Assembly (NCBI GenBank): GCA_031254175.1
Contig: JAIRUY010000139.1
Span: forward strand, 1-35,866
Length of the DNA: 35,866 nucleotides
Direction of reading: 5' to 3'
DNA from: Treponema sp.
GTDB taxonomy: Bacteria; Spirochaetota; Spirochaetia; Treponematales; Breznakiellaceae
The notes beneath the pieces were generated by a model. It worked only from the letters and a program-made list of their open reading frames with translations, was not told the DNA's origin and made no database searches. Position numbers and translations under genes: made by a program. Numbering within the stretch: the stretch's first letter is position 1; each line of letters begins with the position of its first letter. Below, in pieces: positions 1 through 35,866 of this stretch.

Positions 1-174
1 ACTATTGCCACTCTCGATAATATTGATAAAAATGTTCGCCAGGAAATTTACAGCGCTGCTGCCAGAAAGGTGAGAGAATTGCTGCCGGTATATTTTCCGG
101 AAAGAGAACTGTCTGTTGAACGTGACGGAATCCATTATAAAATAAAAGGCGATTTCAGTCTGGGGAACAGATAA
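1..174 (+). CDS. 3' end of a hypothetical protein (truncated by window edge)
   Basis: Frame +1 is open from base 1 (TIATLDNIDKNVRQEIYSAAARKVRELLP...) to TAA at 172-174; convergent with parE. Confidence 0.6.
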   Translation, partial: TIATLDNIDKNVRQEIYSAAARKVRELLPVYFPERELSVERDGIHYKIKGDFSLGNR

Positions 175-185
175 TATTACCCGGT

Positions 186-2195
186 CTATCCCGCATCCTC
201 AATTAAATTTTTCATGATATATTCCCGGCGCTCGGGAGTGTTTTTACCCATGTAGAAATTCAGTACCTGGGGAACTGCCTTGAGGGTGTTAACCGACACC
301 GGTACAAGCCGGATATTTTCACCGATAAATTGACCGAACTCCTTGGGGCTGATTTCACCCAGGCCCTTAAAGCGGGTTATCTCGCTTTGGTTTCCCAGAG
401 CGGCAACTGCTTCGTCGCGCTCCTTTTCCGAATAGCAGTAGCGGGTTTCTTTTTTGGTTCGTACCCGGAACAGCGGCGTTTCAAGAATATAAATTCGCCC
501 AGCACTAACAAGTTCCTCAAAAAATGATAGAAAAAATGTTAACAAAAGATTGCGTATATGAAAGCCGTCAAAATCGGCATCGGTGGCAATAACTATTTTC
601 GCATAACGCAGGCCCGAAACATCGTTTTCTATGCCTAGCGCCATCATCATGTTAAAAAGTTCTTCGTTTTTGTATATCGAAGTACGTTTTTTGCCGTAAA
701 CATTTTCTACCTTGCCGCGAAGCGCAAATATTGCCTGTGTCATCACATCACGGCTGGATACAATTGATCCTGCCGCCGAATCGCCTTCTGTGATAAATAT
801 TGTGGATAATTCCCCATCCGCGCCGTCTTCAAGATGGAACTTGCAATCCTTAAGCTTTGGAATTTTAAGAGCGATTTTTTTCGCAGCCTCCCGCGCTTCT
901 TTCTTGACGGCGTTAAGTTCCGTACGCAGGCTTTCGTTTGCGATTATTTTCTGCTCAAGTTTTTTGCCTGCTTCAGGGTTTTTATGCAGCCAGTCTTCCA
1001 CAGCGTTTCGTGTTTCCTGAACAACCCATGCGCGAATATCCGAATTACCGAGTTTATTTTTGGTCTGACTTTCAAAAACCGGATTTTTCAGCTTTATCGC
1101 TATTGCGGCAATTGTTCCTTCACGCACGTCCTCGCTGCGGTAATCTTTTTTATAATAGGTCTGAATGCCCTTTAAAAAACCTTCTTTAAAGGCGGACAGG
1201 TGAGTTCCGCCGTCCGAAGTATACTGGCCGTTTACAAATGAAAAATATTCTTCGCCGTAATTGTTTGTATGGGTAAAGGCAAGTTCAAGCATCCCTCCGG
1301 GCTGCTGCCCGTTAGGTGAATGTTCGCTGCGATAATATCCGAGCGGATACAGGCAGCCATCGCCGGTTTCTTCGTACAGAAGATCGTAAAGCCCCCGTTT
1401 GGACTGATACTGTTTGCCGTTAAACGACAGGATAAGGCCGGCGTTAAGATACGAATAATTTTGCATGCGCTTTTCGATAAATTCAGGATTAAAAATATAA
1501 TCTTTGAATATTTCCGGATCCGGCGTAAATTCAACAAGAGTTCCGTCCTTTACTTTTTCCTTTAATTTACCTTTGCGATCAATTTTTAATTTGCCTCTTT
1601 CAAAAATCGCCTCGGCAAATTCTCCGTTACGGACGGCAACCACCCTGAAATGTATTGAAAGTGCGTTTACCGCCTTAGTGCCGACTCCGTTAAGGCCGAC
1701 AGAAAACTGAAACACATCATCGTTGTACTTTGCTCCGGTGTTGATCACAGAAACACATTCAACAAGTTTGCCTAGCGGAATACCCCGCCCGAAATCACGC
1801 ACCTTTACCAGAGCTTTTCCCGTTTTATCAATATCCTTTACGGCTACGTCAATAAGTTTTCCGTTACCCATGATAAACTCGTCAACGCCGTTGTCGATTA
1901 TTTCCTTTAAGAGAACATATATACCGTCATTGGGATTGGAACCATCGCCTAACCGCCCGATATACATACCTGTTCTCAAACGTATGTGTTCGAGCGAAGA
2001 CAGTGTTTTTATTTTTGATTCGTCATATACATGAGTTTTGGAAGGCGAAACCTGCCTTGTTTTGGTTTCAGAGGATTTTGCCGCTCCGGTTTTGGCTTTT
2101 ACTGCCTTGGCCGGAACGGCTTTTTTAGCCTTGGCATGTTTAGCCGCCGCCTTCGGTTTGGGCTTTGTCTTTTTTACATTTTTTTTAACTGCCAC
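186..2195 (-). CDS. parE: DNA topoisomerase IV subunit B (GyrB/ParE family) with Lys/Ala-rich N-terminal extension
   Basis: GHKL motifs (EIIDNGVDE, DFGRGIP, GLNGVGTKAVN), TOPRIM motifs TEGDSA, ALRGK, IATDADFDG, and RFKGLGE; short length lacking the GyrB insert; GTG start with GGGAG upstream. Confidence 0.85.
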   Translation of the reverse strand: MAVKKNVKKTKPKPKAAAKHAKAKKAVPAKAVKAKTGAAKSSETKTRQVSPSKTHVYDESKIKTLSSLEHIRLRTGMYIGRLGDGSNPNDGIYVLLKEIIDNGVDEFIMGNGKLIDVAVKDIDKTGKALVKVRDFGRGIPLGKLVECVSVINTGAKYNDDVFQFSVGLNGVGTKAVNALSIHFRVVAVRNGEFAEAIFERGKLKIDRKGKLKEKVKDGTLVEFTPDPEIFKDYIFNPEFIEKRMQNYSYLNAGLILSFNGKQYQSKRGLYDLLYEETGDGCLYPLGYYRSEHSPNGQQPGGMLELAFTHTNNYGEEYFSFVNGQYTSDGGTHLSAFKEGFLKGIQTYYKKDYRSEDVREGTIAAIAIKLKNPVFESQTKNKLGNSDIRAWVVQETRNAVEDWLHKNPEAGKKLEQKIIANESLRTELNAVKKEAREAAKKIALKIPKLKDCKFHLEDGADGELSTIFITEGDSAAGSIVSSRDVMTQAIFALRGKVENVYGKKRTSIYKNEELFNMMMALGIENDVSGLRYAKIVIATDADFDGFHIRNLLLTFFLSFFEELVSAGRIYILETPLFRVRTKKETRYCYSEKERDEAVAALGNQSEITRFKGLGEISPKEFGQFIGENIRLVPVSVNTLKAVPQVLNFYMGKNTPERREYIMKNLIEDAG

Positions 2196-2218
2196 GATTA
2201 GCTTTCTCCCATAAGCAT

Positions 2219-3334
2219 TTACAATTGTTTTTCCAGTTCTGTAATAAAGTTTTCAGCATCATGGATGCTTTTTCCAAGATCCTTGATAGTATGCTCAAGA
2301 TCGGCTATGCGATCCTTTTTTTCCTGAATTGATTTTTTGTATTTTTCTATTTTGTTTTTTTCTTCATCAATGGAAATGGACGCTCTCAGTTTTCCGATAG
2401 CTTTTTCATTATCAAAAATAGCCTGATTCAATCTGGCAGCCCTGCCGATAGTTTCCCCGTCTTCAGCAGTAACAATGGTATCAATAAAATATTTCCGCTC
2501 AGGCTTGTCAATATCCAAAATCCCTGAAGCCTGCGAGCCGAAATTTCTGTACAGCTTGCGGAGTTCTTCCCTGTTTTCCGTTATGTGATTTTTTATCGTT
2601 TGAATCTGTTTCTGGGGATTACCGTCAATGCCAAATCCGGCGGAAATAATGCGTTTTTCATCCTTTAGTTTTAAAATTTCATCCGCGGCCGAACGTGATT
2701 TTTTACGAAGGTTGTCAATTTCCTCACGTATTGCAGTTACTCCATCATCATGCGAAACAAAACCAAGACTTGAAAGTTGTTCTCCGGCGCTCTGATAAAG
2801 CTGTTCCTGATTTTCCTGCGCCTTTGATAAAAATGATTTCAGCACCAGCCCCTGCGCGCTTTTCCCTATCCACGAAAAAACATTACCTTTCTCCTTGCCG
2901 TCAAGTTCATTGATACGGGCTTCAAGGGATTCAAGTTTTGCCGCAAGAGCATTTGCCTGTTCTCTGAAAGCGGAGGTAGAGTCATTGTAGTCATTGTTTT
3001 CAAGCATAGCCTTGCCCAGCTTCCGGTAAATGCCTGACAATTCCCTTGCCCTTTCTTTTTCTTCCTGTTCTTTTACTTCGATTGATTCCTCAAGTTCCTT
3101 AAAACGGCGGCTCTTTTCTTCCACTCTGGCAATTGCGGCGTTGGAATCGGCTATATCCCGCAGAAGATCATTGTACTGGCTAATATCCTCAAAATTTGCC
3201 TGAAGATCCGTTTCCAGGTTCTTTGAACGGGAATAAAGATTTTCACCAAAGTTTTCCAGCAAAGTGTCCAGTGAACTCCGGTTTTCCTGATTATTCTTTA
3301 AAAGGTCATCTATTCTCTTTTTTCTGTCATCCAT
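2219..3334 (-). CDS. hypothetical coiled-coil protein with internal ~77-aa periodicity
   Basis: 371-aa ORF rich in E/K/L/Q heptads; probably co-transcribed with parE (23-bp gap). Confidence 0.75.
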   Translation of the reverse strand: MDDRKKRIDDLLKNNQENRSSLDTLLENFGENLYSRSKNLETDLQANFEDISQYNDLLRDIADSNAAIARVEEKSRRFKELEESIEVKEQEEKERARELSGIYRKLGKAMLENNDYNDSTSAFREQANALAAKLESLEARINELDGKEKGNVFSWIGKSAQGLVLKSFLSKAQENQEQLYQSAGEQLSSLGFVSHDDGVTAIREEIDNLRKKSRSAADEILKLKDEKRIISAGFGIDGNPQKQIQTIKNHITENREELRKLYRNFGSQASGILDIDKPERKYFIDTIVTAEDGETIGRAARLNQAIFDNEKAIGKLRASISIDEEKNKIEKYKKSIQEKKDRIADLEHTIKDLGKSIHDAENFITELEKQL

Positions 3335-3341
3335 AAGATTA

Positions 3342-3369
3342 ATAATACGTTATTTTGAAATAATTGCAA
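3342..3369 (-). promoter_or_regulatory. putative sigma-70 promoter, probably leaderless transcript
   Basis: Minus strand TTGCAA-16 nt-TATTAT, 7 nt before ATG at 3334; no SD. Confidence 0.45.
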
Positions 3370-3447
3370 ATGCCTAAAGCACGCAAATGTATTGTGTTTT
3401 TTTCGCTTTTTCTATATTATTCAACCATAAACAATACAGGAGATATT

Positions 3448-5286
3448 ATGAATGTTAACGAACTAAAACATGCAAAGTTAAAAAAATGGGTTGAAGACGC
3501 GGTTGCCCTGATGACTCCCGATTCGGTAGAAATCTGTGACGGCAGCAAAGCGGAATACGACAAATGTATTAAAATTTTGGTAGACGCAAAGCTTGGCACC
3601 CCGTTGAAAAAACGGCCAAACAGCTATCTGTTCCGTTCTGATCCTTCGGATGTAGCTCGTGCGGAAAGCCGAACCTTTATTGCCAGCAAAAACAAAGACG
3701 ATGCCGGTCCGTCAAACTACTGGAGAGACCCGGCAGAGCTGAAAAAAACAATGAGCGAACAATACAAGGGTTGTATGAAGGGCCGTACAATGTACGTTAT
3801 TCCCTTCTCAATGGGACCTGTTGGTTCAGATATTGCCAAAATCGGCGTTGAAATCTCTGATTCCCCTTATGTTGTAGTAAATATGCATATAATGACCAGA
3901 GTAGGTTCCAAAGTTTTGGATGTTCTTGGCTCTGACGGTTTCTTTGTCCCTTGTCTCCATTCAATTGCAAAACCACTTGGCCCCGGAGAAAGCGACAACG
4001 GCAAATGGCCGTGCGAACCGGATGTTGAAAAAAAATTCATCAGCCACTTCCCCGATACATACGAAATCTGGTCTTACGGCTCAGGTTACGGCGGAAATGC
4101 CTTGCTTGGCAAAAAGTGCCTTGCCCTGCGTATCGCGTCTGTATTGGCAAGAGACGAAGGCTGGCTGGCAGAACACATGCTTATTTTAAAAATAACCAAC
4201 CCCAAGGGCGAGGTGAAGTATATCGCCGGAGCCCTGCCATCGGCCTGCGGCAAAACAAATCTTGCCATGCTTGTCCCAACCCTGCCCAACTGGAAAGTTG
4301 AAACAATCGGCGATGATATTGCATGGATGAAATTCGGCGCAGACGGCCGCCTTTATGCGATTAATCCTGAAGCCGGTTTCTTCGGCGTTGCTCCCGGAAC
4401 AAGCGATCACTCCAATTACAATGCAATGCAGTCAATTAAGGAAAACTCAATATTTACAAACTGCGGTCTTACGGAAGACGGCGATGTCTGGTGGGAGCAG
4501 ATTGGCCACGGCGCACCCGGCAAAACAATCATCGACTGGCACGGAAAAGAAAAACCCGCTCCCCAGACTGACAAAGCGGTAAAGGGAGAAGAAATCGCCC
4601 ATGCCAACGCACGCTTTACCGCTCCCGCAAAACAGTGCCCCTGTATAGCGGCGGAATGGGAAGATCCAAAAGGTGTGCCTATCAGCGCATTCCTGTTCGG
4701 CGGCAGACGCGCGGCAACAATTCCTCTTGTAAACCAGAGTAAGGGCTGGCTTCATGGCGTATTCATGGGTTCAATCACCGGTTCAGAAATCACCGCCGCC
4801 GCGCTTGACCTCAAGGAAGGAAGCGTCCGCCGCGACCCGTTTGCCATGCTGCCTTTCTGCGGCTATCACATGGGCGACTATTTTAAACACTGGCTTAAGC
4901 TTGGCAAAAAAGCCGAAAATGAAGGCCATGGCGATAAACTGCCGAAGATTTTCTTTGTTAACTGGTTCCGCAAAGACAAAGAAGGGCACTTCATGTGGCC
5001 CGGTTACGGCGAAAACTCCCGCGTACTTGCGTGGGTATTCGACCGCTGTGAAGGAAAAGACAACTTCGTTGAAACCGCTATCGGCAATCTGCCAAAAGCA
5101 GGTTCTATTGAACCGCCCGCAGGCGTAAGCGCTGAAGTAATGGCTGAACTTTGCTCAGTAGACAAGGAAGGCTGGAGAAACGAAATCGCCGATGTGCGTG
5201 AAAATCATTATTCAAAATACGGCGACAGGCTTCCAAAAGAGCTGTATGTCGAGCTTGACATCATTGAAAAAGAATTAAACGCATAA
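3448..5286 (+). CDS. pckG: phosphoenolpyruvate carboxykinase (GTP)
   Basis: [47 protein letters not shown] motifs; start set at ATG 3448 after CAGGAG SD (the ORF-track start at 3364 overextends). Confidence 0.95.
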
Positions 5287-5303
5287 CAAACAGACTTTGC
5301 AAA

Positions 5304-5340
5304 GAAAGAGCGCGTGGTTTTTAAACTACGCGCTTTTTTT
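5304..5340. terminator. intrinsic terminator, probably bidirectional
   Basis: AGCGCGTGGTTT/AAACTACGCGCT stem followed by a T-run and preceded by an A-rich run, between convergent genes. Confidence 0.85.
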
Positions 5341-5365
5341 ATTATAGTTGTGGTTAAATAAGCCT

Positions 5366-6379
5366 TTAATTACCTACCGTCTGGCGGTGAAGTTCGCGGT
5401 TCAGCATTGTCAGAATAAGTACGGTTCCAACCGGCAGTCTGTAGGGAACAGTAAATTCTCCGCCCATGTAACTGACTGAAAATAACCTCTGCCGCTCAGT
5501 TGAGGGAAGCAAAGCTTCAAGGCGGACTTCCAGAGGATAGGGATTTTCCGGTATAGAGTATCTAAAAATCCCGAAGATTTCATTACGTTCAAGTCTTTCC
5601 GGATTCGTTACTGTCAATTGAACAATCGTATTGATGGAAGCCTCTGTATCTGCCGGAGGACTTTGAGAAACTACGGTTTCTCCTCTTTCATTCCCAATTC
5701 TTTCCCTTGCTGTAAAATGGAAATTAATTCCGGTGGAAGAAATCAATTCCAGCGTTTCTGAAATATTCATTCCTGTTAATTGAGGGACTGCAACCGTGGT
5801 ATTTTCCCGTCCTCTGCTTACAACAAATTCCAGTGTTAAAGGCCCGGAAATATCTGTTCCCGGCTCCGGCTTTTGAGCAAGAATAGTTCCCGGATTTTCC
5901 GGAGAAAATTCATACATCAGCGGTTCTCTGATTGACAGCAGAGGAGAGCCGCCCGCAGATGTGTAAACCGTCTGCAAATCCATCCTTACGTCATCAATCC
6001 TGCGTCCGATAAAATTATCAACCTTGTTTACAATAACACCCTGACTGACAACAAGGCGGACACGCCGGCCTGCTTTTACAATGGTTCCCGGTCTTGGATC
6101 CTGTTCCAGAATCAACCCCTTGTCCAAAGAAGTTTGCGAATAACGAAGGTTAATGCGGGGATAAAGTTCCTTTACCTGCAATTCAAGCAAAGCTTCGGTT
6201 AATTCCTTGCCGACTACATTTGGAACCATGGTCTGCTCTTCACCGCGCACAGCAATAAAAAAAACAGAAACCGCAATAATCCCTACAAAAACCAACAGGC
6301 CAGCTACCGCTATGATAAATAACCTTAAGTGATTGGCTACATAATCTTCTATTGAACTTAAATCAAGTCTTAAACCCAT
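5366..6379 (-). CDS. membrane-anchored PASTA-domain protein (about 3 PASTA repeats, no kinase domain)
   Basis: N-terminal TM helix; repeats VPNVVG...ILEQDPRPG...LVVSQG, ILAQKPEPG, VPQLTG...VVSQSPPA; last gene of the def-fmt operon. Confidence 0.85.
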   Translation of the reverse strand: MGLRLDLSSIEDYVANHLRLFIIAVAGLLVFVGIIAVSVFFIAVRGEEQTMVPNVVGKELTEALLELQVKELYPRINLRYSQTSLDKGLILEQDPRPGTIVKAGRRVRLVVSQGVIVNKVDNFIGRRIDDVRMDLQTVYTSAGGSPLLSIREPLMYEFSPENPGTILAQKPEPGTDISGPLTLEFVVSRGRENTTVAVPQLTGMNISETLELISSTGINFHFTARERIGNERGETVVSQSPPADTEASINTIVQLTVTNPERLERNEIFGIFRYSIPENPYPLEVRLEALLPSTERQRLFSVSYMGGEFTVPYRLPVGTVLILTMLNRELHRQTVGN

Positions 6380-6391
6380 AATGCCTCTCTA

Positions 6392-7369
6392 CTACCCTAA
6401 TATTGAACCGGGAAAATCCCGAGTTCCATTGAGAAAATCCCGCCAGAAAAGCGCTTTTTTCGCGCTGTACTGCAGCTCTGTTACAGCCAGAATTCCCTCT
6501 CCTGTTTGTACCAGTATACCATCTTTTTTGTCTATTCCCAGAACCAATCCCTGCCGGCTTTCCGCCCTCTGTTCATCCTTAAAAACATCTGCTTTCAATA
6601 TAAATAATTCACGCCCGTTATGAATAGTCCTGCAAAGCGGCCACGGGTCAAAAGCGCGGATTTTAGCTTCAATTTTTACCGCGCTTTCTTTCCAGTCAAT
6701 GAGTCCGTCATCTCTTGAAATCAGGGAACAATAGCTTGCCTTGCTGTGATCCTGCGCCTTCCCCTGGCCGCCTGTTTTAATTTTATTCAATACCGCAGGC
6801 AGCATCAACGCCGCCTTCCCGGCAATTGTTTCACTGAGCATACCTGTAGTTTCCTTACCCGTTAGCTGCAAATGTTCCGCCGCCAGAATATCTCCCCCGT
6901 CCATTTCCTGCGCCAGATACTGTATTGTTATACCGGTTACAGAGTCCCTGTTTAAAATCGCAGATTGTACCGGCGTGGGACCCCTGTATTTTGGAAGCAG
7001 GCTTGGATGGATATTTATCCCGCTGTACGGAAACAACGCCATAAATTTCGGGCCGAAAAACCGTCCGAACGCAAACGAAACAAGCAGATCGATCTTTAAT
7101 GCGCCGATCTGTTCCCGGAAAAAAGCATCAATTTTCAGCGGCTTTAAAACAGGGAACAGCGGCCTGCCCTGCTCTTTAAATTGCAGCAAAATCCTTTCGG
7201 CTGCCTGCCCAACTTCTGTCGGCAGCGGAGCGCCATGCCTGCCTTTTGGACTATCAGGATTGGTAAGTACGCCGGAAAGTTCAACGCCTTCTTTTTGACA
7301 AAGACGGCTGCAAAGCATTTCCAGAGAAGGAACAGCAATGGCAGGGCTTCCGGCAAATAAAATCCTCAT
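6392..7369 (-). CDS. fmt: methionyl-tRNA formyltransferase
   Basis: MRILFAGSP, INIHPSLLPKYRGPTP, MDGGDI, IRAFDPWP; 4-bp overlap with def. Confidence 0.95.
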   Translation of the reverse strand: MRILFAGSPAIAVPSLEMLCSRLCQKEGVELSGVLTNPDSPKGRHGAPLPTEVGQAAERILLQFKEQGRPLFPVLKPLKIDAFFREQIGALKIDLLVSFAFGRFFGPKFMALFPYSGINIHPSLLPKYRGPTPVQSAILNRDSVTGITIQYLAQEMDGGDILAAEHLQLTGKETTGMLSETIAGKAALMLPAVLNKIKTGGQGKAQDHSKASYCSLISRDDGLIDWKESAVKIEAKIRAFDPWPLCRTIHNGRELFILKADVFKDEQRAESRQGLVLGIDKKDGILVQTGEGILAVTELQYSAKKALFWRDFLNGTRDFPGSILG

Positions 7370-7869
7370 TTAAAGGCATTTTCTCCCTTGCCGCTTATTT
7401 TCTCAAATTTCTCGATGAGTTTTTTCTTTTTATTTTCAGGCAGATAATCCAGAAAAAGAACACCTTCAAGATGATCGTATTCGTGCTGAATGACCCGCGC
7501 CAAAAGCCCTGATGCTTCAAGGGTAAAGGGACGGCCTTTTTCATTCCATGCATGAATTTTTACCGATTCGGAGCGGATTACATTTGCGTAAACACCCGGA
7601 ACGGAAAGACAGCCTTCTTCATACTTGCATGTTTCATGGGAAGTTTCCAGAATTGACGGATTTATAAAAACCCGCTCTGTATCATTCTGGATATGTACCA
7701 CAAAAATGCGCTTCATAATCCCGATTTGCGGTCCGGCAAGCCCTACCCCTTTATCTTTTACTAAAATTTCCAGCATTTGTTTTTTTATATTCAACGTTTC
7801 TTCATCAAATTTATCAATTTTATCCGCTTTTTGCCTTAAAAGCTCACTGCCAAGAGTAATAATTTGCAT
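7366..7869 (-). CDS. def: peptide deformylase
   Basis: GVGLAGPQIG, EGCLS, QHEYDHLEG motifs. Confidence 0.97.
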   Translation of the reverse strand: MQIITLGSELLRQKADKIDKFDEETLNIKKQMLEILVKDKGVGLAGPQIGIMKRIFVVHIQNDTERVFINPSILETSHETCKYEEGCLSVPGVYANVIRSESVKIHAWNEKGRPFTLEASGLLARVIQHEYDHLEGVLFLDYLPENKKKKLIEKFEKISGKGENAFK

Positions 7870-7875
7870 TTATCC

Positions 7876-7904
7876 AGTTTACTAAAAATCCGCCTTATCA
7901 TCAA
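7876..7904 (-). promoter_or_regulatory. sigma-70 promoter for def-fmt-PASTA, leaderless geometry
   Basis: Minus strand TTGATG-17 nt-TAAACT, 6 nt before ATG 7869. Confidence 0.55.
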
Positions 7905-7930
7905 TAAGCAGTTTTTACAGGTTCTTTACA

Positions 7931-7960
7931 TTGACGTTATGAGCCCTTTTAGTTTATATT
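7931..7960 (+). promoter_or_regulatory. sigma-70 promoter for the PilZ gene, leaderless geometry
   Basis: TTGACG-18 nt-TATATT, 7 nt before ATG 7968; no SD. Confidence 0.5.
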
Positions 7961-7967
7961 ATATTGA

Positions 7968-8801
7968 ATGGGATTAGTTACCAGCCAGAAAATTTCGGCT
8001 TACTATGAGCGCTTTAAAGATATTTCTGTAACCTTTACCAAAGAAATAATACAGGTTACAGGGCTTTTAACACAGCAAATTCATCTCAAATGCGGAAACG
8101 ATTTTTGGCCGTGTGTAGTCTATGCCGCCTCTTTTGAAAGCGCAAAAGTTGTAGCGAATGTTAAAACAGGACTGCTGGGCAAACTTCAAGCCGCCAATAA
8201 TCTCGTAAGCCTTCGCTTTTGCTTCAGGCCTGCGGGAGAAACAAACGCGGTTACATTTTTTATAGCCGGCCGTGTCCTTGCAAGCGCACCTTACGGCACT
8301 TCTGCGGATGTAAACATGTTTACAATCCAGTTCTCTAACCGGCCGCCCGATGACTTTATTGAAATCATGGGACGTATTCTGGATGCCAATGTAAATTCCG
8401 CCAAACGCAAAGATATGAGGATACCTATAACTGCTGACAGTATGCGCAAGTTAAACATTCTGTCGTCTGAAAGCGCGGTTTTTATTGAAAGAGTCCCGCG
8501 CCGCTGTATTTTAAGGGATCTTTCTTTTTCAGGTTCCAAGATAATAATGATGGGCGTGGCAAAATTCCTGATTGATAAAGATGCGTCATTACGTGTCGAT
8601 TTTAACGACCCCAGAGAAATTTTTACAATTAAGGGAAAGTTTATCCGCGCGGAAGAAGTCGAAGGAAAAAAAGAAATGGTTGCTCTTGGCATACAATTTG
8701 ACGAAGCTCTGGTTCCCATGGGTTACAAAATAAGGCTTAATGATATGCTTTCTTCAACCCGTGCGGATTTCCGCGGCGCATCGGATGAAAATAACCCCTA
8801 A
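7968..8801 (+). CDS. plzA: c-di-GMP-binding PilZ protein, spirochete PlzA type (two-barrel architecture)
   Basis: C-terminal PilZ with RxxxR (RKDMR) and DxSxxG (DLSFSG); N-terminal beta-rich domain; size matches Borrelia PlzA-type proteins. Confidence 0.75.
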   Translation: MGLVTSQKISAYYERFKDISVTFTKEIIQVTGLLTQQIHLKCGNDFWPCVVYAASFESAKVVANVKTGLLGKLQAANNLVSLRFCFRPAGETNAVTFFIAGRVLASAPYGTSADVNMFTIQFSNRPPDDFIEIMGRILDANVNSAKRKDMRIPITADSMRKLNILSSESAVFIERVPRRCILRDLSFSGSKIIMMGVAKFLIDKDASLRVDFNDPREIFTIKGKFIRAEEVEGKKEMVALGIQFDEALVPMGYKIRLNDMLSSTRADFRGASDENNP

Positions 8802-11191
8802 TCAGGTAATACAAGAGCCAAAACTTCTTCAAAACGTTCTACCGGATGGAACTCAATCCCTTTTTTGACATGGACGGGGATTTCATCCAAATCGCGCTCA
8901 TTCTGTTTTGGATAAACAATGTGCTTTGCCTTGTTGCGGCGGGCGGCAACGGTCTTTTCCTTAAGACCGCCAACCGGAAGCACAAGACCTGTCAGAGAAA
9001 GTTCTCCTGTCATCACAAATTTTGGCGTAACGGTTTTTTCGCGCATAAGGGAAAGCAGGGCCGTTGCCATTGTAATACCTGCGGATGGGCCGTCCTTGGG
9101 TGTTGCGCCTTCTGGTATGTGCAGATGAATGTGGTTATTTTCAAACCACCCCTGCTCAACGCCGTAACATCCAACCGCCATTTTGTGCGCGACAGTCATG
9201 GCGATTGTTGCGCTTTCCTTCATTGTGTCGCCCATCTTGCCGGTGAGTGTCAAATCCCCCTTGCCTGGAATTGACGTTGCTTCTATAACTAGGGTATCGC
9301 CGCCCATACTGGTCCACGCAAGTCCAACTGACATTCCGGGTCTGTCCGCCTTCTTTACATCCCCTTCGGGGAAAATAGGTTTACCAAGATGTTTCTCAAT
9401 TTGTTTTTTATCAATGGAAAAATTTACCGGTTTGGCTTTTTTCCCTTTTGCCGGCGCCTTTGCGGGTTCTTCTTCAGTATCTAACATACCAACAATCTGC
9501 TTTGCAAGTTTGCGATGTATTTTGTCAAGGTTTTTTTCAAAATTACGCACGCCGGCTTCGCGGGCATAGGCGTTTGCGATGTGTAAAAGACTGTCCTTGG
9601 TATATTTAACCTGATTTTTTTTAAGACCGTTTTTTTCAAGGCTTTTGGGCAGAAGGTACTGTTTGGCAATTTCCAGCTTTTCTGTGTCAATGTAACCTGG
9701 AAGCTGGATGATCTCCATACGATCCATAAGCGGCACAGGAATTGTATCAAGAGTATTTGCCGTAACAATAAAAAATACATTGGAAATGTCAAACGGCAGA
9801 TCAAGGTAATGATCCCGGAAAGCATAGTTTTGTTCAGGATCAAGCACTTCCAGAAGAGCGCTTGCAGGATCGCCCTGATGACTTGTTCCCATCTTGTCGA
9901 TTTCGTCTATCATAAATACCGGGGCTTTTGTTTTAACGATTTTCAGCCCCTGAATAATTTTCCCCGGCAGCGCTCCGATGTAAGTCCGTCTGTGGCCTTT
10001 GATTTCCGCTTCGTCTCTCATGCCGCCGACAGAAAAACGGAAAAACTCTTTTCCAAGAGAGCGAGCTACTGATTTTCCAACCGATGTTTTTCCGACACCG
10101 GGCGGCCCGACAAGGCAGACAATCGAACCTTTTGTGTCCCCGCGCAATTTCCTGACCGCAAGATATTCAACAATCCGCGTTTTTACATCCTCCAGTCCGT
10201 AATGATCCGCTTCAAGGATTGCCTGCGCTTCCTTTAAACTGAAAGTTTCCGGCGCGGGATTACCCCACGGAAGGGCCGCAATTACGTCAAGATAGTTGCG
10301 CGTAACGGTAAACTCGGCGGAATTGGGTTCCATCAGGCTGAATTTTTCCAGTTCCTGCTCGACAACTTCCTTAATCTCGCCTTCAAACTTAAACGCTTCA
10401 AACTTTTCCTTAAAACGCTGGTAATCAGAACTCTTTGCATCGGTTGTCATGCCAAGCTCTGTTTTTATTGCCTTTAGTTCTTCTTTCAAGAAATAGTCAC
10501 GCTGCGATTTTTCAATTTTTTCGTTTATCTCCCGCTGAATTCTTTTCTGAATGCGCAAAAGTTCCTGTTCTTTTTTTATAAACACCAAAACCTGTTCCAT
10601 ACGCTTTCGGACATTCAATATTTCAAGTATCTTCTGCTGTTCAGCTTTGTCAATGTTAAGAATGCTCGCTATAAAATCCGCTATTTTTCCGGGATGATCA
10701 ATATTGATCATATTAAGCCGCATTTCTTCAGAAAACAGAGGATTGTTTTCGCTGATCTGTTTCATCTCGGAAATCAATGCCCGCGTAAGAGCCTTAACCT
10801 CACTTGTGCCGTCTTCTTCTTCCTCAAGATATTCGACTGCTGCAACAATTGGATTTGTTTCATTAAGTGTTTTCTTTACTCTGAAACGCTTGAGGGTAGA
10901 AATAAAAATGTTCACGCCGCCGTCCGGCAGATTGATTTTTTTAACAATTTTAGCCGCCGTCCCTACTTTGTATAAATCGGTGATGGAAGGATTTTCAATT
11001 TCATTCAGCAGCATCACAAGCCCTACAAGACCGTCACCGGCAACAGCATCATCAACAACTTTTACGTCAGTCGGATTGCCTATCATGATAGGCGTAAAAA
11101 TTCCGGGGAAAATCGGCCGTCCCATAAGAGCGACAAGGTGCAGTTTGTTCGGCAGAAGCTGATCTATTGGAATAATACTTTTGTCTGACAC
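8798..11191 (-). CDS. lon: ATP-dependent Lon protease
   Basis: GPPGVGKT, IDEIDK, HRRTYIGA, PKDGPSAG (catalytic Ser), GGLKEK; GTG start after AAGGAG. Confidence 0.97.
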   Translation of the reverse strand: MSDKSIIPIDQLLPNKLHLVALMGRPIFPGIFTPIMIGNPTDVKVVDDAVAGDGLVGLVMLLNEIENPSITDLYKVGTAAKIVKKINLPDGGVNIFISTLKRFRVKKTLNETNPIVAAVEYLEEEEDGTSEVKALTRALISEMKQISENNPLFSEEMRLNMINIDHPGKIADFIASILNIDKAEQQKILEILNVRKRMEQVLVFIKKEQELLRIQKRIQREINEKIEKSQRDYFLKEELKAIKTELGMTTDAKSSDYQRFKEKFEAFKFEGEIKEVVEQELEKFSLMEPNSAEFTVTRNYLDVIAALPWGNPAPETFSLKEAQAILEADHYGLEDVKTRIVEYLAVRKLRGDTKGSIVCLVGPPGVGKTSVGKSVARSLGKEFFRFSVGGMRDEAEIKGHRRTYIGALPGKIIQGLKIVKTKAPVFMIDEIDKMGTSHQGDPASALLEVLDPEQNYAFRDHYLDLPFDISNVFFIVTANTLDTIPVPLMDRMEIIQLPGYIDTEKLEIAKQYLLPKSLEKNGLKKNQVKYTKDSLLHIANAYAREAGVRNFEKNLDKIHRKLAKQIVGMLDTEEEPAKAPAKGKKAKPVNFSIDKKQIEKHLGKPIFPEGDVKKADRPGMSVGLAWTSMGGDTLVIEATSIPGKGDLTLTGKMGDTMKESATIAMTVAHKMAVGCYGVEQGWFENNHIHLHIPEGATPKDGPSAGITMATALLSLMREKTVTPKFVMTGELSLTGLVLPVGGLKEKTVAARRNKAKHIVYPKQNERDLDEIPVHVKKGIEFHPVERFEEVLALVLPD

Positions 11192-11213
11192 TGTTATACT
11201 CCTTGATTAAATA

Positions 11214-12026
11214 TTATCTGGAATACATTTCATTCAGAATATACTGTACAAATCTTTTCGGCAATATTCTGTTTAGCAGCATAAATAACTTGTACTTAAA
11301 TCCTATTGTATACAACGGCTTGGGGTTTTTACAACAGGCTGCCTTGTAAATTACTTCGGCGGTTTTAATCGGAGACATTCCGCTGCGTTCATCCTTTTCC
11401 ATTAATTCAATAGATCGTAAAATACGACTGCCGTAATCGGGATCGTCATTTATAAAAGCCTTCTCTCTTGAATCTGTAAATGAGGTCTTAGTATCTCCGG
11501 GCAGAATTGTTGTCACTTTGATATTAAAAGGCAAAAGTTCACCCCGCAGGCAATTCGAAAGCGCCTCCACTGCGGCTTTGCTTGCTGAATAAAAAGCCTG
11601 AAACGGCACATGCATTGAACCGGCAACAGAGCCGATGTTTATTATTTTTCCGCCGCCGCAGGAACGCATATACGGCGCTGTACATTTTACTGCTTCAAAC
11701 ACTGTAAAAAAATTGAGTTCAAAAAGACGCCTTGCGTCATCAGAAATGGTTTTTTCCACAGAGCCGGAAATGCCTGCTCCGGCATTGTTAACCAAAACAT
11801 CAATGCGTTTTTCTGTTTCAAAAATATCATCAATATTTTTTTTCAGCGCTTCTTTGTCTGCAACATCACAAACAAGCGATTTTACGCCCGGAATAACGCA
11901 GGCGCTTCTGGAAAGATTATAAACAACATAACCCTTATTTAAAAAAAGCTTGGCAGTTGCAAAGCCGATACCTTTTGAAGCGCCTGTAATAATTACCACT
12001 TTTTTTTCTGTCATAAGCCTATTCAC
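11214..12026 (-). CDS. short-chain dehydrogenase/reductase (classical SDR)
   Basis: TGASKGIG, NNAG, YSASK catalytic motif; 18-bp gap from the upstream fusion gene; the start may be ATG 12014. Confidence 0.9.
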   Translation of the reverse strand: MNRLMTEKKVVIITGASKGIGFATAKLFLNKGYVVYNLSRSACVIPGVKSLVCDVADKEALKKNIDDIFETEKRIDVLVNNAGAGISGSVEKTISDDARRLFELNFFTVFEAVKCTAPYMRSCGGGKIINIGSVAGSMHVPFQAFYSASKAAVEALSNCLRGELLPFNIKVTTILPGDTKTSFTDSREKAFINDDPDYGSRILRSIELMEKDERSGMSPIKTAEVIYKAACCKNPKPLYTIGFKYKLFMLLNRILPKRFVQYILNEMYSR

Positions 12027-12044
12027 ATAACAACCGGGATTTTG

Positions 12045-15000
12045 TTATTTTGGTAAAACTATATTCATTTTTTGGGCTAAATCTTCCAATATATCAAGGG
12101 CAGCCGTTATTTGTTCCTTTTTGTGGCAGCTTGTCAGACAAAAACGCAAACGCGCCTTGTTTGCGGGTACTGCAGGATATACTGCCGGAGGAACTGAAAT
12201 ACCTTTTTCAAAAAGCGCCGCTGAAAGATCAAACGCATCCGATTCCTTTCCTACAAGAATTGGAACAATCGCGCTTTCTCCGGCAAGACACAAATTAAAG
12301 CCTCTTTTTTTTGCTTCCGATGTAAAGCATACAATGTTTTCATGAAGCCGGCGCACAAGAGAATTGTCTCTTCTGACAATCCGTATTGCCGCAAGCGTTG
12401 CCGCGGCAAGCGCGGGACTTAAACCCACAGAAAAAACAAAACCGGGCAGCGTATATTTAAGATATTCTATCATGGATTTTTTTCCGGCAAGATATCCTCC
12501 GCATGTTCCAAGACCTTTTGAAAGCGTTCCCATTTTTATGTCAATGTCATCCGGATTCAGATTGAAGTATTCATCAACACCTCCGCCGTTTTTTCCGATA
12601 ACACAGCTTGAATGCGCTTCATCTACCATCAGAAAGAGGCCGAATTCTTTTTTTAATTTGACAAATTCAGGCACGGGAGCGATATCGCCGTCCATGCTGT
12701 ATGCGCCTTCAATTATAAGCAGAACTTTTTCAAATTTATTGCGCATTGATTCCAGCATTGCTCTTGCGGTTGTAAAATCGTTGTGGGGAAAAGCTCTGCT
12801 TGTCGCTTTGCTCAAACGCAGACCCTGAATTACTGAATTATGTGAAAGAATATCGTATAAAATCAAATCTTTTTCATTACAGAAATTTCCGACAAATGTA
12901 ACGTTTGTCGAATGACCGCCGACAAGCACTAAAGCCGCTTCTGTTTTTTTCCATTCTGCAAGTTCAGCTTCAAGCTGGCGGTGCAGTGTTTTTTCTCCTG
13001 CCAAAAGCCGGCTGCCGCTGGCAGAAGTCCCAAGTTTGTTAATCGCATCAATTGCTGCCGCAGAAACTTCACTGTGACCGCTTAATCCCAAATAATTATA
13101 TGAAGCAAAATTAAGAACATCTTTTCCGTCTACTGTTGAAACATCACGCAAAACGCTGTCATAACTTATAAAATACGGGTTTTTTGTTTTATCAACCGAT
13201 TCCAGACGGGCAGCCAACGAAGCGTACTCAGGCGTGTCTTCAAAACGGGTTATCGGCTTTACGTCATCTTTTTTGGTCACTATTTGTTTTTCAAACGCTG
13301 TTCCATTGAGTTTTTCATAAATAAGACGGCTTACATCGTCAGCTGTCACGCATTTGTAATATTCCGACTCATCAATCATTATGCCGAATTTGGATTCAGC
13401 CATTGCGAGCAGTCCAAGACTGTCCAGGCTGTCGCCGCCAAGGTCGTAAATAAAATGTTTGTCAACGGGAATTTGCGCTGGATCCAGATGCAAAACATCC
13501 GCAAAACATTGCACTACCTGTTCCCTTATTTTAAGGAATTGATCGTCAATGCCCGGTTCTTTGCGCATAACAGCAGCTTTTGCCGCTCCAATTATTGCCA
13601 TGCCGGAATATTCATTTAAATTGAGTTCTGACGAAGAAAAAGTTTTGTTTTCAAGCAGTTCTTTTAATTTTTGACGGCGTACTTTTATTCCGTTGGCAAG
13701 CGGCATTGGCTCGTTTGCAACATAAACCTTTCTGATTTTTTTCATTACCGGCAATTGAGTGTTTACATCATTTATGGATTTAATAATATCCTTGAATCCC
13801 TGTTCAGACCGTGCGGTATCCTGCACCTCAAGAACAATGCCGATATCATCACTGCCGCCGGCATTAAGGCCAAGAATACAATACCTGTCAACCATCGGTA
13901 AATTGTCAAACATATCTTCGAGTTCATCAGGATAAATATTCTCTCCGGCTTCATTCAGAATAACTTCCTTCAGGCGCCCTTCAATAACAAGAGAGCCTTT
14001 TTCAAAACGGCCGATGTCGCCGGTATGAAGCCAGCCTTCACTGTCAACGTCAGAAGAAACCATCTGGCCATTTTTCATTTTTCCTATATGCATTGAAGGA
14101 CTCTTAACAAGAAGTTCTCCTGTTCCTGCTTCTCTCCCGTCAGCATCAATAATTTTACTTTCAAACCCGTACATAAGCGGCCCTGTAGAACCGTCAATGC
14201 GGCGTTTAAATACCGACCCCGGTTCAAACGCAATAATTCCGCACTCTGTCATTCCGTACCCGATAGTCGCGCAGTGTCCCAGTCCGTTCATAAATTTTAA
14301 CGACTCAACAGGGACATGGGTTCCGCCTACACAAATCCAGGCAAATGTATCACCGAACAGTTTTTTTATTACAGATTTTGTTATATATCTTCTCGCAAAA
14401 ACATCTCCGTTTTTTGGAAAAACATTCTGTATTGAACTGGAGATATTCAAAAGCATTTTTAGCAATTTTTCCTTTTTGGGAGTTTCCTGCCGCACCTTGC
14501 GCCACACGCCGTTTTTCAGGTTATTAATAAGCAGAGGCACCGAGACCATGTGCGTTACGCCAATTTTCTGGCAGGCTGCCTGTATTGAAGCTGGAGACCT
14601 GTCTTTCAGATAAACGATGGTTTTACTAAGAAACGGATAAGCAATACACAAAGTAATAAACCCCAGAACATGGTGCATTGGCAGAAAAGCCAACGGTTTT
14701 ACCGGAGTAGGCGCTGAGGCAATGCGTTTGTCTTTGAGATAAACTTTATAAAATCCTTCAAGCTGGCTTGAAATGGCGCTGCCGTCAAAAACAAGCACTT
14801 TTGCGGTTGCTGTTGTCCCAGAAGTGCATAAAGCAAGCTGGTCAGCCCATTTGGGAGAATATTCATGTTTTTCTTTTTGCGATTTTAATTCGTCAAGTGA
14901 AATTTGCTGAACATTGTTTTTTAACGCAAGACCAGATTTGCCGACAATTGACTTTAACCCGGCACATTCGATAATGTAGTCAACCATTTCTTCTCTTTGA

Positions 15001-15323
15001 TTTACGTCAATGAGCACCGGTTTGAATCCCGCCATCAATAACGCCCAAAAACAAGTCTGCCATAAATGGCTGTTTTCCATTGCAAAGCCGACAAAGCAGC
15101 CGCGCTGGTTTTCTCCAAGCCTTTCTGTCAGAAATCCTGCCATGCTTCTTACTTTTTCATTCAATTCACCAAACGATATTGAAACTGTATTTCCGTTTTC
15201 ATCAAGCCATTGACCTGCGGGCGTATCCAGAGAATCGCCCATCATAATGTCATAGATATTTTGCATTGTTTTTGGGTTATCCAGCAAACGAACAAAGCGG
15301 TTTTTTACAGTATCATTTTTCAT
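12045..15323 (-). CDS. tri-domain fusion: acyl-adenylating (ANL) domain + acyl carrier protein + PLP-dependent alpha-oxoamine synthase (BioF/SPT/KBL family)
   Basis: ANL motifs TSGTT, GYGMTE, WLHTGDIG, GRLKE...GENIYP; ACP motif LGGDSL; AOS motifs SYNYLGL, SHNS, YSMDGD, DEAHS, GTLSKG (PLP Lys), LRF. Confidence 0.9.
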   Translation of the reverse strand: MKNDTVKNRFVRLLDNPKTMQNIYDIMMGDSLDTPAGQWLDENGNTVSISFGELNEKVRSMAGFLTERLGENQRGCFVGFAMENSHLWQTCFWALLMAGFKPVLIDVNQREEMVDYIIECAGLKSIVGKSGLALKNNVQQISLDELKSQKEKHEYSPKWADQLALCTSGTTATAKVLVFDGSAISSQLEGFYKVYLKDKRIASAPTPVKPLAFLPMHHVLGFITLCIAYPFLSKTIVYLKDRSPASIQAACQKIGVTHMVSVPLLINNLKNGVWRKVRQETPKKEKLLKMLLNISSSIQNVFPKNGDVFARRYITKSVIKKLFGDTFAWICVGGTHVPVESLKFMNGLGHCATIGYGMTECGIIAFEPGSVFKRRIDGSTGPLMYGFESKIIDADGREAGTGELLVKSPSMHIGKMKNGQMVSSDVDSEGWLHTGDIGRFEKGSLVIEGRLKEVILNEAGENIYPDELEDMFDNLPMVDRYCILGLNAGGSDDIGIVLEVQDTARSEQGFKDIIKSINDVNTQLPVMKKIRKVYVANEPMPLANGIKVRRQKLKELLENKTFSSSELNLNEYSGMAIIGAAKAAVMRKEPGIDDQFLKIREQVVQCFADVLHLDPAQIPVDKHFIYDLGGDSLDSLGLLAMAESKFGIMIDESEYYKCVTADDVSRLIYEKLNGTAFEKQIVTKKDDVKPITRFEDTPEYASLAARLESVDKTKNPYFISYDSVLRDVSTVDGKDVLNFASYNYLGLSGHSEVSAAAIDAINKLGTSASGSRLLAGEKTLHRQLEAELAEWKKTEAALVLVGGHSTNVTFVGNFCNEKDLILYDILSHNSVIQGLRLSKATSRAFPHNDFTTARAMLESMRNKFEKVLLIIEGAYSMDGDIAPVPEFVKLKKEFGLFLMVDEAHSSCVIGKNGGGVDEYFNLNPDDIDIKMGTLSKGLGTCGGYLAGKKSMIEYLKYTLPGFVFSVGLSPALAAATLAAIRIVRRDNSLVRRLHENIVCFTSEAKKRGFNLCLAGESAIVPILVGKESDAFDLSAALFEKGISVPPAVYPAVPANKARLRFCLTSCHKKEQITAALDILEDLAQKMNIVLPK

Positions 15324-15329
15324 ATAACA

Positions 15330-15338
15330 AGAATATCA
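15330..15338 (-). promoter_or_regulatory. extended -10 element for the fusion gene, leaderless geometry
   Basis: Minus strand TGaTATTCT, 6 nt before ATG 15323; no SD; lies downstream of the eno terminator. Confidence 0.45.
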
Positions 15339-15370
15339 AAAAAACGTGATGTATACTAGCGGACAACAGG

Positions 15371-15407
15371 AAAGAAACAGGGCTGCCCAATAACCGGACA
15401 GCCCTGT
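15371..15407 (-). terminator. intrinsic terminator of eno
   Basis: Minus strand ACAGGGCTGTCC-7 nt-GGGCAGCCCTGT followed by TTCTTT. Confidence 0.85.
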
Positions 15408-15428
15408 GTGAATACTTTTGTTTAATAA

Positions 15429-16742
<1,314 letters not shown>

Positions 16743-16887
16743 TTATAAGCCTGTTCTATAAGTATTACAATAGAATTATTTGGAAACTGCAAATCGAAGA
16801 TACATTGTTTCCGAACAACTCAATTGGTAATATTTGCGTCTTTAAATTTTACTTTTGTCAGGGGACAGGAACTTTTTGTATTCTATC

Positions 16888-17739
16888 CTACATTGCTTCA
16901 ACGTATACACAATCACGCAGCTCATTTGCATGACTGCGGATTTTCTTAAGGGCTCTCATTTCAATCTGACGTACAGTTTCAGGTGAAATATCAAGTTTGT
17001 CGCCTATCTCCCTTAGCGTGTGGTGTTCGCAGCCGTTTAACTGATAGCGGTAATTAAGTATCCTTTTTTCTTTATCTTTCAGCTTGTTTAAAATTCTCAT
17101 AGTGCCGTCTTTGGAATTTTTCTTCATCAGATTCCGCTCGGGGCAGTAGGTATAATCTTCATGAATATCCATCGCGCTGACAGATTCCTCATCACCGATA
17201 TTTTGTTCAAACGGAAGCGAATCGGCGGACATATTTATGATAAAATCGACATCTTGAACCGAAACTCCAAGTTCTTTGGCAATGTCGGAACTTTGCGGCT
17301 GATGCATTAAAGACTGGGCCAAAGAATGATACGCATACTGGATTTTGCGGAGGGCTTCTTCTTTCCGCTGAGGCAGCCGTACAATTCTGCGCTTTTTGGA
17401 AATATAGCGGCTGATAAACTGCCTTATCCACCAGCTTGCATACGTACAAAATCTTACGTTTTTACGGAAATCAAATTTAGTTGCGGCATGCATCAAACCC
17501 ATATTCCCTTCCTGAATAATGTCCAAAACCGGAATATCCGGCAAATTGTACAATCCGGCTATTTTCGCAACCAGCCGTAAATTGGAATTTACAAGTTTGT
17601 GAAGGGCTTCGTTGTTTCCTTCCTGAATTTGTTTTGATAATTCCAATTCTTCTTCAAATGACAAGAGGGGGAATACTTTTATTTGCCTGAAATAAGTTTC
17701 AAGCAAGCTGTCATTGGATTTTGATGATTTTTTATGCAT
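16888..17739 (-). CDS. alternative sigma-70 family factor lacking region 1.1 (RpoS-like)
   Basis: Region 1.2 (YFRQIKVFPLLSFEEE), region 2 (NLRLV, DIIQEGNMGL, RFCTYASWWIRQ), region 4 HTH (TLREIG...SPETVRQIE); 283 aa; GGGAGGT SD. Confidence 0.85.
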   Translation of the reverse strand: MHKKSSKSNDSLLETYFRQIKVFPLLSFEEELELSKQIQEGNNEALHKLVNSNLRLVAKIAGLYNLPDIPVLDIIQEGNMGLMHAATKFDFRKNVRFCTYASWWIRQFISRYISKKRRIVRLPQRKEEALRKIQYAYHSLAQSLMHQPQSSDIAKELGVSVQDVDFIINMSADSLPFEQNIGDEESVSAMDIHEDYTYCPERNLMKKNSKDGTMRILNKLKDKEKRILNYRYQLNGCEHHTLREIGDKLDISPETVRQIEMRALKKIRSHANELRDCVYVEAM

Positions 17740-17771
17740 TTGACCTCCCGAACTGACTCTACGTCTTACAT

Positions 17772-17788
17772 AGCAATATCCGTGCCAA
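17772..17788 (-). promoter_or_regulatory. sigma-54 (-24/-12) promoter of the RpoS-like gene
   Basis: Minus strand TTGGCAC-GGATA-TTGCT matches TGGCAC-N5-TTGCW, 32 nt upstream of the start codon. Confidence 0.85.
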
Positions 17789-17882
17789 GTTTCATTATTT
17801 CTTAATAATAATCGTAACTCTATACTAAATAAGGAATTACATCATTCAAATAGAAAGCCCATATAATATTAAAAGGCAAAAG

Positions 17883-17900
17883 TGTATAGTTTTTTATACA
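17883..17900. promoter_or_regulatory. palindromic operator TGTATA-N6-TATACA (candidate enhancer-binding-protein site)
   Basis: Perfect dyad resembling the TyrR-type box TGTAAA-N6-TTTACA, about 95-112 bp upstream of the -24 box. Confidence 0.45.
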
Positions 17901-17915
17901 GTTATTATATTTTTA

Positions 17916-17954
17916 TAATTAGTGTCTGTCTATAATGTGGACAGACACTAATTA
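17916..17954. repeat. 15-bp perfect inverted repeat with 9-nt spacer
   Basis: TAATTAGTGTCTGTC-TATAATGTG-GACAGACACTAATTA in the divergent intergenic region. Confidence 0.85.
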
Positions 17955-18015
17955 GATTTGAAAAAACTGCATACGTTTTATAGAATAACTTGCCATTTTA
18001 TGATATAAGTGAGAC

Positions 18016-18462
18016 ATGGATTATATGATCACTGAAAAAGAAAAAGACGGAGATATTTACTATTATGTTAAATGGTCTCCTCTTGTCACTGCCGACCGGT
18101 GGGAAATAAACGCAAAAGTCCCTTCGGTTGCCGGAATTTATGAAATATACTGGATGGACGAAAAAAAACGCCTGCGGATGTTTAAAGTAGGACGAACAGA
18201 TTACGGCGGGCTAAGAAGCGAGATTCGCCGTCTTACCGATCCCGAACTGTGTTTTAATGATGAAAAAGGCAAAAAAATACTGGAAGAAAAAGAAATATAT
18301 TTCCGTTATACCTGCAACGATTCCGCCAATGTAATGGCTGATATTCTATGGTTCCTCTTGTCAACATATTTTCCGGAAGATACTCATGAGCCGCATTCCG
18401 GGCGTCACAATGAAATTTATGTTAACCAATCCGCGCCTGACCAGCTAATTTGGGTACCTTAA
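18016..18462 (+). CDS. hypothetical protein, possible degenerate GIY-YIG fold
   Basis: 148-aa ORF; PSVAGIYEI...FKVGRT...LRSEI pattern; extended -10 TGaTATAAG 6 nt upstream. Confidence 0.7.
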   Translation: MDYMITEKEKDGDIYYYVKWSPLVTADRWEINAKVPSVAGIYEIYWMDEKKRLRMFKVGRTDYGGLRSEIRRLTDPELCFNDEKGKKILEEKEIYFRYTCNDSANVMADILWFLLSTYFPEDTHEPHSGRHNEIYVNQSAPDQLIWVP

Positions 18463-18469
18463 GATTTCC

Positions 18470-19144
18470 ATGATTGAATACATTGTCCCGTCCAACATTG
18501 ATGACAGAATACTTGCCCGCGCAGTGCGGATGCTGGAGAAAGGGGGTTTAATTGCGCTGCCCACAGATACAAGCTGGAGCATTGTATGTTCGATAAAGTC
18601 ATCAGACGCTATTAAAAAACTGAGGCATCTTTCAGGCGAAAGGGATGAGCGGCACTTTACTCTTTTGTGTTCAAGCATCTCCCAATTTGCGGAAGTGTGC
18701 AGTCTGGACAATACCCGTTTCCGTTTAATCAAGCGCCTCTCTCCGGGGCCTTATGTGTTTATCCTAAAAACTCTTTCGGGAACAGAAAAAGCCCTGGATA
18801 TCCGCCGCCGCGAAGTTGGAGTCCGCATCCCTGATCATCCCGTCCCTATCGGCCTGATTAACTCACTTGGAAATCCGCTTTATTCAATAACAGCAAAAAG
18901 AAATATGACGGGAATTGATAATGATGAAATATTCCATAATGAAGCGGAAGAAACATCTTCCGAACTGCCGCCTATCCCGGAAGAAGAACTCTTTGAAAGC
19001 GGATGGGAACTTGAAGAAATCAGCGGAGTTGATTTAATTTTGGACAGCGCAGAAGAACGCGAGCGAATTTTCTCTACAATTCTGGATTTGTACTCTGATG
19101 AAATAAAAATGCTTCGTCAGGGAGCGGGAGCATGGCCTGCCTAG
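18470..19144 (+). CDS. Sua5/YrdC/YciO family protein (TsaC-like, YciO-type)
   Basis: GGLIALPTDT, PGPYVFIL, VGVRIPDHP, STILDL...LRQGAG. Confidence 0.85.
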   Translation: MIEYIVPSNIDDRILARAVRMLEKGGLIALPTDTSWSIVCSIKSSDAIKKLRHLSGERDERHFTLLCSSISQFAEVCSLDNTRFRLIKRLSPGPYVFILKTLSGTEKALDIRRREVGVRIPDHPVPIGLINSLGNPLYSITAKRNMTGIDNDEIFHNEAEETSSELPPIPEEELFESGWELEEISGVDLILDSAEERERIFSTILDLYSDEIKMLRQGAGAWPA

Positions 19145-19299
19145 AAGGGCTGCTGCTGCTCTTTTATAATTAACCACGAATAGACACGAATAATAGAAAA
19201 AGTTAATTTTAGTTATTTTTGATTTAAACGCTTGTTTCTGGTAAAATTAAGAAAAATTTTCATGATGGTTAGTTTTTTCTATGATATAATCTACAATTA

Positions 19300-20850
19300 A
19301 TGGCTAAGAATAAATGGCTGAAGCTGGTCTTTTCAAGAAGAACTCTTGTTATCTTTACCCTTCTTGCACAAATATTCCTTACCATTTTTATTGTGGCCAG
19401 CACAAGTATGTATTTAAAATATTCATACTGGTTTCTTATTTTTTTAAGCGTCATTGTCTGCATTTACGTAATTAATAAACGTGAAAAGGCCGGTTATAAA
19501 CTTACATGGATTTTCATCATTCTGTTGTTCCCGATTTTTGGAGGAGTTTTATATATCCTGCTTAATTTCTGGTCTAATCCGAAAAAATTAAGAAGATCAA
19601 TTGATCGCAACATAAGAGACAGCCGGGAGGCTTTTCATCTTCCGGGAAACTGTTTTGATGAATTGATAGATTCTCATCCGGACTTTAAAACCCAAGCGCA
19701 TTACCTGCAGAAATATGCCGGCTTTCCGGTTTACGGTAATACAAAACAGGAATATTTGCCCTCAGGAGAAGCGTTTTTTTACAAAGTGATGGAAAAAATG
19801 AAAAAAGCCCAAAAATATATCTTCCTGGAATTTTTTATCATAAAAGAAGGGATGATGTTTAATTCAATTTTAAAGATACTGGAAATGAAGGCCGCCGAAG
19901 GTCTTGATATCCGGATAATATACGATGATCTCGGCTGTTTTTTTACCCTTCCGCCTGATTTTCGGGACAAACTGGACATGAAAGGAATTAAAACTTTTGT
20001 TTTTAATCCGTTCAGGCCGATCGTTTCTTCTTTGCAGAATAACCGCGATCACAGAAAAATTATTTCGATTGACGGAAAAGTCGCATTTACAGGCGGACTA
20101 AACCTCGCTGATGAGTATATCAATGTCGTGGAACGTTTCGGGCACTGGAAAGATTCAGCTGTGATGCTTGAAGGAGACGGAGCGTGGTCTTTAACCCTCA
20201 TTTTCCTGCAAATGTGGAACCTGAGCACAAAAGAAAAAGATGATTATTCTGTTTTTTATTCCGGAGAAGAAAGGGAAGAACACACAGATGAAGAATTAAA
20301 AACGTGGGGTTATGTACAGCCATACGCGGACAATCCGATTGACGTTGAAAATGTCGGAGAACATGTTTACATTCAAATAATAAATCAGGCAAAAAATTAT
20401 GTTTATATCAATACGCCTTATCTGATTGTAGATGACAACCTGTTGTCAGCGCTCATGCTGGCTGCAAAAAGCGGAGTGGATGTACGCATTATTACCCCGC
20501 ACCGGTGGGATAAATGGATAGTCGCAATTACATCCCGCTCATATTATATGCGGCTTATTCAGGCAGGCGTGAAAGTTTATGAATATACATCCGGCTTTAA
20601 TCACGGAAAAACATTTGTCTCTGATGACAAAATCGCCACTGTCGGAACAACCAATCTGGATTTCCGCAGCCTGTATCTTCACTTTGAATGCGGTGTGTTA
20701 ATTTATTCAAGCAAAACGATAATGGCAATTAAGGAAGATTTTCTGGAAACAATGCCTTCATCAAAAGAAATGACAATCAAAGACTGTGCCAAGAATTCTT
20801 TCCAGCGGATTATTCAGGATTTACTGCGTATCTTCGCTCCATTGATGTAA
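19300..20850 (+). CDS. cls: cardiolipin synthase
   Basis: N-terminal TM helices; two HKD motifs (HRKIISID, HGKTFVSD); NLDFRS; extended -10 TGaTATAAT at 19282-19290. Confidence 0.92.
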   Translation: MAKNKWLKLVFSRRTLVIFTLLAQIFLTIFIVASTSMYLKYSYWFLIFLSVIVCIYVINKREKAGYKLTWIFIILLFPIFGGVLYILLNFWSNPKKLRRSIDRNIRDSREAFHLPGNCFDELIDSHPDFKTQAHYLQKYAGFPVYGNTKQEYLPSGEAFFYKVMEKMKKAQKYIFLEFFIIKEGMMFNSILKILEMKAAEGLDIRIIYDDLGCFFTLPPDFRDKLDMKGIKTFVFNPFRPIVSSLQNNRDHRKIISIDGKVAFTGGLNLADEYINVVERFGHWKDSAVMLEGDGAWSLTLIFLQMWNLSTKEKDDYSVFYSGEEREEHTDEELKTWGYVQPYADNPIDVENVGEHVYIQIINQAKNYVYINTPYLIVDDNLLSALMLAAKSGVDVRIITPHRWDKWIVAITSRSYYMRLIQAGVKVYEYTSGFNHGKTFVSDDKIATVGTTNLDFRSLYLHFECGVLIYSSKTIMAIKEDFLETMPSSKEMTIKDCAKNSFQRIIQDLLRIFAPLM

Positions 20851-20876
20851 TCGGGCAATTTTTATTATATTTATGT

Positions 20877-21998
20877 ATGGCAAGTATATTCGATTATTTA
20901 ACATGGAGAGGCGATCTGGATTTTAATCAGTCTCCGCCAAACCCCGTTGATTATGCTATATTCTCCCAAATATCCTACCTTCCATTTGACGGCATCGTTC
21001 CCGGTCCGGGTGAAAAAGAAGGGATCAGCCTCTATCTTGCCTTAAACGCATTGATGAAAAAACTTGAAAACAACAAACATGCGAAAAAGCCGGTATTTAT
21101 GTTCAGGGAAGATCCAGATTTTATCACCGCTCTTGCCTCTTCAAATCGTTTCAAAAACTGCCATCTTATCGGTTACGTTAATCATATAAATGCTGAACGG
21201 CAGATTCAGTTTTCCGCGGTATGCGTAAATACAGGAGACGATTCCTTCTCAGTAATTTTCCGCGGAACGGATTTGTCGTTTGTAGGATGGAAAGAAGACT
21301 TTAACATGGCTTTCAGCGAAATAATTCCCTCTCAGATTGAAGCGGTAAAATATCTGGAAAATATGGCAACCATGGTAAAAGGAACGTTACGCATCAGCGG
21401 TCACTCAAAAGGCGGAAATCTCGCTGTTTTTTCCGCATCGCGCTGCAGCAAAAACATTCAAATGCGTATAACAGATATTTACAGTTACGACGCGCCCGGG
21501 TTTCACAGAAAAGTTTTCGACAGCGAAGGTTATTCTTCCATTAGAGACAAAATACATTCATATATCCCGCAAACATCCATTGTCGGCATGGTTCTGGAAC
21601 AAGGCTGTGATTATACAGTAATTCGAAGCTCTGAGACCGGCCTTATGCAGCACTCGCTCTTTTCCTGGGATGTAACCCATAACGATATGATTCATGTTGA
21701 TGATGTTTCTGTAGGCAGCCGCTTTGTGGACAAAACATTAAAGGAATGGCTTGGCAGCCTTGATAATGACCAGCGTGAAAAGTTCATTGAAGCTATTTAT
21801 GCAATTTTGAGCAAATCAGAAGTAAAATCAATTAACGAACTTGAAAGCTCGTGGTTAATATCTGTGGGACGGATAATGAAATCTCTCGGCGACATTGATG
21901 CATCTACAAGAAGATTAATCCTGAATACAATTGCAGAGCTGTTCCGTTCTGCAGGGCGTAATATTGACACCTTGTTTAACAGGAAAACCAGTGATTAA
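20877..21998 (+). CDS. DUF2974/Mbeg1-like alpha/beta hydrolase (putative lipase)
   Basis: DYLTWRGDL, FRGTD...GWKEDF, GHSKGG nucleophile elbow, DAPGF. Confidence 0.85.
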   Translation: MASIFDYLTWRGDLDFNQSPPNPVDYAIFSQISYLPFDGIVPGPGEKEGISLYLALNALMKKLENNKHAKKPVFMFREDPDFITALASSNRFKNCHLIGYVNHINAERQIQFSAVCVNTGDDSFSVIFRGTDLSFVGWKEDFNMAFSEIIPSQIEAVKYLENMATMVKGTLRISGHSKGGNLAVFSASRCSKNIQMRITDIYSYDAPGFHRKVFDSEGYSSIRDKIHSYIPQTSIVGMVLEQGCDYTVIRSSETGLMQHSLFSWDVTHNDMIHVDDVSVGSRFVDKTLKEWLGSLDNDQREKFIEAIYAILSKSEVKSINELESSWLISVGRIMKSLGDIDASTRRLILNTIAELFRSAGRNIDTLFNRKTSD

Positions 21999-22908
21999 AA
22001 AACCGCTATCTGAAAAAATTAAGGCTCTTGCCGCAATAATCAGCGTTGTTTTATTCTGGGGTTTCTCTTTTATTTCGATAAAAGTAACCGTAGCTGTTTT
22101 TCAGCCCATGTCGCTTGGTATGCTTCGCTTTGGAATAGCCATTATTTTTCTTTACATACTCAAGCAAAAACTCGCGCCTTCGGAAAAATTGCGTTTAAAA
22201 GACATTCCTCTGCTGATTGCCGCAGGCTTTGTGGGAGTTACACTTTACTTTTTTTTCGAAAACAACGGCATATATCTTGTAAGCGCTTCCGAAGCATCTA
22301 TCGCAATAGGTTCTATCCCCGTTCTTACCATGATAGCCGATGTTGTTTTTGAAAAAATCAAAGCCAAAAAAAACAGGATGCCGCAAGCGCAGAGCCGCCC
22401 CGGAATACAGCAATGGCTCGGGTGTTTTATTTCTATTGGCGGAGTAATATTGGTAGCGGGGGTCTCTTTTGTTATTTCAGGGAGTATCCGGGGTTATATT
22501 TATATGTCAGGCGCTGCTCTGAGCTGGGTATTTTATTCTTTTCTGACAAGGGCATTGTTTACCCGCTGTTCCAGAATATACATTGTGTTCTGGCAGAGCG
22601 TGGCAGGATTTATTATGTTTATTCCATTTTCTTTTCATGAGTTTTCCAGATGGGGAAATGCCGATGCGGAAGTTATCATTCATTTGTTTTTCCTTGCCAT
22701 ATTTTGTTCCGCCCTTGGATACTGGTTATATGTTTACGCTTTGGACAAACTCGGTGTTTCCGTCTGCGCGATTTTCATCAACCTGATTCCTGTTGTTACA
22801 GTTATTGCCAGTTTCATCATGTTAGGTGACAGGCTCTCTTCTTTGCAATGGCTTGGCGCAGGGCTTGTTATTGCCGGAGTCTATTTGACAATGATAAGGC
22901 ATAGATAA
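21991..22908 (+). CDS. DMT/EamA family transporter
   Basis: About 10 TM helices in two EamA repeats (FWGFSF...LRF; SALGY...NLIPV); start set at GTG 21991 after AGGA. Confidence 0.85.
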   Translation: MIKKPLSEKIKALAAIISVVLFWGFSFISIKVTVAVFQPMSLGMLRFGIAIIFLYILKQKLAPSEKLRLKDIPLLIAAGFVGVTLYFFFENNGIYLVSASEASIAIGSIPVLTMIADVVFEKIKAKKNRMPQAQSRPGIQQWLGCFISIGGVILVAGVSFVISGSIRGYIYMSGAALSWVFYSFLTRALFTRCSRIYIVFWQSVAGFIMFIPFSFHEFSRWGNADAEVIIHLFFLAIFCSALGYWLYVYALDKLGVSVCAIFINLIPVVTVIASFIMLGDRLSSLQWLGAGLVIAGVYLTMIRHR

Positions 22909-22914
22909 TATAAT
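22885..22914 (+). promoter_or_regulatory. consensus sigma-70 promoter for xth, leaderless geometry
   Basis: TTGACA-18 nt-TATAAT, 6 nt before ATG 22921; no SD. Confidence 0.7.
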
Positions 22915-22920
22915 GATCCC

Positions 22921-23697
22921 ATGCGCATTATTTCATGGAATGTTAACGGTATCCGCTCGTTAGAAAAGCGCGGGTTTACCGATTGGCTGGTAAAAGAAAA
23001 CCCCGATGTTCTGTGCCTGAATGAAACAAAAGCCGAACCCGGACAGCTCTCATCTGCTCTTTTAAACCCGCCTGTTAAAGGACCGGCCTACTCTGTTTTT
23101 TGGGCAAGCTCAAAAAGAAAAGGATATTCCGGCGTGGCGATTTATACAAAAAAAAAGCCGGATGATGTGCGTTTTATGAATAAGCCGGAATTTGACAATG
23201 AAGGACGCGTCCTGATTGCAGAGTACAAAGATTTTTCCCTGATAGCGGCCTATTTCCCGAATTCGCAGTATGAGCGAAAGCGGATAGATTATAAACTTGC
23301 CTTTAATGACGCAATGTTAAAACTTTGTAATTCCATTGTAAAAAAAGGCCGGCATTTCCTTCTTTGCGGCGATTTTAATGTGGCGCACACGCCCATTGAT
23401 ATTGCGCGTCCAAAAGCAAATGAAAACAGCCCCGGATACCTCCCAGAAGAGCGCGAGTGGATGGACAAGTTTACCGCGTCCGGCCATGTTGACACATTCC
23501 GTCATTTTCATCCGGGAGAGCCGGGACATTACACATGGTGGTCTTATATGGGGCAGGCGCGCAGAAATAATGTCGGATGGAGACTTGATTACCACTGTGT
23601 AGACAAAAACTTTTTATCAAAAGTAAAATCGTCTATTATAAGAGCCGAAGTCGAAGGTTCCGATCATTGCCCTGTGGAGATAACGCTTGATATATGA
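22921..23697 (+). CDS. xth: exodeoxyribonuclease III / AP endonuclease
   Basis: SWNVNGIR, GDFNVAH, YTWWSY, GWRLDY, GSDHCP. Confidence 0.95.
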   Translation: MRIISWNVNGIRSLEKRGFTDWLVKENPDVLCLNETKAEPGQLSSALLNPPVKGPAYSVFWASSKRKGYSGVAIYTKKKPDDVRFMNKPEFDNEGRVLIAEYKDFSLIAAYFPNSQYERKRIDYKLAFNDAMLKLCNSIVKKGRHFLLCGDFNVAHTPIDIARPKANENSPGYLPEEREWMDKFTASGHVDTFRHFHPGEPGHYTWWSYMGQARRNNVGWRLDYHCVDKNFLSKVKSSIIRAEVEGSDHCPVEITLDI

Positions 23698-24257
23698 GAA
23701 TAAAGTACAATGCCCCGACAATTCTTACTTTCACATTGTTATGCGCCATTATAATGCTGTTGTCGCAAACGTTGATTCCGAACCTAAACCTGTACTGGTT
23801 TACAGTTCCGGGAAAAAACAATTTCCATCTAAGCAGCTTCAGAAACTGTGTTACGCTTTTTACTCACATCATGGGACATGTCAACTGGTCTCATTTGAAC
23901 AGCAATTTTACATTGATACTTTTAATCGGCCCCATGCTGGAGGAATACTACGGTTCTGCAGACCTGCTTATAATGATAATCATTACAGCCATAGCCACCG
24001 GCGTGCTTAATGTTCTTTTCTTTAGTACAGGACTCCTTGGCGCTTCCGGCGTAGTATTCATGATGATTCTGCTTTCTTCTTTTACAAATTTTTCCAAAGG
24101 CGAAATTCCTCTGACATTTATTCTTGTTATGATACTGTATATTGGAGTAGAGCTTTATAATTCATTAAACAGTGACAGTATTTCCCAATTTGCGCATATT
24201 ATCGGAGGACTGTGCGGCAGTCTCTTTGGATTTTTGCGCCCGGTGAAAAAGGCATAA
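23694..24257 (+). CDS. rhomboid-family intramembrane serine protease
   Basis: H...HL..N motif, GASG catalytic Ser, AHIIGG catalytic His, 6 TM. Confidence 0.88.
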   Translation: MRIKYNAPTILTFTLLCAIIMLLSQTLIPNLNLYWFTVPGKNNFHLSSFRNCVTLFTHIMGHVNWSHLNSNFTLILLIGPMLEEYYGSADLLIMIIITAIATGVLNVLFFSTGLLGASGVVFMMILLSSFTNFSKGEIPLTFILVMILYIGVELYNSLNSDSISQFAHIIGGLCGSLFGFLRPVKKA

Positions 24258-24268
24258 AGGAACGGTAT

Positions 24269-24880
24269 ATGAAAAAAGAATTTCTTCAGTTTGATACGGT
24301 GCGGGATAATGCAATCAAACTTGCGCATCAGATTTACAGCGAAGGATTTGTGCCCGACGTAATTTATGTTTCATTGCGCGGCGGAGCGTATCTTGGCAAT
24401 GTAATCAGCGAATATTTCAAGGTCGTTCATAAGGGGCAGCACCCGGTATATTATGCGGCAGTTGTCGCCCGCTCCTATACTGATGTAGCGAAAGCGGAAA
24501 AAGTTAAAGTCGACGGCTGGACATATTCGCCGGAACATTTGCGTGTCGGAGACAAGGTATTACTTATTGATGACATTTTTGATTCAGGCAGAACAATCAA
24601 TCATCTGGCACAAATAATTATTGACAAGGGAATTCCCCGCACAGATTTAAAAATCGCAGTTCATGACTATAAATATTTTTTTGACAAAGAGAAACAGCTT
24701 CCAATTCAGCCGGACTACTGGTGCCGCAAACATGAATTTTCAATACATGACGAAAGTACATGGATACATTATATGAGCCATGAGCTCGTCGGCCTGACAG
24801 AAACAGAACTTGAAAATTCTTACTACAAGCATGATCCTTCCCTGCAGGATGTTATGAGCATCATTGCTGAACAAGATTAA
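24269..24880 (+). CDS. type I phosphoribosyltransferase
   Basis: LRGG and PRPP-binding VLLIDDIFDSGRT; start ATG 24269 after AAGGA. Confidence 0.85.
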   Translation: MKKEFLQFDTVRDNAIKLAHQIYSEGFVPDVIYVSLRGGAYLGNVISEYFKVVHKGQHPVYYAAVVARSYTDVAKAEKVKVDGWTYSPEHLRVGDKVLLIDDIFDSGRTINHLAQIIIDKGIPRTDLKIAVHDYKYFFDKEKQLPIQPDYWCRKHEFSIHDESTWIHYMSHELVGLTETELENSYYKHDPSLQDVMSIIAEQD

Positions 24881-25455
24881 TGAGTAAATATTTAATCTGC
24901 GGTATTGATGAGGCAGGCCGCGGTCCGCTTGCAGGACCTGTCTGTGCCGCCGCTGTAATATTAAACGATGATTTTCCCCGCACATCATTAAATGACTCCA
25001 AAAAACTTTCCGCCCGGCAGCGCGAAGAATTGCGGCGGCAGATTTGCGAAAACGCGCTTGCCTGGGGTATCGGCATGGCTTCGCATGAAGAAATAGACAG
25101 TATAAATATTTTACAGGCAAGCCTGCTTGCGATGAAACGCGCATTCGAAAAAATGATGAGCAAAAGCCCGTTTCTTTCAGATGAAAATATTAGTGCAATT
25201 ATTGACGGCAAATTTGTTCCGGACATTCCCGTTCTCAGCAGAGCAATGGTAAAAGCAGACGCGGAAATTCATGAGGTAATGGCGGCTTCTATCATTGCGA
25301 AAACCGAGCGGGACAATTATATGGAGAAAATGGCATTGCTTTATCCTCAATACTGTTATGAAAAACACAAAGGTTATCCGACAAAATTACACCGCGAACT
25401 TGTAAAGAAATACGGCCCTTCACCAATTCAGCGCATGAGCTTTAGCGTACGATAA
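24880..25455 (+). CDS. rnhB: ribonuclease HII
   Basis: GIDEAGRGPLAGP, DSKKL, AASIIAK, HKGYPT. Confidence 0.96.
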   Translation: MSKYLICGIDEAGRGPLAGPVCAAAVILNDDFPRTSLNDSKKLSARQREELRRQICENALAWGIGMASHEEIDSINILQASLLAMKRAFEKMMSKSPFLSDENISAIIDGKFVPDIPVLSRAMVKADAEIHEVMAASIIAKTERDNYMEKMALLYPQYCYEKHKGYPTKLHRELVKKYGPSPIQRMSFSVR

Positions 25456-25501
25456 ACAAACAGAACACTTCTAAAAATACATTAAAGTTTTTTTGGTTCC
25501 C

Positions 25502-26035
25502 TCATTCGTATTTCTTTACTACCAGCCGCTTTGGTTTGCGTGTCTTGTGATCTGGTCTTCCGCTCCGGTCATAAGAATTATTCGTTTTTAAACCCTCACG
25601 GCGTTTATCATCAAAACGTCCTTTTGAAGAATCCCGCCGCCCGGCATTACCGCCTCTTGCAGTCTGAATCTTTGGACGTCTTCCTTCATCACGTTTTTGA
25701 AACGATTTTACGTTTGCGCTTTTTGGTGAACCGCCTTCCCCGGCTTTAGCCTGAGAACCTTTTGCATTATGCGCATTGCTGAATGACCCTGACCGCTTTT
25801 TTCCACGCGCTTCTTTTTCAAGCACTCGAAGAGATTCGTCAAAACCTTTCAGAAATTCCTGCAAATCATCGGCAAACAAAATCACCGACTGGCGTTCAAA
25901 GCCGCCATTATCCCGGTTTTTGCTCTCTACAATGTTAAGATAAAGATCTCCCATGCGATTTTCCTTAACATTAAAAAAATATGTCCTGTTCGCCAGGGCA
26001 ACTTTGCTGGAAAAAATTTCTCCGCGTACACCCAT
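25502..26035 (-). CDS. PUR-domain (DUF3276, BpuR-like) nucleic-acid-binding protein with long basic tail
   Basis: EIFSSKV...RTYFFNVKENRMGDLYLNIVESK...FERQSVILF; C-terminal half R/K/G/S-rich. Confidence 0.8.
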   Translation of the reverse strand: MGVRGEIFSSKVALANRTYFFNVKENRMGDLYLNIVESKNRDNGGFERQSVILFADDLQEFLKGFDESLRVLEKEARGKKRSGSFSNAHNAKGSQAKAGEGGSPKSANVKSFQKRDEGRRPKIQTARGGNAGRRDSSKGRFDDKRREGLKTNNSYDRSGRPDHKTRKPKRLVVKKYE

Positions 26036-26037
26036 CA

Positions 26038-26167
26038 ATAACCCCTTTTACGCCGCGCAAGCGGCGAATTTAATCGAAGGGCTCCGCACAGGCGGAGACC
26101 ATAACCCCTTTTACGCCGCGAGAGCGGCGAATTTAATCGAAGGGCTCCGCATCAGCGGAGACCATAA
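26038..26167. repeat. tandem direct repeat 2 x 63 bp, each unit with two GC-rich hairpins
   Basis: Units 26038-26100 and 26101-26163 are identical except in the two 4-nt loops (GCAA/GAGA and ACAG/ATCA). Confidence 0.95.
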
Positions 26168-26171
26168 AACA

Positions 26172-28088
26172 TTAACAAACATCTGCTTCTTCTATCATGC
26201 GGCGCTGCCATTTTAACAAGTCACGTTCCATCTCATCTGCTTTTACAATGCCGCCTTCGGCAGCGTCCACAAGCCTCCCTTCGGCCGGCGTGTGAGAGGA
26301 AATTGATTCTAAAGCGCCGCTGAAAGCGGCGTCCACATCTGCCATTATGCGAAAAACAGGTTCTGTGGCGGAACCTCTCATCCAGATATAGGCGATTTCC
26401 TTTCCCTTTTCATCAAAAAAACATATTTTAAAGCCGCCTCTGCCGGCTTCCCCGAACCGGGACAAGCGCCGCTTTTCCGTTTGTCCGTTATACGCAACTG
26501 CTTCCCAGTTGTATATGCCATAACGGGCTCTTAATTCATCTTTTCGCTCTTCCCACTCCCGCAAAAACACTTCCTTGTATCTGTCTTTCAGCAACGCATG
26601 ATCTTCCGTTTTTACGCAAAGGACAGCATCCTTTGAATATGCGGGAGTGCTGGAAAAATCCGGCAGACTTGCGATAATATCGGCAAGAGTGTAATCAGGG
26701 CGGTATTTTTCCAATTGCCCCGAACGCGCGCACCAAATTTCAAAAAGCCCTTTTTTTTCAGCATTTGAAGAAAGCGCAAGAAATTTTACAAGTGCAAGAA
26801 CCGTGTTGATTGGATCGCGTACTGCAGAAGGATGAGTAATATTTCCGCCCGCCGAACCTTCGCCCAGAATCCGTACCAAATATCCATCCTGACGCAGAGC
26901 GCGGGCAAGCCCTACTACATTGGCCTCGCCAACCTCGGCGCGGAAAACCGAAACATCAAAAGCTTCGGCAATCCGGTCAATGCGCATGGAAGTCGGATCA
27001 TTGACAACTACAGCCGCTTTTATAAGAGCCTTTCCGGTATCATCATAGGCAAGTTCGCCCGTCCAAACAAGGTGTGAAAGTTCCGCAGCGCAGGCAAGAG
27101 CAAAAACTTCCTGAGCCTCAAGAGCGCGTGCCTTGCCAAGCGTTTCGTCCCATATTACAAGGTTCCCCCTGTCGCCGTCACAATCAGGCACAAACCCGAG
27201 CATAAATGACGCATCTTTTGCATGGGCTTCTTCAAGCAGCTGCCGGCAGGGCTCAAGAGACTCGCCTTCCGGCACTATACGGTGAACAATTTGTCCCGGT
27301 TCAGAGTTGATGCTTATAAACTTTAATCCCAGAGCGGAAAAATATTCTCTGTCAATGGATACTGTCCTTGCGCTGCCGTTAAAATCACAAACTACACCAA
27401 GCGGTTGTTTGACAAGGCTGTTTTTCAAAGTGGCAGCAATGGAGGCATTTCCGCCTAACGCTACATCACTGCAAAAATTATAGTAGGTATTACGGGCTTC
27501 GTTTTTTGCATCCGAAAGACGCGAGAAAACATCCTTTGTTTTACCTGAGTCCGCGGCTGAAATAAGCGCTTCAATTTTTTCAATACAATTACCGCTTTTA
27601 AAAAAAGATTGGAAATTCGTTATAAGTTTTGTGGATTCTTCAGCCGACAATACTCCTCCGTCAGTAAGGCCGAATTTTATACCGTTATGACCGATTGGAT
27701 TATGACTCGCAGAAATATAAATAAAACCGGACGCTTTTTCATTGTTCCTTGCCCATGCCATAATTTCAGGAGCGGCAGTAATACCCGCGTAAGAAACATC
27801 ACATCCTGCAGCCAGCAAAACAGGAATCATCGCATCAACAATGGCTTTCCCGGTGGGACGGGTATCGGTTCCAAGTAAAATTAAGCAAGAATCAACATCT
27901 GAAACATGAGAATTTTGCAAATATTCGGCGAAAATTAAGGCTGCTGCTGCAGAAATTAATCTATGGGCCGAAGAAATTTGCTCATGCTTATCTTCTTCAC
28001 CGCCGCCGGCCGCAAAGACTCCCCTCCAGCCTGATGCTGAAAGTATCATCTTATCCAGAACCGCAGTTATTTCTTTAATATCAGCCAT
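26172..28088 (-). CDS. phosphoglucomutase/phosphomannomutase family phosphohexomutase
   Basis: ISASHNP phosphoserine motif, PDCDGDR metal loop, RGSATEP. Confidence 0.88.
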   Translation of the reverse strand: MADIKEITAVLDKMILSASGWRGVFAAGGGEEDKHEQISSAHRLISAAAALIFAEYLQNSHVSDVDSCLILLGTDTRPTGKAIVDAMIPVLLAAGCDVSYAGITAAPEIMAWARNNEKASGFIYISASHNPIGHNGIKFGLTDGGVLSAEESTKLITNFQSFFKSGNCIEKIEALISAADSGKTKDVFSRLSDAKNEARNTYYNFCSDVALGGNASIAATLKNSLVKQPLGVVCDFNGSARTVSIDREYFSALGLKFISINSEPGQIVHRIVPEGESLEPCRQLLEEAHAKDASFMLGFVPDCDGDRGNLVIWDETLGKARALEAQEVFALACAAELSHLVWTGELAYDDTGKALIKAAVVVNDPTSMRIDRIAEAFDVSVFRAEVGEANVVGLARALRQDGYLVRILGEGSAGGNITHPSAVRDPINTVLALVKFLALSSNAEKKGLFEIWCARSGQLEKYRPDYTLADIIASLPDFSSTPAYSKDAVLCVKTEDHALLKDRYKEVFLREWEERKDELRARYGIYNWEAVAYNGQTEKRRLSRFGEAGRGGFKICFFDEKGKEIAYIWMRGSATEPVFRIMADVDAAFSGALESISSHTPAEGRLVDAAEGGIVKADEMERDLLKWQRRMIEEADVC

Positions 28089-28301
28089 AACAATTCAGTG
28101 TAAACTATTCCCTCACATTATTCCAGTAAACTTCTCCCACAAAGCTATGTATCAATTATAGAAAATAAGGCCATTTGTTGCATAAAACAATAGTTTTTAT
28201 AGATGCCCAAAATTTGGAAAAATAATATTTTTTTCATAAAAAGGATGTATTTTGGCCACTTTGTATTATTTATATTTTACTCAGATAAGGAGAGAAAATA
28301 T

Positions 28302-29504
28302 ATGTCTAAATTACCAAACATTATTCAACGTCGTGAGTTTGAGCCTCTGATGCTAAAGGCTTTTAAATTCGCAAGACATTATGAAAAAGCTGCAAATTGC
28401 GTTGTTTCTGTTATGGGATCAAATTATGATAACGCCTCCAATCAATTTGATGATATTTGCAGAAACTGCAAAAGAAAAACCATCGGCTGCTCAGAAAAGG
28501 TATGCGCAATTTTACACAAGAAAGCCGTAAACGAAGCAAGGCAAACCGGAGGCTCACACATATATATTTGTTCCGAAGGTTTGGCTTTCTGGACAAGTCC
28601 CTTTTATTCAGGCGAACGTTTTGCCGGAGCGTTTGTTTCGGGCGGCATTACGGTGAAAAACAACAGGAAGGTAAAAGCCCTTGCCAATATGATGCTGATC
28701 TGCGCAGATCAGCTGTCCAGCATGAGCAATAAAAGAAAAAATATCACAACGCAAACGGATAATTTAAAATTCACGTCACAATCACCTGAAACAGGCGGTA
28801 ATGAGAGTGATAAAAGAGCCGAAAATCCGGCTTGCTCAATAGACATGGAAAGGCTGTTATTGGCAAACTTGCGCCGCGGGGACATTGTCGAAGCTGAAAA
28901 AATGCTTCTTTGTTTAATAAACGCCTGTTATCAGGAAGTACAGTGCAATTTACAGGCTTTCCGCATGAAAGCCATGGAATTTGCAGTTTTATTATCCAGA
29001 GCGGCAATAGAAGCCAACGATATAAGCGATGAAATTGTCTTTGAAGCAAACAATCTTTACTTAAATAAAATTGAAAAAAGTCCAAGTCTTCAGGAAATAA
29101 CGAAAATTCTTCTGTGCATCATAAAAAAAATGTCGGGAATATTTTTCTCGTTTCACGGAGTAAGGCATTTTCCCGCGCTCAGAAAAGCTGAACGTTACAT
29201 CATGAATAACTATACAAGAAAACTCAGCCTGAATGAAATCGCGGATGTTTCGGGACTTTCCGCTCCCTATTTCAGCACAATTTTTAAGGAAGAAATGGGA
29301 GAGAATCTGTCAAATTATCTTAACCGGCTTAGAACAGAAAAAGCGGCGACGATGCTCGTTACGACAAATATGTCAATAAGCGAGATAGCAAAAACATGCG
29401 GTTTTGAGGATCAGAGCTGGTTCTCAAAAATTTTCAAAAGCAACACCGGGCAGAGCCCTGGAAAATACCGTGAACAGGGAAGTTTTTCCGGTATATCAGC
29501 ATAA
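28302..29504 (+). CDS. AraC-family regulator with N-terminal PocR-like sensor domain
   Basis: C-terminal double HTH (LSAPYFSTIFKEEMG...GFEDQSWFSKIFK...SPGKYR); N-terminal H..A..EA..GG..IY.C..G; ATG 28302 after TAAGGAG. Confidence 0.88.
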   Translation: MSKLPNIIQRREFEPLMLKAFKFARHYEKAANCVVSVMGSNYDNASNQFDDICRNCKRKTIGCSEKVCAILHKKAVNEARQTGGSHIYICSEGLAFWTSPFYSGERFAGAFVSGGITVKNNRKVKALANMMLICADQLSSMSNKRKNITTQTDNLKFTSQSPETGGNESDKRAENPACSIDMERLLLANLRRGDIVEAEKMLLCLINACYQEVQCNLQAFRMKAMEFAVLLSRAAIEANDISDEIVFEANNLYLNKIEKSPSLQEITKILLCIIKKMSGIFFSFHGVRHFPALRKAERYIMNNYTRKLSLNEIADVSGLSAPYFSTIFKEEMGENLSNYLNRLRTEKAATMLVTTNMSISEIAKTCGFEDQSWFSKIFKSNTGQSPGKYREQGSFSGISA

Positions 29505-29517
29505 AAAGAGGGAGATT

Positions 29518-30948
29518 ATGAAAGAAAACAAAACCAAAACAAACGAACAACAGGAAGAACTGATAAACAAAGCAATGAAAATGATGCTGGATTACAATCA
29601 GGCCACCGGCTGCAGTATTTGCATTTACGACAAGGATTATAAACCTTATGCCCCCATGGGCATTGAATGCTACCCGGAAAAAACTATTTGCAGGCACTGC
29701 AAAAACAATCAGCCGGGACACGAACCATGTCATGAAATGCACATAAACGCAATAAAAGAAACAAATAAAACCGGCGGGTTTCATATTTATAAATGCGCTC
29801 TTGGTTTCCTGTTTTGGGTCAGCCCAATATATACCGAAGGCAGTTTCTCGGGGGCAATCAGGGGCGGCGGGTTTCTGGCAGAAACCGATGCCGGCGAAGT
29901 CAAACCGTCAGGCGACACTTCATCACATCAAAACCTTCTCCGGTCCGGAAAAAAAACAGTTGACATTTATTCAAATGCCAACGATACTCTTGTTATGTGC
30001 ACAGACGACATATCAAAGGAAGACTTTAAGGGGCACATTAATTCATCTCCCAGAGCAGACGAAGAAAAAGCGCAATCTCTGGCGGAGATGATGCAACTGT
30101 GCGCGGAATCATTAAGTTCCGGAAGCGAAGATTATCATGAAACAATCAAAAGAAGGGCTGAACAGCAGGATACAATAGTAAAAATAATTGAAAATCTAAA
30201 GAGTCAGCACAATGAAAACGTGGAAAAGCCCGGTTATCCGCTGGAAAAAGAAAAAAATTTGATGTCTGCCCTTCGTAAAGGCGATGCCAATGAAGCAAAA
30301 AAACAACTGAATGAACTTTTGGCTATGGTATTTTTTTCATATCCGGGACAGTTTAAATATATACAATTACGGATAACAGAGCTTGTTATACTCATCTCCA
30401 GAGTGGAAATCAGTCCTGTTAAAAGCGGAAATCTTTCCATGGAAATAAACAGTCAAAACCTGAAATTTGTCCAGGAAGCCAAAAGCATTGAAGAGTTAAC
30501 TGATATTATTCATACCATCGTAGATCGCGTGACCAGCGTAATATCTTCTTTCCGGGGTATCCCGCATGCCGCAGCGTTAAGGAAAGCGGAAAATTTCATC
30601 CTTGAAAATTTTACAAGGAAAATCAGCCTGAAAGAAATCTCCGCTGTAGCAGGTCTTTCTCCTCCTTATTTCAGCACAATTTTTAAGGAAGAAATGGGGG
30701 AAAACCTTTCGAAATACCTTAACAGACTGAGGGTGGAAAAGGCCAGCCGCCTGCTGCTTGAAACAGATATGTCGCTCAGCGAAATAGCCGCCTGCTGCTG
30801 TTTTGAAGACCAAAGCTGGTTTACAAAAATATTTAAGGCTTACATTGGCATCAGCCCCGGAAAATACCGCAATCAGGGCGGCGGATTTGTCAGGGATAAC
30901 AGCGATGACAACGGTTCGCAAGCATTACGCAAAATCCAGAAGAAGTAG
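29518..30948 (+). CDS. AraC-family regulator with PocR-like sensor domain (paralog of the upstream gene)
   Basis: Same architecture, near-identical HTH region; ATG 29518 after GAGGGAG. Confidence 0.88.
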   Translation: MKENKTKTNEQQEELINKAMKMMLDYNQATGCSICIYDKDYKPYAPMGIECYPEKTICRHCKNNQPGHEPCHEMHINAIKETNKTGGFHIYKCALGFLFWVSPIYTEGSFSGAIRGGGFLAETDAGEVKPSGDTSSHQNLLRSGKKTVDIYSNANDTLVMCTDDISKEDFKGHINSSPRADEEKAQSLAEMMQLCAESLSSGSEDYHETIKRRAEQQDTIVKIIENLKSQHNENVEKPGYPLEKEKNLMSALRKGDANEAKKQLNELLAMVFFSYPGQFKYIQLRITELVILISRVEISPVKSGNLSMEINSQNLKFVQEAKSIEELTDIIHTIVDRVTSVISSFRGIPHAAALRKAENFILENFTRKISLKEISAVAGLSPPYFSTIFKEEMGENLSKYLNRLRVEKASRLLLETDMSLSEIAACCCFEDQSWFTKIFKAYIGISPGKYRNQGGGFVRDNSDDNGSQALRKIQKK

Positions 30949-30965
30949 ACGAAACTCCCTGCGAT

Positions 30966-30996
30966 AAAAAAAGCCACGGTCAACCGTGGCTTTTTT
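30966..30996. terminator. bidirectional intrinsic terminator
   Basis: A7-GCCACGGT-CA-ACCGTGGC-T6 between convergent genes. Confidence 0.92.
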
Positions 30997-31019
30997 ATTA
31001 ATTGGACTTGTTCGATAAC

Positions 31020-32126
31020 TCAGAGCTTCGGAGAGGGAATTATCGCCAGCTCTGTCTCTTTGTCGAAAAAGCGCGCTTTTTCCATTTTCGGAATAAAGTT
31101 GGCAGTATCGCCGACTTTGAAATTATGGTTGGGTTCAGTACGCGCTACCAGCGGCTGGGTTTCTGTTGTAAGCCAAAGATGAATATCAGCACCTAACGGT
31201 TCAACAACAGTTACCTTCACGCCAAAACTATTGTTACCGCCGGATTCTGAATAAACCAAATCTTCCGGTCTGATACCAAAGAAAACTTCCTTTCCGGCAA
31301 ATTTTTTAAGGTATTCATTGTGAGACGAATCCGCTTTTATTTTAAATGAACCTTCGTCCAAAATAATGGAATTTCCATCGTCAACAACTTTTACAGTGAG
31401 AAAGTTCATCGGCGGCGAACCGATAAAACCAGCCACGAATTTGTTGACGGGATAATTATAAAGGAATAAGGGAGAACCAATCTGTTGTACTTTTCCGTCC
31501 TTCATAACAACAATTTTGCTCGCCATAGTCATTGCTTCTACCTGATCGTGGGTGACATAGATTATGGTTGCGTTAAGACGCAGGTGAAGGCTGGAAAGCT
31601 CCGCTCTCATCTGCACACGCAATTTCGCATCAAGATTTGAAAGAGGTTCGTCAAAAAGAAAAACTTTGGGGTTACGGACGATAGCGCGTCCGACAGCAAC
31701 ACGCTGTCTCTGACCGCCGGAAAGAGCCTTTGGTTTGCGATCCAGAAATTTCTCAATATCCAGAACACGGGCTGCTTCATTTACACGCCTGTCAATTTCA
31801 TCCTTGGGAATTTTCTTGATCCTCAAACCAAATGCCATGTTTTCATAAACTGACATATGCGGATAAAGGGCGTAGTTCTGGAATACCATTGCGATATTCC
31901 TGTCTTTTGGCGGAACATCGTTCATTTTTTCGCCGTCTATAAGCAGTTCGCCTTCTGTTATATCCTCAAGACCGGCAACCATACGAAGAGTGGTGGATTT
32001 ACCGCAGCCTGAAGGTCCTACAAGAACGACAAACTCCTTGTTTTCAACTACTATGTTGGCATCGTCTACAGCACGGACACCGCCGTCATACACCTTGGAA
32101 ATGGATTTCAACTCAACTTTTGCCAT
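31020..32126 (-). CDS. carbohydrate ABC transporter ATPase (MalK/MsmX/UgpC family), orphan
   Basis: GPSGCGKS, VFQNYALYPHM, LSGGQRQR, DEPLSNLDA, C-terminal TOBE domain; ATG 32126 after GGGAGG. Confidence 0.92.
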   Translation of the reverse strand: MAKVELKSISKVYDGGVRAVDDANIVVENKEFVVLVGPSGCGKSTTLRMVAGLEDITEGELLIDGEKMNDVPPKDRNIAMVFQNYALYPHMSVYENMAFGLRIKKIPKDEIDRRVNEAARVLDIEKFLDRKPKALSGGQRQRVAVGRAIVRNPKVFLFDEPLSNLDAKLRVQMRAELSSLHLRLNATIIYVTHDQVEAMTMASKIVVMKDGKVQQIGSPLFLYNYPVNKFVAGFIGSPPMNFLTVKVVDDGNSIILDEGSFKIKADSSHNEYLKKFAGKEVFFGIRPEDLVYSESGGNNSFGVKVTVVEPLGADIHLWLTTETQPLVARTEPNHNFKVGDTANFIPKMEKARFFDKETELAIIPSPKL

Positions 32127-32164
32127 ACGCTGGCCTCCCTTTTGGGTTATTTTATAGTTGCGTA

Positions 32165-32194
32165 AGTATAACACTGAAAGCGGCTATTTGTCAA
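32165..32194 (-). promoter_or_regulatory. sigma-70 promoter of the ABC ATPase gene
   Basis: Minus strand TTGACA-18 nt-TATACT with extended TG. Confidence 0.65.
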
Positions 32195-32216
32195 ACTGTA
32201 TTATTAAGGCTAAAGT
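32188..32216 (+). promoter_or_regulatory. sigma-70 promoter for the candidate ncRNA
   Basis: TTGTCA-17 nt-TAAAGT. Confidence 0.55.
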
Positions 32217-32222
32217 CTGCCT

Positions 32223-32328
32223 TTAAACAGACCGATACTGTATACATCGGGAGGGATTACCTCTCATAATCAGACGGTGTGCATATGAACCGCAAGGTTC
32301 AGACGTCCAGGCACATCGTCTTTTTTTT
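32223..32328 (+). ncRNA. candidate structured small RNA or riboswitch-like leader, family not recognised
   Basis: Three consecutive stem-loops, a GCAA tetraloop, G-U pairs favouring the + strand, a terminal T8, and an upstream promoter. Confidence 0.55.
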
Positions 32329-32354
32329 GCCCTAAAAAAATTTATATGGCGGGG

Positions 32355-32383
32355 TTGTCTATTGCTCCCGATCCCGTTATTCT
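32355..32383 (+). promoter_or_regulatory. sigma-70 promoter of ald
   Basis: TTGTCT-17 nt-TATTCT, followed by GGGAG SD and ATG 32401. Confidence 0.55.
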
Positions 32384-32400
32384 TTTTATGGGAGTAATAA

Positions 32401-33516
32401 ATGATAGTAGGAACAGTAAAAGAAGTAAAAAAGCACGAATACCGGGTAGGTTTAACGCCGAAAGCGGCGGAAGCCTATAAAAACGCAGGGCATACCGTTT
32501 TGGTGGAAAAAGGCGCCGGTGAAGGCGCCGGTTACACTGATGATCAATACGCGGCGGCGGGAGCAAAACTTATGCCTTCCGCTAAAGACATTTGGGCTGA
32601 TGCCGGCATGATAATAAAAGTAAAAGAGCCTCTGGAAAACGAATACGCCCTTATTCGTGAAAATCAGATTTTGTACACATATTTGCATCTGGCTTCTGAC
32701 AAGCCGCAGACTGAGGCTCTGCTCAAATCAAAGTGCATAGCCATTGCTTACGAAACTATCCGGGACAACAAAGGGCAGCTTCCCTGCCTTAAGCCGATGA
32801 GCCAGATAGCAGGCCGTATGGCCATTCAGGAAGGAGCAAAATACCTCGAAAAACCGATGGGCGGCAGAGGCGTGCTTCTTTCCGGCGTGCCCGGAGTTCC
32901 TCATGCGGAAATTGTCGTTCTGGGGGCGGGCATTGTAGGCGCAAGCGCGGTAAAACTGGCAGTAGGTTCGGGTGCCCACGTTACGGTTGTCGATTTAGAC
33001 CTTGACAAACTCAGTTATCTTGAAGATCTTTATGACAGCCGCATTACAACACTTTATTCTACCCCTGAAAATATTGAACAAATCCTGCCCTTTGCCGATC
33101 TGGTTGTTGGAGCAGTGCTTATTCCGGGTTCTGCCGCGCCAAAACTTATTCGTAACAAACATTTATCAATGATGAAAAACGGATCGGTTATAGTGGATGT
33201 TGCGATAGATCAGGGCGGCTGCAGCGAAGCAAGCCATATCACCTACCATGACGACCCGGTCTTTATAAAAGACGGCGTAATAAATTATTGCGTAGGCAAT
33301 ATGCCCGGCGCTGTGTCCTATACATCAACCAACGCTCTTGGCAACGCAACACTGCGTTACGGTTTGATGATTGCGAATACAGGCCCCGAAGCTGCGCTGA
33401 AACAAGATTCAGGCCTCTTGGATGGATTAAACATTTACAAGGGAGCAATTACCTACAAAGGCGTTGCCGAAGCCCACAATCTTTCTTATACTCCCGCACT
33501 TGAGGTAATTAGGTAG
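32401..33516 (+). CDS. ald: alanine dehydrogenase
   Basis: KEVKKHEYRVGLTP, KVKEP, YLHLA, GAGIVG, VDVAIDQGGC, NMPGAV. Confidence 0.96.
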   Translation: MIVGTVKEVKKHEYRVGLTPKAAEAYKNAGHTVLVEKGAGEGAGYTDDQYAAAGAKLMPSAKDIWADAGMIIKVKEPLENEYALIRENQILYTYLHLASDKPQTEALLKSKCIAIAYETIRDNKGQLPCLKPMSQIAGRMAIQEGAKYLEKPMGGRGVLLSGVPGVPHAEIVVLGAGIVGASAVKLAVGSGAHVTVVDLDLDKLSYLEDLYDSRITTLYSTPENIEQILPFADLVVGAVLIPGSAAPKLIRNKHLSMMKNGSVIVDVAIDQGGCSEASHITYHDDPVFIKDGVINYCVGNMPGAVSYTSTNALGNATLRYGLMIANTGPEAALKQDSGLLDGLNIYKGAITYKGVAEAHNLSYTPALEVIR

Positions 33517-34393
33517 CAGTTACCTCTTCCTCTTTATCTTCAGTTTCCTCAACAGGGGTTGGGGTTATAGTCTTTTTCTCAGAAAAGAGCCAATTGCCGG
33601 TTTCATCTATATACTTCCTGACAATGGCGACATGAATATCAGTCCCCGTCTTATCAGTTTCTCTTTTCCAAAGACTTGCGTTTTTTATTGATTTAACAAC
33701 TCGTTTTTTGCCATTTTCGGCAACAGAACGGCACTTTTCCGGATTTTCCGAGTGGTTTGCCAGAGAACTGTCAAGAAAATAGGCTGAAAGAGCGGAAATA
33801 AGAGCATTATTTGAAAAAACGGCCAGCGATAAAAATTCAGGTTCTGCCGCATTAAAATCGCTGCCAAGCAGTTTGGAAAAACCGTAATACCAGCGTATCC
33901 ATTGATTTTCTTCACCCTTCCCTTTCTCAAAATATGTTTTAAAAAATTCGGCTGCTTCCCTGTAGCCGCCGCTTAAAACTCTGGCAGCGCCAAAAATCAG
34001 GATATTTTTTTCTACAACTATGGGTTTTGCATTTAAAGTCTTGGTTTCCAGCGTTAAAACAGAATTAAAATCTGACATTACAATATAAGAACTGGCCAAA
34101 AGTTTTACCTTCCGGGTACTATATTTGAGTTTTCCATAGATTTGTTGTTCCAGATAATAAGCAAGAGCAGGCCAATCTTCTCGTTCAAGAAGTGAAAGAA
34201 GCCGATAATTAGAAAAGAAAAACACACAAACGGCGGCAAGGAGCAAAACCATGAAGATCAGGAGCGGTATAGTTATAAACTGTAAGTTTGCCGCAAATTC
34301 AGGTCCTGCCAGCAGTCTCGGCAGAAGAATGGCCGCAAACACCACAATTATTAATATAATGCTAAATACAGTTATCAGATATTTGAACTTCAA
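33509..34393 (-). CDS. hypothetical membrane protein (2 N-terminal TM helices, helical/TPR-like C-terminus)
   Basis: 294-aa ORF, TTG start after GGGAG; 8-bp convergent overlap with ald. Confidence 0.75.
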   Translation of the reverse strand: MKFKYLITVFSIILIIVVFAAILLPRLLAGPEFAANLQFITIPLLIFMVLLLAAVCVFFFSNYRLLSLLEREDWPALAYYLEQQIYGKLKYSTRKVKLLASSYIVMSDFNSVLTLETKTLNAKPIVVEKNILIFGAARVLSGGYREAAEFFKTYFEKGKGEENQWIRWYYGFSKLLGSDFNAAEPEFLSLAVFSNNALISALSAYFLDSSLANHSENPEKCRSVAENGKKRVVKSIKNASLWKRETDKTGTDIHVAIVRKYIDETGNWLFSEKKTITPTPVEETEDKEEEVTAT

Positions 34394-34543
34394 CGAAAAC
34401 TCCCATATAACGACAAATGATATGAAGAATCATAAAAGAAAGATTAAATTACGTCAACATTGGGGAAGACTGCCCTTAAAATTAAATACCTTTCACTTGC
34501 TGCCAAAAAGAAGTATACTGAAAGCTATGGGATGGGAGAGTTA

Positions 34544-35683
34544 ATGAGTTTTTTAGTAAAAGAAATTCAGCCAAACAGTTTTTTCACAAAAGCAGTCTAT
34601 CTTGACAATGCGTTTCTCATTACGGCTCCTGAAATGCCTTTTACAGAGGAATTGGCAAAAACTCTGGAAAAATGGAGTTTTAACAGCGTGCTTTGCGACG
34701 GTGAAGCGCACACTCAATATACCACCAACGATTCCGATCTTGTTCAATCTCAAAGCAGTTCATCAGGGCTTTCCCAGCAATTGGATGCGGATAAACTTGA
34801 AAAAGCCGAAGATTTTTACGTAAATTTTTTAATGTTTGTTGAAAATATTTTTATCAGGGCGACTGTGTCCGATGAGCTGGACAGCAAAGCAGTAATGGAA
34901 AGAATAAAAGACTTGGTTGAATATATCAGAGAAGACCGCCGTTTTCTGATGAGGGTCTTAAGAGAACGCGAACCGGCTCCGGAAAAAAATTATCTTGCTG
35001 CTCACTCGGTACGGTCAACAATACTTTCCATAGTTATCGGGTCATTCTTGAAGATTCCAAACCACAGGATGATTGAACTGGGAGTTGCCGCCTTATTGCA
35101 TGAGGTTGGCATGTTAAAACTTCCTTCGAGTATATATCTCAGTCAGCGGCCGTTAAACGCAAATGAGCAAAAAGCAATTGTTTCACATCCTATACTTGGT
35201 TATACCATGCTTAAGTCTTTTGATTTTCCGCTTCCTGTGTGCCTTGCCGCGCTTGAACACCATGAACGTGAAAACGCTTCCGGTTATCCGCGGCGGCTTA
35301 CCAGTGATAAAATTGGACTATACTCCAAAATTATCGCCGTAGCCTGCTCTTACGAGGCCTTGAGTTCCAGACGGCCGCATAAGGAAGCCAAAGACGGTTA
35401 CACCGGCATGCTTGAATTGCTAAAGAATGAAGGCAAACGTTATGATGACACGGTTATAAAGGCTCTGGTGGTTTCTCTTTCAATATATCCGATAGGTTTG
35501 CATGTACTTTTGTCTAACGAAAAGAAGGGACAGGTTGTTGACGTAAACCCGGATAATCCAAGATTCCCGATTGTACAGATATTCGGCGAATATACACCGG
35601 ACGGAAAAATAAAAACAGCGCAGACATCTCCTGATGAGCTTTATATAATAAGGCCGTTACACCGTTCAGAGATTGAGTTATAA
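34544..35683 (+). CDS. HD-GYP domain protein with degenerate metal ligands
   Basis: HSVR, LLHEVG (HD to HE), HHERENASGYP, AVACSYEAL, RPHK; start ATG 34544 after GGGAG (34532 is an alternative). Confidence 0.85.
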   Translation: MSFLVKEIQPNSFFTKAVYLDNAFLITAPEMPFTEELAKTLEKWSFNSVLCDGEAHTQYTTNDSDLVQSQSSSSGLSQQLDADKLEKAEDFYVNFLMFVENIFIRATVSDELDSKAVMERIKDLVEYIREDRRFLMRVLREREPAPEKNYLAAHSVRSTILSIVIGSFLKIPNHRMIELGVAALLHEVGMLKLPSSIYLSQRPLNANEQKAIVSHPILGYTMLKSFDFPLPVCLAALEHHERENASGYPRRLTSDKIGLYSKIIAVACSYEALSSRRPHKEAKDGYTGMLELLKNEGKRYDDTVIKALVVSLSIYPIGLHVLLSNEKKGQVVDVNPDNPRFPIVQIFGEYTPDGKIKTAQTSPDELYIIRPLHRSEIEL

Positions 35684-35684
35684 G

Positions 35685-35866
35685 ATGTATCCCTTCCCGG
35701 CTGGTTTTATAGTTCTTGTATCAATATTATTAAGCAGTTTCTTTTCGATCTTTACTGCGGCTCTTGGCGCCTGCAGAAAAACACGCCTGGAAAAAGAACA
35801 CAAAAAACTCTACCGTTCGGCATTAAAAACAACTGAAAACCCGGAAAAATTATCGCTTGCCTGCAG
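35685..35866 (+). CDS. N-terminus of a CNNM/DUF21 (TlyC/CorB-like) membrane protein, truncated by window edge
   Basis: Open frame MYPFPAGFIVLVSILLSSFFSIFTAALGACRKTRLE...ALKTTENPEKL resembles the first CNNM helix; begins 1 nt after the HD-GYP stop. Confidence 0.6.
   Translation, partial: MYPFPAGFIVLVSILLSSFFSIFTAALGACRKTRLEKEHKKLYRSALKTTENPEKLSLAC

Follow-up and report, generated by a model that had tools for sequence, protein, structure and literature searches.

The question raised by this locus of a termite-gut Treponema sp. is what is made by a single polypeptide that joins an ANL adenylation domain, an ACP domain and an alpha-oxoamine synthase (AOS) domain, together with the product of the SDR gene that follows it. 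Within the window, that is, the whole stretch of 35,866 nucleotides that was analysed, the fusion gene (P0001, 1092 aa, identified by Pfam and homologues) lies on the minus strand at 12045..15323, with the ANL domain at 13620..15323 (aa 1 to about 567), the ACP domain at 13320..13523 (aa 601-668) and the AOS domain at 12048..13256 (aa about 690-1092), all on that strand. All three domains score above the Pfam cut-off (AMP-binding 45-411, PP-binding 601-668, Aminotran_1_2 734-1078). Since the same three Pfam domains are found in 118 of the 119 other homologues among the matches listed, the fusion is no chance or frame artefact. Contigs of a termite-gut run, possibly the source sample, cover most of the stretch piecewise, none of them across the whole fusion, and no indel is listed in it; an assembly artefact was rejected.

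The gene order proposed in the initial annotation, an ANL-ACP-AOS fusion followed by an SDR, was borne out by the three Pfam domains and by intact catalytic residues. The KdsR-like classical SDR (P0002, 11214..12026, minus strand) begins 18 bp past the fusion stop, as had been stated, if GTG 12026 is used; this spacing does not hold for ATG 12014, a possible start that agrees better with the lengths of two treponemal homologues and leaves a gap of 30 bp. The lon protease gene (8798..11191, minus strand) lies 22 bp past the SDR, and the two may be co-transcribed here; lon is no neighbour of the cassette in two other treponemes. On the upstream side, a hairpin of 14 pairs (15377..15407, minus strand) 3' of enolase, terminator-like by consensus match only, would separate enolase from the cassette, and a promoter scan gave a 9-of-12 site at 15339-15312, which is within chance. 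The GC content of the two genes (0.42 and 0.40; GC3 0.37 and 0.36 versus 0.40-0.49 in 7 other window genes) is only slightly below that of the other genes, and therefore does not clearly point to a recent transfer.

The type of reaction is indicated by the AOS domain, in which we located Y742, S771, H828, D901, H904, K936, V966 and R1060. Of these, H828, D901, H904, K936 and R1060 align with the SPT, ThAOS and KBL structures, as expected of an AOS of PLP fold type I, and K936 (codon 12518-12516) is indeed the PLP lysine of the GTLSKG motif noticed at the outset. In our trees, all of them quick trees with midpoint roots, the domain lies outside the BioF, canonical SPT, KBL and SulA clades, in a clade whose 35 rows come mostly from Clostridia and treponemes (support 100) and whose sister consists of PKS/FAAL-linked AOSs (support 99 in one tree and 100 in another). 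A canonical bacterial SPT was rejected, as grouping with canonical SPT failed the AU test (p-AU 7e-126), every curated SPT cut-off was missed (NF047600, NF047599 and NF047603, with 300/640, 272/500 and 214/670 bits) and the position lysine+30 is Val966 instead of the Ala of canonical SPTs, a Val shared by 116 of 118 homologues, the other 2 having Ala. S771 stands at the ThAOS V79 position, which is Ser in SPT and AONS, Val in KBL and Thr in ALAS (PMC11906848); with this Ser and with separate clades in the trees, KBL and ALAS were rejected as well.

One member of the sister clade, L135, is almost the same as PfSgaB of Pseudomonas fluorescens MYb115, as printed in the supplement of the PfSgaB paper, in its nine motif blocks and in the locus-tag spacing from AOS to SDR; it served as a stand-in for PfSgaB in the trees, and motifs were compared with PfSgaB by eye. 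The fusion AOS is only 43% identical to L135 and has the Tyr/Ser/Val set (Y742, S771, V966) in common with PfSgaB, a proven SPT which prefers L-serine almost exclusively over Ala and Gly (PMC12134224). With this motif set and its place beside the SgaB/RkpG/WcbT clade (support 99-100), the AOS is likely of the SgaB type, although the amino-acid choice of AOSs is poorly predictable.

The acyl chain would be provided by the first two domains. No PKS partner is present in the window, and across the genome FabF alone matched as a ketosynthase. The ANL domain carries the P-loop T167-T171, GYGMTE 355-360, TGD 434-436 and K547, and it is acyl-CoA-ligase-like. An AasR or FAAL identity was rejected, because the FAAL insertion is absent, the A5-to-TGD spacing is 78 aa, where AasR and three FAALs have 105-114, and no FAAL model was among the leading matches in the model search. 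An AlphaFold model of aa 1-680 (pLDDT 87.5), searched with Foldseek, confirmed the ANL-carrier fold and named no substrate. With at most 20% identity to all solved structures compared, and being neither FAAL- nor AasR-like, the ANL sequence carries no substrate signal that these comparisons could read; its best match among the references was an ANL-ACP didomain adjoining PlsC-like acyltransferases (E 7e-53). The phosphopantetheine serine of the ACP, S632 (codon AGC 13430-13428), is invariant in 88 aligned sequences, so the GGDSL serine is intact as first described. An AcpS-type PPTase is encoded elsewhere in the genome, on contig C112, and no Sfp-size PPTase was found in the treponeme's own genome (G000, 83% complete) or in G023. 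The 29 window ORFs scanned include neither bio genes nor a PPTase, which agrees with the initial annotation.

The SDR shows GxxxGxG at 15-21, S133, Y146 and K150, and its R40 presumably points to NADP(H), as judged from general knowledge of SDRs. Its best model among 219 is Bacteroides KdsR, NF049977, with 236 bits versus a cut-off of 400, which is missed, and it is 41% identical to a KdsR above that cut-off; a PDB sequence search gave generic SDRs only. It belongs to a clade (support 92, inner forks open) that includes KdsR and the SDRs adjoining Bacteroidales SPT, clostridial SPT-like genes and a SulA-like gene. Of 25 SDRs lying next to or close to members of the AOS clade, 23 likewise have KdsR as their best NCBIfam model and the remaining 2 have it as the second, and the unrelated SDRs in the loci (3/3) score best on other models. 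By tblastn search of loci, a KdsR-like SDR was adjacent to the fusion, on either side, in 17 of 36 full-length non-treponemal loci and, in two orientations, in all 3 treponemes; the linkage, for which a neighbourhood search across genomes had been suggested as a check, is thus conserved. The adjacent SDR is absent in 19 of the 36 loci (in 4 of these the sequence stops within 800 bases to one side), and 19 of 20 carriers without an adjacent copy have a KdsR-like SDR elsewhere in the genome. Among genomes without the fusion, such an SDR occurs in at least 49 of 249 Clostridia (about 20%, a floor, as at most 9 candidates were scored per genome) and in 12 of 215 genomes of the treponeme's family; since the carriers are partly kin, the enrichments are overstated. 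A thioesterase-like gene flanks 5 fusion loci.

Domain order, catalytic residues, tree positions and gene linkage are what is established for this cassette. The function that we favour, and regard as fairly probable from sequence comparison, is a self-loading sphinganine-type synthesis in which the fusion is an SgaB-type serine palmitoyltransferase and the SDR its reductase; that the two yield a long-chain amino alcohol of any kind can be proposed with good confidence. The initial annotation had the same steps in outline (acid activation, loading in cis, condensation with an amino acid, reduction by the SDR), and this core withstands, so far as computation reaches, both checks named there as refuting, a BioF grouping and a lack of conserved SDR linkage. 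A PPTase from elsewhere in the genome, probably AcpS, would prime S632, and the ANL domain would adenylate a free long-chain fatty acid and load it onto the ACP in cis. The AOS, presumably a dimer like other AOSs, would then condense acyl-ACP with L-serine under loss of CO2 to give 3-ketosphinganine, whose ketone the SDR would reduce with NADPH to a sphinganine-type base.

It is possible, if rather unlikely, that the same self-loading route and reductase use L-alanine or glycine and form 1-deoxy- or 1-deoxymethyl-sphinganine-type bases. V966 resembles the Thr of BioF and ALAS in being beta-branched, and linkage to head-group or bCerS genes is absent; however, PfSgaB rejects Ala and Gly with the same Tyr/Ser/Val set, and S771 differs from the Val/Thr of glycine-using enzymes. 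We give a similarly low probability to activation of a short, branched, aryl or other non-fatty acid, whereby the product would be a small aminoketone or amino alcohol acting as a signal or secondary metabolite, and no membrane lipid. Aryl-, malonyl-, OSB- and fatty-acyl ligases ranked about equally in the fold and sequence searches, and the distribution is patchy, each of three treponemes having the cassette in a different genomic context, but a lipid is favoured by the KdsR-like partner, by the lipid genes nearby and by the long-chain SPT in the sister clade.

A lipid anchor for capsular polysaccharide is the role proposed for RkpG/RkpH and WcbT/WcbP, names that we assigned to the compared clusters from gene context. 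The likeness to RkpG/WcbT suggested in the initial annotation holds for the AOS, which is sister to the clade with the capsule-cluster AOSs L116 and L135, and the AOS and SDR pairing is common to both. It does not extend to the SDR, which is KdsR-like, only 27% identical to RkpH- and WcbP-like SDRs, outside their branches and unrelated to them beyond the SDR fold. As, in addition, no PKS is encoded here and no capsule or export gene is found in the window or among recurring neighbours, an anchor function is improbable. Hardly plausible is a fused pimelate ligase and BioF for biotin synthesis with an incidental SDR. The top NCBIfam match of the AOS is bioF (347/426 bits, below cut-off), some sources auto-name homologues 8-amino-7-oxononanoate synthase, and the genome has biotin-dependent ACC genes with BioY not found in it. 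This top match is uninformative, since bioF is also the best-scoring model for PKS-linked AOSs and RkpG-like proteins. The AOS phylogeny, named at the outset as the refuting check, gave no BioF grouping (four references, p-AU 1e-52); bioB and bioD were not found in G000 (83% complete), bioD is absent in 5/5 other carriers, and no bio gene is among the recurring neighbour clusters of fusion loci. A BioF identity was thus rejected. Finally, the AOS and SDR pairing also marks synthesis of the sulfonolipid capnine from cysteate, and another genome of the genus (L100) carries a SulA-like gene together with a related SDR, but the diagnostic SulA lysine K281 (PMC9304779) is replaced here by Val, as in all of the 118 homologues but 2, which have Ala, and SulA-like proteins form a separate clade, so that cysteate, listed initially among the candidate substrates, is disfavoured and the SulA/CapB route was rejected as most improbable.

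The sphinganine-type reading can be compared with known systems. PfSgaABC resembles the cassette in its sister AOS clade (via the stand-in), its pocket positions and a linked SDR, there proposed as ketosphinganine reductase (PMC12134224); unlike here, where ligase and ACP are fused to the AOS, its chain comes from an iterative PKS and its AOS is a separate protein, of about 43% identity via the stand-in, with an SDR of another subfamily. In Caulobacter and E. coli B, AasR, AcpR and Spt also pass a free fatty acid via a dedicated ACP to an AOS (PMC9386255). By analogy, the fusion is a one-chain equivalent of these three genes made of non-orthologous parts: AasR is FAAL-like whereas the ANL here is not, the AOS here lies outside the Spt clade, and CerR and bCerS were not found in the own genome. 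The Bacteroides SPT and KdsR (BT_0972; PMC9278070; NF049977) provide the SDR's best model, of the same broad clade, and the AOS-then-SDR order recurs in 2 Bacteroidales loci; however, the SDR reaches only 236/400 bits, and the condensing enzyme here is non-orthologous, with its own ligase and ACP. Uncharacterised planctomycete FAAL-ACP-AOS fusions have the same domain order and AOSs 46-50% identical, but contain a true FAAL domain, and are therefore likely an independent fusion; a KdsR-like SDR is present in only 3 of 12 of their genomes.

The genome encodes fabH, fabD, fabG, fabF, ACP, AcpS, accC and accD. With FAS II and ACC genes present, fatty-acid auxotrophy is not apparent and was rejected as a rationale, which weakens the earlier suggestion that fatty-acid scavenging suits the host. 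As to the fate of the base, E. coli B YghO and CerR queries had no match in G000 (83% complete), and a second bCerS-like query found none in 4 carriers (the own genome and 3 others) with a positive control; a bCerS homologue flanks the sister-clade FAAL-ACP-AOS gene L072. The base may stay free, or an enzyme different from the known bacterial ceramide synthase may N-acylate it. An E2/CAT-fold acyltransferase-like protein and a long-chain acyl-CoA ligase are encoded on contig C90 of G000 and directly behind the SDR in G013. We tentatively suggest, as a speculative extension, a complete, non-canonical ceramide route in gut anaerobes, in which the fusion and KdsR-like SDR make sphinganine, these two proteins N-acylate it in place of bCerS, and the route moved from Clostridia to termite treponemes, so that both groups would produce sphingolipids and be overlooked in Spt/bCerS/CerR screens.

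The system is mainly clostridial, with treponemal copies. The fusion occurs in 3 of 218 genomes of the treponeme's family, and its copies there nest among Clostridia; transfer is therefore likely, and the fusion genes were likely acquired from gut Clostridia, judging by these placements. SPT-like genes, standing alone, are found in 61 of 401 Spirochaetota genomes, so the earlier remark that no sphingoid synthesis is known in spirochetes loses weight. The literature searched, which most subscription papers lie outside, describes no ANL-ACP-AOS fusion or treponemal sphingolipids. Sphingoid lipids act on animal hosts. If the proposed function is correct, single-chain, fatty-acid-fed synthases would mean sphingoid-base production by gut Clostridia and some termite treponemes, a third supply route (a fused ligase) beside the acyl-CoA/AasR and PKS routes, a single protein catalysing the whole path from free fatty acid to long-chain aminoketone, and an additional N-acylation step beyond the known bCerS route. 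Canonical Spt, bCerS and CerR are the markers on which screens for bacterial sphingolipid producers are built, and an AOS that falls outside the Spt clade is regarded there as unrelated (PMC11334938). Cultured carriers exist; the names Clostridium thermarum and Clostridium sp. 19966 appear among the homologues.

The minus-strand ORF at 12045-15323 codes for the ANL-ACP-AOS fusion, a protein of 1092 aa in which Pfam finds, from the N to the C terminus, AMP-binding, PP-binding and Aminotran_1_2 domains; the initial annotation had placed its catalytic residues correctly, at S632 (codon 13430-13428) and K936 (codon 12518-12516). The KdsR-like SDR gene (11214-12026, minus strand) follows after 18 bp, or after 30 bp when counted from an ATG, which is the likelier start, and lon lies 22 bp beyond it, while the enolase gene upstream of the cassette ends in a terminator-like hairpin. 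Judged by sequence, the fusion and the SDR are a real, intact and uncharacterised variant of sphingoid-base synthesis, whose function is predicted: they most likely act like an SPT and KDSR pair, although, in comparison to the canonical SPT and KdsR families, both the fusion AOS and the SDR fall below the families' cut-offs. The predicted route, from serine and a long-chain acid followed by reduction, is one we favour with moderate confidence. No description of an ANL-ACP-AOS fusion was found in the literature searched.

The AOS domain scored below every curated model cut-off. In trees with references annotated as BioF, KBL, ALAS, SPT (E. coli B, Sphingomonas, Bacteroidales) and SulA-like proteins, its family was sister to PKS- and FAAL-linked AOSs. 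Forced grouping with canonical SPT was rejected (p-AU 7e-126), and so was grouping with BioF (p-AU 1e-52), a clustering that was part of what had been named at the outset as fatal to the proposed pathway. Two AOSs of capsule clusters, L116 and L135, are labelled RkpG and WcbT here from their gene context.

The key link for the fusion AOS is PfSgaB of Pseudomonas fluorescens MYb115, an AOS of a PKS cluster that was shown to yield 3-ketosphinganines with an almost exclusive preference for serine (PMC12134224). The tree included L135 in place of PfSgaB itself, and L135 serves as the stand-in because the PfSgaB sequence (supplement of PMC12134224) nearly matches it across nine motif blocks and the AOS-to-SDR locus-tag spacing is identical at both loci. 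Common to the query and PfSgaB are Tyr (SulA Asn53 position), Ser (ThAOS V79 position) and Val (SulA Lys281 position), and these exclude both the SulA and the KBL/ALAS patterns (PMC11906848, PMC9304779). PfSgaB also shows that Val at the Lys281 position is compatible with serine use; shared pocket residues at 43% identity to the stand-in do not prove it.

For the SDR, the best of 219 NCBIfam matches was KdsR (236 of 400 bits), which was also the top model for 23 of 25 SDRs beside or near the fusion AOS clade; the suggested likeness to RkpH/WcbP was not borne out, the SDR resembling neither. Linkage of the two genes is conserved: a full-length fusion of this clade was present in 36 of the 80 loci examined, a KdsR-like SDR adjoined it in 17 of these (16 upstream, 1 downstream), and in two other treponemes the SDR is adjacent but head-to-head. 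Among 20 carriers devoid of an adjacent SDR (19 full-length, 1 contig-cut), 19 have a KdsR-like copy elsewhere, and for Bacillota carriers of this kind the count is 17/17, compared to a background of 49/249 Clostridia and 12/215 host-family genomes, contrasts that are inflated by kinship and background counts that represent a floor. In 6 of 12 background clostridial loci, chosen by hand and mostly high scorers, a Bacteroides-type SPT-like gene adjoins the SDR. Clostridial SPT-like genes immediately next to a KdsR-like SDR (L169, L170, L171, L174, L175 and L179; 535-560 of 640 bits in the three scored) are a candidate second, canonical-type sphingoid system in Clostridia. The SDR subfamily is found beside AOSs of four separate branches, and this recurrence is the best argument that the SDR would reduce 3-keto long-chain bases.

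Across 88 sequences, K547 and the motifs of the ANL and ACP domains show little or no variation, and the structure model of the ANL-ACP part has high confidence and shows a flexible linker at 573-590. The ANL domain is devoid of the FAAL insertion and matches many ligases equally well; a fatty acid as its substrate is suggested by context alone, namely the lipid-type gene neighbours described below. The ligase would channel free fatty acid into the sphingoid route, as argued for AasR (PMC9386255). Fatty-acid scavenging, a supporting argument first offered, is weakened by the source genome (83% complete), which contains fabH, fabD, fabG, fabF, free ACP, AcpS, accC and accD; since it has its own fab and acc genes, the ligase would feed the route and not rescue an auxotroph. 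No bioB, bioD, BioY, bCerS or CerR was found in this 83% complete genome.

In G013, one of the two other treponemal carriers, a gene for an E2/CAT-fold acyltransferase-like protein (PF00198) and then a long-chain acyl-CoA ligase lie directly behind the SDR; the same pair occurs away from the fusion in the source genome (C90:1570-2457 and the next gene; L195) and in the third carrier, G023. The E2/CAT-fold gene was present in 3/3 treponemal carriers versus 3/37 other genomes of the genus, and in 33/36 non-treponemal carriers versus 92/251 Clostridia. That the pair might supply the step otherwise filled by bCerS is only a lead, because the usual catalytic histidine motif is absent (Glu instead in 5 homologues) and the gene is common without the fusion.

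A protein search with the fusion gave 909 matches. Among the matches listed, all three domains were present in 118 of 119 homologues besides the query, those at 45-51% identity were labelled mostly Clostridia, and 6 of the 38 at 66-79% identity bore the name Treponema sp. These names, and a termite gut metagenome that contains 75% of the sampled words, make a termite-gut Treponema the most probable host. Fusion is not obligatory, as standalone AOS and ACP-AOS forms occur within the same clade. Fusion-type AOSs were found in 3/218 host-family genomes (2/56 near-complete ones), the three treponemal carriers presenting three different gene contexts, and in 1/250 sampled Clostridia, namely the carrier on which the sample was centred. 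In a tree built from 42 selected full-length rows, the 9 treponemal-type proteins formed one group (support 100), sister (100) to a group including Oscillospiraceae-labelled proteins, both nested within Bacillota branches (97, 96). Transfer of the fusion from Clostridia into treponemes is likely, not proven, since the tree is midpoint-rooted and taxon labels come from bins and may be wrong. At L043 and L063 the fusion is broken into two reading frames, by either a frameshift or an assembly error, while the upstream SDR is retained.

The initial remark that no sphingoid synthesis is known in spirochetes is weakened by SPT-like genes of at least 500 of 640 bits in 61/401 Spirochaetota genomes, none above the cut-off; the standalone Bacteroides-type genes range from 500 to 608 bits (L185, L186 and L187 among the loci), and the three proteins tested group with SPT in trees. 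Because of these genes, sphingoid potential in spirochetes is wider than the fusion locus, which among the spirochete candidates is likely, though not proven, to be a clostridial import. Spirochaetota or Bacillota may be included in the 38 phyla of PMC11334938. Another treponeme of this genus has three candidate sulfonolipid genes in a row (L100:127-3284, G016:C32): one for a SulA-like AOS with Lys at the K281 position, one for a related SDR and one with a glyoxalase fold. FAAL-ACP-AOS fusions of the SgaB-related clade are widespread in Planctomycetota (L069-L093), and a bCerS homologue adjoins one of them (L072:9628-10755).

Three genomes of the genus encode related ANL-ACP didomains beside PlsC-like acyltransferases (L101:6240-10928, L102 and L103), together with a hydrolase and a DXD glycosyltransferase, and in L103 also FakA/DegV; these may be acyl-ACP-fed lipid cassettes. 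Some carriers of the fusion also have thioesterase-like and DegV genes close by. In the window itself, three ORFs (2219-3334, 18016-18462 and 33509-34393) had no Pfam match, a cardiolipin synthase gene is followed by an Mbeg1-like (PF11187) gene at 19300-21998, and two tandem PocR-sensor AraC regulators are encoded at 28203-30948 (Pfam).
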